Shown here: piece by piece, positions 1 through 64,000 of the stretch
Layout: the number at the start of each line of letters is the position of its first letter
Numbering within the stretch: the stretch's first letter is position 1
Made by a program: the position numbers and the translations under genes
Notes under the pieces: generated by a model
Database searches by the model: none
What the model saw: the letters and a program-made list of their open reading frames with translations, nothing else
Told to the model about the DNA's origin: nothing
From: an uncultured Gammaproteobacteria bacterium
Lineage (GTDB): Bacteria; Patescibacteriota; Microgenomatia; UBA8517
Length of the DNA stretch: 64,000 bases
Reading direction: 5' to 3'
Assembly (NCBI GenBank): GCA_964463425.1
Contig: CAYXBV010000001.1
Location: 55,547 to 119,546 of the forward strand

Positions 1-583
1 TCGTTATCCAGTTTGCATCTTCTGCATCACATGTCGTTGTTACACTCTTTGATCCATCTGCTGCGCTAATTGTATAAACGTCTCCATCGGCAATAGCTGT
101 TTGTCTTGTCGCCTTAGCGGCTGGAATGAAGCAAGAATACACCGATTCCGATGTTCCTTGTTCTTTTCCTAAGAATAATTTCTTTGAATCATCAGTACCT
201 GAATCATTGTCAATAAAATCTCTATTCCTAAATTCAGATTTTAATTCATCGTTGCTAAGCAACAAACCATCAACCGTACAATCCGCACCACAGATACCAG
301 CGCCTTCGTCTCCAGCGCTAACAAATCCATATGAAGCATCATTATCTGTAACGCTTCCTGCTGTTACCCAAGGAAACTCTTGTCTTGATGCGAAATATCT
401 ATCTATCGCTGATATTAATTGAGCCGAATCTGATTTAAATCTTGTGTCTCTCGCACGGTTTGATTGCTCTATTGGGTTAATAGCTGCGATTACGATTAAA
501 GCAATTGCGCCCAAAAGACCAATAACGATTAAAAGCTCAACCAATGTAAAACCTAGGTTTCTTTTTAATTTTCGGATAGTCAA
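1..583 (-). CDS. Type IV pilin / pseudopilin, 5' part only (runs off the window start). TTG start at 583 with AAGGAGGTG 7 nt upstream. N-terminus (L)TIRKLKRNLG|FTLVELLIVIGLLGAIALIVIAAINP is a class III prepilin signal with a hydrophobic helix.
   Basis: Manual reverse-strand translation; not in the ORF track because the ORF is open at the window edge. The G-F-T-L-V-E motif is the prepilin peptidase cleavage and N-methylation site. Confidence 0.75.
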   Translation of the reverse strand, partial: MTIRKLKRNLGFTLVELLIVIGLLGAIALIVIAAINPIEQSNRARDTRFKSDSAQLISAIDRYFASRQEFPWVTAGSVTDNDASYGFVSAGDEGAGICGADCTVDGLLLSNDELKSEFRNRDFIDNDSGTDDSKKLFLGKEQGTSESVYSCFIPAAKATRQTAIADGDVYTISAADGSKSVTTTCDAEDANWIT

Positions 584-648
584 ATTTTTTCACCTCCTTT
601 TACATTCATCATTTTAGTATTAGTTAAACCAAACATGCTGTCAAGCTA

Positions 649-1854
649 TCAAAACTGACTTGTCAAATTATATATAGGCAAAATAATGGCGATTACTAAA
701 AAGCCCACTCCGAGTCCCAATACAACCATTACTAATGGTTCAATGGCCGCCGTTAATGTCTTTACCTTTTGATTCGATTCAACCTCAAAAACATGGCTGA
801 CTTTTGCTAATACCTCGCCCATTTTTCCAGTTTCTTCTCCAACGGCAACCATTTGGGACAAAAGAAATGGAAAGGCCTCGGGATGTTTGGCAAACGAAAA
901 AGCGACGGGAAAACCCTTTTCAATTTGTTTAGCTGAATCTTTCAGTGCTCCTGAAATGACAACATTACCAACCACTCCAGCCGAAATATTAAGCGCTTCT
1001 AAAATGGATACTCCAGCCCCAACCATTAAGCTAAGCGTACTTGTTAACTCCGTTAAAATAACTTGTCGCTGCAGTTCTCCAAAAATTGGAAGTTTAAACA
1101 TTAGCTCGTCTGTTCTTTTACGACCAGCTGGGGTTTTTCGATAAAGAGTATAGCCATAAAAACCAAATCCACCCAAAACTAACAATAGCGGCCACCAATG
1201 CATTAAAAAGGTGGAAAACCCAATTAATATTTGGGTTGGCATTGGTAGTTCTGCATCAAAATCTGCATAAAGAGAAGTTAATCTAGGGATAACAAAAATC
1301 ATCATAATAAAACCAACAATGACCATTCCACCAACAATAATGGCTGGATAAATTAATGCTCCCTTAACATTTCCTTTAAACTCTTGTTGCTTTTCCATTG
1401 AGTCAGCTAGTCTTACTAATACTTCATCCATAACACCGCCGACCTCACCAGATTTTACAAGGGCAATATAGGTCGGGGAGAAAGCTTTTGTATGCCGACT
1501 CAAAGCAGCAGAAAGAGAATCTCCACCTTCAACATCGGCAAGTATCTGAGAAGCCATTTTCTGCATCGTCCCTTTTACTTGAGATCTCAAAATCACAAGA
1601 GCCTCTGTAATCGGCAAACCAGCGTTTACCATTGTGGCAAGTTGTCGTGTGAATGTCGCTACATCGGCTGGAGTAATTCTTTCTTTAAGGGTTTTAAATA
1701 TATTTAGCGGAATTTCTCTTTTAATCTTTATAGAAATGACAATAAACCCTTTTCCTCGAACAAGCTTGGCGGCATGTTTGTCACTAGAGGCCTCAACTTC
1801 ACCCGTAACTAACTTCCCTGCCTTATCCTTTGCCTTATAGATATATCTTTTCAT
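649..1854 (-). CDS. pilC: Type IV pilus assembly platform protein PilC (GspF family)
   Basis: 401 aa with a GspF-type polytopic membrane architecture; sits next to pilT and pilB. Confidence 0.88.
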   Translation of the reverse strand: MKRYIYKAKDKAGKLVTGEVEASSDKHAAKLVRGKGFIVISIKIKREIPLNIFKTLKERITPADVATFTRQLATMVNAGLPITEALVILRSQVKGTMQKMASQILADVEGGDSLSAALSRHTKAFSPTYIALVKSGEVGGVMDEVLVRLADSMEKQQEFKGNVKGALIYPAIIVGGMVIVGFIMMIFVIPRLTSLYADFDAELPMPTQILIGFSTFLMHWWPLLLVLGGFGFYGYTLYRKTPAGRKRTDELMFKLPIFGELQRQVILTELTSTLSLMVGAGVSILEALNISAGVVGNVVISGALKDSAKQIEKGFPVAFSFAKHPEAFPFLLSQMVAVGEETGKMGEVLAKVSHVFEVESNQKVKTLTAAIEPLVMVVLGLGVGFLVIAIILPIYNLTSQF

Positions 1855-1856
1855 TT

Positions 1857-2939
1857 TTATCGTTTCAGGTTTTGCATTGGAGCATTGCTTCTAACCATAC
1901 GACTTAATTCTTCCGGCCTAATTGAGAAGCTTTGGGCAGTCTCCAAGGTAATATGTCCTGAACGAACTAGGGAAGCCAAGGACATCTCTAGCGTGTTCAT
2001 GCCCGCTTCTTGTGATGTCTGCAGTATTGATTCAATTTGGTGAGATTTACCTTCGCGAATAGAAGTTTTTATCGCCGATGTACCAAGCATTACCTCATAT
2101 GCAACAGTTCTTCCACCAGCAATAGCAGGAACGAGACGCATTGAAAATACAGCCTCTAAAACATTAGAAAGTTGTAAGCGAACTTGGCCCTGTTGTTCTT
2201 CTGGGAAAACATCAACTATTCTATCAATTGTCTGAGCGGCTGAATTAGTATGCAGGGTAGCAAAAACTAAATGACCGGTTTCGGCAACTGTTAGAGCTGA
2301 TGCTATTGTTTCGTGATCTCGCATTTCACCGACCAAAACAACGTCAGGATCTTCTCTCAATACAGACCTTAAGGCAACTTGCCATGAATGAGTATCTGAA
2401 CCCATTTCTCTCTGAGAGATAATTGATTTCTGAGGTCTAAAAATAAACTCAACTGGATCTTCAATCGTAACGATATGAGTAGCCCTTGTTTTATTTATTT
2501 CATTTAACATCGCTGCCAGCGTTGTCGATTTTCCGTGTCCTGTCGGACCAGTCACTAAAATAAGGCCCTGCCTTAAATGAGTAAAACTATGAAGAATTTT
2601 TGGCAAATTTAATGTGTCTATATCAGGAATCTCAAGAGGGATTCTTCGAAAAGCCAAAGCGTACGTTCCCTTTTGAGTATAAGCGTTCACCCTAAAACGT
2701 GCTTTCTCGCTAAATGATAATGAAAAATCCAATTCCTTGTTAACCGTTAGTCTTTCTAAGCGCTCACTTGTTAAGATCTCCTTTAAATAACCCCCAATTA
2801 CTTCTTGCGTTAAAATTGCTTCGTTAGGTATTGGAGACAGCTGCCCATCTATGCGAATAGTAGGAGGTATGTTCGCCACAATATGAAGATCAGACGCTTT
2901 ACGATCAACCGTTAGTTGTAGTAATCCTTTTATATTCAT
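1857..2939 (-). CDS. pilT: Twitching-motility retraction ATPase PilT
   Basis: Walker A GPTGHGKSTT; size and order typical of PilT/PilU. Confidence 0.88.
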   Translation of the reverse strand: MNIKGLLQLTVDRKASDLHIVANIPPTIRIDGQLSPIPNEAILTQEVIGGYLKEILTSERLERLTVNKELDFSLSFSEKARFRVNAYTQKGTYALAFRRIPLEIPDIDTLNLPKILHSFTHLRQGLILVTGPTGHGKSTTLAAMLNEINKTRATHIVTIEDPVEFIFRPQKSIISQREMGSDTHSWQVALRSVLREDPDVVLVGEMRDHETIASALTVAETGHLVFATLHTNSAAQTIDRIVDVFPEEQQGQVRLQLSNVLEAVFSMRLVPAIAGGRTVAYEVMLGTSAIKTSIREGKSHQIESILQTSQEAGMNTLEMSLASLVRSGHITLETAQSFSIRPEELSRMVRSNAPMQNLKR

Positions 2940-2942
2940 CTT

Positions 2943-4685
2943 TTAATCTTGAGCCACTCTAAGTATTTCTTCAAGGGTGGTTACTCCTTCTAATACTTTC
3001 AAGTAACCATCTTGTTTTAAGGTGATCATTCCTTCTTCTCTTGCTTGTTTTTCCACCACAGAAGCTGGAGATCTTTCTAATATCAACCTGCTAATTTTCT
3101 CCGTAATAGATAGTACTTCAAAAATTCCCACTCTTCCGTAATAACCAGAGTTGTTACAGTCAGCGCATCCTTTACCTTTATAAAGCTTCATTGGTTTACC
3201 TTCAGGCCAAAGATTTCCAACAACTGCTTTTATTTCACTAACTACCTTAGGATCCGGATCATACGCAACTCTACATTTTTCATGGATCTTTCTTGTCACT
3301 CTCTGGGCAACTACAGCGGTCATTGAAGATGCCAAAAGATACGGCTCTGCTCCCATATCCATTAATCGGGGAAGGGTCCCTGCGGCATCGTTAGTGTGAA
3401 TTGTTGAAAAAACTAAGTGTCCCGTTAGCGATGCTTGAACAGCTAAATCAGCCGTTTCCTTATCTCGTATCTCTCCGACTAAAATTACGTTAGGATCCTG
3501 TCTCAAAAAAGATCTAAGCCCGGAAGCAAAAGTAAGTCCTGCCGCTGGATTTACTTGAACTTGGTTTACACCAGCAATCTTATACTCAATTGGGTCTTCA
3601 AGAGTAATAATATTGACTTTTGGTGTATTTATCCTCTGAATGATTGAATATAGTGTTGTCGTCTTACCTGAACCAGTCGGTCCACAAATCAAAACAATTC
3701 CATGAGGCCTCAATATCGCATCTTCGAGATTTTTTAAGCCTCGACCGCGAAGACCTAGGTCAGGCAAGTCGGGAATACCTCCCGTTTTCTTTAAAAGTCT
3801 CATAACTATCTTTTCTCCCCATGCAGAAGGCAAGGAAGAAACACGCAAGTCAATTTCTTCTTCTCCGCCCTTAAAAGTAAACCTTCCGTCTTGTGGTACC
3901 CGCTTTTCGTCAATTTTCATACCACACAAAATTTTAATTCTAGAAATAAGAGCGTCATGCAAAGCCCTAGGAATAGTTAGTTTTTCTTGTAATATCCCGT
4001 CAATTCGATAGCGCACTCTGGTTGATTTCTCTTGGGGCTCAATATGAACATCAGAAGCCCGCGCCCTCATAGCAAAATCAAGGATGTGGGATACAATTTC
4101 TGAGACCCTTTCTTCTCTTATAAAGCCTGTCTTCTGTGCCTCTAGGGTTTTCACTTTAGATTTCTCAGGAGAAACCTCTTTTAGTGCTTCTGTTACCTCT
4201 TGTGCCAGTGAAGAGGTGTATCGAGTTGATATGCTCTGGTCAATTTTTGAAGCTTCAGCTGCGTGAGGCTTCACTGCTAAGCCTGTTTTCTGTTCAATAA
4301 ACTCAATAGCCGTTAAATCAAGAGGGTCAGCCATAGCTAATATCATTTGCTTGGACATTTGATCTACCGATATTGGAAATACTTTAAATTTATCGGCCAC
4401 TTCTTGGGGCAAAACAGCCAAGGCTTCTGGAGAAGCGGGGATAGTAGAAAGATTGATATAGGGGATATTGTATAAAACAGCTTTCCCTTTTACTAAAGCT
4501 TCTTCTGTAACCAGGTTTTGTCCCAACAAGATCGCTTCTTGTGTTTTACCCGTTTGGATCTCTGCTGTTTTTACCTGCTGGGCTCGAACTGGATCGAGAG
4601 ATTTTTGACTTACTAAAATATCAGCCAAAGTCTGGTTTGATTCACCATTTGAACTTGTCTTAGTTATTGTGGGTTGGGCAGCCAT
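2943..4685 (-). CDS. pilB: Type IV pilus assembly ATPase PilB (GspE family)
   Basis: Walker A GPTGSGKTTTLYS; C-terminal CxxC zinc motif (GCADCNNSGY); N-terminal GSPII domain. Confidence 0.9.
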   Translation of the reverse strand: MAAQPTITKTSSNGESNQTLADILVSQKSLDPVRAQQVKTAEIQTGKTQEAILLGQNLVTEEALVKGKAVLYNIPYINLSTIPASPEALAVLPQEVADKFKVFPISVDQMSKQMILAMADPLDLTAIEFIEQKTGLAVKPHAAEASKIDQSISTRYTSSLAQEVTEALKEVSPEKSKVKTLEAQKTGFIREERVSEIVSHILDFAMRARASDVHIEPQEKSTRVRYRIDGILQEKLTIPRALHDALISRIKILCGMKIDEKRVPQDGRFTFKGGEEEIDLRVSSLPSAWGEKIVMRLLKKTGGIPDLPDLGLRGRGLKNLEDAILRPHGIVLICGPTGSGKTTTLYSIIQRINTPKVNIITLEDPIEYKIAGVNQVQVNPAAGLTFASGLRSFLRQDPNVILVGEIRDKETADLAVQASLTGHLVFSTIHTNDAAGTLPRLMDMGAEPYLLASSMTAVVAQRVTRKIHEKCRVAYDPDPKVVSEIKAVVGNLWPEGKPMKLYKGKGCADCNNSGYYGRVGIFEVLSITEKISRLILERSPASVVEKQAREEGMITLKQDGYLKVLEGVTTLEEILRVAQD

Positions 4686-4774
4686 AATATATATCAGTGT
4701 TTAAAACACCGTGAATTAATTATGAACGAATACTCTTTTCCTAGCAAGTCCCTCGCGTGATAAAACCAAGCCGC

Positions 4775-4803
4775 TTGACAGCTGGTTGTCTGGCGATTAA
4801 TAC
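4775..4803 (+). promoter_or_regulatory. Sigma70-like promoter (-35 TTGACA 4775-4780, 17-nt spacer, -10 TAATAC 4798-4803) about 9 nt before the holB ATG, giving a near-leaderless mRNA
   Basis: Seen in sequence: consensus -35, optimal spacing, no Shine-Dalgarno before the ATG at 4813. Confidence 0.4.
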
Positions 4804-4812
4804 TGTGCACAC

Positions 4813-5427
4813 ATGCATGCTTTCTTATTAGTAGGTGGCAATCAACAAAATATCCAAAGTGAAGCTGAAAAGCTAACAAAAAAGTTAAAACTCAAGCTAT
4901 TGGAATATCCTTTAGCAAAAATTAAAGACGTAAGGGAGCTAGGCTCATTTACAAATCTTTCGCTTGATCGACCCACTGGAATACTGATTAACAATATTGA
5001 TTCCGCATCAATTGAAGCATTAAATGCTTTTCTAAAAAACTTAGAGGAACCTCAAGACAACGTCTACTATATATTAACCGCTCATTCTAAAAACAATCTT
5101 CCCTCTACGATTATTTCGAGGTGTCAAATAATTAAAATCGCAGGAAAGCGCGAACTATCCAGTAAAGACAAAAAAGAAATCGGGGCTTTTGAAAAAAAGA
5201 ATAAGGCAGAGCAACTCCAAAAAACTAGCCGAATATGGAACCGACAAGAAGCTTTAATTTTCATAGAGAACTATATTCTTCATGTTCATTCTTTGCTTTT
5301 GAATACAAAAAACAAACATCGTCTTCTTGCTAAAAATATACGATGTGCCAACCAAACCCTTAATAATTTAAGAGCGAACGGAAACGTTCAATTACAGCTT
5401 ACAAACTTCGTTCTTGGCCTTGTTTAG
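4813..5427 (+). CDS. holB: DNA polymerase III delta' subunit-like protein (short)
   Basis: Motifs LLVGG, NAFLKNLEEP, IISRCQ typical of HolB/clamp-loader delta'. Confidence 0.65.
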   Translation: MHAFLLVGGNQQNIQSEAEKLTKKLKLKLLEYPLAKIKDVRELGSFTNLSLDRPTGILINNIDSASIEALNAFLKNLEEPQDNVYYILTAHSKNNLPSTIISRCQIIKIAGKRELSSKDKKEIGAFEKKNKAEQLQKTSRIWNRQEALIFIENYILHVHSLLLNTKNKHRLLAKNIRCANQTLNNLRANGNVQLQLTNFVLGLV

Positions 5428-5459
5428 GTATCTTATCTTAGGGTATAATTAGGACATAA

Positions 5460-7469
<2,010 letters not shown>

Positions 7470-7507
7470 AAATCGACAAACGAACCGTAATATAATAAAG
7501 TAATAAA

Positions 7508-7987
7508 ATGATGGAAGTAAAGGTATTCATTGAAGTTTCAGCCGGAGGAAAAGTTAAATATGAACTCGATGAAAAAACCAAAGAATTAAAAGTCGACAGG
7601 TTTTTGCACACCGCTGTAATTTTCCCCTTCAATTATGGATCTATCGAGGGATCGATGGGTCAAGATGGCGATCCACTAGACGCTCTTGTATTATCCGATG
7701 AAGCAGTTGAGCCTGGCGTGGTCATGCTCTGTCGTCCAATAGGTCTCTTAGAAATGAAAGACGAAGCAGGAATAGACACAAAAATAATAACGGTACCAAT
7801 TGAAAAGATAGACCCTGTTTTTGGAAAGTTTGACAACATAAATGACGTTCCTGAGCCCACCCTAAAGGAAATAAAACATTTCTTTAAAAACTACAAAAGC
7901 CTTGAACCAGGGAAATGGGTAGAAGTTCATCGCTATCGCAATAGATCTGAAGCAGAAAAGGCAATCAAAAAGGCCTTAGTAAAATAA
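7508..7987 (+). CDS. ppa: Inorganic pyrophosphatase (family I)
   Basis: 159 aa; motifs DGDPLDALV and sequence/size typical of family I PPase. Confidence 0.88.
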   Translation: MMEVKVFIEVSAGGKVKYELDEKTKELKVDRFLHTAVIFPFNYGSIEGSMGQDGDPLDALVLSDEAVEPGVVMLCRPIGLLEMKDEAGIDTKIITVPIEKIDPVFGKFDNINDVPEPTLKEIKHFFKNYKSLEPGKWVEVHRYRNRSEAEKAIKKALVK

Positions 7988-7988
7988 C

Positions 7989-8762
7989 TTACTTCTCACA
8001 AAAAAAGCTTCCTATCGGGGTTAACTCAGATAATTTTATGTCCTGATTATAAAAAGCTGATGCTGAGCCTCCATCTAAGTTGAGTGCACTAACAAATTGT
8101 GTATTCATTTCTTCTTGTGCCTTTACTATTAAACTTGGTAAATTTCGAAGCGACGGACCTAAAAACACAGAATCCTTTGTATAAAAAGCTATAAAAAATA
8201 GTTCATTCTTGTCACTAAGTGCAACTATAACGCGACGAGCCATTTCGTCATTGGTGTCCTTAAGGTCTTGAATTCTTCCGTCCTTGATTAATAAAGGACC
8301 CGCTTGAATACCAACTCTCGCTACGTCGTCACCATACTCTTCAGTAATAATTGCCTTTTGATTCTTTGTTAAAATAAAGTAGCCATTAAACAGCGTACTA
8401 TTGATTTTATTGCTAATTACTTCCTCTTCACTAATAAAAAGTCCTATGGGGGTATCGTCTTTTGAATAAAAACCAGCACTCGATAGGGTTTTACAATGAT
8501 AATTATCAATTCCTTCCTCAAGTGTGTATTTTTCTTGAAAATTTGAATAGAGATAAAGGTTCTCCAAATTATCAATTTCCGTCCATACAAACGCGTATTC
8601 TTTATCTTCGGTGGCCACACTATTCACACCACTTGATTCAGAAATCTGACTCTCTTTTCTTTTATCTTCTATTTCTTGAAAGTCTCGATTGTATTTGTAT
8701 ACGTAAAAACCAACCAACAAAATAGTTACTATAAATAAGAATGTCTTTATTATTTTTGCCAT
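7989..8762 (-). CDS. Phosphodiester glycosidase family protein (DUF2233-like), membrane-anchored
   Basis: N-terminal TM; C-terminal LNLDGGSASAF motif characteristic of phosphodiester glycosidase/NAGPA-like domains. Confidence 0.55.
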   Translation of the reverse strand: MAKIIKTFLFIVTILLVGFYVYKYNRDFQEIEDKRKESQISESSGVNSVATEDKEYAFVWTEIDNLENLYLYSNFQEKYTLEEGIDNYHCKTLSSAGFYSKDDTPIGLFISEEEVISNKINSTLFNGYFILTKNQKAIITEEYGDDVARVGIQAGPLLIKDGRIQDLKDTNDEMARRVIVALSDKNELFFIAFYTKDSVFLGPSLRNLPSLIVKAQEEMNTQFVSALNLDGGSASAFYNQDIKLSELTPIGSFFCEK

Positions 8763-8850
8763 GGAACTAATAAGTCTCGTATTATAACAAATTGTGCATA
8801 CCCTAAGCGTAATTATTAGTCACTGTCTATGGCCGTGATAAAATATTTAC

Positions 8851-9426
8851 ATGAATAAGTCAAACGGTGAAAAAGAGTCTTACGACAACACCGACAAAAC
8901 TACTAGACGAGAGCAAAAAGCCAAAAGGAAAAAATATCCCCGCGACAGAAACTATGTTAAAAGGGAAATCAAAAAAACAGAGCAGCTAGCGGGCGAGAAA
9001 AAAAGACAGAACAAAGCCAAAAAAGAAATAGCTAAGCGTCTTAAACATTTTCCTTCGCTCGACACTTCAGAAGGGGAAAAACAAATAAAGGTATATGTCC
9101 GTTGGGTAAAAGATTCTCTTGAGCAGGGTTATCCACTTTTAGATGATGGGGATATTAAAATTAAAACCGCCGTAGCGAGCGTAAAAGCGGGCGGTCAAAG
9201 TCGTCAAAAATCCAGAAACTCTGTTAGAGCTACCCACACGCCAACACTAATCGGAGTAAGAAACGAAGAAGAAAGAAGTTTAGAACAAAACACTCTGAGC
9301 GCTAAAGAAAACCTTTACAAATTACTTACCAAGCACCTCCATTTATGGAAAACACTTAATATTGCCGCCCCCAATCAAGAGGTAGAAAAAGAAGTGGAAC
9401 AAATACTTCTATTACTACAAGATTGA
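8851..9426 (+). CDS. Hypothetical highly charged (K/R/E-rich) protein
   Basis: ORF only; no recognisable motif; stop TGA overlaps the next ORF's TTG (ATTGA). Confidence 0.45.
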   Translation: MNKSNGEKESYDNTDKTTRREQKAKRKKYPRDRNYVKREIKKTEQLAGEKKRQNKAKKEIAKRLKHFPSLDTSEGEKQIKVYVRWVKDSLEQGYPLLDDGDIKIKTAVASVKAGGQSRQKSRNSVRATHTPTLIGVRNEEERSLEQNTLSAKENLYKLLTKHLHLWKTLNIAAPNQEVEKEVEQILLLLQD

Positions 9427-9497
9427 ATCTTAAGCTAATTTGTCCTATAATCCTTTACGTTCACGGTTTTTACCCGATCGACAATAAAACAATCACC

Positions 9498-9848
9498 ATG
9501 AGTAATATAGAACGAAATCTTTGCAAGGAAAACGGATGTCCAGCATCGTGTTGTCATGATATGTCTTTCTTTATGATTGACAATCCATCAAACTATTTTC
9601 AAAATCCACAAAAAATGCCTGACAAAACAAACGGACAACCATTAAAAAATTGTGTCTACTTTTCGGTAAGTGGGGGACAATACAAAGTAATAATTATTGG
9701 CATCTGTCCAAATCTTAGCAATAACGAGTGCACCATTTATCCAAACCATCCACCGGGATGTAAAAAACTTGAAATTGATTCCCGTAATTGTCACCAAGCC
9801 AGAACAAGAGATCAAGAGAGACTTGAAAGATTCTCTAGTCCTCAATAG
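9498..9848 (+). CDS. YkgJ/UPF0153-family Cys-rich Fe-S/zinc-chelating protein (ORF could extend to a TTG at 9423)
   Basis: CKENGCPASCC ... CTIYPNHPPGCKK ... NCHQARTR matches the YkgJ pattern (CxxCxxCC ... CCTIYxxRxxxCRxF ... ACNRAR). Confidence 0.55.
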   Translation: MSNIERNLCKENGCPASCCHDMSFFMIDNPSNYFQNPQKMPDKTNGQPLKNCVYFSVSGGQYKVIIIGICPNLSNNECTIYPNHPPGCKKLEIDSRNCHQARTRDQERLERFSSPQ

Positions 9849-9906
9849 CTTTTTATAATTAGCATGCTGGTATAAAATAATTATAACCAAAAAGTTAAAA
9901 CCCTAA

Positions 9907-10149
9907 ATGAAAATCAACGTCGTCGCTAAACCCTCTAGCAAAAAAGCATATATCAAAAAGCTGGAAGGAAATAAATATATTGTCTCAGTCAAAGAACCGC
10001 CAATTCATGGATTAGCTAATCTATCTATTGCGTCAGCACTGTCAGATTTTTTTGACGTCCCAGCTAGGCAGGTAAGAATTGTTACGGGATACAAAAGTAA
10101 AAACAAAGTCTTTGAGATCGAAGGAGCATCTCTATCACCGAAAGAATAA
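9907..10149 (+). CDS. DUF167 (YggU-like) family protein
   Basis: 80 aa; GLANLSIASALSDFFDVPARQVRIVTGYKSKNKVFEI matches the UPF0235/DUF167 consensus. Confidence 0.65.
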   Translation: MKINVVAKPSSKKAYIKKLEGNKYIVSVKEPPIHGLANLSIASALSDFFDVPARQVRIVTGYKSKNKVFEIEGASLSPKE

Positions 10150-10199
10150 TTTAACTATTTGATTCTTTTCTTTTCCAAAATGTATAATATACTCTCAGT

Positions 10200-10397
10200 A
10201 TGGCAACAAAGAAAAGACTATTCAGAAGTAGAGAAAACAAAGTATTGGCTGGTATATTCGGAGGACTAGGAGATTACTTTGACATCGACCCAACCGTTTT
10301 AAGACTCGGTTGGCTTTTAGTTTTTATATTTACGGGAATTTTTCCCGGTCTTCTTGCTTATATCGTTGCCATCATTGTTGTCCCTCACAAAGCCTAA
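10200..10397 (+). CDS. PspC domain-containing membrane protein
   Basis: RSRENKVLAGIFGGLGDYFDIDPTVLRLGW is the PspC N-terminal domain, followed by a TM helix. Confidence 0.75.
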   Translation: MATKKRLFRSRENKVLAGIFGGLGDYFDIDPTVLRLGWLLVFIFTGIFPGLLAYIVAIIVVPHKA

Positions 10398-10401
10398 GTA
10401 T

Positions 10402-11535
10402 TTAGTTCCCAGATATATATTTGTGAACTCCATCCCAACTATTAACACCCTCTCTTGGTACAAGAATGTATTGACCTCCCGAGCTAGTTGAAGAATAAAA
10501 AACATTATCTTCAGTAAGATAAATATGGGCGACGGCATATTCCCCTGGACTACCAAAAACGGTCAACATATCCCTTAATGCGTCTTTGTCTAAGTCCGTA
10601 TGAACACTGCCAACTAGTTTATTAAAAAGAGTGCTTGTCTGAGAAATTGCATCGAGGGTGATTAATTTATCTTTTATCGCAATTAATATCTCGTGCTGTC
10701 TTTCGCTTCTAGCAAAATCACCACCGTACTGATCTGAATGCCTTGATCGTACAAACTTAAGAGCAGTTTCTCCGTCCATTTGTTGCGTTCCTTTTTCGAA
10801 ATGTAAGTGCTCATATCGACACTCAAATTGTTTTTCTAACTGAAAACCTGAATATTTCTGATGAAATTCAGTGATGTCTTCATTCGATATCCCACAAGTT
10901 TCATTCTCGAGCCCCTTTACTGGATAAAAATAATCATCGAACGGGTGTTTAACATCAACTTCAATCCCTTTCAATAAGTCTATTGCGTCAACAAGCCCGG
11001 CAAAATCAACAGATAAGTAATAATCTACTTCTATCCCAGTTACAATAGAAGCAGCATATTTTGCCAATTCGCCATCACCGTCTTCGCCTCGATAAACAGG
11101 TTTTTTGTTTGGATACTTATTATCGTCCTCACCAATAGCATAAGCAGCGTTAATTTTATAATTTTGTTTGTTGTCATAATCAACAGGCAGGGCAATCCAA
11201 AGATCGCGTGGGATTGAGACAAGAGCTACTTTTTTTTCTTTTGTGTCTACGTTTGCCAGTGTTATCGAGTCTGTTAATCCACCACCACTATGTCCAGCTC
11301 CACCATACCCCAATAACAAAACGTTAAATGTGTCGGGCGTGTCAACAATTGGTGTTGGAGGAAGCGTTGCTTTTTTGTTTCCTGATTCCTTAGGATCATA
11401 TGAAGAGGTCGATAACCTAAAGAATAAAAAACTCAATCCGATTCCAATAAAAAAGATTACAAATAATGAAGCAGCCAGTTTAATAACTCCCTTATCCATC
11501 TGCGATATTCTTGTCTTCACTTTTTTCAAGAACAT
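10402..11535 (-). CDS. LCP family (LytR-CpsA-Psr) cell-envelope polymer transferase
   Basis: N-terminal TM; LCP core motifs (LLLGYGG..., SIPRDLWI). Confidence 0.8.
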   Translation of the reverse strand: MFLKKVKTRISQMDKGVIKLAASLFVIFFIGIGLSFLFFRLSTSSYDPKESGNKKATLPPTPIVDTPDTFNVLLLGYGGAGHSGGGLTDSITLANVDTKEKKVALVSIPRDLWIALPVDYDNKQNYKINAAYAIGEDDNKYPNKKPVYRGEDGDGELAKYAASIVTGIEVDYYLSVDFAGLVDAIDLLKGIEVDVKHPFDDYFYPVKGLENETCGISNEDITEFHQKYSGFQLEKQFECRYEHLHFEKGTQQMDGETALKFVRSRHSDQYGGDFARSERQHEILIAIKDKLITLDAISQTSTLFNKLVGSVHTDLDKDALRDMLTVFGSPGEYAVAHIYLTEDNVFYSSTSSGGQYILVPREGVNSWDGVHKYISGN

Positions 11536-11575
11536 ACATTTATATTAACACTTTCTCTGCTTTCAATAGGGAATA

Positions 11576-12328
11576 GTGTTGTATACTTTCATTATGGCTT
11601 GGACAAACAGGTGGATATACGACCCAAAAAGAAATTTCCCTTTTAAATTAAGTCGCAGTAAAATTGATTTATTTCTGAAATGTCCAAGATGCTTCTATCA
11701 AACAGTGCGCTTGGGAATTAAAAGGCCAAGTATGCCTGGTTTTTCTCTAAACCTTGCTGTCGACGAATTATTAAAAAAAGAATTTGACTTGCTTCGCAAA
11801 AAGGGCCAATCCCATGAGTTAATGAAAAAATATAAAATCGATGCCGTCCCATTCGATCATCCAGAAATTGACACATGGCGCAATAATTTTGAGGGAAAAC
11901 AATATCTTCACGAAGGAACTAATTTATTAATTTTCGGTGCCATCGATGACTTGTGGATTAACAAAAAGGAAGAGCTAATTGTTGTCGACTACAAAGCGAC
12001 CAGTACAACACAAGAAATTTCTTTAGATGACAAATGGAAAAAAAGTTACAAAAAGCAATTAGAGATATATCAATGGATATATGAGAAAAGTGGATTTAAA
12101 GTTGCAAAAACAGGCTATATTGTTTATGCCAACGCTAGCAAGAATAGAGAGAAATTCGACGGTAAACTAGAATTCGAAATGACCATTCATCCACACAAAG
12201 GTGATACAACTTGGATTGAGCCCATATTATTCGAAATAAAGAAAACATTAGACTCCGATAAAATTCCAACCGCTGGCCCTGAATGCGAATACTGTCCGTA
12301 CTGCGTAAAAACTTCCAAAATAAAATAA
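11576..12328 (+). CDS. PD-(D/E)xK nuclease, Cas4/RecB-like, with a four-Cys cluster; standalone (no cas genes)
   Basis: AIDDL...VVDYK (D-EVK-like) nuclease core; Cys at CPRC (N-terminal) and CEYCPYC (C-terminal), as in Cas4/AddB Fe-S nucleases. Confidence 0.6.
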   Translation: MLYTFIMAWTNRWIYDPKRNFPFKLSRSKIDLFLKCPRCFYQTVRLGIKRPSMPGFSLNLAVDELLKKEFDLLRKKGQSHELMKKYKIDAVPFDHPEIDTWRNNFEGKQYLHEGTNLLIFGAIDDLWINKKEELIVVDYKATSTTQEISLDDKWKKSYKKQLEIYQWIYEKSGFKVAKTGYIVYANASKNREKFDGKLEFEMTIHPHKGDTTWIEPILFEIKKTLDSDKIPTAGPECEYCPYCVKTSKIK

Positions 12329-12578
12329 GCCTCTTTGACAAATATCGTAAATAGTATTTAATGTACTCTGTGATAGAAAGAATACCTCTCATAAATAATA
12401 GACAAAGGAATAACGGCACTAAACCTGCCATTCCGGAAAGAAAACCAGAAAAGGCTAAAAAACATATTAAAAGAAGTGGTAAAAGAAAAAAAGAAACTCC
12501 TAATCATCATACTTGAATCAAAATACGCTTTCTTCAGTAGAACAAGTAACATAAATAGACTAGAATAATTAATAGATC

Positions 12579-12929
12579 ATGAGCGAAAAAATAGTCGGTT
12601 ACATTCTTCTTTTTTCGGGTATTGCCATTCTCCTGTTGTCAGCATTCAGTGTTTACGGTGTTTTTTCAAAGAATATTGAACCGATTCAATTCTTTACTAT
12701 TGGTGATGCCCCAATTGAAGTTCCCGTGGTAGGTCAGGGCGCCAATGGGGGAGGGATAGACATTCCTACAACAACAATTTCCGCTCCTCTAAATTCTTTC
12801 GCTCACCTAGTTCTAATGATGTTTATTGGAAGCATTGGCTTTAAAATTTCATCTCTAGGAACCATGCTTGTAAGACCAGTTATTGTTAAGCTTAAAAGCA
12901 AAGAATCTCCAGATAAATCCACTAAATAA
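12579..12929 (+). CDS. Hypothetical small membrane protein
   Basis: Two predicted TM segments; no known motif. Confidence 0.4.
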   Translation: MSEKIVGYILLFSGIAILLLSAFSVYGVFSKNIEPIQFFTIGDAPIEVPVVGQGANGGGIDIPTTTISAPLNSFAHLVLMMFIGSIGFKISSLGTMLVRPVIVKLKSKESPDKSTK

Positions 12930-12980
12930 AAATATAGAAAAAAAATAATATACAAAAATGCGATGTATTTTTCTGTCTGC

Positions 12981-13721
12981 TTATCGAAGTTCAAAAGTTA
13001 CCGTCACGGTTTTATAAACCGTTTCTGTACCGGGTTCAATTGGAGTGTCACCACCAGCCTCTGGAAGACCTCCGAATATGCCACTTGTTTGTTGTGCCCC
13101 CTCGCTCACAGTAACTATTTTTCCTAATTTTCTGTCACTAGACACTGCAATCTTTTCAGCTTTCTCGCGAGCATTATTTATTGCTTCTTCAAGGAGAACC
13201 ACTTCTAAATCCTGTGTGTCATCTAATGAAAAATTAGGTCCATAAACATTTGTTGCCTCACTTTCGTTTAGTAAATCAGCAAAGGCTGATGCTCTGTTTA
13301 CATCTCGAAGAGTAATTTCAATAGTATTGTTTGCGCGCCACTGTCCCAACAGTGCTTTTCTTGCTTCTTTTTCAATGAACGATTCTTGAGTTTGATATAC
13401 ACTAAGGTTTCTCGTTTGAATATCTTCCTCTGCTACCCCAAATGTCTTTACGATTTCGGCAATGTCTGTCATTGCTTGATTTACTTCACTAACTGCTATT
13501 TCCTTGTCGTCATTTATGACTGTTACCCCCGCCGTAAAGGTTGCTATCTGGCTTTTTTCTTCCAACGTAGCCTCCCCAGACACAGTTATAGTTGAAGCGG
13601 GCAATATTTCTATTTTGCCCCAATTAACATATTTCCAAGGAATGACAAAAACTCCTATTAATATGGTTGCTAATAATAGTACTGAGGTCGTGATCCTTTT
13701 CTTAAGTTTCTTTATACCCAT
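12981..13721 (-). CDS. SIMPL domain-containing protein (DUF541, periplasmic/immunogenic protein family)
   Basis: N-terminal TM followed by SIMPL-like sequence over its length. Confidence 0.75.
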   Translation of the reverse strand: MGIKKLKKRITTSVLLLATILIGVFVIPWKYVNWGKIEILPASTITVSGEATLEEKSQIATFTAGVTVINDDKEIAVSEVNQAMTDIAEIVKTFGVAEEDIQTRNLSVYQTQESFIEKEARKALLGQWRANNTIEITLRDVNRASAFADLLNESEATNVYGPNFSLDDTQDLEVVLLEEAINNAREKAEKIAVSSDRKLGKIVTVSEGAQQTSGIFGGLPEAGGDTPIEPGTETVYKTVTVTFELR

Positions 13722-13861
13722 GTATCTCAGATTATCTTACAATAAAATGGCTGTCAATGCCTGCGTTTCACCAAGTATTCCTATTGCTCAACAGCCTCAG
13801 AAAGGGTAAAATGGAGCAGGCTAAACGCCTATCTTTTTTTGTTTGTTGAAGCTAAAAAATT

Positions 13862-16465
13862 ATGGAAATTGGAAAAGTAAAATCAGTAGAAATAACCGCC
13901 GAAATGTCAAAGAGCTACGTTGATTATGCAATGAGCGTCATCGTGTCTCGAGCACTTCCTGATATCAGAGATGGATTAAAACCTGTTCACAGAAGAATTC
14001 TCTATGCCATGCATTTGATGAATCTTGACCCAACTAAGTCTTTTACTAAATCTGCAAAAGTTGTCGGAGAAGTTTTGGGAAAATACCATCCTCACGGCGA
14101 CATGGCCGTTTATGACTCGCTTGTTCGTTTAGCTCAAGATTTTTCAATGAGGTACCCGCTAGTTCAGGGACAGGGAAATTTCGGATCCATTGATGGAGAC
14201 TCTGCCGCAGCCATGCGTTACACAGAGGTAAGAATGGCAAAAATATCGCCTACTATTCTGAGTGATATCGAGAAAAATACAGTTGATTTTCTTGATAATT
14301 TCGATGCAACATTAAAAGAACCAGTATATTTACCAGCCCTTCTTCCCAACATGTTGTTAATGGGATCTGAAGGAATAGCTGTCGGAATGGCCACTAAAAT
14401 ACCACCCCATAACTTAAAGGAAGTAATTGATGCCGTACTGGCCACTATCAAAAAAGGGAAAATTATTTCGGAAAAAAAGGCGCAAAAAGAAGAAGCTGAG
14501 TTTTTTATTAAGAAAATTAACCTAAAGGCTTCAGGGCAAGACAAGGATGGAGATATTCTTAGCCCCTCTGAGGTCAATTTTGAAAGCGATATTTCAATCG
14601 ATGAGTTAATGGACATTATTCCTGGTCCAGATTTCCCAACAGGCGGCACAATTTATGATGCCGCTTCTCTAAATGAAGTATATGCAACTGGTCGTGGAAA
14701 AATAATCGTTAGGGGAGTGGCCGAAATCAAAGAGGGTCCGAGAAATCGACAGCAAATAGTTATTTCTGAACTTCCATATCAAGTAAACAAAGCCAAACTA
14801 GTTATTAAAATTGCCGAATTAGTACGCGAGAAAAGAATAAAAGGTATTGCTGACTTGAGAGACGAATCAGATAAGGATGGACTATCTGTTGTTGTCGAAC
14901 TTAAAAGAGATGCTAGACCTAAAGCCGTTCTTAACAATCTATATAAGCACACGCGGCTTCAAACCACTTTTCCCGCCAATTTCGTTGCCTTGATCGATGG
15001 AGCTCCTTTCACTGTAAACCTAAAACAAATTCTAACCGAATATGTTAAACACCGACAAAATGTTATTACCAGAAGAACCATTTTTGACTTAACTGCTGCT
15101 AAGAGACGTGCCCATATCTTAGAGGGATTAAAAATAGCCCTTGATAACTTAGACGCAGTCATTAAAACGATTCGAGCAAGCCGCACGCAAGAAGATGCAA
15201 AAAAGAACTTAATTAAAAAGTTCGGATTAACCGACATCCAATCTACGGCTATTTTAGACATGCAACTCAGGCGATTGGCCGCCCTAGAGCGAGATAAGAT
15301 TGAAAAGGAATACAACGAAATTAAGAAACTAATAGACAAACTAACAGCCATTCTTAGAAATCCTCAAAAAGTGCTTACAATAATAACCAAAGAACTCACA
15401 GAACTTAGAGAAAAATTTGGAGACGCAAGAAGAACTAAGATTTATAAACAAAAACTAGGAGAATTTTCCGACGAAGATTTAGTTCCAAACAAGGAAACTC
15501 TTATTACTGTTACCAAAACTGGATACGTAAAAAGAGTTCCTAGGGGAACATACAGGTCACAAAGACGCGGAGGAAAGGGTGTTGTAGGAATGACAACAAA
15601 AGAAGCTGACGAAATCGAACACATCCTATCGGCGATGACGCATGACACAGTATTATTCTTTACAAATAAAGGAAAAGTATACGGGATAAGAGCCTGGGAA
15701 ATTCCAGAGACAACCAGACAGGCTAAGGGACAAGCAATTGTTAATCTTATTGATATTGATCAAAACGAAGTCGTTATGTCGGTTTTGGCGGCCAGCAACG
15801 ATGATCTGCGCAAGCACTATATTATGACCACCTCGATGGGTGTTGTTAAAAAAACAAAGGTATCTCAATTTAAAAATCTAAGAGCCTCTGGTCTAATCGC
15901 TATTCGCTTAGCTGCAAAAGATTCTCTTGTCTGTGTTCAAGAAACACAAGGGAATGAGCACATTCTTCTTTTGTCTAAAAATGGTAAGTCTATTCGATTC
16001 CCTGAAACAAATGTCCGATCTATGGGAAGAGCCACAACCGGTGTTCGTGGTATTAAACTAGAAACAACTGATGAAGTTATTGGAATGGAAGTATTCGCAG
16101 AAAAAACCACCAAACCAAAAGACAAAAGACGAAAGATGTTTAGAGACATCCTTACCATTTCGGAAAATGGACTTGGTAAAAGAACAGGCATTCATCTTTT
16201 CCCAGTTCAAAGAAGGGCAGGGAAGGGTGTTAAAGCAGCCGTCGTTAACAGCAAAACAGGTCCTCTCACCGCCATCGCTCTAGTTAATGAAAAAATGGAG
16301 CAATTGATTATCACTAGTAAAAATGGGCAAATCATTAAACTGCCTCTCAAAAACATTCCCCAGATGGGAAGAGCTACTCAAGGAGTTATCTTAATGCGCT
16401 TTGCAAAGAAAAATGACGCTGTTGCCGCCATGGCCTGCTTGGAAAAAAACCTAGCCAAAAAATAA
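13862..16465 (+). CDS. gyrA: DNA gyrase subunit A
   Basis: Active-site region AAMRYTE; QRDR-like segment; C-terminal beta-pinwheel repeats; 867 aa. Confidence 0.95.
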
Positions 16466-16493
16466 ATATCTCCATTGTTAAATAACCTATATT

Positions 16494-16522
16494 TTGTATT
16501 TCATTAATTTGCATTGTATAAT
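16494..16522 (+). promoter_or_regulatory. Sigma70-like promoter (-35 TTGTAT 16494-16499, 17-nt spacer, -10 TATAAT 16517-16522) upstream of the M50 protease gene; RBS AAGGAGGG before the ATG at 16627
   Basis: Seen in sequence. Confidence 0.4.
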
Positions 16523-16626
16523 GCTACTAATCTGTCCGTATATTCGGGCATTTTTTATTTGTAAGCTCATTAACAAATTTCGTCAAAACCTATTCCAACT
16601 GAAGGCCCTAAAGGAGGGTAACAAAC

Positions 16627-17322
16627 ATGTCTATCTTCGTTGTAATCCTGCAACTCGTTTTAGTGTTGGTCATTCATGAGTGGGGACATGCCTTTGCCGC
16701 CTCACTTCTTGGCTTTTCTTTTGACACTATTTTTATTGGTCTCCCTATCCAGCCTAAAAAAACCTTTTACTTTAGAGGTAAAGAGATAATTGTTTCTCCT
16801 TGGCTTGTGGGGGGCGGAGTGAATATTAAGGAAGAAGACATCCTTAAGTCCACGTTTCTCAAAAAAACAATCGTTTATAGCGCTGGACCACTTGCAAACA
16901 TCGCCGCCGGCTTAATAGTTTCTTATCTGACTTTTGGAAAAGCTGGTCTAATGGTGGCTTGGATGTATATTAAAGCATCCTTTTTTGCTGTTACCATGCT
17001 ATTGACTGGCCACATAGGGATTGAGCAAGTTTCGAGTCCGATTGGTGTTGTTGCCATCACTCATGAAATAGTCGACGTAGAATTTGTGTTTGGTACCATT
17101 TTTGTTTGGCTACTTTTAAACTTCAGCGTGGCCATAATAAACCTTGCACCAGTTCCGGCACTTGATGGTGGACACATATGGATTGGAGCCATCTGCTCTT
17201 TGTTTAAAAATAAGCCAGGAATTATTAAGGCAGCTAAAATACTTAATTACACCTTCCTCGTGCTTATTCTTCTATTAATGGTGTTTCTACTCGCAAGAGA
17301 CATCATTCAACTAATATTCTAA
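16627..17322 (+). CDS. M50 family (site-2 protease-like) membrane metalloprotease, short form without PDZ
   Basis: HEWGH (HExxH) in TM1; LAPVPALDGGH motif. Confidence 0.7.
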   Translation: MSIFVVILQLVLVLVIHEWGHAFAASLLGFSFDTIFIGLPIQPKKTFYFRGKEIIVSPWLVGGGVNIKEEDILKSTFLKKTIVYSAGPLANIAAGLIVSYLTFGKAGLMVAWMYIKASFFAVTMLLTGHIGIEQVSSPIGVVAITHEIVDVEFVFGTIFVWLLLNFSVAIINLAPVPALDGGHIWIGAICSLFKNKPGIIKAAKILNYTFLVLILLLMVFLLARDIIQLIF

Positions 17323-17362
17323 TTGGTTTTGACCGAAACTATTCTGTATACAAAACAGAGAC

Positions 17363-17410
17363 CGAGGGTACGCGTTTAGAGAGAAATCTCTATTCAAACG
17401 ACCCTCTTGT
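17363..17410. terminator. Bidirectional intrinsic terminator between convergent genes: GAGGGT...ACCCTC outer stem enclosing a perfect TAGAGA-GAAA-TCTCTA hairpin, followed by TTTTTTGG
   Basis: Seen in sequence; GNRA tetraloop hairpin and T-run on the + strand. Confidence 0.45.
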
Positions 17411-17418
17411 TTTTTGGT

Positions 17419-18438
17419 TTAATCTCCACCCTTGCCGTGAAAAGCCGAATGAATATCTCGAAGGTGCTTGTGGGTTACATGGGTATATATCTGAGTCGTT
17501 GAGACATTCTTGTGTCCCAACATTTCTTGAACACTTCTTAAATCTGCGCCAGCCATCAACAGGTCTGTAGCAAAACTATGCCTCATAACGTGCGGGGTAA
17601 CATCTATTGGAAATTTCATTTTTCTTGAGTACTTTTTAAGCATTCTTTGCACGGAGCGAGGAGATAGTCTCATTTCCTCACTTGAGATTGATGGATCAAT
17701 TTTTCCTTTGTGGCGAATAAACAAAGGCGAGTATCTGTCTTTTCTTGACTTTACATACTTATCTATCCACTCCACCGCCCTTGCCGACAAAAAGACAACT
17801 CTTGTTTTTCCTCCTTTTCCAAGTATTCCAAACTCTCTTCTTTTAAAATCAATTTTATCTCTATCCATTTTTACCAACTCTGAAACCCTTAAACCCGTCG
17901 AGAAAAGAACTTCTAATATTGCCTTGTCTCTTTTGCCTTGGATGGTTGAAAGAGATGGGGCGTTAAGAAGTCTGTCTACTTGTTCTCCTGACAAAAATTT
18001 AATCTGTCTTTCGTCTGTTTTTGGTAACTCAATTTTGTCTGGAGACATAACTTCAATATCATTTCTAATTAGCCATTTTAAAAATGATCTCAAAGCAATA
18101 GCATGGAAACCTTGTGTTTTTCTCGAGAGAGTGCCTCCTTTGTTTGTTTCTATTCTTGAAAGATACACTCTGTATTGCCGTACTACTTCGGAATTTATAT
18201 CTTGAGGAGTTTGTCTAATTCCTGATTTTTTCATCCAAGAACAAAAACGATTAAGGTAATGTTTGTAGTTTCGAATGGTTAGAGGAGAGGACCCTTTTTC
18301 AATTTCTAAATATTCCAAGAAATTGTTGCAATATTTTTCTAATGGCGATATTTTTTTTGACGATTGAGCAGTCGGCATTTTTTGAAAATTAATTAATGTT
18401 AAGTAGGGAAGACCCTGTATAAAAATTAACATAGCCAC
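17419..18438 (-). CDS. Tyrosine site-specific recombinase, XerC/XerD-like (likely true start at Met21, coordinate 18378)
   Basis: C-terminal catalytic motif HVMRHSFATDLLMAGADLRSVQEMLGHKNVSTTQIYTHV; N-terminal SAM-like domain. Confidence 0.85.
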   Translation of the reverse strand: MAMLIFIQGLPYLTLINFQKMPTAQSSKKISPLEKYCNNFLEYLEIEKGSSPLTIRNYKHYLNRFCSWMKKSGIRQTPQDINSEVVRQYRVYLSRIETNKGGTLSRKTQGFHAIALRSFLKWLIRNDIEVMSPDKIELPKTDERQIKFLSGEQVDRLLNAPSLSTIQGKRDKAILEVLFSTGLRVSELVKMDRDKIDFKRREFGILGKGGKTRVVFLSARAVEWIDKYVKSRKDRYSPLFIRHKGKIDPSISSEEMRLSPRSVQRMLKKYSRKMKFPIDVTPHVMRHSFATDLLMAGADLRSVQEMLGHKNVSTTQIYTHVTHKHLRDIHSAFHGKGGD

Positions 18439-18471
18439 AGAAGGTTGTCAATATTGTGCGACACAGAAGAA

Positions 18472-19155
18472 CTAGTCACGAAAGAGTATTTTTAGAGCCT
18501 CTTCAAGAGTGGGCACCCTATGAATATCGCTCCTAATTCTTAATATTTGGCCCGTATCACAGTCATCACAGGCAGCATCATTATTTAATAGCACAACCAT
18601 TGCGTCTGTGTGCTTAGCAATTCTTTCGGCATGATGAGCAGCATCTTCAAAAAACACTGTAATTCCGTAGCGCTTTATCTGATCAGCTTTAAAAATTTCT
18701 CCCACTGTATCTTCGTCATCTCTAATAATTATTTGGGTTTTGTTAACCCAGGGCATATTTACGCGATACCACTCAATCGTGCTTTCAGTAAAAACTGGAG
18801 GCCTCGAGGTAATTATTTGGAAATACTTTCTTCTCTTGGTAAGATCTCTCGTAAACTCAGTAGCGCCAGGATTCGGCTTTGCCCTCAGTAAAACGTCAGG
18901 TCGGTGATACCAAAGGCTGTTATGTATCTCTTTAGCTTCTTCGTCACTTACTCCCAAATCATCTTTTGCCCACAATGCCAGGTCATAAAATCCTTTTATT
19001 TCATTTACTGAATGATTTGTCCCAAAGTCTTTGTTGTACTCATCAATAACTGGCTGCCTAGATCCGGCCATAACTCCGTCATGATCAAATCCAATGACAT
19101 GTTGTTCAATGAACGCTTCGCGACTTATTGGTCTGTGTGGTCTTTCTTTAAACAT
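18472..19155 (-). CDS. HAD-superfamily 5'(3')-deoxyribonucleotidase-like protein (NT5C family)
   Basis: Motif I FDHDGVMA (cf. DMDGVLAD); PNPGATEF...IITSRP and IIRDDEDTVGE align to NT5C motifs II/III. Confidence 0.5.
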   Translation of the reverse strand: MFKERPHRPISREAFIEQHVIGFDHDGVMAGSRQPVIDEYNKDFGTNHSVNEIKGFYDLALWAKDDLGVSDEEAKEIHNSLWYHRPDVLLRAKPNPGATEFTRDLTKRRKYFQIITSRPPVFTESTIEWYRVNMPWVNKTQIIIRDDEDTVGEIFKADQIKRYGITVFFEDAAHHAERIAKHTDAMVVLLNNDAACDDCDTGQILRIRSDIHRVPTLEEALKILFRD

Positions 19156-19190
19156 GTATGGCTATCTTTTACTCTTGTATTCATTTTTTA

Positions 19191-19730
19191 TTATTTGAAA
19201 ACCCTAAACCAGGTTTCCGTGTGATTGAGAAGTTCCTTCTCGGTATAAAATCCAGCTCTTCTGTTATATGTACACTCTTGACCTACGGTCCATTGTCCTT
19301 TGGCAAACCAGCTTTCTAGTCTGCAAGTATGGTTTCCTTCTTTATTTGGAAATATCGTTGTTACATAACGACAATCCCCAAACCTATTTAATATTCTCTC
19401 TACAATAAAACCTTCTTTTTCGTCATCATCAATAATCTCTCTCTCGATAGACCATTCTTCTGGATCTAGTCTTAACAAATGTTTAAAGTATTTGTCTGAC
19501 TCTTTTACCAAAACATCGTCTGAAATTTCTTTCTCTGAAAAAGTTTTTGCCCATTCGGGTCTTTTGTTTAGAAAATATTTCTTGTGTTCCATTATTGTTA
19601 AAGAAACACTTTGTATTTTGTTTTTTTGGTCTCTCAACCAATCCGCCCACTCAGTATTTATAAAAATACTTCTTCCGTCCAACATATCCAACTGTCGCTT
19701 AAACGGCGAATGACGTCTTCTTTCTGCCAT
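19191..19730 (-). CDS. Hypothetical protein
   Basis: ORF only, 179 aa, no recognisable motif. Confidence 0.45.
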   Translation of the reverse strand: MAERRRHSPFKRQLDMLDGRSIFINTEWADWLRDQKNKIQSVSLTIMEHKKYFLNKRPEWAKTFSEKEISDDVLVKESDKYFKHLLRLDPEEWSIEREIIDDDEKEGFIVERILNRFGDCRYVTTIFPNKEGNHTCRLESWFAKGQWTVGQECTYNRRAGFYTEKELLNHTETWFRVFK

Positions 19731-20548
19731 AAGGAAGCCATTTTATACTTTAGAGTTAGTAAATTCAAACCCAGAGTTTCATTAGATCAATTCTAAGAGG
19801 CCCGTCAGTAAATAAATAGGTAACTCATCATCTACATTGGTTTCGTAAATAAAAATCATAGCAAACAACAAACAAAATGAGATTTTAGGAAACTGGGGGA
19901 GAGGGGCTAAAATCGCTAAATTTACTTTCGGATAATGTTCGGAGAGAGAATATATAGACAAACCTTAAACAGAGGACAATTAATATAATTTATAACATTT
20001 CCATAATCATATAAGGACATAGGGTTGATGAATGAGCCAAAAACACCCGCCCACCCCAGTGAATTAGTATACGTCGCAAAAGTATCATTGTGCGACTATG
20101 TATCAATTGAGCTCCTCCACCATACTGCTGTTACAAATAACCATGTGACATTCTTATAAGAGAAGTCCAACGTTTTCCTTTGCTGCTAGAGATGCATTCT
20201 ATGATGGTTGTCCTCTGGATCTGATCCAACTCATCGTTCTCTGTATCACACTCTCAGTAGGGGTATTTTAGCAATCCAATAGCTTGACTAGTTATCCACA
20301 ACGGGGACGTATTAGGCATGAGGCTCTATCTTTCGTGCTTGGTAACTATATCATACTGCATCGTTTATCCTTCGGTTTATCTTTGGCAGCGTCGTATTTT
20401 GTCAGCGCGTGAAAATTCTGGTTAATTCTTGTGAAAACTCCCCCTTCGTGGCAATGCGTGAAGATAAATTATAGGATATATACTACCCTCCTCCCCTCCT
20501 TGTCGTGTCATTAAAAATCTAACTATTTCCGAATCGAATTTTATTAAA
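19731..20548. other. ORF-free (~0.8 kb) intergenic region with visibly higher GC than flanking genes and G/C-rich tracts (GGGGGAGAGGGG 19894-19905; CCCTCCTCCCCTCC 20487-20500); candidate large structured ncRNA or decayed element
   Basis: No ORF >=60 aa in any frame across ~750 bp; local stems such as GTCGCA...TGCGAC; UUCG-like loops; no rRNA, RNase P or tmRNA signature motifs found. Confidence 0.3.
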
Positions 20549-21346
20549 TTAGCCTCCCCAATGCGTAGCAAAAAACATTCCTATAAATACAAAGGCGCCT
20601 ACAAAGAGGTATTCCCTAACAGTTTGAGCAAAAAGCCTAGCCTCGAGCTTTGCCTGACCCAAGCCTAGAAGCATATAGGCTGCGACTGTTAAGAATAATG
20701 ACCCAACAACAACTGTGACTGGCCAGAAAAATAAGCTTAGAGCAACCTGCCCCACAATAAGGCTGGCGACAAGAGACATCATTATTAAATCTTTTGAAAA
20801 CTTACGCTCAAGCGGTATTGTCCAAAAGCCTTGAAGGAATAAAGGAACAGAAACCAACGAAGATAATAGACTAGTTACCGCAATCGATGCCTTTAGAGAC
20901 AGGATTGTGTCAAAAATAAGGAAAGAGGTCACTAAAGTGAGTACAAATCCAACTCCCCTTGCCGCCCTTAATAAGGCAATCGTTCTTATTGTTGCTACTG
21001 TATAAATATTAGTCGTTAAGCAGAGAGCGTAAATACCTAGGCCATAAAAAATAACGGCGGGAAGCCTCGCGAAAACATTTGTTGGAAGTAGAAACCAAAA
21101 AAGACCGACCCCAATGGTAAACATTGTTGGCAATATCAAGGATAATAATGTTAAATTCTTTCCCAACCCCTCCCTTAAAGACCATGCAAACAACAATAGA
21201 GTCAATAATCCCAGAGCGCCAATCGTTAAAAACCTAAACTGATTTTCAATAAATAAGTTATCCCTAGAAGCACTGATTAATTGAATTGCAATAAATCCCA
21301 AGGAGAGAGTAAATGATGTTATAAAAAATCTTTTTCTTTTACTCAT
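20549..21346 (-). CDS. Polytopic integral membrane protein, function unknown (overlaps yebC by 8 nt, same operon)
   Basis: ~8 predicted TM helices. Confidence 0.55.
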   Translation of the reverse strand: MSKRKRFFITSFTLSLGFIAIQLISASRDNLFIENQFRFLTIGALGLLTLLLFAWSLREGLGKNLTLLSLILPTMFTIGVGLFWFLLPTNVFARLPAVIFYGLGIYALCLTTNIYTVATIRTIALLRAARGVGFVLTLVTSFLIFDTILSLKASIAVTSLLSSLVSVPLFLQGFWTIPLERKFSKDLIMMSLVASLIVGQVALSLFFWPVTVVVGSLFLTVAAYMLLGLGQAKLEARLFAQTVREYLFVGAFVFIGMFFATHWGG

Positions 21347-22085
21347 TTGCTATTTTTTCTAAGATGTCTTCAGGAATATCAAAATTCGCAAACACTTTTT
21401 GAACATCATCTTGATTTTCTAATCCATCTAAAAAGGAAAGGACTTTGTTTGCCTTCTTTTCATTGTCCAGTAATTGATAGTTTTTAGGTTTTTGTACTAA
21501 CTCTGTGGAGACAATATTAAATTTCTTATTTTCAAGTTTTTCTCTAATTTCTTTAATAAGACTCGAGTCCACATGTATCTCAATTCCATCGGTTGTTTCT
21601 TCCATGTCCTCTACGCCAAGATCTATGAGAGCTAGCATTTGTTCTTCCACATTTTTGTCTTTTTTGATTACAATAAATCCTTTTGGTTCAAAGTTAAAAG
21701 ATACAGCTCCTGGACCAGCCAAGCTCCCTCCCCCTTTGTCAAAAATACTTTTAATTTCCTGTCCAGATCTATTTCTATTATCTGTGGCTACCTCAACCAT
21801 AACGGCAACACCGACGGGGCCAAACCCTTCATAGGTGACCTCTTCTAAGTCTCCCCCGCCTACTCCTTTAGAAATAGCACGTTCGATACTAGCCTTTGGC
21901 ATATTCATTGCTCTAGCCTTATCTATAGCAACTCTCAATTTATAATTTGAATCAGGTGAAGACCCTCCCCCGCTTTTTACCGCAATCGAAATTGCTCGTG
22001 ACAATTTTGAAAAAACGGCTCCCTTTGTGGCATCGTTAGATTCTTTTTGTCTTTTGATTGTTGAATAGTGTGAATGACCACTCAT
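21339..22085 (-). CDS. yebC: YebC/PmpR family DNA-binding transcriptional regulator
   Basis: N-terminus MSGHSHYSTIKRQKE...; 248 aa; family-typical length and motifs. Confidence 0.9.
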   Translation of the reverse strand: MSGHSHYSTIKRQKESNDATKGAVFSKLSRAISIAVKSGGGSSPDSNYKLRVAIDKARAMNMPKASIERAISKGVGGGDLEEVTYEGFGPVGVAVMVEVATDNRNRSGQEIKSIFDKGGGSLAGPGAVSFNFEPKGFIVIKKDKNVEEQMLALIDLGVEDMEETTDGIEIHVDSSLIKEIREKLENKKFNIVSTELVQKPKNYQLLDNEKKANKVLSFLDGLENQDDVQKVFANFDIPEDILEKIANE

Positions 22086-22237
22086 TTCAAATGTAATTAT
22101 ATACGAAAAATCTTTTTTTTCCCATAAAATCTGTACGCTTGTGAGTCGTTTATTCTTTTTCTAAGATTCTTCGCCGTTTCCCCTTGACAACCCTCTTGTC
22201 ATATCTATACTCAGAATGAGTTACACGGAAAACATAC

Positions 22238-22930
22238 ATGAATGAAGACCTGGCCCAAAAAGCAATCGCCGCAGCCCTTAAAGCAAGCTGGAAAGATGCT
22301 GTAAACCTCAATAAACAAATTCTCAAAAAGGATTCTAAGGATGTGGATGCGCTCAATCGCTTGGCAAGAGCTTTTTCCGAAGTAGGTGAAATAATTAAGG
22401 CCAAAAAAACAGCTAAAAAAGTAATTAATATTGACCCTCACAATACAATTGCCACTAAGGCTTTAGCAAAATGGAAAGAACTCAGGGAAGGAGAAAAAAC
22501 AAATCCTTCTAAGTTTTCTGCTCGTGCTTTTCTGGAAGAACCAGGCAAAACCAAGATTGTTTCTCTGCTGCACTTAGGAGACTGTGGCAAGGTAATTGCC
22601 AACCTTGATTCTGGCGATGAAGTTAAATTCAAAATAGGTAATCACAGAATCTCTGTTTGCACAGACACCAAAAAGTATATCGGTCGATTACCAGACGACG
22701 TTTCTGTCAGTCTTATTAAACTAATTAAAGCAGGCAACAAATATCAGGCTTTTGTTAAATCTTCTAGCCCCCAAGAAGTAAAGGTGTTTATTCGCGAAAC
22801 AAAAAGGGTCAAAGAAGTAGCCGATATTCCATCATTCACCTCTGAAAAAATTAACTATATTTCCTTTACTCCACCTGAGCTTATTCACAAAAAAGAATCC
22901 CTGAAGAATTCTGTGACTGACGAAGACTAA
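22238..22930 (+). CDS. Hypothetical protein with an N-terminal TPR-like helical repeat region
   Basis: Helical repeat N-terminus (AIAAALKASWKDAVNLNKQILKKD...); unknown C-terminal domain. Confidence 0.45.
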   Translation: MNEDLAQKAIAAALKASWKDAVNLNKQILKKDSKDVDALNRLARAFSEVGEIIKAKKTAKKVINIDPHNTIATKALAKWKELREGEKTNPSKFSARAFLEEPGKTKIVSLLHLGDCGKVIANLDSGDEVKFKIGNHRISVCTDTKKYIGRLPDDVSVSLIKLIKAGNKYQAFVKSSSPQEVKVFIRETKRVKEVADIPSFTSEKINYISFTPPELIHKKESLKNSVTDED

Positions 22931-23859
22931 AATCTCTTTGAAAATTCTTTCCCTATCTTGATTTCTAGATCAAAATTGCCTTCTGGTTCAACTCTCATAT
23001 TTTTGCAGGAAAAAACTTGAACAATTTCATCTAACAACTCTTTGTCTTTTCCTTTTACTTCGCAATCGGAATTATCCGCTTCTTCTTTCTTTATGTTTGC
23101 TAATTTCACACCCATTACTTCGACTACTTCTCCTATTTCCTCTGCAACGTTTGGTGTATCCGTTGAATCATATATCACCACTGTTGCCCCTTCACTAGAA
23201 ATACATGGGTTAGAAAAAAGGGCGATAATATAGTTGGGTAGTCGACCTGCCAAAACATATCCTTCATCTCCTCCAATCAATGTCACCTTTTTAAGGATAT
23301 TCCCTTCCGCAAAAGAAATATTCTCTCTTTTTAAATTTTTAATTCTTGCAGACATTAGGCCCATTTTAATCCTATCCCCTATTCCCAAATTAGTTTTGTA
23401 TGGCATTAGACTTGCCTTAATTATTCCAGGTAAATCACCTTCTGCAAAACCCAAGGCCGGGGCGTCTGCCCACGCTGCCACAGGTAATTTAAAATGCTTA
23501 ACAATTGTCTCTGCTAATAGTTGCCCCTCCATATTCTCATTTTCTCCCAGTTCCCTTACGCTCCCAAGTTTCCATCGCCCCAGTTGTCTGGCTACCTCAA
23601 CCTCCGTATTCTTTGGTATCGTAATGTTGGTAATTTTTTCAAGTGAAGGGTTAAAAACAGTAACAACAACGTCACCGCTTTCTTTTTCAATAACTAAGAA
23701 TGTTTCTGCGGAAGATTTCCAATATTTAGTTCTGAGGGTAATCAAAAGGAAAATAAAAAGAGGTATTAAAAGCAAACAAAACAATTTAAAATATTTACGT
23801 TTTCCATTCTTTCGCGCTTGTTTTTTGACGCGTTTTTTTCGTCTTTGGGCAGGTGACAT
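22927..23859 (-). CDS. Membrane-anchored protein with a LytR_C-like C-terminal domain
   Basis: Basic N-terminus plus TM; C-terminal ATVVIYDSTDTPNVAEEIGEVVEVMG resembles the LytR_C domain. Confidence 0.4.
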   Translation of the reverse strand: MSPAQRRKKRVKKQARKNGKRKYFKLFCLLLIPLFIFLLITLRTKYWKSSAETFLVIEKESGDVVVTVFNPSLEKITNITIPKNTEVEVARQLGRWKLGSVRELGENENMEGQLLAETIVKHFKLPVAAWADAPALGFAEGDLPGIIKASLMPYKTNLGIGDRIKMGLMSARIKNLKRENISFAEGNILKKVTLIGGDEGYVLAGRLPNYIIALFSNPCISSEGATVVIYDSTDTPNVAEEIGEVVEVMGVKLANIKKEEADNSDCEVKGKDKELLDEIVQVFSCKNMRVEPEGNFDLEIKIGKEFSKRF

Positions 23860-23954
23860 AAGATTGGTAACTAGCTATAATTTTTTTATTAAAACCTATC
23901 TGTCTATATCTAGTTTAGAATAATTTCTAGCCGTGTGTAAAGAAGCATGAAAAG

Positions 23955-24662
23955 TCAGTCCTCCAAAAGAGTAAGTTTTTGTAACACTTTGTCTAAATCA
24001 TGAGGAAGTTTCGCTTCAAATGATATTTTCTCGCCAGTCTTTGGGTGAGCAAACATAATACTTTTTGCGTGAAGAAATAGCCTCGGACACCATTCCTTGT
24101 CATCTCGAGAGGTTTTTCGACCAGCATAAAAATCATCAGCAACTAGCGGGTAACCTAAATATTTCATATGTATTCTGATTTGGTGTGTTCTTCCTGTCTT
24201 AGGAAACACATTTACTAAACTATATATTCCCTGGTTGTTTTTGTAATAGCTAATCACTTCATAATTAGTTTCAGCTGAGCGTCCGCCAGGCAAAACCCCA
24301 AAACGCTCCTTGTTCCACGGAAGTCTACCAACTGGGGCCGTTATTTGACCCTTTTTAATATCTAATTTCCCATGCACCAAGCACTGATAGCTCTTTTCTG
24401 TCTGCCTTTCTTTGAACTGTCTTTGGAGATTTGTAAAAGCTTGTTCCGATTTGGCAACAATCAATACTCCGCTAGTTGGCTTATCTAGTCTGTGAACAAT
24501 GCCGGCTCTATCACCGATTCCATTATCTTTGAGTTTTAAATATTTTTCTAACCAATCTTGCAAGGTGGGATTTTTCGTTGTGTTAGCTCTATTGACTACC
24601 ACGCCTGAAGGTTTGTTCAATATAATTATGTCTTTATCCTCAAATATAATTTTTGTATCCAT
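23955..24662 (-). CDS. RluA family pseudouridine synthase
   Basis: Catalytic motif HRLDKPTSGVLIVAKS. Confidence 0.85.
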   Translation of the reverse strand: MDTKIIFEDKDIIILNKPSGVVVNRANTTKNPTLQDWLEKYLKLKDNGIGDRAGIVHRLDKPTSGVLIVAKSEQAFTNLQRQFKERQTEKSYQCLVHGKLDIKKGQITAPVGRLPWNKERFGVLPGGRSAETNYEVISYYKNNQGIYSLVNVFPKTGRTHQIRIHMKYLGYPLVADDFYAGRKTSRDDKEWCPRLFLHAKSIMFAHPKTGEKISFEAKLPHDLDKVLQKLTLLED

Positions 24663-24734
24663 GTATATATAGTATCACCTACTCAATAAAAAACCGCCCG
24701 TTGGCGGATACTGTCTACTAAGCTTAACTTGTAC

Positions 24735-25154
24735 TTATTTTTCTCTCTTTGCCTGACATTTTGCACAAAGAGTAGCTTCAGGGTAAACCATTAGTCTGTC
24801 TGTGTCGATCAATTCATTACAGTCTTCGCAATGCCCGTATTTGCCAATCTTGATACGTTTTAATGCTTTCTTTGTTTGGACCATTTTTCTTTCTAGTTGC
24901 TCTTTAATAGCTGATGTCCTTGCGTGCCCAAACTGTTCGGCGGCATCTGTGTCTGGAGAAGCGTTGTCCATAACCCTTGATGTGTCTTTAAACGGGTCTT
25001 CTTTCTCTATTTCGGTTTTCGTCTTTTCAAGTTTTTTCAACTTTCCCTGCAAGAACTTGCCAACAGGAGCCAAAAGTTTTGCGGGAATTTGAATAACACT
25101 TCCCTTTTTCTTCTTACTACTTGTTTTTGATTTGGTCTTTTTTTTGTTTTTCAT
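24735..25154 (-). CDS. DksA/TraR family C4-type zinc-finger protein
   Basis: C-terminal CEDCNELID...CAKCQ four-Cys zinc finger; coiled-coil N-terminus with acidic tip. Confidence 0.75.
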   Translation of the reverse strand: MKNKKKTKSKTSSKKKKGSVIQIPAKLLAPVGKFLQGKLKKLEKTKTEIEKEDPFKDTSRVMDNASPDTDAAEQFGHARTSAIKEQLERKMVQTKKALKRIKIGKYGHCEDCNELIDTDRLMVYPEATLCAKCQAKREK

Positions 25155-25750
25155 GCTTGTTGTCTTGATAAGTTAAATACTAACAAAAATGAAGTGAAAG
25201 CTATCACTCCAGAGATGATACTGTCTATTGGACCCAAAAAGGATAGCATAGAAGGAAAGCCAGCTGCAACTGCTGTCCTAATTAGGAAAAACACACCCAG
25301 TGTGGTTAGTCCGGAAAAACCTACCTTGCCTGATTTATACCATGTAAATTTTTTATAATGTGTATCGAGAAATACATAAAAAGCAATAATTACCAGCAAT
25401 ACTACAAAGGCGATCAGTGAAGACCAGCTGGAATTTAATATAGCGTCTTGTAGAAAAATAACAGACAGCCAAGGCAACAATCCTATCGTCACTGCCTCCA
25501 GGTTTTCAAAAAATCTAAATTTAAACCTTAATCTACCAAGGACAAATCCTAGGGTTGCCCCCAAACAGTCTGCCCAAAACCACCACTGAGGCAATACCTT
25601 CTGAGATATAAAACTGAATATAATCACACCTAGGGCAACAAACAGGGCAAATGTAAATATTCTGCTTGAGTCATAATCTTCTTTAAGTTTTCTCCAAAAT
25701 AAAAAGAAGAAAAGTAGTATTCCTACTATATTAAATGCTATCTTCATCAT
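25151..25750 (-). CDS. Hypothetical integral membrane protein
   Basis: ~6 TM helices; overlaps the dksA-like gene by 4 nt. Confidence 0.45.
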   Translation of the reverse strand: MMKIAFNIVGILLFFFLFWRKLKEDYDSSRIFTFALFVALGVIIFSFISQKVLPQWWFWADCLGATLGFVLGRLRFKFRFFENLEAVTIGLLPWLSVIFLQDAILNSSWSSLIAFVVLLVIIAFYVFLDTHYKKFTWYKSGKVGFSGLTTLGVFFLIRTAVAAGFPSMLSFLGPIDSIISGVIAFTSFLLVFNLSRQQA

Positions 25751-25805
25751 CGTTGTGTTTATTCTGTTTCTAAATTATATCAAGTTATCATAACTTCTCC
25801 CATAT

Positions 25806-26306
25806 TTGACTTTGACAATGCTCAAACGTTATCATTTTTACATCGTGCTAGAAACACCACATGTTATCGTAGGAGCAGCTATTGCTACCAAAATTGCCAA
25901 TCCCCTTCTCTCTATTCCGCTAGCGTTTGGTAGCCATTTTCTTCTAGACAGAATACCTCACTGGAATCCCCACCTTAATACGGAAATGAAGAAGCACGGA
26001 AAACCTACTAAGAAGAGTTCTTTCATTGTCGTCGCAGATGTTTGCACGGCTCTCTTTGTTGGATTTTTCATCGCATCTAAAGCTATGCCCGATATGGCAC
26101 ATGCTGCCACAATTTTAGCCGCATCATTTGCGGCGGTCTTACCTGATGTCATGGAAGGTCCATACTTTTTTTTGGGAATAAAAAGTAAATTTATTGATAA
26201 ATGGATTGCTTTTCAAAAATCCATACAAGCTGATACAAATTTCGTTCCGGGAATTTTGACGCAAGTGCTTACTGTTGCCGCGGCTTTCTGGTGGATTTTT
26301 GCCTGA
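25806..26306 (+). CDS. Hypothetical membrane protein (possibly DUF457-like metal-dependent membrane hydrolase)
   Basis: TM helices with conserved His residues (HF..DRIPHWNPH); weak. Confidence 0.4.
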   Translation: MTLTMLKRYHFYIVLETPHVIVGAAIATKIANPLLSIPLAFGSHFLLDRIPHWNPHLNTEMKKHGKPTKKSSFIVVADVCTALFVGFFIASKAMPDMAHAATILAASFAAVLPDVMEGPYFFLGIKSKFIDKWIAFQKSIQADTNFVPGILTQVLTVAAAFWWIFA

Positions 26307-26310
26307 AGTT

Positions 26311-26877
26311 TTACTTGTCGGTCACTCTCTCTACATACTCACCGTTCCTTGTGTCTACTCTTATCTTATCGCCCGTTTTTATAAATAACGGAACTCTGAG
26401 TTGTATGTCATTTTCCAAAATCGCCGGTTTATATAAATTAGTCGCGGAATTGCCTTTTACTCCAGGGGCTGTTTCTTTTATCGTTAGGGTTACTTTAGGA
26501 GAGATTTCAATTGATAGTGGTTTATCGTCCCAAAACAGGATGTCTGCATTTTCACCTTCCTTAATGTATGGAAGTTCTTCCTTGGCTATACTGATGGGGA
26601 TTTCAACTTGGCCAAAAGTTTTTGGATCCATAAATACCGCGTTACCGCCTTCTTGATAAAGATACTGCATACTTCTTTTTTGTGTATTTATATTTTCAAC
26701 TTTTGCCGCTGAATTAATTGTCTTTTCAATCTGATTTCCAGTCTCAAGATTACGTATGACCAACTTGACCAACCCCCCACCTCTACCAATCTTTTGATGA
26801 GTATATTTAATAACCTTAAATGGCTTTCCATTCATAAGAAAAGCGATCCCGTTTTTTAAATTTGTTGCTTCAATCAT
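26311..26877 (-). CDS. efp: Translation elongation factor P (Arg-type loop KIGRGGG)
   Basis: Full-length alignment to EF-P; Arg at the position of E. coli K34. Confidence 0.9.
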   Translation of the reverse strand: MIEATNLKNGIAFLMNGKPFKVIKYTHQKIGRGGGLVKLVIRNLETGNQIEKTINSAAKVENINTQKRSMQYLYQEGGNAVFMDPKTFGQVEIPISIAKEELPYIKEGENADILFWDDKPLSIEISPKVTLTIKETAPGVKGNSATNLYKPAILENDIQLRVPLFIKTGDKIRVDTRNGEYVERVTDK

Positions 26878-26999
26878 TTTATTAATTATCCAGAGGTTAT
26901 TTTATCTTTAATAAGGTCCTAAAACAAGGCCATTTCCTTTGAATAAAAGCAATTATTTGATAAAATATACTACTCACGAATTATTAAATCACTTCTTAT

Positions 27000-27085
27000 G
27001 CCGAGGTGGCGGAATTGGCAGACGCGCGAGACTCAAAATCTCGTGGTATGAAAGTACCGTGTGGGTTCGACTCCCACCTTCGGCA
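27000..27085 (+). tRNA. tRNA-Leu (anticodon CAA), class II with long variable arm
   Basis: Manual cloverleaf: acceptor GCCGAGG/CTTCGGC, anticodon loop CTCAAAA, T-arm GTGGG-TTCGACT-CCCAC. Confidence 0.85.
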
Positions 27086-27123
27086 CACAGAACTTATTGA
27101 TTTTCCTCAGTGTAAACACGTTG

Positions 27124-28446
27124 TTATGCAGGCCTTTTCATTTCTCGCCCGTAAAACTTGATTCTATCGCCCCTGAAAAATAGCTTGATAGATTTGAGCG
27201 GACCATTTCGATGCTTAGCAATGTCTAGAACAATATTTTCTGGCTTATCGTCGTCTTCTTTCCATAAAAACATCACGACGTCGGCATCCTGCTCAATGCT
27301 TCCAGACTCTCTTAAATCGGCCAGCTGAGGCCTCTTGTCACCTCTGTGTTCAACCGCCCGAGAAAGTTGAGACAGAGCCAGCACAGGAAGTTTTAATTCT
27401 CTTGCTAAATTTTTCAAACCCTGAGATATTTCAGAAACCTCTTGAACTCTGTTTTCTAGTTGTCTGCTACGAGCAAGCTGAAGATAATCAACAACTAACA
27501 TATCAACTCCTTTTTCAACCTGCAATCTTCTTGCCTTAGTTCTCATTTCAAGAATCGATAAAGCCGGTGTATCGTCTATATATAGTGGTGCTTCAGCCAG
27601 TTCCCCCATTGCGTTTGATAGTTTCGTAAAATCACTTTCTGAAAGCTTCCCTGTTTTTAATCTCCAAGCATCAATATCAGCTTGCGTAACCAAAAGTCTA
27701 TCAACCAACTCTTCTCGGCTCATCTCAAGAGAAAAAAATCCTACTGGACGATCATGTTTAACAGCCAGGTTTTGAGCGATGTTCAATGCCAAAGAAGTTT
27801 TTCCCATACCAGGCCTTGCCGCTAACACTATAAGGTTAGATCTTTGCATTCCAGCTAAAGTATCGTCCAAGTCTTTAAAACCCGTTGGCACTCCTCGCAG
27901 CCCTTCGGCTTGCTTATGAAGTTCATCTAATCTATCAAAGCTCTCTGTTAAGGCATCTCTAACAGAAGTAAATGCTTGAGTTAAATGTCTTTGAGTAAGT
28001 GCAAATACGGCAGACTCTGCTTTATCTAATAACTCATTGGCTGCTAAGCTGTCATCCATTGAGAAATCGACCAATTTTGTTGCCGCCACCATGAGTGATC
28101 TTTTTGTTGCAGCATCTTTAACTATTTTTCCATAATGCTCTACGTGTGCTGCTGTCGGTACCTTGTTGGCTATCTCTGCTAAATAACTTGCCCCACCAAT
28201 CTTTTTTAAAGTTTTTTTCTTTTTTAATCTTTCTGCAACAGTTAAAACATCTATTGGAATTCGCTCTTCATACAAATCAATACAACTATCGAAAATTGCT
28301 TTGTGTCGTTCGTCATAAAAATCTTCTGAGGCCAAAAATTCAGCAACCGCGATAATAGCGTCTTTGTCTAACAGTAAAGCTCCAAGAACCGACTCTTCGG
28401 CTTCATTTGAATGTGGAGGAATTCTGACTTTTAATTGATCTGCCAT
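27124..28446 (-). CDS. dnaB: Replicative DNA helicase DnaB
   Basis: N-terminal DnaB domain (HSNEAEESVLGALLLD); RecA-like Walker A GMGKTS. Confidence 0.92.
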   Translation of the reverse strand: MADQLKVRIPPHSNEAEESVLGALLLDKDAIIAVAEFLASEDFYDERHKAIFDSCIDLYEERIPIDVLTVAERLKKKKTLKKIGGASYLAEIANKVPTAAHVEHYGKIVKDAATKRSLMVAATKLVDFSMDDSLAANELLDKAESAVFALTQRHLTQAFTSVRDALTESFDRLDELHKQAEGLRGVPTGFKDLDDTLAGMQRSNLIVLAARPGMGKTSLALNIAQNLAVKHDRPVGFFSLEMSREELVDRLLVTQADIDAWRLKTGKLSESDFTKLSNAMGELAEAPLYIDDTPALSILEMRTKARRLQVEKGVDMLVVDYLQLARSRQLENRVQEVSEISQGLKNLARELKLPVLALSQLSRAVEHRGDKRPQLADLRESGSIEQDADVVMFLWKEDDDKPENIVLDIAKHRNGPLKSIKLFFRGDRIKFYGREMKRPA

Positions 28447-28500
28447 AGTTGGTTTGTAACAAAAAAAATACGATTAGTAAAGTTTGTTTCCGGGCAGATG

Positions 28501-29151
28501 CTATTGCTTGCTCTCTAATAATACAACTTTCTGTTCTTCTTCTAATACGCTACTTGATATTGTTAGTTTCTTTAATTTCTCAACCGGCAAGCTTATCTGT
28601 GTCAAAAATGGCTCTACCGAAGCCAGTTTTGCAAATGTTGTTGGGTTTAATTTAGGAACCATATAATGCATAGGAATAACAATTTTGGGTTCAATCATAC
28701 GGGATATCTCAGTTGCCTTAACCGCATCAATTGTATACTCTCCCCCAACAGGAACCATTAAAACATCTACGCTCCCAACCTTTTCAATAAATTTTTCTGA
28801 AAGCTTATGTCCTAAATCTCCCAAATGAACAATTCTTAACTTGTCCATTTCAATTACATATATTGTGTTCTTTCCTCTTTTCGCTCCTTTTTGATTGTCA
28901 TGAAAAGAAGCTATACCAATAATAGATACTCCGTTAATCTCATATTCTCCTGGTCCAGAAATTACTTTTTTGACATCTTTAACTAACTCCACCCTATTGT
29001 GGTCTTTATGCTTATGCGAAATAGTAACAATATCTGCAGAAACTTTTGGAAAAGGAAAGCCAACTGATTTGGGGTCAAACGGATCAATAACAACACTGGA
29101 TGTCTTACCCTTTAAGCGAAATGAAGAATGTCCTAAATATGTTATATCCAT
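28501..29151 (-). CDS. MBL-fold metal-dependent hydrolase (UPF0173-like)
   Basis: HKHKDH motif; family-typical N-terminus MDITYLGHSSF. Confidence 0.8.
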   Translation of the reverse strand: MDITYLGHSSFRLKGKTSSVVIDPFDPKSVGFPFPKVSADIVTISHKHKDHNRVELVKDVKKVISGPGEYEINGVSIIGIASFHDNQKGAKRGKNTIYVIEMDKLRIVHLGDLGHKLSEKFIEKVGSVDVLMVPVGGEYTIDAVKATEISRMIEPKIVIPMHYMVPKLNPTTFAKLASVEPFLTQISLPVEKLKKLTISSSVLEEEQKVVLLESKQ

Positions 29152-29276
29152 TGTTTAAAAAATATTTTTAGCCTATCAAGGCATACTATCAAACCCCTAA
29201 CGGCTTGACAACAATTAATTGTTGAAATATATTAGTCACAGCCTATCAATAAAGGCCATTTTGTATTGTTTGCTAT

Positions 29277-29714
29277 ATGCGTAAAGAAATACTATTTGCC
29301 ATTCTCGCAGGAATAACCTTTGGGCTAATCATTGCCTTCGGGGTATGGAGAGCCAATATTGCCTTGAGACCTGAGGGGGCAAACACAACAGAAGACGGCA
29401 CCGCTTCAGAAATAGTTCCAGCAGATTTTGGAATAACAATTGCCAAGCCCGAAAACTACCAAGTCATCACATCTTCCCCAACTGTTCTTACCGGTATTAC
29501 TAAGCCAAACGTACTGCTAGTAACTTCAACTGAAAACGAAGATTATGTTGTAAAGACAAACGGCGATGGTGAATTTGAAGTTGAAATTGATGTTGTCGGT
29601 GGAATAAATGAAGTTATCTTAACAGCCTTTGACACAGATGGGACAGAAACAGAAGAAAGACTAACCCTTATATACTCATCTGAACTTACAAAGCAAGAGG
29701 AGGAAGAAAACTAA
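29277..29714 (+). CDS. Hypothetical secreted/membrane-anchored protein
   Basis: N-terminal signal/TM; stop overlaps the next start (TAATG). Confidence 0.45.
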   Translation: MRKEILFAILAGITFGLIIAFGVWRANIALRPEGANTTEDGTASEIVPADFGITIAKPENYQVITSSPTVLTGITKPNVLLVTSTENEDYVVKTNGDGEFEVEIDVVGGINEVILTAFDTDGTETEERLTLIYSSELTKQEEEEN

Positions 29715-30364
29715 TGAAAAAAATACTTATATTTTTGTCATTATTAATATTAATTACCACGACTGCTTATGTTGCCTTAGCCCAAGAAACATCTACAGAA
29801 GAAGCAAACTCAGTTAGAGATACCGTTCAAAAGAAAGTCGAAGAAGCAAGAACCGTTCCTTTTGCCTATATTGGCACTGTTACCGACATAGCTGAACAAA
29901 CAATACAAATTAACAAATTTATCTTTAGTAGCACTAACGAGGATGCTGGAGAGATCCAACAAATTTCAGTTGATGAAGAAAATACGGATTTTGTAAAAAT
30001 AACCAAAAACACAACTGTGGTGAATTTTTCAGATTTAGCCATTGGTGATTTTGTTATTGCCATGGGATACAGAAATGGCAATAGTGTTCTAGAAGGATCT
30101 CGAATACTGATTACTACCGCTCCTGAACCCACCACTCGAAAAGCTGTCTTTGGTGAACCGACTGAAATAGGCAAGAAAACACTAACTATAACTGCATTAT
30201 CAGGCAAAGAATGGGAAGTTGAATTCGGCTCAAAATGGGTTGGCCCCGAACTTGATAACATTCAAGATGAAGATAAAATAATTGTTGTAGGTACAACTGA
30301 GGGCAATACACTCAGTGCCAGATTTATACACATAATTACTCCAGCAGTAGAAACAACTCAATAA
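29714..30364 (+). CDS. Hypothetical secreted protein
   Basis: Signal peptide (...AYVALAQE); translationally coupled to the upstream ORF. Confidence 0.45.
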   Translation: MKKILIFLSLLILITTTAYVALAQETSTEEANSVRDTVQKKVEEARTVPFAYIGTVTDIAEQTIQINKFIFSSTNEDAGEIQQISVDEENTDFVKITKNTTVVNFSDLAIGDFVIAMGYRNGNSVLEGSRILITTAPEPTTRKAVFGEPTEIGKKTLTITALSGKEWEVEFGSKWVGPELDNIQDEDKIIVVGTTEGNTLSARFIHIITPAVETTQ

Positions 30365-30365
30365 T

Positions 30366-30394
30366 TTGACTACACGATTTCACTAAAGTATCAT
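30366..30394 (+). promoter_or_regulatory. Sigma70-like promoter for the hisS leader (-35 TTGACT 30366-30371, 17-nt spacer, -10 TATCAT 30389-30394)
   Basis: Seen in sequence. Confidence 0.4.
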
Positions 30395-30400
30395 ACCCTC

Positions 30401-30521
30401 ATTATGAGAAAGCAATCTAACATGCAATTACATTTTCACCCATCAGCCTGAAGTTGGGTGGTAATTTGCGTGGTTAACTTACCAGCCAACAGGCTGGTTT
30501 TTTAGTGGAGAAACAGATAAC
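30401..30521 (+). promoter_or_regulatory. hisS 5' leader with an intrinsic terminator (CCAGCC-AACA-GGCTGG + TTTTTT, 30482-30503), an upstream anti-terminator segment CAGCCTG (30444-30450), a T-box-like GGGTGGTA (30456-30463) and a 15-codon mini-ORF with two His codons (30404-30451)
   Basis: Seen in sequence; alternative pairings 30444-30450:30490-30496 versus 30482-30487:30492-30497. Confidence 0.45.
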
Positions 30522-31781
30522 ATGATAAATAACATGGGAAATACAAATAATTCAAAAATGCAGACTCTAAAAGGGTTTAGAGATTTTTTGCCTAAGAAAA
30601 TGGCTATCAGGCAAGAAGTTGCAAATCGTCTCAAAACCGTCTTTGAGAAATACGGGTTTGCAGAACTTCAAACACCTTCCTTGGAATATCAAGAGGTTCT
30701 TCGCGGCAAGTACGGGGAAGCAGCTGAGAAATTAATGTATCTATTTGAAGACCCAGGCGGAAGGGGTGTTGGGTTACGTTATGACTTAACCGTTCCCCTA
30801 GCACGCGTAATTGCGTCAAATCAAAACTTGCCTAAACCATTCAAAAGATACCAAATACAGCCAGCTTGGCGAGCAGAAAAACCACAAAAGGGACGATATC
30901 GAGAATTTACTCAGTGCGACATAGACATTGTAGGCTCGGATTCGCCCATGGCTGACGCAGAAATTCTAGCTATTACTTCCGATGTTTTAAAGGCGCTTGA
31001 ATTCTCATCCTTTAGAATTAAGGTTAATAGTCGACAAGTCCTTTTCTCTTCAATGAAAAAGGTCGGACTACCAGAAGAAAAATGGGCCACCGTTATTCAA
31101 TCAATCGATAAGTTGGATAAAAAGGGGCAAGAGGGTGTTGAAAAAGAACTCTCTGAAAAGGGACTGACAGAAAAAGAAGTAACTGCTGTACTAACTGAAA
31201 TCCAGGGAGCAAAACCCAACGATTTTCTGAAAGAGGTAATTAAAAACGCAGAGAAAATGGGAGCTAAAAATATTGAATTTTCGCCGACGCTTTCCAGAGG
31301 TTTAGATTATTACACTGGTCCTATTTTTGAAACAGTCGTCGACAAACCTAAAATCGGATCAATTACTGGTGGAGGTAGATATGATGAATTACTAAGCACT
31401 CTGGGCGGACCAGACTTGCCAGCCACCGGCACATCGTTTGGACTCGACAGACTGGCCGATGTTATTGAAGAACTAGATTTATGGCCAAACATTGCGGAAA
31501 CTCCCACGGCTGTTTTGGTAACCATTTTTGCACCCGAATTATTAGACGAGTCACTTAAGATTGCAAACATGCTTCGAGAGGAAGACATTAACACCGAAGT
31601 CTATCTCAATAGTAGTGCCAAGCTCGACAAGCAACTGAAATATGCCGATCGAAAAAATATTCCCTGGGTAATTATTATTGGTCCCGAGGAAATTAAGACT
31701 GACAAAGCAGTTCTTAAAAACCTAGCCAACAGGGAACAAAAAACTATTTCTATTAATAATCTTACCAACGAACTACGATGA
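30522..31781 (+). CDS. hisS: Histidine--tRNA ligase (alternative start at 30559, MQTLKGFRD)
   Basis: Class II aaRS motifs; N-terminal HisRS signature KGFRDFLP; stop TGA overlaps the next ATG (ATGA). Confidence 0.9.
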   Translation: MINNMGNTNNSKMQTLKGFRDFLPKKMAIRQEVANRLKTVFEKYGFAELQTPSLEYQEVLRGKYGEAAEKLMYLFEDPGGRGVGLRYDLTVPLARVIASNQNLPKPFKRYQIQPAWRAEKPQKGRYREFTQCDIDIVGSDSPMADAEILAITSDVLKALEFSSFRIKVNSRQVLFSSMKKVGLPEEKWATVIQSIDKLDKKGQEGVEKELSEKGLTEKEVTAVLTEIQGAKPNDFLKEVIKNAEKMGAKNIEFSPTLSRGLDYYTGPIFETVVDKPKIGSITGGGRYDELLSTLGGPDLPATGTSFGLDRLADVIEELDLWPNIAETPTAVLVTIFAPELLDESLKIANMLREEDINTEVYLNSSAKLDKQLKYADRKNIPWVIIIGPEEIKTDKAVLKNLANREQKTISINNLTNELR

Positions 31782-32692
31782 ATCCTCATCGGCTACGAGC
31801 CTATATCTATTTAATAGTTGTTGCCGCGATATGGGGTATCGCTGGCCCAATTATTAAATTCACCCTACCTAGTCTTCCCCCTCTCATATTTCTTACTTAT
31901 CGGTTTCTACTTTCAACAGTTACTTTCTTGCCTATTGCTTTATTAAAAAAAGCCAAAAGACCAGCCAAAGCTAAAGACTTTATTACCTTAACCATAATCG
32001 CCCTGCTAGGTTCTAGCATCAATCTTAGTTTTATTTTCTACGGATATAGTTTCACCACTGCTCTTGATGCCTCACTGCTTTCAGCCACGGGTCCTATATT
32101 TGTCGTAACCGCCAGCGCATTATTTTTAAAAGAAAGAGTTACCAAAAAAGAAAAGATTGGCATCCTTATCGCTTTTCTTGGCACATTAGCAATTGTATTT
32201 CAACCCATTGCTGGAAACAAAGCCCTTGTCTATGAAAACATTTTTGGCAATTTTCTAATTATCGCCTCAAAACTAACCTGGGTTTTATATATTCTTCTTA
32301 CCAAATCTGCTCTAAAAAGAAAATTTGATCCTCTTTATATGACGATGTACACGTTCTTTGTGGGTTTTGTAACTCTACTTCCCTTAGCCATTATTCAGGC
32401 AGGATCGTTTTTTAAATTGGCCACATTAATTATCAAAACCCCTATACAAGCACACCTGGGCGTCGTCTATATGGCCTTATTGTCAGGCTCACTGGCCTAC
32501 TTTCTTTACCAAAAGGCTCAAAAAACTATTGAGGCCTCAGAGGCAACTCTCTTTATGTATCTTAGTCCCCTTTTCGCCGTCCCCTTAGCCGTGTTCTGGC
32601 TTGGTGAAGAAATTACCTCTTTTTATCTTATCGGAGCAGCTATAGTAACTACAGGTGTAATAATTGCCGGACACAAAAGAAGAACAAAATAG
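31778..32692 (+). CDS. EamA/DMT superfamily transporter
   Basis: 10 TM helices; two EamA repeats. Confidence 0.8.
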   Translation: MNPHRLRAYIYLIVVAAIWGIAGPIIKFTLPSLPPLIFLTYRFLLSTVTFLPIALLKKAKRPAKAKDFITLTIIALLGSSINLSFIFYGYSFTTALDASLLSATGPIFVVTASALFLKERVTKKEKIGILIAFLGTLAIVFQPIAGNKALVYENIFGNFLIIASKLTWVLYILLTKSALKRKFDPLYMTMYTFFVGFVTLLPLAIIQAGSFFKLATLIIKTPIQAHLGVVYMALLSGSLAYFLYQKAQKTIEASEATLFMYLSPLFAVPLAVFWLGEEITSFYLIGAAIVTTGVIIAGHKRRTK

Positions 32693-32693
32693 A

Positions 32694-32722
32694 TTGATTA
32701 TCTCAGCCTCACTTGCTATAAT
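32694..32722 (+). promoter_or_regulatory. Promoter for rpmE-prfA (-35 TTGATT 32694-32699, 17-nt spacer, extended -10 TGcTATAAT 32714-32722)
   Basis: Seen in sequence. Confidence 0.4.
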
Positions 32723-32747
32723 TTACACCTAAGAAATAGAAAATCAT

Positions 32748-33062
32748 ATGAAAGCTAAAATACATCCCAAATGGTATAAGGACGCAAAAGTAACTTGCGC
32801 ATGCGGTAATACCTTTACTGTGGGTGCCACTGTGCCAGAAATTAAGGTCGAGGTTTGCTCAGAGTGTCATCCTTTTTATACTGGCCAAATGAAGTTTGTC
32901 GACACAGCTGGACGTGTAGATGCCTTTAGATCTAAGCAAGCAAAAGCAAAAAAGAAAGTATATTCTAAAACTGAGAAGAGACGACTTAAAAAACTAAAGA
33001 GAATTAAAGAAGAAGAAAATAAGCCAAAATCTTTGGCAGAACTTCGTAAGAAAAAAAAATAA
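32748..33062 (+). CDS. rpmE: 50S ribosomal protein L31, zinc-ribbon type, with a Lys-rich C-terminal extension
   Basis: CxCG...[10 protein letters not shown] motif. Confidence 0.9.
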
Positions 33063-33080
33063 AGAAACCTCATTCATAAC

Positions 33081-33776
33081 ATGAATAGTCAAAACGAAAA
33101 AGCATATATCGAAATCAGGTCTGCTGCTGGCGGAGATGAGGCAAAAATTTGGGCAAGTGACCTAATCAGAATGTATACCCGTTTTGCTACTAAAAACAAT
33201 TGGAAGATAAGCAATATTGCTGAGAATACTATACAAATCACTGGACCAAATGTTTTTAAGCTACTAGAAAATGAGTCTGGTGTACACAGGGTTCAGCGGG
33301 TACCAACAACCGAAAGGCGAGGAAGAATTCATACATCAACGGCAACTGTGGCTGTTCTACCTGAAATTAAAAAGGGTGAAATTGAAGTTGATCCACGAGA
33401 TCTCGAAGTTCAATTCTATCGTTCTGGTGGTCATGGAGGCCAAAATGTTAACAAGGTGTCAACAGCCGTTCGATTAACCCACAAGCCAACTGGAATTGTT
33501 ATTTCTTGTCAACAAGAAAGAACACAACTCCAAAATCGTGAAATTGCAACCGATCTTTTGAAAGCCAAACTTTGGGAAAAATTAGAAGCCGAAAAAGAAA
33601 AAACCGTTGCTGGATATAGAAGCGCTATTGGCCGCGGAATGAGATCTGAAAAAATTAGAACATACAACTACCCCCAAAACAGGGTTACGGATCATCGAAT
33701 TAAAAAATCTTGGGGCAATTTAGATGCAGTTGTTAATGGTGATCTTAAAAAGATAGTTAATTTCGTAAAAAAATAA
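33081..33776 (+). CDS. prfA: Peptide chain release factor 1-like, N-terminally truncated (domain 1 absent)
   Basis: PTT (PxT) codon-recognition tripeptide in [17 protein letters not shown]; GGQ motif ([11 protein letters not shown]); begins at the equivalent of about residue 110 of E. coli RF1. Confidence 0.8.
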
Positions 33777-33780
33777 TCCC

Positions 33781-35064
33781 CTATTCTGACAATAATTTTA
33801 TTGCCTCTTGAAGCTGTTCGTCTTCGGCTGTCTCTAAATCGTCTACTATTTCAACATCAGGTACTAATCCTCCATCATTTACCCAAAACCCGCTCGGTGT
33901 TAGCCATTTCGATATCGTAATGTGTAATCCAGACCCATTACTTAACTGTTGAGGCTCTTGAATGGTTCCTTTTCCAAAAGAGGTTTCACCAACAAGTTGC
34001 ATATTCCTACCATCCCTTAAAGCACCTGCCAAAATTTCGGATGCCGAGGCCGATCCTCCATTAATAAGAACAACAGTAGGCTTTTCCAGTAATTTACCTA
34101 TGCGCTCAACCAAGAAATCATAGTTTTCCCCATCAGCCATGGCTTCAGTAACAACCACACTTCCGTTACTCATAAACTCTGAGGCAATATCAACCGAAGA
34201 TTGAAGATATCCTCCTGGATTATTTCTTAAATCCAAAACGATTCCTTCTATCCCAGGTCTTTTGAGCACTTCGACAACTGCTTCGTTCCATTCACTTTCA
34301 GTCTCCGCTACAAATTTTAAAATCTTAATATGAGCAATACTCTCATTTTCCCCTTCGTAAGCCAGAGAAACACTGGGGATATCGATATTTCTTCTCACGA
34401 TGTCTGCTTCAACAGGGTCTTCACTACCGATTCTAATTAAGGAAAGAGTAACTGTAGTTCCAGCCGGCCCCCTGATTATCCTCACTGCCTCTGGAAGAGT
34501 CATCTCCTGTGTGTCCTTGTCAATCTCTTTAATTTCGTCTTTTATATTTACAATGTAATCCCCTGCCAATACGCCCGCCTTTTCTGCGGGTGAACCAGCG
34601 AGCGGAGCAACAACCGCCAACTGCCCATCTTTAAAACCAATCTGAATACCAACACCTTCAAAACTTCCAGAAAGATCCTCTTGGACAACTTTGTTTTCAC
34701 TTGGAGGCAAGAATATTGTATACGGGTCTCCCAAAGATGAGACCATTCCCTTTATCGCTCCATAGACCATTTCGCTGTCAACCAGTTTATTATCGTCATA
34801 GTAGCTTTCGTCTAATGAATCCCACACTCTCCAGAATAAGGAGAAATCAACACTTTTTTCGGGAGGGGTCTGTCGCGATATGGTTACAATCGGAAAATGC
34901 GAAAAAGAAGCCAAAAATCCCTTTCTGCCAAAATAAAATCCTACTGATACACTTGCACCAATAACAACAACGGTTAAAATTACTTTTCTTAATTTACCTA
35001 GACTAATTCTGGGAATCGGCAGAAATTTCATACAAAAACTAATTGTTTTATACTCTTGAAACAA
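33781..35064 (-). CDS. S41 family C-terminal processing peptidase (Ctp) with a PDZ domain
   Basis: PDZ (GSPAEKAGVLAGDYIV); S41 catalytic region (LINGGSASASEILAGAL); N-terminal TM. Confidence 0.85.
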   Translation of the reverse strand: MFQEYKTISFCMKFLPIPRISLGKLRKVILTVVVIGASVSVGFYFGRKGFLASFSHFPIVTISRQTPPEKSVDFSLFWRVWDSLDESYYDDNKLVDSEMVYGAIKGMVSSLGDPYTIFLPPSENKVVQEDLSGSFEGVGIQIGFKDGQLAVVAPLAGSPAEKAGVLAGDYIVNIKDEIKEIDKDTQEMTLPEAVRIIRGPAGTTVTLSLIRIGSEDPVEADIVRRNIDIPSVSLAYEGENESIAHIKILKFVAETESEWNEAVVEVLKRPGIEGIVLDLRNNPGGYLQSSVDIASEFMSNGSVVVTEAMADGENYDFLVERIGKLLEKPTVVLINGGSASASEILAGALRDGRNMQLVGETSFGKGTIQEPQQLSNGSGLHITISKWLTPSGFWVNDGGLVPDVEIVDDLETAEDEQLQEAIKLLSE

Positions 35065-35281
35065 ACGGAAGAAGCCCGAGGTGTCGTGCTCTTTTTATAG
35101 CAATCGACAAACGCCTTTGGTGTTTTGCACAAAGCCCCGTTCGACTTTCTCCTATAATTTTCGACCTGTCTGTCACAAACTTCGAAAGAGTCTTGTACTC
35201 TTTATAATCAGGATTTCTTTCTGCCTTACAAAAAGGGCAATGCAAAGCCTTTTTCTTTCTTCGTATAATTTTCTTTTTCAT
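35048..35281 (-). CDS. rpsR: 30S ribosomal protein S18
   Basis: CPFC ... TGLCAKHQRRLSIAIKRARHLGLLPF. Confidence 0.9.
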   Translation of the reverse strand: MKKKIIRRKKKALHCPFCKAERNPDYKEYKTLSKFVTDRSKIIGESRTGLCAKHQRRLSIAIKRARHLGLLPFVSRV

Positions 35282-35289
35282 AATGAGTT

Positions 35290-35796
35290 TTAAAAAGGAA
35301 TCTCGTCCTCGTTCTCCGTTTCTTTTGTTGCTGTGGAGCCTTTATCTTTCTTGGTTGTTTTCTTTGCCTTAGCTCCTTGTTCCCCACCTTGGTCAACAGG
35401 TGCTTCTTTGTTTTCCGGCACTCCCTTATCTGGATAGTCAAATCCATCTTCAGATGCGCCTCTTTTTGAATCCAAAATAATCATGCTAAAAATTACAATT
35501 TCTGTCGTAGTTCTCTTAACTCCATCTTTACCTTCCCAACTTCTTGTTTGCAATCTTCCTTCAACATATACTTTTCTTCCTTTTGCCAAAAGCTGTGCAC
35601 ATAATTCAGCTAACTTATTCCAAGCAACAATACGGTGGAACTCAACATCTTCTTTTTTCTCGCCAGACTCTGTATTCCATTGTCTGTTTGTGGCTATACT
35701 AAAAGTACATACAGCTGCACCTTGTGGTGTAAAACGCATTTCGGGATCTCTTGTTAAATTTCCTATTAGTGTTGCTTTGTTTAAACTTCTAGACAT
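35290..35796 (-). CDS. ssb: Single-stranded DNA-binding protein
   Basis: OB fold (NKATLIGNLTRDPEMRFTPQGAAVCTFSIA); acidic C-terminal tail ending DEIPF. Confidence 0.9.
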   Translation of the reverse strand: MSRSLNKATLIGNLTRDPEMRFTPQGAAVCTFSIATNRQWNTESGEKKEDVEFHRIVAWNKLAELCAQLLAKGRKVYVEGRLQTRSWEGKDGVKRTTTEIVIFSMIILDSKRGASEDGFDYPDKGVPENKEAPVDQGGEQGAKAKKTTKKDKGSTATKETENEDEIPF

Positions 35797-35799
35797 TGT

Positions 35800-36111
35800 T
35801 TATTTCTCTTCTTCTTTCTTGACCAATAAATATCTAATAATGCTTTCTTCTAGGTTCAGTTTTTGAGGAAGCATTTTGACAGCTGCTGCATCCAATTTTA
35901 AATTATAATACAGAAATATACCAGTGTCGTTTTTGTCAATGTCGTAGGCTAGTTCTTTCTTTCCCCAGTCTTCGACCTTGCCCAGTTTTCCACCAGCAAT
36001 TTTCACTATTTTCTCAATAGCTTCTTGTGCGCTCTTGGTCTTTGCAGCCGTTGCGCTTCCTGGCAATACTAGTGTTAGTTCGTAATCTATCATATTAATA
36101 TAAGTTAGCAC
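35800..36111 (-). CDS. rpsF: 30S ribosomal protein S6
   Basis: YELTLVLPG...VEDWGKKELAY; rpsF-ssb-rpsR synteny. Confidence 0.85.
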   Translation of the reverse strand: MLTYINMIDYELTLVLPGSATAAKTKSAQEAIEKIVKIAGGKLGKVEDWGKKELAYDIDKNDTGIFLYYNLKLDAAAVKMLPQKLNLEESIIRYLLVKKEEEK

Positions 36112-36135
36112 GTTGAACGTGCGAGGGAAAGTATA

Positions 36136-37071
36136 TCAACTCCCCACTTTAAACTCAATCACATCCCTATCTTTTACTAAATAATCTCTTCCTTCTAGTT
36201 GTATTTTCCCTTTTTCTTTAGCCTGTTTCCATCCGCCTGATGCTAATAAATCACTTATATCAATCGCTTCTGCTTTAATAAATTTCTGAGCAAAGTCTGT
36301 GTGAACTTTTTCGGCAGCCTCAAATGCGGTTGATCCGCGAACTATACTCCAAGCATGAACTTCTTTTCCTCCCTTAATTGTGTAAAAGGTTATGAGATTT
36401 AGTAGTTTATAGGCAACACCTATTAATTGACTCAAACTGTCTTCTTGAACCTTAAGAGAATTAAGATACTCCCTCTTTTCTTGTGTTTCCAAATCTATAA
36501 ATTCTTCTTCTAGTTTAGCTGACAATATAACAACTTCGCTTTTGTATTTTTTCTCAACTTCTGTTTTTGCCTTTAGTATTTCCTTATTACCCATCTTTTC
36601 TTCGTCTGCGTTAATAACATAAATAGTTGGTTTCTTGTCTATCTCTCCTAACTCTAGTTCTATATTAACTGTTTCTATGTCTTCACTCATTTGCTCCAAC
36701 GAGCCAGACTCATGAATGGGGTGCTGGTGAGCAACATTGGGGTCTTCAAACGCACGTACAACATGAACAACAACATCAACCTCTCTAATTTTAGCTAGAA
36801 ACTGATTCCCTAATCCTTCACCCTTATGCGCATCTTTAACCAGACCAGCAATATCAATAAAAGTCACTGCGGCTGGTACTGTCTTGTCTGGATTGATTAA
36901 CTTCGAAAGCTTTTCTAAATTTTCGTCAGCAACAATTGCCACGGCTTCATGTGGATCTATGGTTGTAAAAGGCCTAGATGCAGTTTCCGCCAAACGCCTA
37001 CTAATCAGCGCATTAAACAGCGTTGACTTGCCTGCATTGGGTAATCCCACAATTCCGACTTGTAAGCTCAT
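36136..37071 (-). CDS. ychF: Ribosome-binding ATPase YchF (Obg-like ATPase), short form
   Basis: GIVGLPNAGKSTLFNAL ... RPFTTIDP G1/G2 motifs. Confidence 0.85.
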   Translation of the reverse strand: MSLQVGIVGLPNAGKSTLFNALISRRLAETASRPFTTIDPHEAVAIVADENLEKLSKLINPDKTVPAAVTFIDIAGLVKDAHKGEGLGNQFLAKIREVDVVVHVVRAFEDPNVAHQHPIHESGSLEQMSEDIETVNIELELGEIDKKPTIYVINADEEKMGNKEILKAKTEVEKKYKSEVVILSAKLEEEFIDLETQEKREYLNSLKVQEDSLSQLIGVAYKLLNLITFYTIKGGKEVHAWSIVRGSTAFEAAEKVHTDFAQKFIKAEAIDISDLLASGGWKQAKEKGKIQLEGRDYLVKDRDVIEFKVGS

Positions 37072-37093
37072 GTCTGGATTATATAATTTAGAA

Positions 37094-37417
37094 ATGACTA
37101 AATACAGAGAATACTACGAAAAAATGATTAACAACAACAAAGAGTTGTTTGATAAATTTCAAATGGTTCATGATCGGTATGCTCTCGATGAAGAAAAATG
37201 GCAGGAGGAATATAACAAAGAGGGAGGAAAAATCCTTGATGTCATAAGAGAGTATGAAAACAAACTGTGTTCTCAATCTGAAAAAGGAGGTTATTCGCAC
37301 TTCACCCCAAAGTTATCTGAGAAATTTCGAGCAGAGATAAAAAAACATTTTTTAATGATCGAACACATTGGTATTAAAGTTGAGGTTTTTGAAGTAAAGA
37401 AAATTAAACTCACTTAG
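37094..37417 (+). CDS. Hypothetical small protein (intergenic ORF; its upstream extension is antisense to ychF)
   Basis: ORF only; start taken as the first ATG after the ychF start. Confidence 0.3.
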   Translation: MTKYREYYEKMINNNKELFDKFQMVHDRYALDEEKWQEEYNKEGGKILDVIREYENKLCSQSEKGGYSHFTPKLSEKFRAEIKKHFLMIEHIGIKVEVFEVKKIKLT

Positions 37418-37910
37418 TCGATCGCGCCAAAACTTCATCAAAAGCAATAAACTTCTCATGAGCTTCTTTCATCTTAGGATTGGTCTCACGAAAATCTCGA
37501 ACCCAATTTTTGGCAAATTCTTTCCATATTTCGTGGGCACCCTCAAATCCCTTTTTTCCACTCCAGTCATGTTTCTGAAGAACATCTCGAGCTATTACAA
37601 GCTGCTTTCTAATCTCTTCTGGGGTTTCCTTAAAATCTATTTCCAAAGACAATCGACCTAATATGCCGTTTCGTGAATATTCTATTTCCTTAGGCAAATA
37701 TTTGTCTGAAAACATTGTCGTATAAAGAGCATTCCCATCATCATTTAAGATAAGTGACATTACATCACCCGCAATAATGGTATCTGGATTCTCGCCAGCT
37801 TTTTGCGCTTCATCACGCAATATTTTTGCTTTTACAGTTGGGTATTTTATCCAATCTTGATGTTGTTTTAATAGTGTCTCACTTATCCCGTTGTCAACTA
37901 ATTCTGACAT
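37410..37910 (-). CDS. Hypothetical protein
   Basis: ORF only, 166 aa. Confidence 0.45.
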   Translation of the reverse strand: MSELVDNGISETLLKQHQDWIKYPTVKAKILRDEAQKAGENPDTIIAGDVMSLILNDDGNALYTTMFSDKYLPKEIEYSRNGILGRLSLEIDFKETPEEIRKQLVIARDVLQKHDWSGKKGFEGAHEIWKEFAKNWVRDFRETNPKMKEAHEKFIAFDEVLARSTK

Positions 37911-37911
37911 G

Positions 37912-38565
37912 TCATTTTATACTTTCTAGTGCCTTGGACGTTATTTCGTTATAGCTATAAATAGTTTTATTAGCCTTGCCCAATAATTTAGCATGATCAT
38001 CACCTCTTGCTATGGCAATTACTTTCATACCGGCGTCTCTTGCCGCAACTATACCCGCCTCCGTATCCTCCATAACCAAACAATTTCCAGGGTCTATCCC
38101 TAATTTGTGTGTCGTTAAAACGAATATTTCAGGATCTGGTTTTTTACAATTTACCTCTTCAGCTGTAGTTATTGTTTCAAACACTCCTTCTAAGTCTAGT
38201 GTGTCAAAAACTTTCTCAACAATAGGCCAATTATTAGACGTTGCTAAAGCAACAAGAATCCCAGAATCTTTTAGGTCTTTAATAAAATCAATTACCCCCT
38301 CTTTAAGAGTTACTCTTGATAAAAGCCTAAGATACGCTTCCTGAGTTTCACTCGAAAGTTTTTTTATACTCTTTTTTGTTTTTATTTTGTGTTGTGGAAT
38401 TAATTTTCGCCAATTTTCATCCATGCCAATACCCTGTATGTGAGGAAAATCTGAGTTAGTTTCTATCCCAAGATTTGATAATACTTCCTTGAAGGCAATC
38501 CCATACTCATCTTCGTTATCCAATACCGTCCCATCTAAATCAAATATTACTGCTAGTAGTTTCAT
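37912..38565 (-). CDS. HAD-IA family hydrolase (beta-phosphoglucomutase/phosphatase-like)
   Basis: Motif I IFDLDGTVLDNE; motif IV region (AIARGDD). Confidence 0.8.
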   Translation of the reverse strand: MKLLAVIFDLDGTVLDNEDEYGIAFKEVLSNLGIETNSDFPHIQGIGMDENWRKLIPQHKIKTKKSIKKLSSETQEAYLRLLSRVTLKEGVIDFIKDLKDSGILVALATSNNWPIVEKVFDTLDLEGVFETITTAEEVNCKKPDPEIFVLTTHKLGIDPGNCLVMEDTEAGIVAARDAGMKVIAIARGDDHAKLLGKANKTIYSYNEITSKALESIK

Positions 38566-39986
38566 TTTTTTATTATTGTAACTTTGGGGCCAGTGGAGGT
38601 ATCTTCAACTAAATACCCTTTCTCGAGTAATGCTTTTCTTTTTACGTCTGCCTCTTCATATTTGCCTTCTTTTCTCAATACTTCTCTTTCTTCTGCCAGC
38701 TTTAAAACATCAGCTGGTATTTTAACTTTTTTAATCTCATATTCTCTTAGCCCCAGTCCCAAAACCTCATCAAAAGACAATGCTAAATCGTATTTATCTC
38801 CGGACGGAATATTGCTTTTCAACATTTCCCACAATACTGCAAGCGCCCTGGGCGTATTTAGGTCGTCATTGATAGCCGTCGTAAATCTAATCCTGTAATC
38901 GTCAACTTTCTTTTGTTTCTCTGGCGATAAAGTTGTTCTAATAGATTTCCCCCTATACCCCGCCACTTGTTCTCTAAGCTTCTTAAGAGCTGTTTGAGCA
39001 GCCCCTAAACTATCCCATGTAAAGTTAAGTGAATCCCTGTAGTGAGCGGTTAAATAGAGGTAACGAAGAGCTATTGGATCAAAACCTTTTTTCTTCAAAT
39101 CCGAAACAGTATAAAAATTGTTTAAGCTCTTACTCATTCTTTTGCCATCAACCTTAAGAAAAGTTACATGGATCCAATAGCGAACAAAGGGTTTACCTGT
39201 TGCCGCCTCTGATTGGGCAATTTCATTTGGGTGATGAGTAGACCTAAGGTCTTCGCCTCCTAAATGAATGTCAAAACTCTCTCCCAGATATTTCATGCTC
39301 ATGGCAGAACATTCTATGTGCCATCCGGGAAAACCTATTCCCCAAGGGCTCTCCCACTCCATCTGTCTTTCGCCTGGGTTTTTAGAAAATTTCCACAAAG
39401 CAAAATCTCTTGCATTTTTCTTTTCTGGATTCTCTCTCACTCTTGCCCCTTCTAATACCTGATCAAGTGTTGATAATTCTCCATATTTTTTGCCAGTCTT
39501 CTCTTCGAAGCCCTTTGTGTCAAAATATATTCCATCCGACGTTTTATACGTAACTCTTTTTTTCTCAAGAGTTTCAATTAACGCAATTTGTTCCTTAATA
39601 TGATCTGTGGCCTTCGTAAATTGAGATAATTCTTGCAAATGCAAAGCCTTAAAGTCAGCTAAAAATGTGTTCGTGTAGTGTTTAGTAATATCTGTAGCTG
39701 TTTTTCCTTTTTCTTTTGCTGATTTTTCAACTTTGTCTTCACCAACGTCCGAATCGCCCACAAGGTGACCTACGTCTGTTAAATTCATGATGTACTTTAC
39801 CTTGTACCCATTGAACTGGAGTGTTCTATAAAGAATGTCAGCAACTGCATATGTGCGAAAATTTCCGATAGTTGCATATGAGTATACTGTTGGACCACAA
39901 GCATACATACCAACCTCTTCTGAGTTAATGGGTTCGAATTTTTCTTTTTTCCCAGTAAGACTATTTGTTAAATATAAATCAGCCAT
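38562..39986 (-). CDS. cysS: Cysteine--tRNA ligase
   Basis: CGPTVYSYATIGNFRTY (HIGH region variant); KMSKS; 474 aa. Confidence 0.9.
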   Translation of the reverse strand: MADLYLTNSLTGKKEKFEPINSEEVGMYACGPTVYSYATIGNFRTYAVADILYRTLQFNGYKVKYIMNLTDVGHLVGDSDVGEDKVEKSAKEKGKTATDITKHYTNTFLADFKALHLQELSQFTKATDHIKEQIALIETLEKKRVTYKTSDGIYFDTKGFEEKTGKKYGELSTLDQVLEGARVRENPEKKNARDFALWKFSKNPGERQMEWESPWGIGFPGWHIECSAMSMKYLGESFDIHLGGEDLRSTHHPNEIAQSEAATGKPFVRYWIHVTFLKVDGKRMSKSLNNFYTVSDLKKKGFDPIALRYLYLTAHYRDSLNFTWDSLGAAQTALKKLREQVAGYRGKSIRTTLSPEKQKKVDDYRIRFTTAINDDLNTPRALAVLWEMLKSNIPSGDKYDLALSFDEVLGLGLREYEIKKVKIPADVLKLAEEREVLRKEGKYEEADVKRKALLEKGYLVEDTSTGPKVTIIKK

Positions 39987-40011
39987 AAGAATATTTTACC
40001 CTAAATTGTTC

Positions 40012-40476
40012 TCAGCCAGAAGGGGGCATGCGTATTTCCGCTTTTGTTTTCAGTTTCTTTAATTTACCCTTCATTCCTCGTGCCGCCCCTCTTGAAGGTT
40101 TACCTGAAATTACTGATGTCTGTCTTTGCCCTCTTTCTTCCTCCTCTTTTTGCTCTTCCATTTCCTCTTCTCGTAACTTGATTGCTTCTTTGTGCTTATT
40201 TTGTTTTCGTATATCTTCCATTTCTACCTCCAAAGCGTTTAATATACTTTTGCTTTTTGCTTTTATTTCCTCTTCTTTTATTACCGGTTCTCCTGTTTGG
40301 GGCTTAACATTCTCTTGAGGAGTATTGCCTGCAGGTCTAGTTTCTGTCTCTGCTCCAGACACCTGTTTCCCCGCCGTTTTTAATATTTCAAATGGTTCTC
40401 CAACTACTTGCTTCGCGGCTTGTTTAGCAATTTTTTTCGCTGAACTAGACACACCTGATTTAATTCCTTTTTTCAT
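40012..40476 (-). CDS. Hypothetical K/E-rich low-complexity protein
   Basis: ORF only; charged repeats. Confidence 0.4.
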   Translation of the reverse strand: MKKGIKSGVSSSAKKIAKQAAKQVVGEPFEILKTAGKQVSGAETETRPAGNTPQENVKPQTGEPVIKEEEIKAKSKSILNALEVEMEDIRKQNKHKEAIKLREEEMEEQKEEEERGQRQTSVISGKPSRGAARGMKGKLKKLKTKAEIRMPPSG

Positions 40477-40482
40477 AGTTGT

Positions 40483-41100
40483 TTATATACTTCTCCTACC
40501 CTCTATTGCTTGTTCCAGAGTAGTTTCGTCTGCGTATTCTAGGTCTGCTCCTGTGGGCACTCCCATTCCCAGTCTCGTCACTTTAAAAGCTCCATTTCCA
40601 TCTGCAATTTGTGCTTTTAGTTTTTTGGATATATACATAGCCGTTGCCTCTCCTTCCATGGTTGGATTGGTGGCAATAATTATCTCTTTAATATTTTCGT
40701 CTTCCTTCGCTCGAGTTAATAAATCATCAATATAAAGTTCATCGGGGCCGATATTTTCTAAAGGGCTGATGCTTCCGTGTAGAACATGATATCTTCCCTT
40801 AAATTTCCTTATTCTTTCAAATGCCAATATATCCAAGGGTTGCTCAACAACCAAGATTGTTTCTTCGTTTCCCCTTTCTCCCGCACATATTGGGCAAGGA
40901 TCGGTTTCGGCAACATTTCTGCAAATCGAACATAGTGTCGTATCTTTTTTGAGTTGCGTTAACGATCTGGCAAACATATCAAGCTCTCCCTGAGGAACAT
41001 GGAGTAAGTAATAAGTTAGTCGTTGCGCCGTCTTCGGCCCAATACCCGGAAGTTTTTGAAAGGATTCAATTAACCTAAGAAGTGGTTTTGGTATTTTCAC
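40483..41100 (-). CDS. recR: Recombination protein RecR
   Basis: HhH (LPGIGPKTAQRL); C4 zinc finger CSICRNV...CPIC; Toprim. Confidence 0.9.
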   Translation of the reverse strand: MKIPKPLLRLIESFQKLPGIGPKTAQRLTYYLLHVPQGELDMFARSLTQLKKDTTLCSICRNVAETDPCPICAGERGNEETILVVEQPLDILAFERIRKFKGRYHVLHGSISPLENIGPDELYIDDLLTRAKEDENIKEIIIATNPTMEGEATAMYISKKLKAQIADGNGAFKVTRLGMGVPTGADLEYADETTLEQAIEGRRSI

Positions 41101-41133
41101 TATATAAAATTATACTATTTTTACAAACAGGGG

Positions 41134-41418
41134 CTACATTTTGCCTAGAAGTCCGGAAAGTCCACCGCCCATTTCGAGCATTTTCTTGGCAGCCTTTTTC
41201 TGCACTTTTTTCATTGCCTTGTTTGCTGCGTCAACTATGTCTTGTCTCTCTTCCCCGTCAACCTTCATGTAGGCCAACTTTTGGTCTCCGGTTACTTTTA
41301 CCTCAACTTTTCCTACGCTGAGCGTCTCTGTTATTTGCTCCAATTCTTTTTGGAGATCTTTTGCTTGTTGGCGCATTTTGTTTAATTCGCCTAATTGTTT
41401 TACTTTATCGAATGCCAT
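41134..41418 (-). CDS. YbaB/EbfC family nucleoid-associated protein
   Basis: 94 aa; MAFDKVKQLGELNKMRQQAKDLQKELE...; dnaX-ybaB-recR synteny. Confidence 0.85.
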   Translation of the reverse strand: MAFDKVKQLGELNKMRQQAKDLQKELEQITETLSVGKVEVKVTGDQKLAYMKVDGEERQDIVDAANKAMKKVQKKAAKKMLEMGGGLSGLLGKM

Positions 41419-41423
41419 ATTTT

Positions 41424-42941
41424 TTAATTCCCAAAGATTTCTTTGGCGACTTTGATTATATCGTCGTCTGTTTCTTCAGTCAAAACTACTTCCTCTTTCG
41501 GTTCTGTTTTCAGAACCTCTCTTGCTTGAGGTTCTGCTAACAAACATTGAATTCTGGTTGGGCAACCCAACACTCCCGCCACTACTTCTTCTAATACCCT
41601 TAAGTGATGTGTATCTTCCAATCTCTCTTTGTGAAATCGATAAAAGACACTGAGTGTTAATACTCCGCCATCAAAACCCAAAGGTTTGGCGGCTCTTAAC
41701 AATGCTTCTATCGATGTGTTTATTGGTTTAACTGCTAATAGTATTTTAGTCCAAACTTCATCGGTAACTTCTCCAGCAAATTTTTTCGTACTTACCGACT
41801 CTTTTTTCTCGGGCTTTATCTCTTTAAAATCAATTGTATCAGTCTCATTTCCATTTCCACTATCAACCTTATCGACCCCTTTCAATTCTTTCTTGCTACC
41901 AGTCTGCTCGTTTTGATTGTCGCACCACTCAATAACAGCCACCTCTAAAGGCAATTGTTCAATAACGGCCCCCTTTAGTTCATTGGCCGCATTTACAAAA
42001 AGTCTTATCAGAGCAATGATTTCTTTTTTCGTTAATTTTGCATATTCTTCCCCCTCTAGGCCTACTTTATTGAGAAGTGCACCTCTCAATCTTTTTAACA
42101 GCGCAGAAGTAAAGGTTTCAAGTGAAGCGCCGGCACTAACAACTCCTTCTATTTCCATTAAACACTCTTTTGTGTTCTTTTCTGCTAGGTGAACTAGTAA
42201 TTCTTCTATGTTGAATGTTTTTTTCTTAAATAAATACTCTTCAGCATCTTTAGTGTTGAGTTTAACTTTCTGTGTAACCAATTCTTCCAGGATTTTAGCT
42301 CCATCTCTAAACGAACCGTCTGCTTTCTGGGAAATTAAGGCAATTGCGCCTTTGTCTTTTAAGTTTTCCCCTCTGGCTATTTTTGCCAAAGACCTTTCAA
42401 CCTCTTTTTCTGTCGCCTTCTTAAAAAGAATGTTTGTTACTCGTGACCTTATCGTATCAATTAGCTTTTCGGGATTGGTTGTTGCTAAGATAAACATCAC
42501 ATGATCAGGTGGTTCCTCTAGAGTTTTAAGAAGTGCGTTGGCCGCCTCTGTTGTTAACATGTGCGCTTCATCAATTATGTAAACTTTTTTTCGAGAACTA
42601 GCAGGAGCTAGCTTAACCGCATCCCTAAGAGCTCTTACATCGTCTATTCCTCTATGACTAGCAGCGTCAAGCTCTATTACATCAATGTTTGACCCCTTTG
42701 TAATCGATTTACATTGACTGCATTTGTTGCAAGGTTCTCCGTATTTCTTTTCATTGCCCAAGCAGTTAACAACTTTAGCCATTATCCTTGCCGCCGATGT
42801 TTTGCCTGTACCCTTGGGTCCCGAAAATAAAAAAGCGTGAGGAATTTTTCCAGAGACAATGATTTTTCCTAAAGACTCTCTTACATTAGCAATATCTAGG
42901 TCTTCTATTTTTTGGGGACGATATTTAAGATAATAGGTCAT
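41424..42941 (-). CDS. dnaX: DNA polymerase III subunit gamma/tau
   Basis: YRPQKIEDL...HAFLFSGPKGTGKTSAARI; zinc module CNKCSQC. Confidence 0.9.
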   Translation of the reverse strand: MTYYLKYRPQKIEDLDIANVRESLGKIIVSGKIPHAFLFSGPKGTGKTSAARIMAKVVNCLGNEKKYGEPCNKCSQCKSITKGSNIDVIELDAASHRGIDDVRALRDAVKLAPASSRKKVYIIDEAHMLTTEAANALLKTLEEPPDHVMFILATTNPEKLIDTIRSRVTNILFKKATEKEVERSLAKIARGENLKDKGAIALISQKADGSFRDGAKILEELVTQKVKLNTKDAEEYLFKKKTFNIEELLVHLAEKNTKECLMEIEGVVSAGASLETFTSALLKRLRGALLNKVGLEGEEYAKLTKKEIIALIRLFVNAANELKGAVIEQLPLEVAVIEWCDNQNEQTGSKKELKGVDKVDSGNGNETDTIDFKEIKPEKKESVSTKKFAGEVTDEVWTKILLAVKPINTSIEALLRAAKPLGFDGGVLTLSVFYRFHKERLEDTHHLRVLEEVVAGVLGCPTRIQCLLAEPQAREVLKTEPKEEVVLTEETDDDIIKVAKEIFGN

Positions 42942-42950
42942 ATTTAAAAA

Positions 42951-43337
42951 CTAATCGTGATGAATACCTAGTAGGTGCAAGGCTCCATGTTCAACTAACT
43001 CGATAACTTTTTCTTCAGGGCTTATTCCTTCATGTTTCGCTTCTTCCTTAGCTTTTGGGTAGCAAACAAGTATTTCTCCTAAGTGCTTTGAGTCATCGGG
43101 AGGATAAACAAAATTTTCCTTAACCTCTTTATCAGTAAAAGTTAGAACATTGTGCACCTTATTATCTTTAAGATACTTACTGGATATGTCAAGCATCTTT
43201 TTATTGTCAACTATCGCCACTGACACTCTGGTGTTAGAAACCACCCCTCTTTGTTCTAATAAAGTAGATAAAGATTTTTTAATCTTTCTGGAATTAATGC
43301 GGAACTTTAGCTGATTTTTAACAGAAACCGAAATCAT
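42951..43337 (-). CDS. ybeY: rRNA maturation endoribonuclease YbeY
   Basis: C-terminal HGALHLLGIHHD zinc-binding motif. Confidence 0.8.
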   Translation of the reverse strand: MISVSVKNQLKFRINSRKIKKSLSTLLEQRGVVSNTRVSVAIVDNKKMLDISSKYLKDNKVHNVLTFTDKEVKENFVYPPDDSKHLGEILVCYPKAKEEAKHEGISPEEKVIELVEHGALHLLGIHHD

Positions 43338-43372
43338 AATTATGCTTTCTTTATTTTAGCCTCAAGCAGTTA

Positions 43373-43813
43373 TCAAGAGAGTTTTGCGCGTACCATCTCG
43401 GAGACCTTTTTCCCATCCGCTTGTCCTTTGCACTTACCCATTACTTCCCCTATGACTTTTCCCATGTCCTTCATGCTCTTTGCTTCAGTTGAGGCAACTA
43501 CTTCATCTACTATTTTCTGAATTTCCTTGTCTGCCATCTCTTCAGGAAGATACACCTGCAACAAAGCCAACTCATCCTTCTCTTTTTTAGCTCTCTCGGG
43601 AGCTTCTGCTTTCCCATAAGCCTCAATAGAATCTTTTCTCATTTTTGCCTCCCTTTTTACGACCTCTAACTCTTCCTCTTTCGTTAGGTCTTCTTGTTTT
43701 TTAATTTGGGCATTATGCAACGCCGCCGACAGAAGCTTCAAGGTTGAAACTTTTAGTTTTTCCCCTGCCTTCATAGCTTCTATAATTTCACTTTTTATTT
43801 TTTCGGTTATCAT
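43373..43813 (-). CDS. GatB/YqeY domain protein (start taken at Met20 of the ORF to avoid overlap with the HIT gene)
   Basis: MITEKIKSEIIEAMKAGEKLKVSTLKLLSAALHNAQIKK is the YqeY N-terminus. Confidence 0.7.
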   Translation of the reverse strand: MITEKIKSEIIEAMKAGEKLKVSTLKLLSAALHNAQIKKQEDLTKEEELEVVKREAKMRKDSIEAYGKAEAPERAKKEKDELALLQVYLPEEMADKEIQKIVDEVVASTEAKSMKDMGKVIGEVMGKCKGQADGKKVSEMVRAKLS

Positions 43814-43833
43814 GATTGTTCTTTTATCCTCTA

Positions 43834-44184
43834 TTATTCTAACTCCATCTCGGAGGCACCATTTTTCCATCCTCCGATTAAATGATAGTGTAAATGAAAA
43901 ACTGTCTGTCCTGCTCCCTTACCACTTGCCGTTAATACCTTAAAAGCACTACCTATTCCTTTTTTCTTGGCGATTTCTGCAGCTGTCTTCTGAATTTTTC
44001 CAAGCACCTTAACATCATCTTTGTCGGCTTCACCTAATGATGTTATGTGTTTTTTGGGAATTATTAAAATATGAACTGGTGCAATAGGTTTTACATCCTC
44101 AAAAGCAAGTATCTCGTCGTCCTCCCATTCAAAAACGGTCGGAATTTCTCCTTTTACAATTTTACAAAAAACACAATCTTTCAT
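43834..44184 (-). CDS. HIT family (histidine triad) nucleotide hydrolase
   Basis: HLHYHLIGG histidine triad; CxFC N-terminal motif. Confidence 0.85.
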   Translation of the reverse strand: MKDCVFCKIVKGEIPTVFEWEDDEILAFEDVKPIAPVHILIIPKKHITSLGEADKDDVKVLGKIQKTAAEIAKKKGIGSAFKVLTASGKGAGQTVFHLHYHLIGGWKNGASEMELE

Positions 44185-44274
44185 TCCGTATCAGTATATA
44201 TACTTGTGAAAACAACGACAAGAGGAAAATTGACGCTTTTCACACAGAAATACGGGGTCTTAAAATACGCAAAA

Positions 44275-45261
44275 CTAAAGAAGAGAAATTATTGTTTTTG
44301 CCAATTTACTAGCATCATGCCTATAAAGCGTTGTTGTATCCATAAAATCTCCTGAAATTATTCTTGTTCCATTTTTCCGTCTGTGTAAGTCGTTTATTAC
44401 CAACTTAGAACCATATTTTTTATACCAGTTAGTCATACTATTATTTGCCTTTGCTCTTGTCTTGTTTACAATAACATGACTCACCTTTTCTGATGACTCA
44501 CCTAAATATTGCTTTATTACTGTTAAAAAGTCGTTCGCTGAAAATCCGTCAGTTTCGCCTCTTTTAGTTAGCAAGTTAACAACATAAACCAGCTTTGCAT
44601 TTGATTTCAAAAGAGCTTCGTTCATACCTTGTACCAAAAGTGTAGGAACGATGCTTGTATACAAGTCTCCTGGTCCCAATACGACCATGTCTGCTGTCTC
44701 AATTGCCTTCTTTGCTTTGTCAAAAATCTTAGCCTTTGGAGTTAAGTACACTTTCTTTATCGGATATTTAAGCTTAAATGTACGCATGTCAATATTGCTT
44801 TCTCCGTACACTCTTGTTCCGTCAGTTAAAGTTGCTGCCAAATTTGTTTTATCTAGCGTCACTGGATAAACAGAGCCGGACACATTAAATATTCTTGCTG
44901 CCTCATCTATAGCTCTATCCATACTGCCTGTTATTTGCACTAAGGCCGCCAATAAAATATTTCCTACAGAATGCCCAGCCAAACTTTTACCGCTAGTAAA
45001 ACGAAAATCGAACACTTCCTCTAGTGTTTTTTTGGCAAAAGGAAGGTCAGACAAAGCCATAATTGCACGTCTAACATCACCCGGGGGCAAGATGTCTAGT
45101 TCTTTGCGAAGCTTGCCTGTCGATCCACCAGAGTCACACATTGAAATAACAGCAGACAGATCAACCGGATATGTCTTGAGACCCGTTAAAACAGCATACG
45201 TGCCAGTGCCACCTCCAATTGCAACTATTTTTTTCTCTCTTCTATTTCTCATTCTTTTCAT
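44275..45261 (-). CDS. YvcK/CofD-like gluconeogenesis factor family protein (UPF0052)
   Basis: KIVAIGGGTGTYAVLTGLK; 328 aa. Confidence 0.85.
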   Translation of the reverse strand: MKRMRNRREKKIVAIGGGTGTYAVLTGLKTYPVDLSAVISMCDSGGSTGKLRKELDILPPGDVRRAIMALSDLPFAKKTLEEVFDFRFTSGKSLAGHSVGNILLAALVQITGSMDRAIDEAARIFNVSGSVYPVTLDKTNLAATLTDGTRVYGESNIDMRTFKLKYPIKKVYLTPKAKIFDKAKKAIETADMVVLGPGDLYTSIVPTLLVQGMNEALLKSNAKLVYVVNLLTKRGETDGFSANDFLTVIKQYLGESSEKVSHVIVNKTRAKANNSMTNWYKKYGSKLVINDLHRRKNGTRIISGDFMDTTTLYRHDASKLAKTIISLL

Positions 45262-45637
45262 TAGACCATACTTTTAACATTGCCTGAACAAGAGGTTTTT
45301 TAAGATTTGAGCTGGAATTACCAGACACTTTTTTCATTACCTCTCTTTGGTTTAACCACCTTTTCCCATGTTTTTGGGGAAATAAATAAAGTTCTATTAT
45401 TTCTTTTTGCTGTTTTGTAATCAAGTCATTGTAGTCAATTTTTTTTCGTATACTGACAACCCACTGGTTTAATTGTCCCCTAAACCTTAAGTCAAGAGGT
45501 CTATAGATTAGTTCAAATTTTTTGGGTGGTCGATATCGTGAATTTTTGGGTTGAGGATATTTTGACTTTGGTTTAATAAAGCCAATTTTTTCGAAGCCCG
45601 GCAGGTTTCTTTGTTTGCCTTTGCTGTGTCGAAACAC
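45242..45637 (-). CDS. Hypothetical basic protein with a sigma-70 region-4-like HTH at the C-terminus
   Basis: LITKQQKEIIELYL...REVMKKVSGNSSSNLKK resembles region 4 HTH; immediately downstream of proS. Confidence 0.35.
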   Translation of the reverse strand: MFRHSKGKQRNLPGFEKIGFIKPKSKYPQPKNSRYRPPKKFELIYRPLDLRFRGQLNQWVVSIRKKIDYNDLITKQQKEIIELYLFPQKHGKRWLNQREVMKKVSGNSSSNLKKPLVQAMLKVWSNEKNEK

Positions 45638-46864
45638 TTATTTTAATCTTTTTATTACTTGATCTAACGTAATTATTTCAATTTTTCCGCTAGCTCGATC
45701 TTTCCATTCAATCTTGTCTCCAGTTTTGGTCGAGACAACAATTCTGTATGGAATTCCTATCAAGTCTACATCTGCAAATTTGCCACCGGCGGTTATGTCC
45801 CTATCGTCCCAAAGAACATCTATTTTTTCTTTTCGGAGTTGTTCATAAATCTTTTTGCCTTTTTCTTTTTCATTTATATCAATCAAGTGAACGTCGTAAG
45901 GAGCAATTTGTGAGTACCATATAATTCCTTTATCATCATGACTGACTTCTACCAACGCTCCCATAACCCTTGTACAACCGATGCCGTAGCTGGCAAACCA
46001 AACAGGTTTTTTCTTCCCATCCTCATCAGTGTAATAAACTTTCATTCTTTCTGCGTACCAGGTACCTAGTGGGAAAATATTACCGACTTCAATAGCTTTC
46101 GATTCAATAATCTTTCCTTTCTTGCACTTAGGACATTTTTTACCCACTTTGTCTCCCAGTAATTCTTTGTTTGCTCCCCAATTACATTTATCGCAATAAT
46201 AGATTGTGTCTTCTCCTCCTTTGGCTAATACCTGAAACTCATGGGTATTACCCTCCGTAAACACACCACCTGGAGCATCGGTTACTTTTACATCAAGCCC
46301 TATTCTTTTGAATGCTTTTAGGTATGCCTCTTTTACCTTTTCGTAATATGCCCACATGTCTTCTTCTGTCGTGTGTGCACTGTATAAATCTTTCATCATG
46401 AATTCTCTGCCTCGTAGAATACCACTTCTGGGTCTTGGTTCGTTTCTAAATTTTGTAGAGAAGTGGTAAAGAGATAAGGGGAGGTCTTTGTGGCTATTGA
46501 TATTTTTTCTAAGAAGATCCATAACAACTTCTTCGTGAGTAAAAGATAGAGCAAACTCTTTGCCCTTTGTATCTTTAAATTGATACATTACTTCCTTTGC
46601 TTTATCCCACCTGCCTGTTTGGTCCCATATTTTTCTAGGATGAAGAAGGGGCATTAGCATTTCTTGTCCACCAACAGCGTTCATTTCTTCGCGAATGATT
46701 TGATTTATTTTTGTTACAACTTTCCAGCCAAGAGGAAGAAGTGTCCAGCTTCCTGCCATTAACTGATCTATAAAACCCGCCCTAACAAGCAATTGGTGAT
46801 TAGCACTTTCCGCCTCTTTTGGCGATTCTTTTCTAGTCTTTGGAAATAGTTTAGATTGTAACAT
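45638..46864 (-). CDS. proS: Proline--tRNA ligase, minimal bacterial form without INS editing domain, with a Cys4 zinc-ribbon insertion
   Basis: SANHQLLVRAGFI, FTHEEVV, FRNEPRPRSGILRGREFMMKD class II motifs; CDKC...CPKC. Confidence 0.85.
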   Translation of the reverse strand: MLQSKLFPKTRKESPKEAESANHQLLVRAGFIDQLMAGSWTLLPLGWKVVTKINQIIREEMNAVGGQEMLMPLLHPRKIWDQTGRWDKAKEVMYQFKDTKGKEFALSFTHEEVVMDLLRKNINSHKDLPLSLYHFSTKFRNEPRPRSGILRGREFMMKDLYSAHTTEEDMWAYYEKVKEAYLKAFKRIGLDVKVTDAPGGVFTEGNTHEFQVLAKGGEDTIYYCDKCNWGANKELLGDKVGKKCPKCKKGKIIESKAIEVGNIFPLGTWYAERMKVYYTDEDGKKKPVWFASYGIGCTRVMGALVEVSHDDKGIIWYSQIAPYDVHLIDINEKEKGKKIYEQLRKEKIDVLWDDRDITAGGKFADVDLIGIPYRIVVSTKTGDKIEWKDRASGKIEIITLDQVIKRLK

Positions 46865-46872
46865 TGGGGTTA

Positions 46873-47985
46873 TTATCTCAGAACAGAATTTAGAAATCCA
46901 GAAAGACCACCGGCAGTAACCAACCTTCGAACGTCATGAACGGTAATGGCAACAAGTAGCGATATTAAAATAATCATACCTATTCCGTTAACAGTTGCTT
47001 CAACCTTAGGTGAAACTTTTCTACCAATAATAGATTCGATTCCTATGAATAACAGCCTGCCTCCATCTAAGGCAGGAAAAGGAAGAATATTTAAAATAAC
47101 CAAATTTATCGAAAGTATACCCACAAAATTAATAAGTGTTAGTATGCCATATTTAGCAGCCTCAGTAGTTAATGCAAATATACCAACAGGACCAGCAATG
47201 TCTTGAGGTACCTGTCCATTAAAGAGATTAATAAAAAGGGTGGCAAACCCCGAAACCATGGTCGCTCCCCAAAAAAGGGCTTCTTTTACACCATAAAATA
47301 TTCCAACAAATGGTCTTTGCCATACTGGCGGATAATAAACTTCAGTTGAGGATATAACAACACCCAGGGGCCCTTCTTCTTCCGGTGGATTTTCTCTTGG
47401 TCTAATTTGAACTTTCTCTATAGTCGTTTCGTCTCCAGTTGTTCTTTCTAGCTCAAAGAACAATCTGCTTCCTTTATTTTCTTCAATTATTTCGATAAAT
47501 CCTGAAACAGTAGTCACCTCTTCATCTCCAACTTTTTTAACGACATCTCCAACTAATACTTTAGCTGTCTGCGCAGGAGACCCAGGGACAACATTCACAA
47601 CACGAACATTTTCGGTTTCTTTTGGTATCCCAGAAAAGGAATATACAGTGGCAAAAGCAAGTACTGCTAACAATAAATTCATAGTCACCCCTGCTAGAAG
47701 GACGGTAATTCGTGCCTTTTTGCTTTTGTTAACAAATGATCTCTTGGGATTAGTCACTCCCTCTTCGCTCATTTCACCATGAAGCCTGACAAACCCACCG
47801 AAAGGCAATAAATTAATTGAATATACTGTCTCGCCAATTTTTTTGCCATAAATTCTAGGAGGATAACCTAATCCAAACTCCTCAACCAACACTCCCGCGC
47901 GTTTTGCAGCCCAATAATGTCCAAATTCGTGAACCAATATTAAGACCGATAAAACTATTAAAAATGTCAATATTGAACTTGCCAT
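46873..47985 (-). CDS. rseP: RIP metalloprotease RseP (M50 with PDZ)
   Basis: HEFGH; PDZ domain; NILPFPALDGG. Confidence 0.85.
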   Translation of the reverse strand: MASSILTFLIVLSVLILVHEFGHYWAAKRAGVLVEEFGLGYPPRIYGKKIGETVYSINLLPFGGFVRLHGEMSEEGVTNPKRSFVNKSKKARITVLLAGVTMNLLLAVLAFATVYSFSGIPKETENVRVVNVVPGSPAQTAKVLVGDVVKKVGDEEVTTVSGFIEIIEENKGSRLFFELERTTGDETTIEKVQIRPRENPPEEEGPLGVVISSTEVYYPPVWQRPFVGIFYGVKEALFWGATMVSGFATLFINLFNGQVPQDIAGPVGIFALTTEAAKYGILTLINFVGILSINLVILNILPFPALDGGRLLFIGIESIIGRKVSPKVEATVNGIGMIILISLLVAITVHDVRRLVTAGGLSGFLNSVLR

Positions 47986-48005
47986 AATATATATATTAAC
48001 AGAAG

Positions 48006-48560
48006 TTAAACTCGAAGCAGCTCGACTTCTTTCTTTTTGCCGTTTTCGTCAATTTTCTTAACAAATTCATCCGTTGTATCCTGCAATTGTTTTTCTTGAT
48101 TGAACTTCTCATCTTCGCTTAACTCTTTGCCTTCAAAACTTTTCTTAATATCCCTCATCGCATCCGATCGAACTTGTCTTATCATTACTCGCCCGCTTTC
48201 TAGCTTTGTAGATAATAGCTTTACGTATTTTTGTCTATCTTCTGTTGTCAAAGCTGGCAAACTTATTCTGATAATCTCGCCATCTACTGACGGATTAAAA
48301 CCTATATTCGCTAACAAAATTCCTTGCTTGATGTCGCCAATGATTGACTTATCCCAGGGGTCTATTGTCAAAGTTTCAGGATCTGGAGCCGAAATAGTAG
48401 CCAGTTCGTTTATTTTCAGTTTTTGTTGCCCACCATAGACAGAAACTTCTAATTCTTCTATTAATCCTGGGGTGGCTCTGCCTGTTCTTATGGTACCAAT
48501 ATCAGTCACAACCATATCGAGAACTTCTTGCATCTTGGAGCGAACTGTTCCTTCTTCCAT
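48006..48560 (-). CDS. frr: Ribosome recycling factor
   Basis: 184 aa, full-length RRF similarity. Confidence 0.9.
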   Translation of the reverse strand: MEEGTVRSKMQEVLDMVVTDIGTIRTGRATPGLIEELEVSVYGGQQKLKINELATISAPDPETLTIDPWDKSIIGDIKQGILLANIGFNPSVDGEIIRISLPALTTEDRQKYVKLLSTKLESGRVMIRQVRSDAMRDIKKSFEGKELSEDEKFNQEKQLQDTTDEFVKKIDENGKKKEVELLRV

Positions 48561-49021
48561 TACTTGCCTAATTCTATCCTAAACACTCGACCAATGCGAA
48601 TGTTTTCGCCCGTCTTGGCCATTACTTCTTTTACAAGTTCCAATATCTTCTTACTAGGATCTTTAATGAAATCTTGCTTTTCTAATTCCTTGGCGTCTTT
48701 TGCCTTCATTGAAGCTGCTTGCATCGCTAAATCGTGTGCTAGTTTTTCAAAAAGTTCATTTCTGGCAACAAAGTCTGTTTCGCAAAAAAGTTCAACGATG
48801 CCAATCACTTTTTTATCATGGTGTGTATATGTGGCAACAATACCTTGTCCAGTTTCCCTTCCGCTTCTTTTTTCAGCCTTTTCAAAACCCTCTTTCCTTA
48901 AAACCTTTTCAGCTTTATCAACATCTCCCTTAACTTCTTCCAAAACCTTTTTGGCTCTAATCACGGGAGCGCCGGTATTTTTTCTTAACTTTCTTATTTC
49001 TTCTACTGTAATTTTTGCCAT
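48560..49021 (-). CDS. tsf: Elongation factor Ts, short form
   Basis: N-terminal UBA-like (ITVEEIRKLRKNTGAPVIRAKKVLEE); TDFVARN motif. Confidence 0.85.
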   Translation of the reverse strand: MAKITVEEIRKLRKNTGAPVIRAKKVLEEVKGDVDKAEKVLRKEGFEKAEKRSGRETGQGIVATYTHHDKKVIGIVELFCETDFVARNELFEKLAHDLAMQAASMKAKDAKELEKQDFIKDPSKKILELVKEVMAKTGENIRIGRVFRIELGK

Positions 49022-49023
49022 TT

Positions 49024-49746
49024 TTATTTTTTCTTTTTGGCGGGCTTTTTCTTTTTGGCGGGCTTTTTCTTTCCTTCCAAAATCGCTTGTTGCATCAAGT
49101 CTAGTGCATATTCCAAGGCCGTTGAAGCATCGTCATTCATTGGGATAGGATAATCAACCAAAGTGGGATCTGTGTTTGAATCAACAATTCCTATTGTTTC
49201 AATACCCATCTTTTGAGCTTCTTTTACCGCCCCTATTTCTCTCCTGATATCAACAATAATCATTAAGCTTGGTGGGCGTTCCAAACCACTCATTCCCCCA
49301 AAGAAACGATCTAATCTGGTAATTTCTTTTTCGAGAAGTAATCTTTCCTTTTTTGTAAAATGGTTATATTCCTTTGCGGCCATTTTCTCTTTCATCTCTG
49401 ACAACTTCTTTAGTGATTTATCGATTTGTTCGAAGTTTGTTAGGGTTCCTCCAAGCCAGCGCTCAGTCACACAGTGTATTCCTGTCGTAGCGGCAACTTC
49501 TTTTGCCTTAACTTTTGCTTGCTTCTTAGTACACACAAGAAGAATTGATTTATCTTCCTTTGTTGCTTGGGTCAATAACGCAAGAGCTTCTTCAATCTTT
49601 TTCTTGGTTATTGTTAAGTCAAAAACGTGTACGCCTTCTTGGGAACCGTAAAGGTATTCCTGCATTTTGGGATTCCAGCGTTTTGTTTGATGCCCAAAAT
49701 GAGCACCAGACTCAATCAATTCTTTTAGTGATATTTTTACTGTCAT
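49024..49746 (-). CDS. rpsB: 30S ribosomal protein S2 with a Lys-rich C-terminal tail
   Basis: N-terminus LIESGAHFGHQTKRWNPKM. Confidence 0.9.
   Translation of the reverse strand: MTVKISLKELIESGAHFGHQTKRWNPKMQEYLYGSQEGVHVFDLTITKKKIEEALALLTQATKEDKSILLVCTKKQAKVKAKEVAATTGIHCVTERWLGGTLTNFEQIDKSLKKLSEMKEKMAAKEYNHFTKKERLLLEKEITRLDRFFGGMSGLERPPSLMIIVDIRREIGAVKEAQKMGIETIGIVDSNTDPTLVDYPIPMNDDASTALEYALDLMQQAILEGKKKPAKKKKPAKKKK
49033..49068. repeat. Perfect 2 x 18-nt tandem repeat (CTTTTTGGCGGGCTTTTT) within the rpsB 3' end, encoding a duplicated KKKPAKKK tail
   Basis: Seen in sequence. Confidence 0.8.
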
Positions 49747-49911
49747 TTTTATTAGTTCCTTAATCCACCTTTTGGTGGGCCGCTACTTAAGGGAGAAGTA
49801 TTAGAAGCTTCTCAGGAACTTAACCTCAAGTATGTGTATTTGCTCTTAGAGCAAGCTGTAGTTTATCAAGACTTGCCCAGCTTTTCAACAGCCATAGCTA
49901 CGTTAACAATA

Positions 49912-50625
49912 TTATCCATTAAGTGAGACATTGTCATTCATTGTCGATAAAGAAGAAAATTTGGGGTGTTTTTCTACTTCCTCTTTAATTTGTTGACTTA
50001 TTACGTCTGGTGTTTGTTCGCCATCTATTACTATAAATTGATCAGGAAATCTAACAATCGTTTCTTTGTAACCTGCAAGTACTTTTTCTAATTTTGCCTT
50101 TTTCTCAAATAAGTCCAGTCCCATCCTTGAGCCTTTTATTCTCGCAAGACATGTATCAACAGACGCGTCTAGAAAAACCGTTATATCTGGAAGTGGGAAG
50201 CGACTCTGCATCGCGATCAGCCAATTTATATCTATGTTTTCTACGTGACCATACGCAATTGTCGACCAAAGGTATCTGTCCGTAATAACCAGCGATTTAT
50301 TTTCTAGTCTCGCTATAATTCCTCTTGGTTCATTTAAATGGTCTAGTCTGTCTGTGGCAAACATCATTTGCAACGTTTCATTATCCATTTGAAGATCGCG
50401 AGAAAGTATGTGTCTAATTGTTGCTCCAATTGGACCCTCTGTCGGCTCTTTTGTTAACCAAACATCTAGGCCATGCTGCATACCATAAAACCTCTCCATG
50501 TTTTTTGCTTGGGTACTAGAGCCACTTCCATCAAGCCCCTCTAAAGCAACTAGTATTCCAGGATAAGGATTGACGAGCATTTCGTGTTCGTAGTGAATTG
50601 TTAATCTCTGCTCTTGTTCTTTCAT
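49912..50625 (-). CDS. tmk: Thymidylate (dTMP) kinase
   Basis: P-loop LVALEGLDGSGSST; DR(Y) motif; LID region. Confidence 0.8.
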   Translation of the reverse strand: MKEQEQRLTIHYEHEMLVNPYPGILVALEGLDGSGSSTQAKNMERFYGMQHGLDVWLTKEPTEGPIGATIRHILSRDLQMDNETLQMMFATDRLDHLNEPRGIIARLENKSLVITDRYLWSTIAYGHVENIDINWLIAMQSRFPLPDITVFLDASVDTCLARIKGSRMGLDLFEKKAKLEKVLAGYKETIVRFPDQFIVIDGEQTPDVISQQIKEEVEKHPKFSSLSTMNDNVSLNG

Positions 50626-51419
50626 TATATTTTTATAAAATCTGGAATAATAATTGGAGCTCCATCTTTACCTACAGGTACACCTAACTTTTCATTTGAA
50701 TGCGAACTAAAATCTAAAAACTTGCGAATCTCACTTTCTATTTTTACTTCAACCTTCTTTCTTTTACCTGGACTGTCAACGAAATTATTATGAGCCGTAT
50801 CGATGACAATATTGGGATTTTCTGAAGCGGTTTCTGTTTTCCATCTTCTTGTGGCATCTACTAATCTTGGCAAATAATCAGGAAAATTACTAAAAAACTC
50901 AGGATGTTCAAACTGTCTCTTCCTGATATCCAAAATTCTATCTAGTAAAATTTCAGATGGTGCATCTACTATAATGAAAAAATCAATTGGGATAATTGCA
51001 TCTTTTCTAATTGCCTCATATACCAAATTGTATGTATTGTGTTCGTTGTGTTCCATCAGGCCCATTTCTGCTTGTACTTGAGCATAGAGCGAATCCATTT
51101 CTATCGAGGGATCAAAAATTTGAACTTGAGACGAACTTGTTTGATCAATACCCCTGTGCCCCATTTGTTTGGCCTTTAAACCAAGAAAAGACATCTGAGT
51201 GTTAAAACATATCCCAAGTTTTGCTGGATTGTCATAAAACGATGTTAAAAACGGGTTATCTTGAAATTGTTCCTCAATAATTGTTGCTCCCCATTTTTCT
51301 CCCAAAAGAAAAGCTAGAGTTGACTTACCTGATGCCATAGCTCCAATAACACCTATCCTTAGCGAGCGAGGACGAAGCTCGTCTTCTTTTCTGGGTAATT
51401 TCGGTCTTTTTTTGTTCAT
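50625..51419 (-). CDS. Deoxynucleoside kinase (dNK/dCK/dGK family)
   Basis: P-loop IGVIGAMASGKSTL; E-Q-F-Q-x-N-P-F-L and FNTQ motifs of the dNK family. Confidence 0.75.
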   Translation of the reverse strand: MNKKRPKLPRKEDELRPRSLRIGVIGAMASGKSTLAFLLGEKWGATIIEEQFQDNPFLTSFYDNPAKLGICFNTQMSFLGLKAKQMGHRGIDQTSSSQVQIFDPSIEMDSLYAQVQAEMGLMEHNEHNTYNLVYEAIRKDAIIPIDFFIIVDAPSEILLDRILDIRKRQFEHPEFFSNFPDYLPRLVDATRRWKTETASENPNIVIDTAHNNFVDSPGKRKKVEVKIESEIRKFLDFSSHSNEKLGVPVGKDGAPIIIPDFIKI

Positions 51420-51428
51420 CTTTAAAAC

Positions 51429-52073
51429 TCAGGGTTTTCCAGGAACCTCGTGGTGTTTGCGGCATCGCGCTTCATAGAGCTCGCTTGCTCCAACAACCAC
51501 AACTGAATCATCATAATTTGCAGGTTCTCCATCTATTAATCGTTGTGTAAATGATGCTGGCCCACCGCAAACTTTACACACCGCACTGTTTTTGTCTAAT
51601 TTATCTGCTTGAACCATAAGAATCGGTACGAAACCGAAAGGTTCACCACGAAAATCCGTATCCAGACCAGCAACAATGACACGAATCCCCCTATCCGCCA
51701 TTTCTTGAATGAGTGGGACTATCTCCTTATTGAGAAATTGAGCGTTGTCAATAGCGACCAAAGAAACATCCTCCCTTAATACTTTTTTCAATTGTTCTGT
51801 AGTTTTAACTGGTGTTGCCTCAAACTCATTTCCTGCATGAGAGACAATCTTGTTTTTCGAAGACTCTTCAGTAACACAGACATTAAATGCCTGAATTTTA
51901 TAATCACCGTAAGTGGCCCGACGAAGGCGCCTAATTATTTCGTCCGTTTTTCCACAGGACTTTGGGCCAACAATAATTTCAACAGAACCCATCTCTATTT
52001 GTCTGTATTCAGAATTCTTTTCTCGTTCCAACATTTCCTTTCGTTTTGTATCAATACTAAGCAGTTCTGTCAA
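51429..52073 (-). CDS. tdk: Thymidine kinase (true start probably downstream of the annotated ORF start)
   Basis: P-loop GPKSCGKT; C-terminal zinc motif CKVCGG; AGLDTDFRGEPF. Confidence 0.85.
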   Translation of the reverse strand: MTELLSIDTKRKEMLEREKNSEYRQIEMGSVEIIVGPKSCGKTDEIIRRLRRATYGDYKIQAFNVCVTEESSKNKIVSHAGNEFEATPVKTTEQLKKVLREDVSLVAIDNAQFLNKEIVPLIQEMADRGIRVIVAGLDTDFRGEPFGFVPILMVQADKLDKNSAVCKVCGGPASFTQRLIDGEPANYDDSVVVVGASELYEARCRKHHEVPGKP

Positions 52074-54070
52074 CTACTAGATGTAGATTTTTCTGGAGTT
52101 GGCTTACGCCACGAAGCCCATTCACAATCAGGGTATTGAGAGCATCCAAAGAATTTTCTTTTCTTTTTAGTTTGTCTAATAATAACATCTCCCTTTTTAC
52201 ATTCAGGGCATTTCATACCTATTTTTTCAATATATTTTTCAGTGTGTTTGCAATCAGGGAATCTTGAACAAGAAATAAATTTCCCAAATCTTCCGATTCT
52301 AATAACTAATTCGCCTTCTTTGCAGGTTGGACATTTTTTCCCAAGTTTCTCAACTTCGATCTTAACCCTCTCCGCTGTTTTCTCTACCGTTTTAAGTTTT
52401 TTACCAAGGGGTTTCCAAAATCCAGCTATTAACTTTTCCCACTCTTTTTCCCCTGCGGCAACATCGTCCAAATCGGATTCCATTTGAGCAGTAAAAGTGT
52501 ATTCAAATACATCAGGGAAATTCGACAGTAGAAAATCGTTTACGGCAACCCCCACAGGTGTTGAGTAAAATCTTCTTTCTTTCTTTTCAACATAGTTTCT
52601 CATTTGAATTGTTGAAATTGTCGGAGCATAAGTTGAAGGCCTACCTATTCCCAGTTTTTCAAGCGTTTTTATAATTGAGGCTTCGTTATATCTTGGTGGA
52701 GGCTCTGTAAATTTTTGATTCGATATAACTTTAACTAAACTCAATTCTTCGTTAACCGCTAGCGTTGGCAACTCTTGTTCTTCGTTGTTCCCGGTTCTTT
52801 TAATTACCTTTCTCCATCCATCAAATTTAGTCATACGTCCGGAGGTTCTTAAGAAATATTTCTTGCCATTTGCTCCCTCAACTTCTATTGTCGTTTCGTC
52901 ATATATCGCTTCCATCATTTGGCAAGCAATAAACCTGCCCCAAATAAGTCCGTAAAGCTTTTCGGCGTCTTTTCCATATCTTCCTGATACTTCCACTTCC
53001 TTTTTCATTTTGGTTGGACGAATTGCTTCGTGGGCTTCTTGAGCAACCTTAGCCTTCGTTTTGTAAAATCGGGGCTTTTCCGGAAGATATTCTTTACCAT
53101 GTGCTTTTTCGATATATCCTCTTACTTTCTTTATTGCAGAAGCGGCAATATTAGTCGAATCAGTTCGATGATAAGTAATTAAACCTTCCTCATATAGTCT
53201 TTGGGCCACCGACATTGTTTTCTTTGCTGACCAATGAAAAAGGCTGGCCGCTGATTGTGTCATCGTGGAAGTCGTAAAAGGAGCATTTGGGTTTTTCTTT
53301 ACTTCTCTTTTCTTAATATCTAGAACTCTATATTTCGATTTTTTTAACCCCGAGGTAACACTATCCGCATCTTTTTTATTCGAGATGTCGGCTTTCTTAT
53401 TATCAACTTTGATTAACCTAACGGTTAATTTACTCTTTTTGCCACCTGCTTGAGAAACATCGCAAAAGAATTCCCAATATTCATCTGGCTTAAATTTCTT
53501 AATCTTTCTTTCTCTTTCAACTATTAATCGAACAGCGATTGTTTGTACTCGACCAGCTGATAGTCCGCGTCTTACCTTTTTCCAAAGAAGTGGGGAAAGT
53601 TGATAACCAACAAGCCTGTCCAAAACTCGCCTCGCAATTTGGGCATCAACAAGTTTTTCATCAATACTGCGTGGTGACTCAATGGCCTTGTTAACGGCTT
53701 TATTTGTAATTTCATGAAAGACGATTCTTTTTATTTTGTCTTCTGAAATTTTTCCCTTTGTGTCTTCCTGAAATAACTCAGAAGCGTGGTGTGCAATTGC
53801 TTCTCCTTCACGGTCAGGGTCAGTCGCCAGATATATTTTTTTTGCCTTCTTGGCAGCCGCTACCATTTCTTTTATGCTCTTCTCTCTTCCCTTAACGACA
53901 ACATAATCCGGCTTAAAATTATTTTCAACATCCACCCCTAGTTTTGATTTGGGTAAATCCTTAAGATGACCTGTTGTCGCCATCACCTTAAAATCCCCAC
54001 TTAAAAACTTTGTTATCGTTCTTGCTTTTGTTGGGCTCTCTACAATTATTAAATCCATGTACTTAGTCAA
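52070..54070 (-). CDS. topA: DNA topoisomerase I with C-terminal zinc ribbons
   Basis: Toprim (LIIVESPTKARTI); active-site region; CPTCKEG/CPECKKG zinc ribbons. Confidence 0.92.
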   Translation of the reverse strand: MTKYMDLIIVESPTKARTITKFLSGDFKVMATTGHLKDLPKSKLGVDVENNFKPDYVVVKGREKSIKEMVAAAKKAKKIYLATDPDREGEAIAHHASELFQEDTKGKISEDKIKRIVFHEITNKAVNKAIESPRSIDEKLVDAQIARRVLDRLVGYQLSPLLWKKVRRGLSAGRVQTIAVRLIVERERKIKKFKPDEYWEFFCDVSQAGGKKSKLTVRLIKVDNKKADISNKKDADSVTSGLKKSKYRVLDIKKREVKKNPNAPFTTSTMTQSAASLFHWSAKKTMSVAQRLYEEGLITYHRTDSTNIAASAIKKVRGYIEKAHGKEYLPEKPRFYKTKAKVAQEAHEAIRPTKMKKEVEVSGRYGKDAEKLYGLIWGRFIACQMMEAIYDETTIEVEGANGKKYFLRTSGRMTKFDGWRKVIKRTGNNEEQELPTLAVNEELSLVKVISNQKFTEPPPRYNEASIIKTLEKLGIGRPSTYAPTISTIQMRNYVEKKERRFYSTPVGVAVNDFLLSNFPDVFEYTFTAQMESDLDDVAAGEKEWEKLIAGFWKPLGKKLKTVEKTAERVKIEVEKLGKKCPTCKEGELVIRIGRFGKFISCSRFPDCKHTEKYIEKIGMKCPECKKGDVIIRQTKKKRKFFGCSQYPDCEWASWRKPTPEKSTSSS

Positions 54071-54082
54071 TAAAACATTATT

Positions 54083-54748
54083 CTAGACGATTGAGTCAAG
54101 TATGTCTTTTGGTTTTTGGGCAATTTGCGCCCCATTTTCTATTAAATACAGCGGTGCCGCAGAGAGAGGTGAGTCAATTGGTCCAGGAATTGCGAACACG
54201 TCTCTCCCTTGATTTGCCGCCCATGAAGCTGTTGATAAAGTACCACTTCTTCTAGCTCCTTCGACAACCAAAACAGCAAGCGATAATCCCGATATTATTC
54301 TGTTTCTCGTCAAAAAATTTTTACCCAATGGTTTAGTTCCAAGAGGAAATTCAGAAATTATAACACCGCTATTTTTTATCCTTTCAGCAAGTGATTTATT
54401 TTCTGGCGGATAGACAATATCCAATCCGCATCCCAATACCGCTATTGTTCTACCGCCTGCACTTAATGCTGCCTTGTGAGCAATAGTGTCAATACCCCTG
54501 GCAAGACCCGACACAATAGTTACTTTATTTTTAGCCAACTCTCTAGCAAATTTTGCAGCCATTCTTTTACCGTAGTCTGTCATTCTTCTTGTCCCTATTA
54601 TGGCAACTGCTTTTTTATCTGCTTTCCTCATACTCCCAGACATGTATAAAAGTTGAGGTCTTTCATTAGCGGGCAATGATAGAAGATTCTCCGGATATTT
54701 TTTATCTTGCCAGCTTGCTTTGTAAATTTTCTTAATTGTCTTGTTCAT
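54083..54748 (-). CDS. dprA: DNA-processing protein DprA (Smf), Rossmann-only short form
   Basis: AVAIIGTRRMTDYG...SGLARGIDTIAH...LGCGLD. Confidence 0.8.
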   Translation of the reverse strand: MNKTIKKIYKASWQDKKYPENLLSLPANERPQLLYMSGSMRKADKKAVAIIGTRRMTDYGKRMAAKFARELAKNKVTIVSGLARGIDTIAHKAALSAGGRTIAVLGCGLDIVYPPENKSLAERIKNSGVIISEFPLGTKPLGKNFLTRNRIISGLSLAVLVVEGARRSGTLSTASWAANQGRDVFAIPGPIDSPLSAAPLYLIENGAQIAQKPKDILDSIV

Positions 54749-56384
54749 GAAACCAGTAATCGAATATTTCCCTCGCTATTGGTCCAGCAACTTGTGAGCC
54801 CTCGCCTCCTTTTTCTACTAAAACGGTCATCACTATTTCAGGAAAGTCTGATGGGGCAAAAACAGTAAACCATGCATGAGTGGCATCTTCTTGGTTTGTT
54901 TCTGCCGTTCCTGTTTTACATGCAACTAGAGGAGTAAAATCAAAAAAAGTATAACCAGTTCCTCCATCACTACAAACCTCAACCATTCCCTCTTTTACAA
55001 ATTCTAGGTTGTCTGTGTCTATTTTAACTTCTTCGCATTTCTCATTACCGGCAATTTTCGGCTCACATAGATACCCGCTTGATGCAATTGTTGATATGGC
55101 GGTGTTAATACCAACTGGTGTTAAAGAAAGATCTCCTTGTCCAATAGAAACATGATAAGTATTACCTAAGAACCAGCGCTCACCCTTAACTCTTTCTTTC
55201 CATTCCGGAGAGGGCACTAATCCTGAAATCTCTCCAGGTAAATCGATTTCTGTTTTACTTCCAAGCCCTAGTTTGTGTGACCACTCCACTAGTTTATCTA
55301 TTCCAACCAGCTCACCAATCTTGTAGAAAAATGTGTCTGTCGACCGAGCAATGGCTCTTACTAAATCTATCTCTCCTTCTGTTTTTCCATATTGAGTAAA
55401 GTACCAGTTAGAATAAGAAAATTTTCCATACAAAGTATCCATTGTGATCTGTCCTGTATCTTCATAAATATATTCTTCGTCTATCTCTCCTTCTTCTAAA
55501 GCGGCTATGGCCACAACTGGCTTGTATACAGACCCCGGAGCGAAACTTCCACCAATAACACGATTAAATAGCGGCAAATTCTTATCGTTTAATACCTCGC
55601 TTATTTCTGCCTGCTTATGACCATCAACAAATATGTTCGGATCAAAGGAAGGCGAGGAGTAAAGAGCTAAAACCTCACCTCTTGGGTCTGTGGAAATAAC
55701 CGCTCCTTGTTTTTCGGGTGGCATATCTTCACTTTCTACCACAGCTTTGGCAACAGCTTCTTGTAAACCATAGTGAATTGTTGTTTGAATATCATTGCCG
55801 GGAGTTGGATCTTTTTTGCCAAGAACCCTAATTTTCCGACCAGAAGAATCTACTTCTACTAACTCTTCACCATCAATACCAGACAAAATACATTCATACT
55901 GTTCTTCTAAGCCACTTCGACCCACTAATTGGCCTATTTTTCTTGCCCCTTTCTCGGGACACTGAGGATTAATGGTATCTAACTCTTCTTCGTTCACTTC
56001 ACCAACATAGCCAGTTAAATGAGCCGCGGCGGCTCCAAGTTTATAGTCTCTTTCCCACTCAGTAATCAACTCTTCTTCAGTGGCATTGCTAATGTCTTTT
56101 GTTTTTTCATAAGCAGACCCCGGAGTAAAAGATACTTTCAGTTGTATTTCTTTGTTTCCCGCTAATAACTCACCGCCTCTGGCAATTATGTTTCCTCGGG
56201 GTGCGGTAATTGGTACACGCCTAATTCTATTTCCTTCTGCTAAATCTCTGTAATACTCTCCCTTGATAATCTGAAGTTCAATAAGTCTCCCCACCACAAT
56301 CACGAAACCCAAAATAAGAACTCCTCTTAAAAACCACCCCAACCAGCTTTGTGACTTGGAGTTCGAAAGTGTTTCCATAACCAT
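54732..56384 (-). CDS. mrdA: Penicillin-binding protein 2 / peptidoglycan D,D-transpeptidase (class B PBP)
   Basis: N-terminal TM plus dimerisation domain; SVYKP (SxxK) and KTGTA motifs. Confidence 0.85.
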   Translation of the reverse strand: MVMETLSNSKSQSWLGWFLRGVLILGFVIVVGRLIELQIIKGEYYRDLAEGNRIRRVPITAPRGNIIARGGELLAGNKEIQLKVSFTPGSAYEKTKDISNATEEELITEWERDYKLGAAAAHLTGYVGEVNEEELDTINPQCPEKGARKIGQLVGRSGLEEQYECILSGIDGEELVEVDSSGRKIRVLGKKDPTPGNDIQTTIHYGLQEAVAKAVVESEDMPPEKQGAVISTDPRGEVLALYSSPSFDPNIFVDGHKQAEISEVLNDKNLPLFNRVIGGSFAPGSVYKPVVAIAALEEGEIDEEYIYEDTGQITMDTLYGKFSYSNWYFTQYGKTEGEIDLVRAIARSTDTFFYKIGELVGIDKLVEWSHKLGLGSKTEIDLPGEISGLVPSPEWKERVKGERWFLGNTYHVSIGQGDLSLTPVGINTAISTIASSGYLCEPKIAGNEKCEEVKIDTDNLEFVKEGMVEVCSDGGTGYTFFDFTPLVACKTGTAETNQEDATHAWFTVFAPSDFPEIVMTVLVEKGGEGSQVAGPIAREIFDYWFHEQDN

Positions 56385-56413
56385 ATAATACCGTAATTTA
56401 TTGGATAACTCAG

Positions 56414-56743
56414 TTGTTTTTTGCTATATTGCCCCTATCGATCATTAAAAAACCAATTGGAGGTGTAACGATGAGTGTCGGCACTATTGTATTCATAAGC
56501 GTTTTACTTATATTGGGTAGTTGGTGCATCATATATTTTACGTTCAGGCTATGGCCAATACTTGTTAATTTTTTAATTGGGACAACTGCATTAGCCTACA
56601 TCCTCGAAGAGGGACAATCCGGTTGGTGGATCTCTTTGCCAATTATTTGGTATGTAGCATCCATTATTCCAATTGTTTTGTTAATATATGTCGCAGTTAA
56701 AATCGACCTTGAAGAACAAAACAATATTAGAAACTGGGATTAA
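56414..56743 (+). CDS. Hypothetical small membrane protein (3 TM)
   Basis: ORF only; occupies the slot between mreB and pbp2 on the opposite strand. Confidence 0.35.
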   Translation: MFFAILPLSIIKKPIGGVTMSVGTIVFISVLLILGSWCIIYFTFRLWPILVNFLIGTTALAYILEEGQSGWWISLPIIWYVASIIPIVLLIYVAVKIDLEEQNNIRNWD

Positions 56744-56812
56744 CCCTAACAATTGGCAAGATTAAGCAAAGAGCTTTCAATATGTACTATAAATATTGGA
56801 AGCTCTATCTAT

Positions 56813-57871
56813 TTACAACCCTTTGGTTACTTTGATTTTCTTAAGAAGCCCTGAATCTTCTAGTGTTTTTCCACACCCCTTAGCAACACAAGCAATTGGA
56901 TCGTCAGCTATCCATACTGGCATCTTTGTTTCTTCTGAAACCACCTCGTCAATGCCAGGCAAAAGAGATCCTCCTCCTGCCATGACGATACCTTTTTCCA
57001 TAATGTCAGAAACTAACTCCGGTGGAGTTTCTTCAAGAGCATCAACAATATTTCCAATAATTTCTCTAATTATCGGCGACAAAGACTCTCTTACCTCTGT
57101 ACTTGAAAGTTTTATTGATTTTGGTAATCCAGACTCTAAATCTCTACCTCTAATTACGTGGAACTTTTCCTTTTTTGAAACAGCAGAACCAATATTTATT
57201 TTTACTTCTTCGGCCGTTGATTCACCCAAAAGAAGAGAATATTTTAACCTTGCATATTTAACAATGGCTTCATTCATCTCATCTCCAGCAATTCTCACCG
57301 AACGACCAATAACGATACCGCCCAAAGATATGACTGCAATTTCTGTTGTTCCTCCTCCAATATCAACCACAAATTTCCCACGAGGATCTTCTATAGATAG
57401 TCCAGCTCCAATAGCTGCCGCCATCGGTTCTTCTATAAGATGTGCTTGTCTAGCTCCTGCAGCGACAGCCGCATCGGCAACAGCCCGCCTTTCAACTTCG
57501 GTCACTCCAGAAGGAATACCAATAACAACTCTTGGTCTGGGAATTTTAGGAATCACTGTTCCTGATTCGTGGACTTTTTTAATATAGTGATCTAACATTG
57601 CCGCCGTAGCATCAAAATCCGCAATAACTCCATCTCTTAGGGGCCTTATCGTTTCGATGGTTGCGGGAACACGCCCCAACATTCTTTTTGCCGAAGAACC
57701 AATGGCCAATATTTCTTTTGTTTTTTTATGTCTAGCTACAACGGAAGGTTCTCTTATAACAATTCCTTTTCCTTTTACCCAAACTAATGTGTTAGCAGTA
57801 CCTAGGTCGATACCAACATCATGACTGAAGAAACCAAGAATGCGATTTATCATATCTTTATTATCCCACAC
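56813..57871 (-). CDS. mreB: Rod shape-determining protein MreB (probable start at Met7, coordinate 57853)
   Basis: Actin-fold motifs GIDLGTANT, DIGGGTTE. Confidence 0.92.
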   Translation of the reverse strand: MWDNKDMINRILGFFSHDVGIDLGTANTLVWVKGKGIVIREPSVVARHKKTKEILAIGSSAKRMLGRVPATIETIRPLRDGVIADFDATAAMLDHYIKKVHESGTVIPKIPRPRVVIGIPSGVTEVERRAVADAAVAAGARQAHLIEEPMAAAIGAGLSIEDPRGKFVVDIGGGTTEIAVISLGGIVIGRSVRIAGDEMNEAIVKYARLKYSLLLGESTAEEVKINIGSAVSKKEKFHVIRGRDLESGLPKSIKLSSTEVRESLSPIIREIIGNIVDALEETPPELVSDIMEKGIVMAGGGSLLPGIDEVVSEETKMPVWIADDPIACVAKGCGKTLEDSGLLKKIKVTKGL

Positions 57872-57971
57872 AAGCTATTTTGCTTCGCGTCAAGTATATC
57901 CTTGAAAGTACGCCTTTGCAAAGCGGGAAACTCTTTCTTTTAATGCCTAATTAATGTAAATTTAGGGAGTT

Positions 57972-60038
57972 GTGATTACTTGGTTTGCAAACTCAATACC
58001 TTTTCTCTTTAATTTCCTTTTTTTCTTTGTACCCCTGGTCTTATTCCCAAAAACGTCTGAGCTTTTTGAATTCAATAAGGTTGTTTTAGTTTATGCCACC
58101 ACAATAATTATTGTTTCTTCCTGGCTAATTAAGATGGTCTCTGAGAAGAAAATTATATTCCGTCGCACAATATTAGACTACCCCATTTTAATCTTTTTAT
58201 TAATTCAATTAATTTCTGTGTTCTTCTCGATTGACGTCCATACTTCTATTTTTGGTTATTATTCTCGCTTTCATGGAGGTTTTCTTTCCTCACTCTCCTA
58301 CTCTCTTCTTTACTGGGCATATGTTTCAAATATGAACTTTTCCACAACAAAAAAGGCTGTTCGCATTACGCTTGTCTCCGCCATGTTGGTATCTATTTAC
58401 GGTGTTCTTGAACGTTTTGGAATAGATAAAAATATTTGGGTGCAAGATGTACAAAACAGAATATTCTCAACACTAGGACAGCCTAATTGGCTAGCTGCAT
58501 GGCTTACTGGCCTTATTCCCATTACCTGGATGTTAATCATCTCTGGAGGGCAAAAAAACAAGTTTCGGAATGGATTACTTGCTTTATTTTCTTTATTTTT
58601 TCTTGCACTGCTCTACACCCGATCTCGGTCTGGTATTTTAGGCTTCACTGCTTCCTATTTCATCTTTTGGATTGGTTACTATTTTATCTACAAAAACTTC
58701 AAACCCATTCTCAAATCTTTTATCCAAATCACCTTTGCTATTGTTCTTGTTACTTTAGTTGCGGGAACACCCTGGACACCTAGTTTAAGTGATATGTTTA
58801 AAAAACCTAACGTTGCTGAAACCCAAACAACGAATATCATCACTGGACCCGCTTTAGAAATCGGCGGAACAGAGTCTGGAGAGATTAGAAAAATCGTTTG
58901 GAGGGGTGCTCTAAACATTTGGAAAGGGTATCCAGTATTTGGCTCCGGTGTCGAAACATTTGCTTATTCGTATTACAATTTTCGACCTGTTGAGCACAAT
59001 CTAGTTTCAGAATGGGATTTTCTCTATAACAAAGCTCACAATGAATATTTAAATTTTCTAGCTACCACCGGAACCGCAGGTTTCTTGTCATATCTCGCGC
59101 TACTTGCTACATCCATTTATATTTTTATACTTCCCTATCTTAATAAGCATAAACTAAAACAAACCCAAAGAGACGAAAAACATCTTTTGCCTCTGGCGCT
59201 CTTGTCAGGATTTTCTAGCTTAATGGTTACAAACTTTTTTGGCTTCTCAGTAGTCCCCGTAGCTCTTTTGTTGTTCTTGTTTCCAGCCATGATGATTAGC
59301 ATAAATACAAAAAAAGACACAAATACTGAAACTCTCAAAAGCGAAAAGCCAGATATCGTGCAAGTTATTGCCATGGGCGTTGTTGCTTCTGTTGTTTTTT
59401 ATCTACTCTTTTCGTTATCTCGATATTGGTACGCAGATACACTATACGCAGAAGCGAAATTACAAAACGACTTGGAGAACTATGGTGACGGAAGAGAAAT
59501 GCTGCTGAAGGCAATAAAAATTTCTCCTAAAGAAGCTGTTTATTACGATGAACTGTCAGAGGCAACAAGCGGTATTGCTTTAAGTCTCAGCGAAGCAGAC
59601 AATATAGAAGCTGCTGAACAATTTGCCTTGACTTCTATAAGCGAGTCCAAGAAAGCAGTGGAATTATCTTCATCCAATCTCAACATTAGAAGAAATCAGG
59701 CAAGATTATTTATCAGACTTTCTATTATCGATCCTAATTATTTAATCGGAGCAAAAAAATCTTTAATCGAGGCAGTTGAGTTGGCACCAACAGACGCAAA
59801 GATTTTTTACAATCTCGGGTTGACTCTGGCTCGACTAGGCGAAACCAATGAAGCAATTGAAGTTATGGGAAAAACAGTCGAAATGAAAAGCAACTATCGA
59901 GATGCGCGTTTTGCAAAAGCTCTTCTTTTAATAGATGTCGGGAGAAACGAAGAAGCAATTGTGGAATTGACCTATATATTAGATAACTTATACCCCGACG
60001 ATGAGCTCGTTCGGCTTCAACTAGAAGAAATAAGATAA
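57972..60038 (+). CDS. O-antigen ligase/Wzy_C family membrane protein fused to C-terminal TPR repeats
   Basis: ~12 TM; YTRSRSGILG, GSGVETFAYSYY and AHNEYLNFLATTG (H-N-x-Y-L) Wzy_C motifs; TPR-like C-terminus. Confidence 0.75.
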   Translation: MITWFANSIPFLFNFLFFFVPLVLFPKTSELFEFNKVVLVYATTIIIVSSWLIKMVSEKKIIFRRTILDYPILIFLLIQLISVFFSIDVHTSIFGYYSRFHGGFLSSLSYSLLYWAYVSNMNFSTTKKAVRITLVSAMLVSIYGVLERFGIDKNIWVQDVQNRIFSTLGQPNWLAAWLTGLIPITWMLIISGGQKNKFRNGLLALFSLFFLALLYTRSRSGILGFTASYFIFWIGYYFIYKNFKPILKSFIQITFAIVLVTLVAGTPWTPSLSDMFKKPNVAETQTTNIITGPALEIGGTESGEIRKIVWRGALNIWKGYPVFGSGVETFAYSYYNFRPVEHNLVSEWDFLYNKAHNEYLNFLATTGTAGFLSYLALLATSIYIFILPYLNKHKLKQTQRDEKHLLPLALLSGFSSLMVTNFFGFSVVPVALLLFLFPAMMISINTKKDTNTETLKSEKPDIVQVIAMGVVASVVFYLLFSLSRYWYADTLYAEAKLQNDLENYGDGREMLLKAIKISPKEAVYYDELSEATSGIALSLSEADNIEAAEQFALTSISESKKAVELSSSNLNIRRNQARLFIRLSIIDPNYLIGAKKSLIEAVELAPTDAKIFYNLGLTLARLGETNEAIEVMGKTVEMKSNYRDARFAKALLLIDVGRNEEAIVELTYILDNLYPDDELVRLQLEEIR

Positions 60039-60086
60039 ACACTTAGGTCTTAAAATTTGGCCTCAAATGGGTTATAATTACTCATA

Positions 60087-60608
60087 ATGATTAGAAAAGT
60101 CGTTCAAGCAGGTGATCCCAGACTAAGAAAAGTTTCTAAGCCCGTTGGCAAAATTGACAAAAAAATAAAACTATTAATTGCTGATCTAAAAGAGACATTG
60201 CGCGCTCACAGAAACCCCGAAGGGGTTGGTTTAGCTGCTCCACAAATCGGCAAAAATCTACGAGTATTTGTAATGCTTGACGGAAAGGAACTTAAAACAG
60301 TCGTCAACCCTGAAATAATTTCCGTTACTAAAGGTAAATCAAAAGACAAGGAAGACGAAGCACTAGAGGGTTGCCTTTCGGTGCCAGACTATTACGGACC
60401 ATTAACACGAGGAGAAACCGTTAAAATTAAATATTTGAATGAAGATGAAAAAGAAATAATCGAGACCTTTAGGAATTTCCCCGCCCAAATTGTTCAGCAT
60501 GAAATAGATCATCTCAACGGTTTTCTTTTTATCGACAGACTACTCGAGCAAAAACGCCCTCTTTATCAAATCAAAGACGGCGAAGCTGAAGAGGTTGATT
60601 TTATTTAA
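60087..60608 (+). CDS. def: Peptide deformylase
   Basis: GVGLAAPQIG, EGCLSVP, HEIDHLNG motifs. Confidence 0.92.
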   Translation: MIRKVVQAGDPRLRKVSKPVGKIDKKIKLLIADLKETLRAHRNPEGVGLAAPQIGKNLRVFVMLDGKELKTVVNPEIISVTKGKSKDKEDEALEGCLSVPDYYGPLTRGETVKIKYLNEDEKEIIETFRNFPAQIVQHEIDHLNGFLFIDRLLEQKRPLYQIKDGEAEEVDFI

Positions 60609-60614
60609 CAAAGT

Positions 60615-61580
60615 ATGAAAATAGTTTTTTTCGGAACTCCCGAATATGTTGTCCCCGTTGTCAAAGCGCTTCATAAAACGCTTAAGCCTTCCGCTGAAAA
60701 TAAATCCAGTATTGTAGCTGTTGTAACACAAGGACCAAAGCCCGTTGGCAGAAAAAAAATCTTATCTCACTCCCCAGTTGATAAGTGGGCGTACGATAAA
60801 GGCATACCAATTTTTACTGACAGCAATGAATTACTTGAATCCGAACTAAGTCCCGATATTGGCGTCCTTGCTTCTTTTGGTCAAATTATTCCCAAAAAAG
60901 TCTTGAACTACTTTCCATACGGAATTCTAAACATTCACCCATCACTTCTTCCCAAATATCGAGGAGCGTCACCTGTGCGTTCTACGATAGCTAGTGGCGA
61001 AAAAGAAGCGGGTGCCACAATTATTAAGCTTGATGAAGAATTGGATCATGGAAAAATAGTTTCCCAATTTAAAATAGACCTTGAAGATAAAGACACATCC
61101 GAGATACTTCGAGAGAAACTTTTTAACCAGTCTATAGATGTGCTTTGTTCACTTATAAAACCATATCTAGAAGACAAGATACACCTCAAAACCCAAAACG
61201 AAAAAGAAGCAACATACACAACACAGATAACAAAACCTGAAGCACATATACAACCCAAATTTATTAAAAGCGCACTAGGGGGAAAAACAATCAAAGAAAA
61301 AATGGAAATACCTTTCATTAAGGTCGGAGCAGAAAAAAAGGCACTTCAAGTAAGCGTTACTCCTGAAACCATTGATGGTTTTATTCGAGCCATGCTTCCC
61401 TGGCCAACTGCATGGACAACCGTAAAAACAGATTCCAAAAGTAAGCCAATAAGACTAAGGATACTAAAAGCTCATATTTCTGACTATGTTTTAGTTTTAG
61501 ATGAAGTTCAACTTGAGGGTAGGAATATTGTTACTTGGAAACAACTCAAAGAAGGCTATCCAACAGTAATGTTTTTGTAG
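60615..61580 (+). CDS. fmt: Methionyl-tRNA formyltransferase
   Basis: MKIVFFGTPEYVVPV; HPSLLPKYRGASP; def-fmt synteny. Confidence 0.9.
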   Translation: MKIVFFGTPEYVVPVVKALHKTLKPSAENKSSIVAVVTQGPKPVGRKKILSHSPVDKWAYDKGIPIFTDSNELLESELSPDIGVLASFGQIIPKKVLNYFPYGILNIHPSLLPKYRGASPVRSTIASGEKEAGATIIKLDEELDHGKIVSQFKIDLEDKDTSEILREKLFNQSIDVLCSLIKPYLEDKIHLKTQNEKEATYTTQITKPEAHIQPKFIKSALGGKTIKEKMEIPFIKVGAEKKALQVSVTPETIDGFIRAMLPWPTAWTTVKTDSKSKPIRLRILKAHISDYVLVLDEVQLEGRNIVTWKQLKEGYPTVMFL

Positions 61581-61807
61581 CCACCTATTGCTCCCGACTT
61601 CTTAATTCTCTTGAGACACTTTGTGCAAATTCTCATTTTTGTTTTTTTGCCAGATATGTTCAGGGTAACCCTTTGTAAATTGGGCTTAAAAACTCTTCTT
61701 GTTGAGGGCGCTCTCTTCTTCCAACGCTTACCAGCAACACCCCGCTTGTGTCGTTGAGACCTGCCTACAACGTTTCTTTTTTCGCATATTTCGCAAATGT
61801 ATGTCAT
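61556..61807 (-). CDS. rpmB: 50S ribosomal protein L28
   Basis: MTYICEICEKRNVVGRSQRHK...; 83 aa; overlaps the fmt 3' end by 25 nt on the opposite strand. Confidence 0.8.
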   Translation of the reverse strand: MTYICEICEKRNVVGRSQRHKRGVAGKRWKKRAPSTRRVFKPNLQRVTLNISGKKTKMRICTKCLKRIKKSGAIGGYKNITVG

Positions 61808-61827
61808 GTTTGTAATCCTTTCGACGC

Positions 61828-62520
61828 TTGATTATACTACAAAGATACAGCTTCACAAATAGTATGTTAAATATAATCGTTTGGATACTCGCTTTTATAG
61901 TTGCCATTACCATTCATGAGACAGCCCATGCTTGGATGGCCGACAGACTTGGAGACCCTACTCCCAGGCTTATGGGAAGATTGTCTCTAAACCCTCTAGT
62001 TCATTATGACCCTATTGGAACAACTCTTTTGTTTATATTGGTAATCATGAGATCGCTTGGTGTACCCGTTATTCCTTTTGGTTGGGCTAAGCCAGTTAAG
62101 TTTGATCCCTACAACCTCAAAAATCCCAGAAGGGACTCTGCCTTAATTTCATTTGCAGGTCCTTTGTCTAATTTAGTACTAGCTACAGTTTTGGGTATTA
62201 TTGTTCGCATTGCCTCCACTCCCTTTTCGCCAATGCCTTTTATCGCTGATTTTTTATATCCCTTCATTATTCTTAATGTCGTTTTAGCTATCTTTAACCT
62301 TGTCCCCATCCACCCACTCGATGGAGGAAAAATTCTTATTGGTCTTCTTCCAGCCAAAGACGCTTATGAAGCAGACAGGTTCTTAAATCGATATGGCATC
62401 ATCATTTTATTCCTCCTAATTTTCCCAACCTTTGGGGGCACTTCTCCCATTTTTATGTTTCTTACGCCAATACTTAACTTCATTCTTGGTATTCTTGTCC
62501 CAGGCAGCCCTGCCATCTAA
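61828..62520 (+). CDS. M50 family site-2-protease-like membrane metalloprotease
   Basis: HETAHAW (HExxH) in TM1; LVPIHPLDGGK. Confidence 0.8.
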   Translation: MIILQRYSFTNSMLNIIVWILAFIVAITIHETAHAWMADRLGDPTPRLMGRLSLNPLVHYDPIGTTLLFILVIMRSLGVPVIPFGWAKPVKFDPYNLKNPRRDSALISFAGPLSNLVLATVLGIIVRIASTPFSPMPFIADFLYPFIILNVVLAIFNLVPIHPLDGGKILIGLLPAKDAYEADRFLNRYGIIILFLLIFPTFGGTSPIFMFLTPILNFILGILVPGSPAI

Positions 62521-62560
62521 AGTCCTTACACCGATTGACTTCATCTGATAAAATATACAT

Positions 62561-62719
62561 AACCCTGCAGAAGGGTGTTTTCGGAAGAGTTTTTTCCTCA
62601 TCGAAAAACACTTAGGGAGGGCATATAGCCTTAGCTCGTGGGCTAAAGCTGAGCTCACCCACCTGGATTTGTCCGGGGAAAAGTTATCTTCCGTTTGACC
62701 CTCGGCAGGGTTCTTTTTT
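62561..62719 (+). ncRNA. Candidate ~160-nt rod-like structured sRNA (6S/SRP-like in shape, unidentified), ending in a U-run; possible promoter TTGACT at 62535-62540
   Basis: Nested terminal helices AACCCTGC(62561-68)/GCAGGGTT(62705-12), AGGGT(62572-76)/ACCCT(62698-702), CGGAAG(62582-87)/CTTCCG(62688-93), TTTTCC/GGAAAA; followed by TTTTTT 62714-62719. Confidence 0.35.
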
Positions 62720-62785
62720 ATAATTTCACAGTATCTTCATTTTTTGGTATAATTACGCATATTTGCAAGCTGCAAATATCGTTTG

Positions 62786-62856
62786 CCGGCGTAGCTCAGT
62801 GGTAGAGCAACGGTTTTGTAAACCGTAGGTCAGTGGTTCAATCCCACTCGTCGGCT
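62786..62856 (+). tRNA. tRNA-Thr (anticodon UGU); promoter with extended -10 TGGTATAAT at 62745-62753
   Basis: Manual cloverleaf: acceptor GCCGGCG/CGTCGGC, anticodon loop TTTGTAA, T-arm AGTGG-TTCAATC-CCACT. Confidence 0.85.
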
Positions 62857-62915
62857 CATATATCATGTAATGTATTTGAAAATCAAAACCTCATTTCATT
62901 ATTGACGCACAATCA

Positions 62916-63539
62916 ATGGCAGTATATTCTGGGACTATGTCCATTGACGAGATTAAACATCTATATTTCGAAAAACAACTTTGCACTCGTGAAATTGGAG
63001 AAAAGCTTAATAAAACTACTTGGCAGATCATTAGGACGATGAAAAAACATAATGTTGCCCGTCGTACCTCTGCGGAAACCCAAAAAATACAGTTTCAAAG
63101 AAAGCCTCTTTCCTATAATAAAAAAGTGAGACTTTCTTCCTTTGAAAAAAGTCTCTATGAAGCAGGGCTAATGCTCTATTGGGCGGAAGGTGTTAAGACT
63201 AGGGGTACTGTTGATTTTGCCAACAGCGACAGCAGAATGGCTTCAATATTTCTTTCTATGTTGCGATCCATATACCACATAGATGAAAAGCGTCTGCGAA
63301 TTCTGTTATATTGTTACGCCAATCAAAACACTGAAAAACTTATAAAATACTGGTCAGCAAAATTAAAAATTCCAACACTGCAATTTATTAAGCCTTATGT
63401 TAAACACGATTATAATAAAAAAAAGACACACAAAATGCCACATGGACTAGTCCACATTCGGTATCATGATAAAAGATTATTTGAGCAAATATTGAAAGAT
63501 ATTGATATAATATCTAGAAAGTTAAAACAAAACGTTTAA
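62916..63539 (+). CDS. Hypothetical HTH-domain protein, possibly a LAGLIDADG-like homing endonuclease remnant, inserted inside the tRNA array
   Basis: N-terminal HTH (IDEIKHLYFEKQLCTREIGEKLNKTTWQI); LYEAGLMLYWAEG resembles a degenerate LAGLIDADG motif. Confidence 0.35.
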   Translation: MAVYSGTMSIDEIKHLYFEKQLCTREIGEKLNKTTWQIIRTMKKHNVARRTSAETQKIQFQRKPLSYNKKVRLSSFEKSLYEAGLMLYWAEGVKTRGTVDFANSDSRMASIFLSMLRSIYHIDEKRLRILLYCYANQNTEKLIKYWSAKLKIPTLQFIKPYVKHDYNKKKTHKMPHGLVHIRYHDKRLFEQILKDIDIISRKLKQNV

Positions 63540-63624
63540 GCTGGGATGGCAGAGTGGTCAAATGCACGAGTCTGTAAAACTCGCGCCCGAACGGGCTACG
63601 TAGGTTCGAATCCTGCTCCCAGCA
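63540..63624 (+). tRNA. tRNA-Tyr (anticodon GUA), long variable arm
   Basis: Manual cloverleaf: acceptor GCTGGGA/TCCCAGC, anticodon loop CTGTAAA, T-loop TTCGAAT. Confidence 0.85.
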
Positions 63625-63702
63625 CACTTTCTCTCTGAGATTGAAAATCAACCTCACTTATTGAACACATTGGGTTTTGGTATAATCTCTATGCAATAGT
63701 TT

Positions 63703-63774
63703 GCCTGGGTAGCTCAGGGGCAGAGCACCAACTTGGTAAGTTGGGGGTCGGTGGTTCGAATCCACTCTCAGGCT
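63703..63774 (+). tRNA. tRNA-Thr (anticodon GGU)
   Basis: Manual cloverleaf: acceptor GCCTGGG/CTCAGGC (one G-U), anticodon loop TTGGTAA, T-loop TTCGAAT. Confidence 0.85.
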
Positions 63775-63814
63775 CAAAGTTGTATAAATAATAGAAAAGT
63801 GTAAAATATCATCT

Positions 63815-63988
63815 ATGGCCAAAAAAGGAGCTAGAGAAATCGTTGCAATGGTTTGTTCTGAGTGTAAGGCGCATAATTACGCCACCATGAGGAATAAAAT
63901 CAATATGGAAAAAAAGTTAGAAATAAAAAAGTACTGCAAAAACTGCAAAAAAAATACACTCCATAAAGAAACTACCAAGCTAAAGTAA
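63815..63988 (+). CDS. rpmG: 50S ribosomal protein L33 (57 aa; below the ORF-track length cutoff)
   Basis: Manual translation MAKKGAREIVAMVCSECKAHNYATMRNKINMEKKLEIKKYCKNCKKNTLHKETTKLK with CxxC...CxxC zinc ribbon. Confidence 0.85.
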   Translation: MAKKGAREIVAMVCSECKAHNYATMRNKINMEKKLEIKKYCKNCKKNTLHKETTKLK

Positions 63989-64000
63989 AACTTCGTTTTT

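Follow-up and report, generated by a model that had tools for sequence, protein, structure and literature searches.

A predicted histidine-responsive leader-peptide attenuator upstream of hisS in Patescibacteria

The window analysed here, a 64,000-nucleotide stretch of DNA with a G+C content of 36–40%, carries a hisS gene that is preceded by a compact leader and followed by a transporter gene (Table 1). The hisS product scored 401.6 bits against TIGR00442 (cutoff 286.75) and is therefore not HisZ; the gene is the only hisS, a TIGR00442 equivalog, and the predicted target of the attenuator described below. Its Shine-Dalgarno sequence is GGAG (30508–30511), and the gap between the T-tract of the leader terminator and the hisS ATG is only 17 nt, so that a second promoter cannot fit. 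Because of its overlap with hisS, the EamA-family transporter gene is probably co-transcribed with it and hence under the same attenuator; the hisS–EamA order was seen again in 63 of 160 fetched loci. The histidyl-tRNA synthetase (HisRS) of the window was at most 61% identical to any other protein in the two collections searched, and its best matches were metagenome-assembled genomes of Patescibacteria/Microgenomates (Shapiro-, Woese-, Gottesman-, Roizman-, Pace- and Levybacteria). Among these matches, many of the automatically assembled genomes are implausibly labelled, for instance as 'uncultured Gammaproteobacteria'. In a metagenome scan for closer relatives, the sole match above 61% identity was the window's own contig (L081, Ga0075122_10000124, 100%).

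Table 1 Features of the hisS leader and of the two genes behind it, in window coordinates
Feature	Coordinates	Strand	Remarks
−35 hexamer TTGACT	30366..30371	+	starts 2 nt past the stop of the upstream 216-aa ORF
−10 hexamer TATCAT	30389..30394	+	17-nt spacer; 9 nt upstream of the leader ORF ATG
Leader peptide ORF, 15 codons and TGA, MRKQSNMQLHFHPSA	30404..30451	+	TGA at 30449–30451; related ORFs in at least 33 relatives
Regulatory His codons CAT (codon 10), TTT, CAC (codon 12)	30431..30439	+	proposed ribosome stall site
Segment 1, anti-antiterminator 5' strand	30421..30444	+	codons 6–14, including both His codons; predicted to pair with segment 2 in ribosome-free RNA
Segment 2	30453..30472	+	pairs as a whole with segment 1; 30453–30464 (GUUGGGUGGUAA) is the antiterminator 5' strand
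Segment 3, UUACCAGCCAAC	30479..30490	+	comprises the terminator 5' arm, the 2 nt before it and 3 bases of the loop
Intrinsic terminator hairpin ACCAGCC/AACA/GGCTGGT	30481..30498	+	7 bp, 5 G-C, −12.3 kcal/mol
Terminator T6 tract	30499..30504	+	
hisS, histidine–tRNA ligase, 419 aa	30522..31781	+	Pfam tRNA-synt_His and HGTP_anticodon; TIGR00442
EamA-family transporter gene	31778..32692	+	EamA match 2.2e-49; 4-nt overlap with the hisS stop codon

The promoter hexamers matched the consensus at 10 of 12 positions, and transcription is predicted to start at about 30401–30403, ~7 nt past the −10 box. The peptide MRKQSNMQLHFHPSA contains 2 His among the 14 residues after Met1, versus 1.6% His in the window proteins. 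Its two His codons are the only ones and are not adjacent; the trp leader likewise functions with two regulatory codons. An earlier, sequence-only reading of this DNA had described a consensus promoter (TTGACT-17-TATCAT), a near-leaderless 15-codon ORF with two His codons and a clean intrinsic terminator ahead of hisS. All of these were borne out: promoters occupy the same position in relatives, the ORF and its His codons recur in ~35 divergent relatives, and the 7-bp stem with its T6 tract, which is separated from hisS by no further promoter, was the cleanest terminator in a 5-kb scan.

The leader RNA can adopt competing pairings. Segment 3 has two alternative partners: with segment 2 it forms the antiterminator (11 bp and a single G·G mismatch), and with segment 4 the terminator. 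Since the antiterminator GUUGGGUGGUAA:UUACCAGCCAAC buries the 5' arm of the terminator, the two structures are mutually exclusive. The antiterminator duplex of the window had an energy of −17.2 kcal/mol versus −8.3 ± 2.3 kcal/mol for shuffled sequences, and none of 300 shuffles was as good; the corresponding hairpin had an energy of −16.0 kcal/mol. Segment 2 also pairs with segment 1 (−20.2 versus −13.2 ± 2.6 kcal/mol shuffled, p = 0.013), forming a hairpin of −18.8 kcal/mol. For the fold of the leader as a whole, z was −2.27 against shuffles, of which 3 of 200 were as good. Counted in each case from the first base of the codon, segment 2 begins 15 nt past the last His codon and 3 nt past the stop codon.

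In the sequence-only reading, the antiterminator role had been given to CAGCCTG (30444–30450), which is complementary to CAGGCTG at 30490–30496, that is, to two loop bases and five bases of the terminator 3' arm. This pairing exists and is significant in the window (−15.1 versus −7.1 kcal/mol shuffled, 0/300 shuffles), but it is not conserved: it reached significance in only 4 of the 33 leaders described below and was rejected as a conserved switch. Most of CAGCCTG would be hidden beneath a ribosome stalled at His12, and with a stall at His10 the element at most lengthens the antiterminator in the window fold (−21.9 kcal/mol). The pairing is probably a by-product of the resemblance between segments 1 and 3, which are alike because both are complementary to segment 2.

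Segment 2 also contains GGGTGGTA (30456–30463), the motif that had been called T-box-like and had led to the suggestion of direct tRNA sensing. In such a riboswitch, the NCCA end of uncharged tRNA-His would pair with the UGGN in GGGUGGUA and stabilise the antiterminator. The core sequence of T-boxes is AGGGUGGNACCGCG; GGGUGGUA resembles it and sits in the antiterminator strand. In addition, hisS of Firmicutes is under T-box control (PMC2965389). However, a search of the window with Rfam 15 at the gathering score found four tRNAs only, and neither a T-box (RF00230) nor a His_leader (RF00514); with permissive filters, neither family matched 30200–30700 even at E ≤ 10, nor did any other family match the leader, and 40 related hisS loci gave tRNAs only at the gathering score. 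The ~50 nt between the predicted transcription start and GGGUGGUA consist of ORF, so that a Stem I with its specifier loop cannot fit, and no Stem I, specifier loop or K-turn was seen. Moreover, GGGUGGUA occurs in the window only; the relatives have GUUGGUUGG, GUGUGGGU, GGGGAG, AUUGGGG and others in its place, each complementary to its own terminator arm. This comparison indicates that GGGUGGUA is part of the antiterminator 5' strand, its G-richness mirroring the C-rich terminator arm. The T-box reading is thus largely refuted, and we regard it as extremely unlikely.

A second attenuator was sought within the window and none was found. Two other synthetase genes, cysS (38562–39986) and proS (45638–46864), are internal to operons and have no leaders. 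A clean terminator on the minus strand (24694–24707) was rejected as a candidate, as it merely follows a small zinc-finger-like ORF.

Searches of 80 loci with the window leader by blastn-short and nhmmer matched only L009, L021 and, weakly, L063 (L numbers denote hisS loci). As the leader family is too divergent for sequence search, the loci were scanned for architecture, namely a terminator, a mini-ORF and a codon cluster. After removal of duplicates, 33 of 141 unique hisS loci showed the leader design; inspection by eye added L086, L149 and probably L024, giving about 35 relatives. The comparison of hisS leaders across related genomes, which the sequence-only reading had named as a check, thus revealed conservation of the mini-ORF and the His codons. 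The HisRS proteins of the loci sharing the design are 43–61% identical. In L009 and L021, whose mini-ORFs encode MRSLSLHHHHSHE and MLITRNILNHCHTNF, respectively, the order is consensus promoter, ATG mini-ORF, G-rich segment, terminator, tRNA-His(GUG) gene and hisS. The leader ORFs of the relatives span 12–26 codons and carry an HH, HHH, HHHH or HxH cluster around codon 10 (HxH in L021, L147, L152 and L079; HH to HHHH elsewhere). Beyond Met1 and the His cluster, the peptides have no sequence in common. His accounts for 16.7% of the residues in this leader set, which was chosen for His, versus 1.6% in the window proteins.

In an unbiased scan of ATG mini-ORFs ending 0–90 nt upstream of strong terminators, clusters were counted for every one of the 20 amino acids. 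His clusters were found 32 times on the hisS strand versus 7 times on the opposite strand; Ile (18 versus 21) and Ser (28 versus 44), which represent the other frames of CAYCAY, were not enriched. The CAY repeats are thus in frame with an upstream ATG, which indicates that they are more than a structural motif. The element is also absent from many loci: L082, the closest by HisRS (60% identical), has a similar promoter and no leader, and 75% of the loci lack the leader. It is therefore dispensable and often gained or lost.

The distance between the −10 box and the ATG, which was no selection criterion, was 6–12 nt in 29 of the 33 leaders by automatic scan, and three of the four outliers have, by eye, a TATAAT 6–9 nt upstream of the ATG. 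A Shine-Dalgarno sequence cannot fit into so short a gap, and the 5' end of the transcript would lie at or within a few nucleotides of the AUG. The −10 spacing thus suggests a leaderless, or almost leaderless, leader ORF.

The recurrence of the design bears on one alternative, namely that hisS is not regulated here at all, the hairpin being the terminator of the upstream operon (29277–30364) and the promoter-like site and mini-ORF being there by chance. The upstream ORFs do run in the same direction as hisS, up to 30364, and in the 5-kb scan promoter-like and terminator-like sites were not enriched over shuffles. Single elements could therefore be due to chance, but their combination is non-random because it recurs in divergent relatives. 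The package of promoter, ATG, His codons, antiterminator and terminator is found in varied neighbourhoods. These include loci with a divergently oriented tRNA-Ala gene next to the leader on its upstream side (L043, L049, L056, L061, L078 and L079), in which the terminator, as a consequence, cannot belong to an upstream gene. His enrichment, spacing and covariation are non-random as well, and hisS, with its ATG only 17 nt from the T-tract, would be left without a promoter. We consider the absence of regulation very improbable.

Given the divergence of the leaders, pairing was judged by shuffles and cross-locus permutation instead of a covariance model. To assess the antiterminator, the spacer between the last His codon and the terminator was matched with the 5' arm and loop of that terminator, and the energy of the best duplex was compared with those of 300 shuffled spacers. 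The pairing of segments 2 and 3 beat the shuffles at p ≤ 0.05 in 28 of the 33 leaders (mean z −3.5). Pairing with the own terminator averaged −15.2 kcal/mol versus −10.3 kcal/mol across loci, and 0 of 10,000 permutations reached the observed mean; for the window spacer, the own terminator arm ranked first of 33. The arms themselves vary among loci (ACCAGCC, CCCGCC, CCTCTTTG, CCTCCG, CCCGCAC, CTCCCGCG, ATCCCC and others). A compensatory case is provided by the window and L009, which have ACCAGCC/GGCTGGT, and L086, which has ACCAACC/GGTTGGT with a matching segment 2 (GUUGGUUGGUU). The pairing of segments 1 and 2 was significant at p ≤ 0.05 in 10 of the 33 leaders (mean z −1.3); strong as it is in the window, it falls short of significance over the family as a whole.

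Measured from the first base of the last His codon, segment 2 starts after a median of 14 nt (IQR 13–15), and after 12–17 nt in 25 of the 33 leaders; these spacing statistics hold for leaders that had been preselected for a His cluster and a terminator. The distance between segment 2 and the stop codon spans 35 nt (−29 to +6 nt). Two leader classes can be distinguished: short ORFs, including that of the window, have their stop codon 0–6 nt before segment 2, and longer ORFs traverse it. The downstream footprint of a ribosome is ~12–15 nt. With this footprint, the leading edge of a ribosome whose A site is occupied by a His codon would lie just short of segment 2 in both classes, and a ribosome moving on would cover it.

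The fixed spacing also bears on autoregulation by a protein, in which HisRS or another protein would bind the leader hairpins. Models for this exist in the operator mimicry of E. coli thrS and in the L10(L12)4 attenuation of rplJL in Bacillus; several synthetases autoregulate via tRNA-like leader structures, and the apical loop of the window antiterminator contains GUG. The leaders, however, have no conserved tRNA-His-like element, and their hairpin sequences are wholly different among loci. Protein binding would also leave the in-frame His codons, the ATG at the 5' end and the 14-nt spacing unexplained. Such a mechanism therefore seems scarcely credible.

The genes behind the attenuator are all histidine-related: hisS, tRNA-His, or operons ending in hisS. 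A tRNA-His gene directly follows the attenuator and precedes hisS in L009, L015, L021, L086 and L117; in L009, L015, L021 and L117 it lies 11–33 nt from the terminator, and a promoter cannot fit between them. In a limited search, we found no described case of a tRNA gene as the immediate product of a leader-peptide attenuator. The attenuator-headed operons that end in hisS contain genes for a GNAT acetyltransferase and an AstE/AspA-type deacylase (L035 and L063), an M20 peptidase–GNAT fusion (L054), a class I/II (HisC-like) aminotransferase (L102 and L147), or a HAD hydrolase, with or without an accompanying nucleoside hydrolase (L105 and L152).

This genomic context argues against an independent small gene, that is, a terminated trans-acting sRNA of ~100 nt or a functional 15-aa protein with no cis control of hisS. 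The unit from promoter to terminator is self-contained, and in Sinorhizobium the attenuator-derived RNA rnTrpL and the leader peptide peTrpL can act in trans (PMC6614838, PMC7298713). Nevertheless, the unit always lies directly upstream of histidine-related genes with no promoter between. Peptides alike only in Met1 and a His cluster are typical of leader peptides, not of functional proteins, and the leader RNA is unconserved beyond its pairing potential, as reflected in no more than three weak nhmmer matches. A purely independent gene is thus very unlikely; a role in trans could add to the role in cis, not replace it.

Taken together, these data make it highly probable that hisS is controlled here by a histidine-responsive transcription attenuator of the ribosome-mediated, leader-peptide type. 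The sequence-only reading had left a tRNA- or a ribosome-mediated attenuator of HisRS side by side; the ribosome-mediated form, with its competing pairings and the His mini-ORF as sensor, has held up, and the tRNA-mediated form has not. In the proposed mechanism, the first transcribed bases would practically coincide with the AUG of the leader ORF; the ribosome would for this reason load at the 5' end of the transcript and trail the polymerase. When His-tRNA(His) is plentiful, the ribosome would reach the UGA at 30449, and its downstream footprint of ~13 nt would hide 30453–30464. Segments 3 and 4 would then form the terminator, and transcription would end at the T6 tract, 17 nt before hisS. 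Consistently, the terminator alone was able to form in the window fold with a ribosome at the stop codon. When charged tRNA(His) is scarce, the ribosome would stall with CAU (codon 10) or CAC (codon 12) in the A site, covering segment 1 and leaving segment 2 free. The emerging segment 3 would pair with segment 2 (−16 kcal/mol versus −12.3 kcal/mol for the terminator), the terminator would be blocked, and hisS would be transcribed. In the window fold with a stall at a His codon, the antiterminator (−16.0 kcal/mol) formed ahead of transcription of the 3' arm. If translation is absent, segments 1 and 2 would pair and the terminator would form; the window fold with no ribosome gave the hairpin of segments 1 and 2 (−18.8 kcal/mol) and then the terminator (−12.3 kcal/mol). 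This mechanism requires tight transcription–translation coupling, of which we know no demonstration in Patescibacteria, and the −10 spacing points to leaderless initiation.

The mechanism is the same as that of the trp and his leaders, which has long been known. The hisL leader of E. coli and Salmonella (RF00514) shares with the window family a His-codon peptide, three mutually exclusive hairpins and, as predicted for the window, the sensing of charged tRNA-His by stalling. No sequence or covariance-model match connects the two, however. The window family has 2–5 His codons, whereas hisL has 7 consecutive ones; the leader ORF of the window is apparently leaderless, whereas that of hisL is preceded by a Shine-Dalgarno sequence; and the target in the Patescibacteria family is a synthetase gene (with a tRNA gene in relatives), in contrast to the biosynthetic operon behind hisL. 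The element thus appears to function like His_leader but lies outside that family.

Attenuation of synthetase genes has precedents. The pheST, trpS and leuS leaders, which have a 5' UTR, share with the mechanism proposed for the window the classical leader-peptide attenuation of a synthetase gene, and differ in amino acid, phylum and sequence family. In E. coli pheST, with the pheM leader peptide, and in the Streptomyces trpS and leuS attenuators, the synthetase genes are under codons for their own amino acid, and pheST attenuators are documented in gamma-proteobacteria (PMC1262725). In Bacillus, a His leader peptide with a premature terminator was predicted upstream of a hisS paralog and hisZ (Naville & Gautheret 2010, PMC2965389). 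By its description, this case resembles the window in having a short ORF with a His run and a terminator ahead of a hisS-family gene; there the paralog (hisS*) or hisZ is targeted and the main hisS uses a T-box, whereas in the window the only hisS would be targeted. That Firmicutes hisS T-box (RF00230) serves the same gene with the same logic, low tRNA-His charging leading to antitermination. Its sensor is RNA–tRNA pairing, whereas a translating ribosome is proposed for the window, which has none of the defining T-box elements.

Leaderless leader peptides are known from other bacteria. In Deinococcus deserti they lie ahead of genes for synthetases; the cysS peptide, for example, has 2 Cys among its 10 aa (PMC4007540). 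Mycobacteria have poly-Cys attenuators with leaderless small ORFs (bioRxiv 10.1101/834739). Shared with the window are few cognate codons, a length of 10–15 aa, a synthetase target and, if the predicted start holds, an AUG at or beside the transcription start. The phylum differs, and the transcription start was mapped experimentally in Deinococcus and mycobacteria, whereas in the window it is predicted from the −10 spacing. A literature search for attenuation or T-boxes in CPR/Patescibacteria found nothing. The mechanism itself is textbook; what would be new is the phylum, in which we found no prior description, together with the breadth and regular spacing of a divergent family and its targets, tRNA-His and candidate salvage genes.

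Patescibacteria are uncultivated, have reduced genomes and are mostly unable to make amino acids. To our knowledge, gene regulation in CPR is almost unknown. The leaders described here suggest that Patescibacteria would match HisRS, and in relatives tRNA-His, to the histidine supply via a classical ribosome-sensing attenuator. We lean, by a modest margin, towards a still broader interpretation, in which an undescribed, phylum-wide Patescibacteria (CPR) family of leaderless His attenuators would constitute a small histidine regulon of hisS, tRNA-His and candidate salvage genes. The candidate histidine-salvage genes would be those for the GNAT acetyltransferase and AstE/AspA-type deacylase, the M20 peptidase, the HisC-like aminotransferase and the HAD hydrolase. 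If true, the regulon would provide sequence-level evidence for coupled transcription–translation and leaderless initiation in an unculturable phylum. Since the family is absent from Rfam, its leaders are currently unannotated. What the ~35 highly divergent versions have in common is no more than the His codons, the logic of the pairings and the 14-nt gap between stall site and switch; they would thus amount to a natural experiment in which this gap serves as a comparative estimate of the downstream footprint of the ribosome.

Among the hisS loci fetched from related metagenome-assembled genomes (L-numbers, each with its own coordinates), we examined what the predicted His attenuator, a promoter, near-leaderless His-codon mini-ORF, antiterminator and terminator upstream of hisS, is placed in front of. 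In five relatives the order was His attenuator, tRNA-His(GUG) gene, hisS. The distance from the terminator to the tRNA-His gene was 11-33 nt in L009, L015, L021 and L117, in which a promoter would not fit, and a few tens of nt in L086. In these five relatives the tRNA-His gene itself appears to be controlled, via its own codons, by leader-peptide attenuation. At nine loci the attenuator stood at the head of an operon whose final gene was hisS. The operon partners included a GNAT acetyltransferase with an AstE/AspA-type deacylase, an M20 peptidase, a class I/II (HisC-like) aminotransferase, a HAD hydrolase and a nucleoside hydrolase; for several proteins of these operons, no Pfam match was found. 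These are candidate genes for the salvage or release of histidine by organisms without its biosynthesis.

Features at the related hisS loci and in the window
Feature	Location	Strand	Remark
Attenuator + tRNA-His(GUG)	L009:1313-1546		
Attenuator + tRNA-His(GUG)	L015:2700-2947		
Attenuator + tRNA-His(GUG)	L021:407-642		
Attenuator + tRNA-His(GUG)	L117:1188-1358		
Attenuator + tRNA-His(GUG)	L086		~250 nt 5' of hisS (2489)
Attenuator-headed operon ending in hisS	L035:1527-2965		
Same	L063:1604-2982		
Same	L054:311-2990		
Same	L102:1473-2501		
Same	L147:887-1939		
Same	L105:972-2494		
Same	L152:870-2461		
Same	L073:269-1693		
Same	L009:1628-2965		
Shared structured-looking sequence + terminator	L002:1430-1658		upstream of tRNA-His or hisS
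Same	L007:1760-1988		as above
Same	L008:2800-2960		as above
tRNA-Ala(CGC)	L043, L049, L056, L061, L078, L079, L133	-	~100-650 nt upstream of leader
EamA/DMT-family transporter gene	window 31778-32692	+	4-nt overlap with hisS stop codon
L31 ORF	window 32748-33062	+	~40-aa extension beyond Pfam domain
Release factor 1 homolog	window 33081-33776	+	231 aa only

L002, L007 and L008 had in common a sequence that looks structured, …ACGGAAG..AACCGU.AAA…, with a terminator after it. It had no Rfam match at gathering score and could represent the 3' end of an ncRNA not yet recognised. In L007, a HisG-like ORF (MNNKSLKLAIQKGGRLTDD…) followed tRNA-His.

Several leaders carried a Pro codon immediately 3' of the His cluster, namely those of the window (30440-30442), L052, L066, L077, L147 and L035, in the forms HFHP, HHHP, HHP, HHPH, HYHP and HHHNPP; that this codon strengthens pausing is speculative. 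A divergent tRNA-Ala(CGC) gene was the conserved upstream neighbour of the leader in one subgroup, with peptides of the type MTKVAVxLAHHHxLR or MLxxxxxxxHHHTLL.

Fairly closely related lineages appear to differ by gain or loss of the attenuator. L082, the nearest relative by HisRS (60% identical), had a promoter very like the window's (TTGACT...TGATATCAT; L082:2380-2477) and no leader. Its hisS ATG lies 11 nt downstream of the -10 box, and hisS itself may therefore be nearly leaderless there. A G+C-rich form of the attenuator, MVLHALPHHHRTPDS with terminator GGGGCGGCTCAGCCGCCCC, was observed at L069:2852-2941. This genome bears the label Dehalococcoidales, and its HisRS is 43% identical; the label may be unreliable, or the design may also occur outside Patescibacteria.

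Directly 3' of hisS and on the same strand, an EamA homolog was present in 63 of the 160 loci fetched, whether or not they carried the leader, and this transporter may be linked to histidine. Further downstream in the window, the release factor 1 homolog matched the RF1 model (347 positions) from 102 to 337 at a score below the cutoff, and N-terminal domain 1 thus seems to be missing from it. There is no space for this domain upstream because the L31 gene ends 18 nt before the RF1 gene.

Follow-up and report, generated by a model that had tools for sequence, protein, structure and literature searches.

A stretch of about 160 nt between an M50 protease gene and a tRNA array had been predicted, from the sequence, to give a rod-shaped small RNA, and the question raised by this locus is whether such an RNA would be a 6S RNA, a small SRP RNA, a structured RNA of another function, or simply part of a neighbouring transcript. 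The window, by which we mean the whole 64,000-nt stretch of DNA that was analysed, comes from a low-GC genome (~38% GC), and the closest relatives of its M50 protease are labelled Patescibacteria, Woesebacteria and Microgenomates. The gene order around the element is def, fmt, rpmB (reverse strand), M50 protease, element, tRNA-Thr(UGU), an ORF of 207 aa, tRNA-Tyr, tRNA-Thr(GGU) and rpmG. A Pfam scan of the 207-aa ORF between the tRNAs gave no match. The predicted tRNA promoter downstream of the element (TTCACA-17-TGgTATAAT) was located at 62725-62753, with 11 of 12 consensus positions matched. The observations collated below make it very probable that the element encodes the ssrS-type 6S RNA of a bacterium of the Microgenomates (Patescibacteria/CPR), a product that would be expected to bind RNA polymerase.

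All four helices of the original prediction were found, as was the T-run that follows them, and the rod shape was reproduced by the RNAfold centroid, a rod with an open central bubble (Table 1). The + strand of 62561-62719 folds at -65.1 kcal/mol, versus -46.0 +/- 4.0 kcal/mol for 200 dinucleotide shuffles (z = -4.82), and none of the 200 shuffles folded as well as the element. The strand cannot be called from folding alone, because the reverse strand folds about equally well (z = -5.1). The + strand is assigned on three grounds described below: the promoter, the match to 6S RNA and family-model scores that are much higher on this strand.

Table 1. Coordinates of the 6S-like element, its helices and its upstream region in the window
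Feature	Sequence	Position	Strand	Remarks
Weak -35-like hexamer (putative)	CTTACA	62525..62530	+	18 nt upstream of the -10 hexamer; from a consensus scan
Proximal TTGACT box	TTGACT	62536..62541	+	Conserved; 8 nt upstream of the -10 hexamer
Extended -10	TGaTAAAAT	62546..62554	+	6 nt before 62561; conserved across relatives
6S-like RNA gene		62561..62713	+	153 nt, closing stem included; probable transcript end within the U-run, no further than 62719
Closing stem P1, 5' strand	AACCCUGC	62561..62568	+	Pairs with 62705-62712
P1b, 5' strand	AGGGU	62572..62576	+	Pairs with ACCCU 62698-62702
P2, 5' strand	CGGAAGA	62582..62588	+	Pairs with UCUUCCG 62687-62693
P3 ("downstream helix"), 5' strand	UUUUUCCUC	62591..62599	+	Pairs with 62675-62683; presumed pRNA template
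Central bubble, 5' strand	AUCGAAAAACACUUA	62600..62614	+	15 nt; unpaired in the centroid
Apical (internal) stem-loop		62615..62660	+	Closed by GGG-A-GGGC (62615-62622) / GCUC-A-CCC (62653-62660)
Central bubble, 3' strand	ACCUGGAUUUGUCC	62661..62674	+	14 nt; unpaired in the centroid
Potential 3'-bubble hairpin	CCUGGA/UCCGGG	62662..62677	+	-8.6 kcal/mol in isolation
P3, 3' strand	GGGGAAAAG	62675..62683	+	Partner of 62591-62599
P2, 3' strand	UCUUCCG	62687..62693	+	Partner of 62582-62588
P1b, 3' strand	ACCCU	62698..62702	+	Partner of 62572-62576
Closing stem P1, 3' strand	GCAGGGUU	62705..62712	+	Partner of 62561-62568
U-tract after the closing stem		62714..62719	+	Terminator-like site; probable intrinsic termination point

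Relatives of the locus were gathered via an alignment of the M50 protease, which yielded 80 loci on contigs from one genome per species. A single-sequence nhmmer search with the element located a counterpart on the + strand, immediately downstream of the M50 gene, in ~33 of these loci. Two covariance models were then available, R1 built from 7 sequences and R2 from 32 sequences without long apical insertions. Both give full-length + strand matches in ~57 of the 80 loci and exactly one match in the window, at 62561-62713, with 156.7 bits (R1) and 137.9 bits (R2). The matched loci are labelled Woesebacteria, Shapirobacteria, Blackburnbacteria, "Microgenomatus" and other Microgenomates.

Conservation among the homologues is concentrated in blocks. 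In the MAFFT alignment these are GACCCUG..., UUUCCU(C/G)A(C/U)C, GGGAGGGC, CACCCACCUGG, CC(A/G)GGAAA and ...CAGGGUC, which surround a length-variable apical part. Total length among 46 homologues is 141-222 nt (median 153), and the length variation falls in the apical arm, whose domain measures 45-120 nt and varies in sequence too. The bubble strands have 12-18 nt each on the 5' and the 3' side. The 5' strand is A/U-rich, with 8% G, and begins with A-Y-Y-R (A in 39, Y in 39, Y in 44 and R in 44 of the 46); ACCUGG occurs in the 3' strand of 31 of the 46.

The original prediction had named covariation in homologous loci as a check, and the helices do covary. In the main count, a model-based alignment of the 46 homologues, standard pairs occupy 88.2% of the pair cells, compared with 43-57% when the 3' partner is slid by 1-3 columns and 71.4% when partners are shuffled (0 of 500 shuffles reach 88.2%). 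Compensatory double changes were seen in 40 of 46 pairs; these main counts are inflated and may lean towards the structure, because the alignment was fitted to it. The closing stem P1 is paired in 98.1% of cells, with compensatory changes in 7 of 8 pairs, P2 in 84% (6 of 6 pairs) and P3, which borders the bubble, in 90.5% (6 of 9 pairs); the top P3 pair is C-G in 19, G-C in 13 and U-A in 6 homologues. P1b is the weakest helix, with 69.6% paired. The apical helices 5-7 are paired in 99.3% (GGG/CCC), 95.0% (GGGC/GCUC) and 85.1% of cells, and the GGG/CCC pairs that close the apical side of the bubble are nearly invariant. No covarying pairs were assigned to the central bubble.

An alignment made by MAFFT, blind to structure, also has covarying closing and apical stems, with compensatory changes in 22 of 31 predicted pairs. 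RNAalifold on the plain MAFFT alignment of 23 sequences recovered the closing and apical stems and missed P2 and P3, leaving that region unpaired; these long-range helices were missed because variable segments are misaligned. Applied to 7 close sequences, RNAalifold placed two local hairpins where P2 and P3 would be. One such alternative, a 5' hairpin GGAAGA/UUUUCC, was rejected, since it is paired in 76.1% of cells versus 74.5% after shuffling and 61-73% after sliding (46 sequences). As the structure is conserved with covariation in relatives, we consider it more than a product of chance.

Rfam does not call the element at its standard thresholds. A scan of the whole window at gathering thresholds returned four tRNAs only. 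In a permissive scan of 62400-62800 (401 nt, lax filters, E <= 10), RF00013 (6S RNA) matched 62559-62715 on the + strand over its full length (model positions 1-187) with 29.2 bits and E = 2.9e-4, short of the gathering score of 46.4 bits, and no Rfam family other than RF00013 had a match with E < 0.5. The best-aligned blocks of this match, GGGAG and CACCCACCUGGA, border the central bubble of 6S RNA and are identical to the consensus. The most conserved positions of the Rfam 6S family are those aligned with GGGAG and CACCC, and the 3' bubble strand, which by analogy would be the "-10-like" region of 6S RNA, aligns to CCCACCUgga of the Rfam consensus. The bubble-flanking signature of 6S RNA (GGG...CCC closing pairs, and CCCACCU at the start of the 3' bubble strand) is thus present in the element, and in the layout of the family the bubble is flanked by GGGAG...CACCCACCUGG.

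The relatives repeat this picture. None of 20 relatives gave a 6S call at the gathering threshold, and a permissive scan of twelve relatives returned a full-length, sub-threshold 6S match at the exact ends of the element in three (L012 with 31.3 bits, L013 with 29.3 bits and L004 with 28.7 bits). The predicted resemblance to 6S RNA therefore holds, RF00013 being the sole Rfam family with a meaningful match.

The other resemblance that had been suggested, to SRP RNA, does not. A small, 4.5S-like SRP RNA would be compatible with the rod shape and the size of the element, but the permissive scan of 401 nt gave no match to the bacterial small or large SRP families or to any other SRP family, even with E values of up to 10 admitted. 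Moreover, the apical part has no GNAR tetraloop and no symmetric-loop motif of domain IV, and its sequence and length vary among homologues over the range given above. With no SRP covariance-model match and no domain IV motif, we regard this reading as effectively refuted.

Metagenome contigs were also scanned for a 25-nt motif derived from the family, CACCCACCTGG-N3-10-CCRGGRAA, and 80 loci were returned, ~34 of which are matched by R2. One of them, L110, carries at 2239-2416 an RNA that Rfam recognizes as 6S with 100.1 bits and that adjoins zapA, ftsY and rarA, the classic ssrS neighbourhood. R2, which was built from Microgenomates elements only, matches this RNA over its full length with 42.4 bits (E = 5e-7 in 489 kb), in a sample that is biased in so far as L110 was chosen with a motif drawn from the Microgenomates family. 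The motif alone does not explain the match, because ~45 motif-bearing contigs have no R2 match. The alignment runs from end to end, taking in P2 and P3 as well as the closing stem, the two bubble junctions and the 3' motifs; the bubble-flanking motifs of the element are also present in the certified 6S RNA of L110. For a second Rfam-certified 6S RNA (L105, 58.2 bits), the R2 match was partial, with 14.8 bits and E = 0.055. The E. coli ssrS locus (L081) was matched neither by R1 with filters off nor by R2.

These results bear on the possibility that the element is a lineage-specific structured small RNA with another function, such as a protein sponge or a scaffold, which would resemble 6S RNA in its rod and a few motifs and would not bind RNA polymerase. 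The sub-threshold Rfam scores in the window and in all 20 relatives, and the failure of the family models to find E. coli ssrS, would fit such an RNA, and 6S-like rods that bind differently do exist: Ms1 is structurally related to 6S RNA and binds core RNAP (PMC9130861). We nevertheless consider this possibility distinctly unlikely, given that the RF00013 match is full-length and has identical bubble-flanking motifs, that R2 aligns end to end with an Rfam-certified 6S RNA and that no other Rfam family was matched. The bubble sizes, the conserved pyrimidines proximal to P3 and the competing 3' hairpin discussed below also fit the 6S cycle. Judging from its architecture, the element appears to be homologous to 6S RNA, or at least isofunctional with it. 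The Rfam scores stay below the threshold and the reciprocal results are mixed, and we have therefore filed it as a divergent 6S lineage that needs its own model.

It could also be argued that the element acts in cis within the transcript of a neighbour, as the 3' UTR or the terminator of the M50 protease mRNA, or as a leader or processing element belonging to the tRNA-Thr/Tyr operon downstream. Linkage to the M50 gene is indeed tight: in ~57 of the 80 Microgenomates loci the element lies on the same strand, 30-140 nt downstream of it, and tRNA-Thr(UGU) usually follows within 50-250 nt on the 3' side. A clear T-tract after the element is lacking in some relatives, for example L001 and L002. The linkage is not universal, however. 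Among ~27 strong motif-selected metagenome matches, 17 have an M50 gene directly upstream on the same strand, and no M50 gene is found upstream in ~7 metagenome contigs that have at least 1 kb of upstream sequence; L127, L115, L141 and L153 are examples of contigs with the element and without an upstream M50 gene. As for the tRNA-Thr/Tyr pair, it is found on either strand depending on the locus and is inverted in many (L009, L011, L012, L013, L032, L043 and others), whereas the place and strand of the element are constant.

The flanks of the element have conserved features of their own. In 46 loci, TGnTAnAAT keeps a constant distance from the start of the stem, at -15 to -7 relative to its first nucleotide. 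Within the -10 hexamer, T is found at -12 in 32, A at -11 in 34, A at -9 in 35, A at -8 in 36 and T at -7 in 36 of these loci; the extended TG has T at -15 in 32 and G at -14 in 29. The +1 position, taken as the first stem nucleotide, is G or A in 41 of the 46 (A62561 in the window). At the other end, at least five T within the eight positions just after the 3' end were counted in 78% of the 46 homologues, versus 22% at random positions of the same loci.

Taken together, the fixed -10, the T-tract, the flipping tRNAs and the contigs that lack the M50 gene make it hard to see the element as a tRNA leader, a terminator or a 3' UTR, and a covarying rod of 150 nt with a conserved open bubble far exceeds what a terminator needs. 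We therefore hold a cis-acting role to be very improbable. In silico, the element has the appearance of an independent gene with its own promoter and a defined 3' end, as had been proposed for it.

The promoter differs in part from the one originally predicted, which consisted of TTGACT and a weak -10. A -10 is present, but it is extended and conserved rather than weak. TTGACT is not a normal -35, because it lies only 8 nt from the -10 hexamer. It was also considered as the -35 of another -10, which was rejected, as there is no -10-like hexamer 16-18 nt downstream of it. A TTGAC-like hexamer recurs with a spacer of 7-8 nt in most of the 46 loci and of 16-17 nt, the canonical distance, in the more divergent ones, and CTTnC-like bases are found at the -35-like position in close relatives. 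The conserved TTGAC box is the one truly odd feature of the locus, as it is one helical turn too close to the -10. It could be a new operator or promoter element that controls 6S expression. Alternatively, a weak true -35 combined with the extended -10 could make a 6S-sensitive promoter, and thereby allow negative autoregulation.

In 6S RNAs, a central bubble separates the closing stem from the apical stem, and small loops interrupt each arm (PMC8876501). In the 6S cycle, pRNA synthesis by the polymerase begins within the 5' bubble strand and proceeds into the downstream helix; in E. coli-type RNAs, the 3' strand of this helix, once set free, pairs with the 3' bubble strand as a hairpin, which drives release (PMC8876501). 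A comparable hairpin is predicted for the element (Table 1). This hairpin and the top of P3 are mutually exclusive, because the first three G of the P3 3' strand also belong to the 3' arm of the hairpin. A hairpin of -3 kcal/mol or below can form in 42 of the 46 homologues. In the free RNA, the mean pair probabilities of the hairpin (0.45) and of P3 (0.37) make the two near-isoenergetic; when the P3 5' strand is blocked to mimic bound pRNA, the mean probability of the hairpin is 0.83. Shuffling the 5' arms of the hairpin among sequences destabilizes it (0 of 2000 shuffles match the native value), and several non-consensus arms would fold equally well with the consensus arm. When fixed columns are compared, covariation in the hairpin is weak, and its register differs between subgroups. 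The competition between the 3'-bubble hairpin and the downstream helix suggests, by analogy, a pRNA-driven release of the E. coli type.

The free RNA may also switch between P3 and the 3'-bubble hairpin, with release and binding tuned in a way that differs from the model organisms. This bistable RNA and the clade-specific promoter element considered above are two less ordinary readings of the locus, and we judge them, taken together, to be rather unlikely.

By homology with the 6S RNAs of E. coli and B. subtilis, we infer that the 6S RNA proposed here is expressed, binds the polymerase, templates a pRNA from the start given below and is released by a switch. The element would be transcribed on its own from the extended -10, starting at 62561 and ending at the U-run, and would fold into a rod of ~153 nt with P1, P1b, P2, P3, a bubble of 15 nt and 14 nt, and the apical stem-loop. 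With its bubble open, the rod would mimic an open promoter and lodge in the active-site cleft of an RNA polymerase that carries the primary sigma factor, and this occupancy would damp housekeeping transcription when nutrients or NTPs are low. Once NTPs rise, the RNA would be used as a template, with a start at a pyrimidine of the A-Y-Y-R that lies next to P3 in the 5' bubble strand (~62601-62602). U62601 and C62602 are candidate pRNA starts, with UUUUUCCUC as the template, because the conserved A-Y-Y-R adjoins P3. Reading into the P3 5' strand, the polymerase would make a short pRNA, for example 5'-GAUGAGGAAAAAAC. P3 would thereby be unwound, the freed GGGG of its 3' strand would pair with CCUGG of the 3' bubble strand to form the hairpin, and the refolded 6S:pRNA complex would leave the polymerase.

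6S RNA is described as occurring in nearly all bacteria (PMC8414754), and no paper linking 6S RNA with CPR/Patescibacteria was found in the literature searched; the element is therefore best viewed as an expected regulator in a guise that is hard to annotate. At Rfam gathering thresholds there is no 6S call in the window or in the loci of the 20 Microgenomates relatives scanned, an annotation gap that a clade-specific model would fill. With such a model, ultra-small, genome-reduced and probably symbiotic CPR bacteria would be seen to keep a regulator that is predicted to sequester RNA polymerase. pRNA reads in metatranscriptomes would offer a testable handle on the control of growth arrest and outgrowth in bacteria that are not yet culturable alone. 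As to scale, the finding extends a well-known system and introduces no new principle.

Comparison with known systems places the element closest to E. coli and gamma-proteobacterial 6S RNA (SsrS, RF00013), with which it shares the closing stem, the large central bubble and the apical stem. Both also have GGG/CCC pairs as the apical boundary of the bubble, a 3' bubble strand that begins with CACCCACCU(G/U)G, and CCU(G/C)A..C.GA where P3 meets the 5' bubble strand; in E. coli ssrS we take the counterpart of this last motif to be CCUGAGCCGAU. Unlike the E. coli type, the element is shorter (median 153 versus 184 nt), has the M50 protease and tRNA-Thr/Tyr genes rather than zapA and fau as neighbours, scores 29 bits on the Rfam model and has a family model that misses E. 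coli ssrS. As in E. coli 6S RNA, its 3' bubble strand and the downstream helix's 3' strand can pair as a hairpin (PMC8876501), although the predicted release hairpin has 5-7 bp, compared with 9 bp, and is near-isoenergetic with P3 in the free RNA.

B. subtilis 6S-1 RNA resembles the element in that a short 3'-bubble hairpin (5-7 bp) is possible in the free RNA (PMC8876501), and its overall cycle is expected to be the same. In 6S-1 the P2 3' strand takes no part in the hairpin, and a "central bubble collapse helix" assists release (PMC8876501). In the element, by contrast, the hairpin and the P3 3' strand share nucleotides, which is the E. coli arrangement.

Lineage-specific 6S variants with Rfam models of their own exist, for example 6S-Flavo. 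6S-Flavo and Ms1 are precedents for 6S-like RNAs that are missed by the general model and need a clade-specific one. The element differs from Ms1, which is actinobacterial and ~300 nt long, in its length of ~153 nt and its Patescibacteria host.

A TTGAC-like hexamer is conserved upstream of the 6S-like RNA gene, both in the window and among the homologous loci fetched by M50 protease alignment (L001-L073). In most of these loci it is separated from the -10 hexamer by only 7-8 nt, which is one helical turn too near for a sigma-70 -35 element; canonical 16-17 nt spacing is found in more divergent loci (L047, L057, L059, L061, L066, L071 and L073). The proximal box may act as an operator, represent a relic, or belong to an unusual promoter architecture.

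Another promoter-like match, TTGACC-18-TATAAT (strong, 11/12), overlaps the RNA at its 3' end, with its TTGACC inside the 3' strand of closing stem P1b, and lies directly 5' of the tRNA promoter TTCACA-17-TGgTATAAT. It could be due to chance, or could serve as a tandem tRNA promoter. In the two closest relatives, no clear T-tract follows the 6S-like element (L001, 4850-4910; L002, 4493-4544), and tRNA-Thr, preceded by a TGgTATAAT-type promoter, begins 50-60 nt past it. Therefore, 3'-end formation may differ among close relatives, for example by read-through and processing.

The tRNA array of the window contains a 207-aa ORF without any Pfam match between tRNA-Thr(UGU) and tRNA-Tyr(GUA). In L001 and L002 these two tRNA genes are directly adjacent, and a gap of ~1 kb sits between tRNA-Tyr and tRNA-Thr(GGU) instead. 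The ORF may represent a mobile or lineage-specific insertion into the array.

Coordinates of the features discussed (R2, covariance model from 32 Microgenomates 6S-like elements; L082-L158, metagenome contigs picked by motif)
Feature	Location	Strand	R2 bits
TTGAC-like hexamer	window 62536-62541 and homologous positions in L001-L073		
TTGACC-18-TATAAT	window 62695-62724	+	
207-aa ORF	window 62916-63539	+	
6S-like copy	L100 6500-6649	-	70.5
6S-like copy	L100 6748-6904	-	73.7
Weaker R2 match	L082 3248-3387		
Weaker R2 match	L087 1080-1219		
Weaker R2 match	L158 4370-4505		
Weaker R2 match	L124 2626-2783		
Weaker R2 match	L083 7230-7387		
Weaker R2 match	L098 1544-1701		

Full-length but weaker R2 matches (31-41 bits) were detected in six metagenome contigs, with no M50 gene nearby. 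Rfam called 6S in none of the six at the gathering threshold. These matches probably represent additional divergent 6S lineages, likewise overlooked by standard annotation.

Separately, metagenome contig L100 carries two 6S-like RNA copies in tandem, 3' of an M50 gene, a pair reminiscent of the tandem 6S genes reported for the Bacillus cereus group (PMC7726162).
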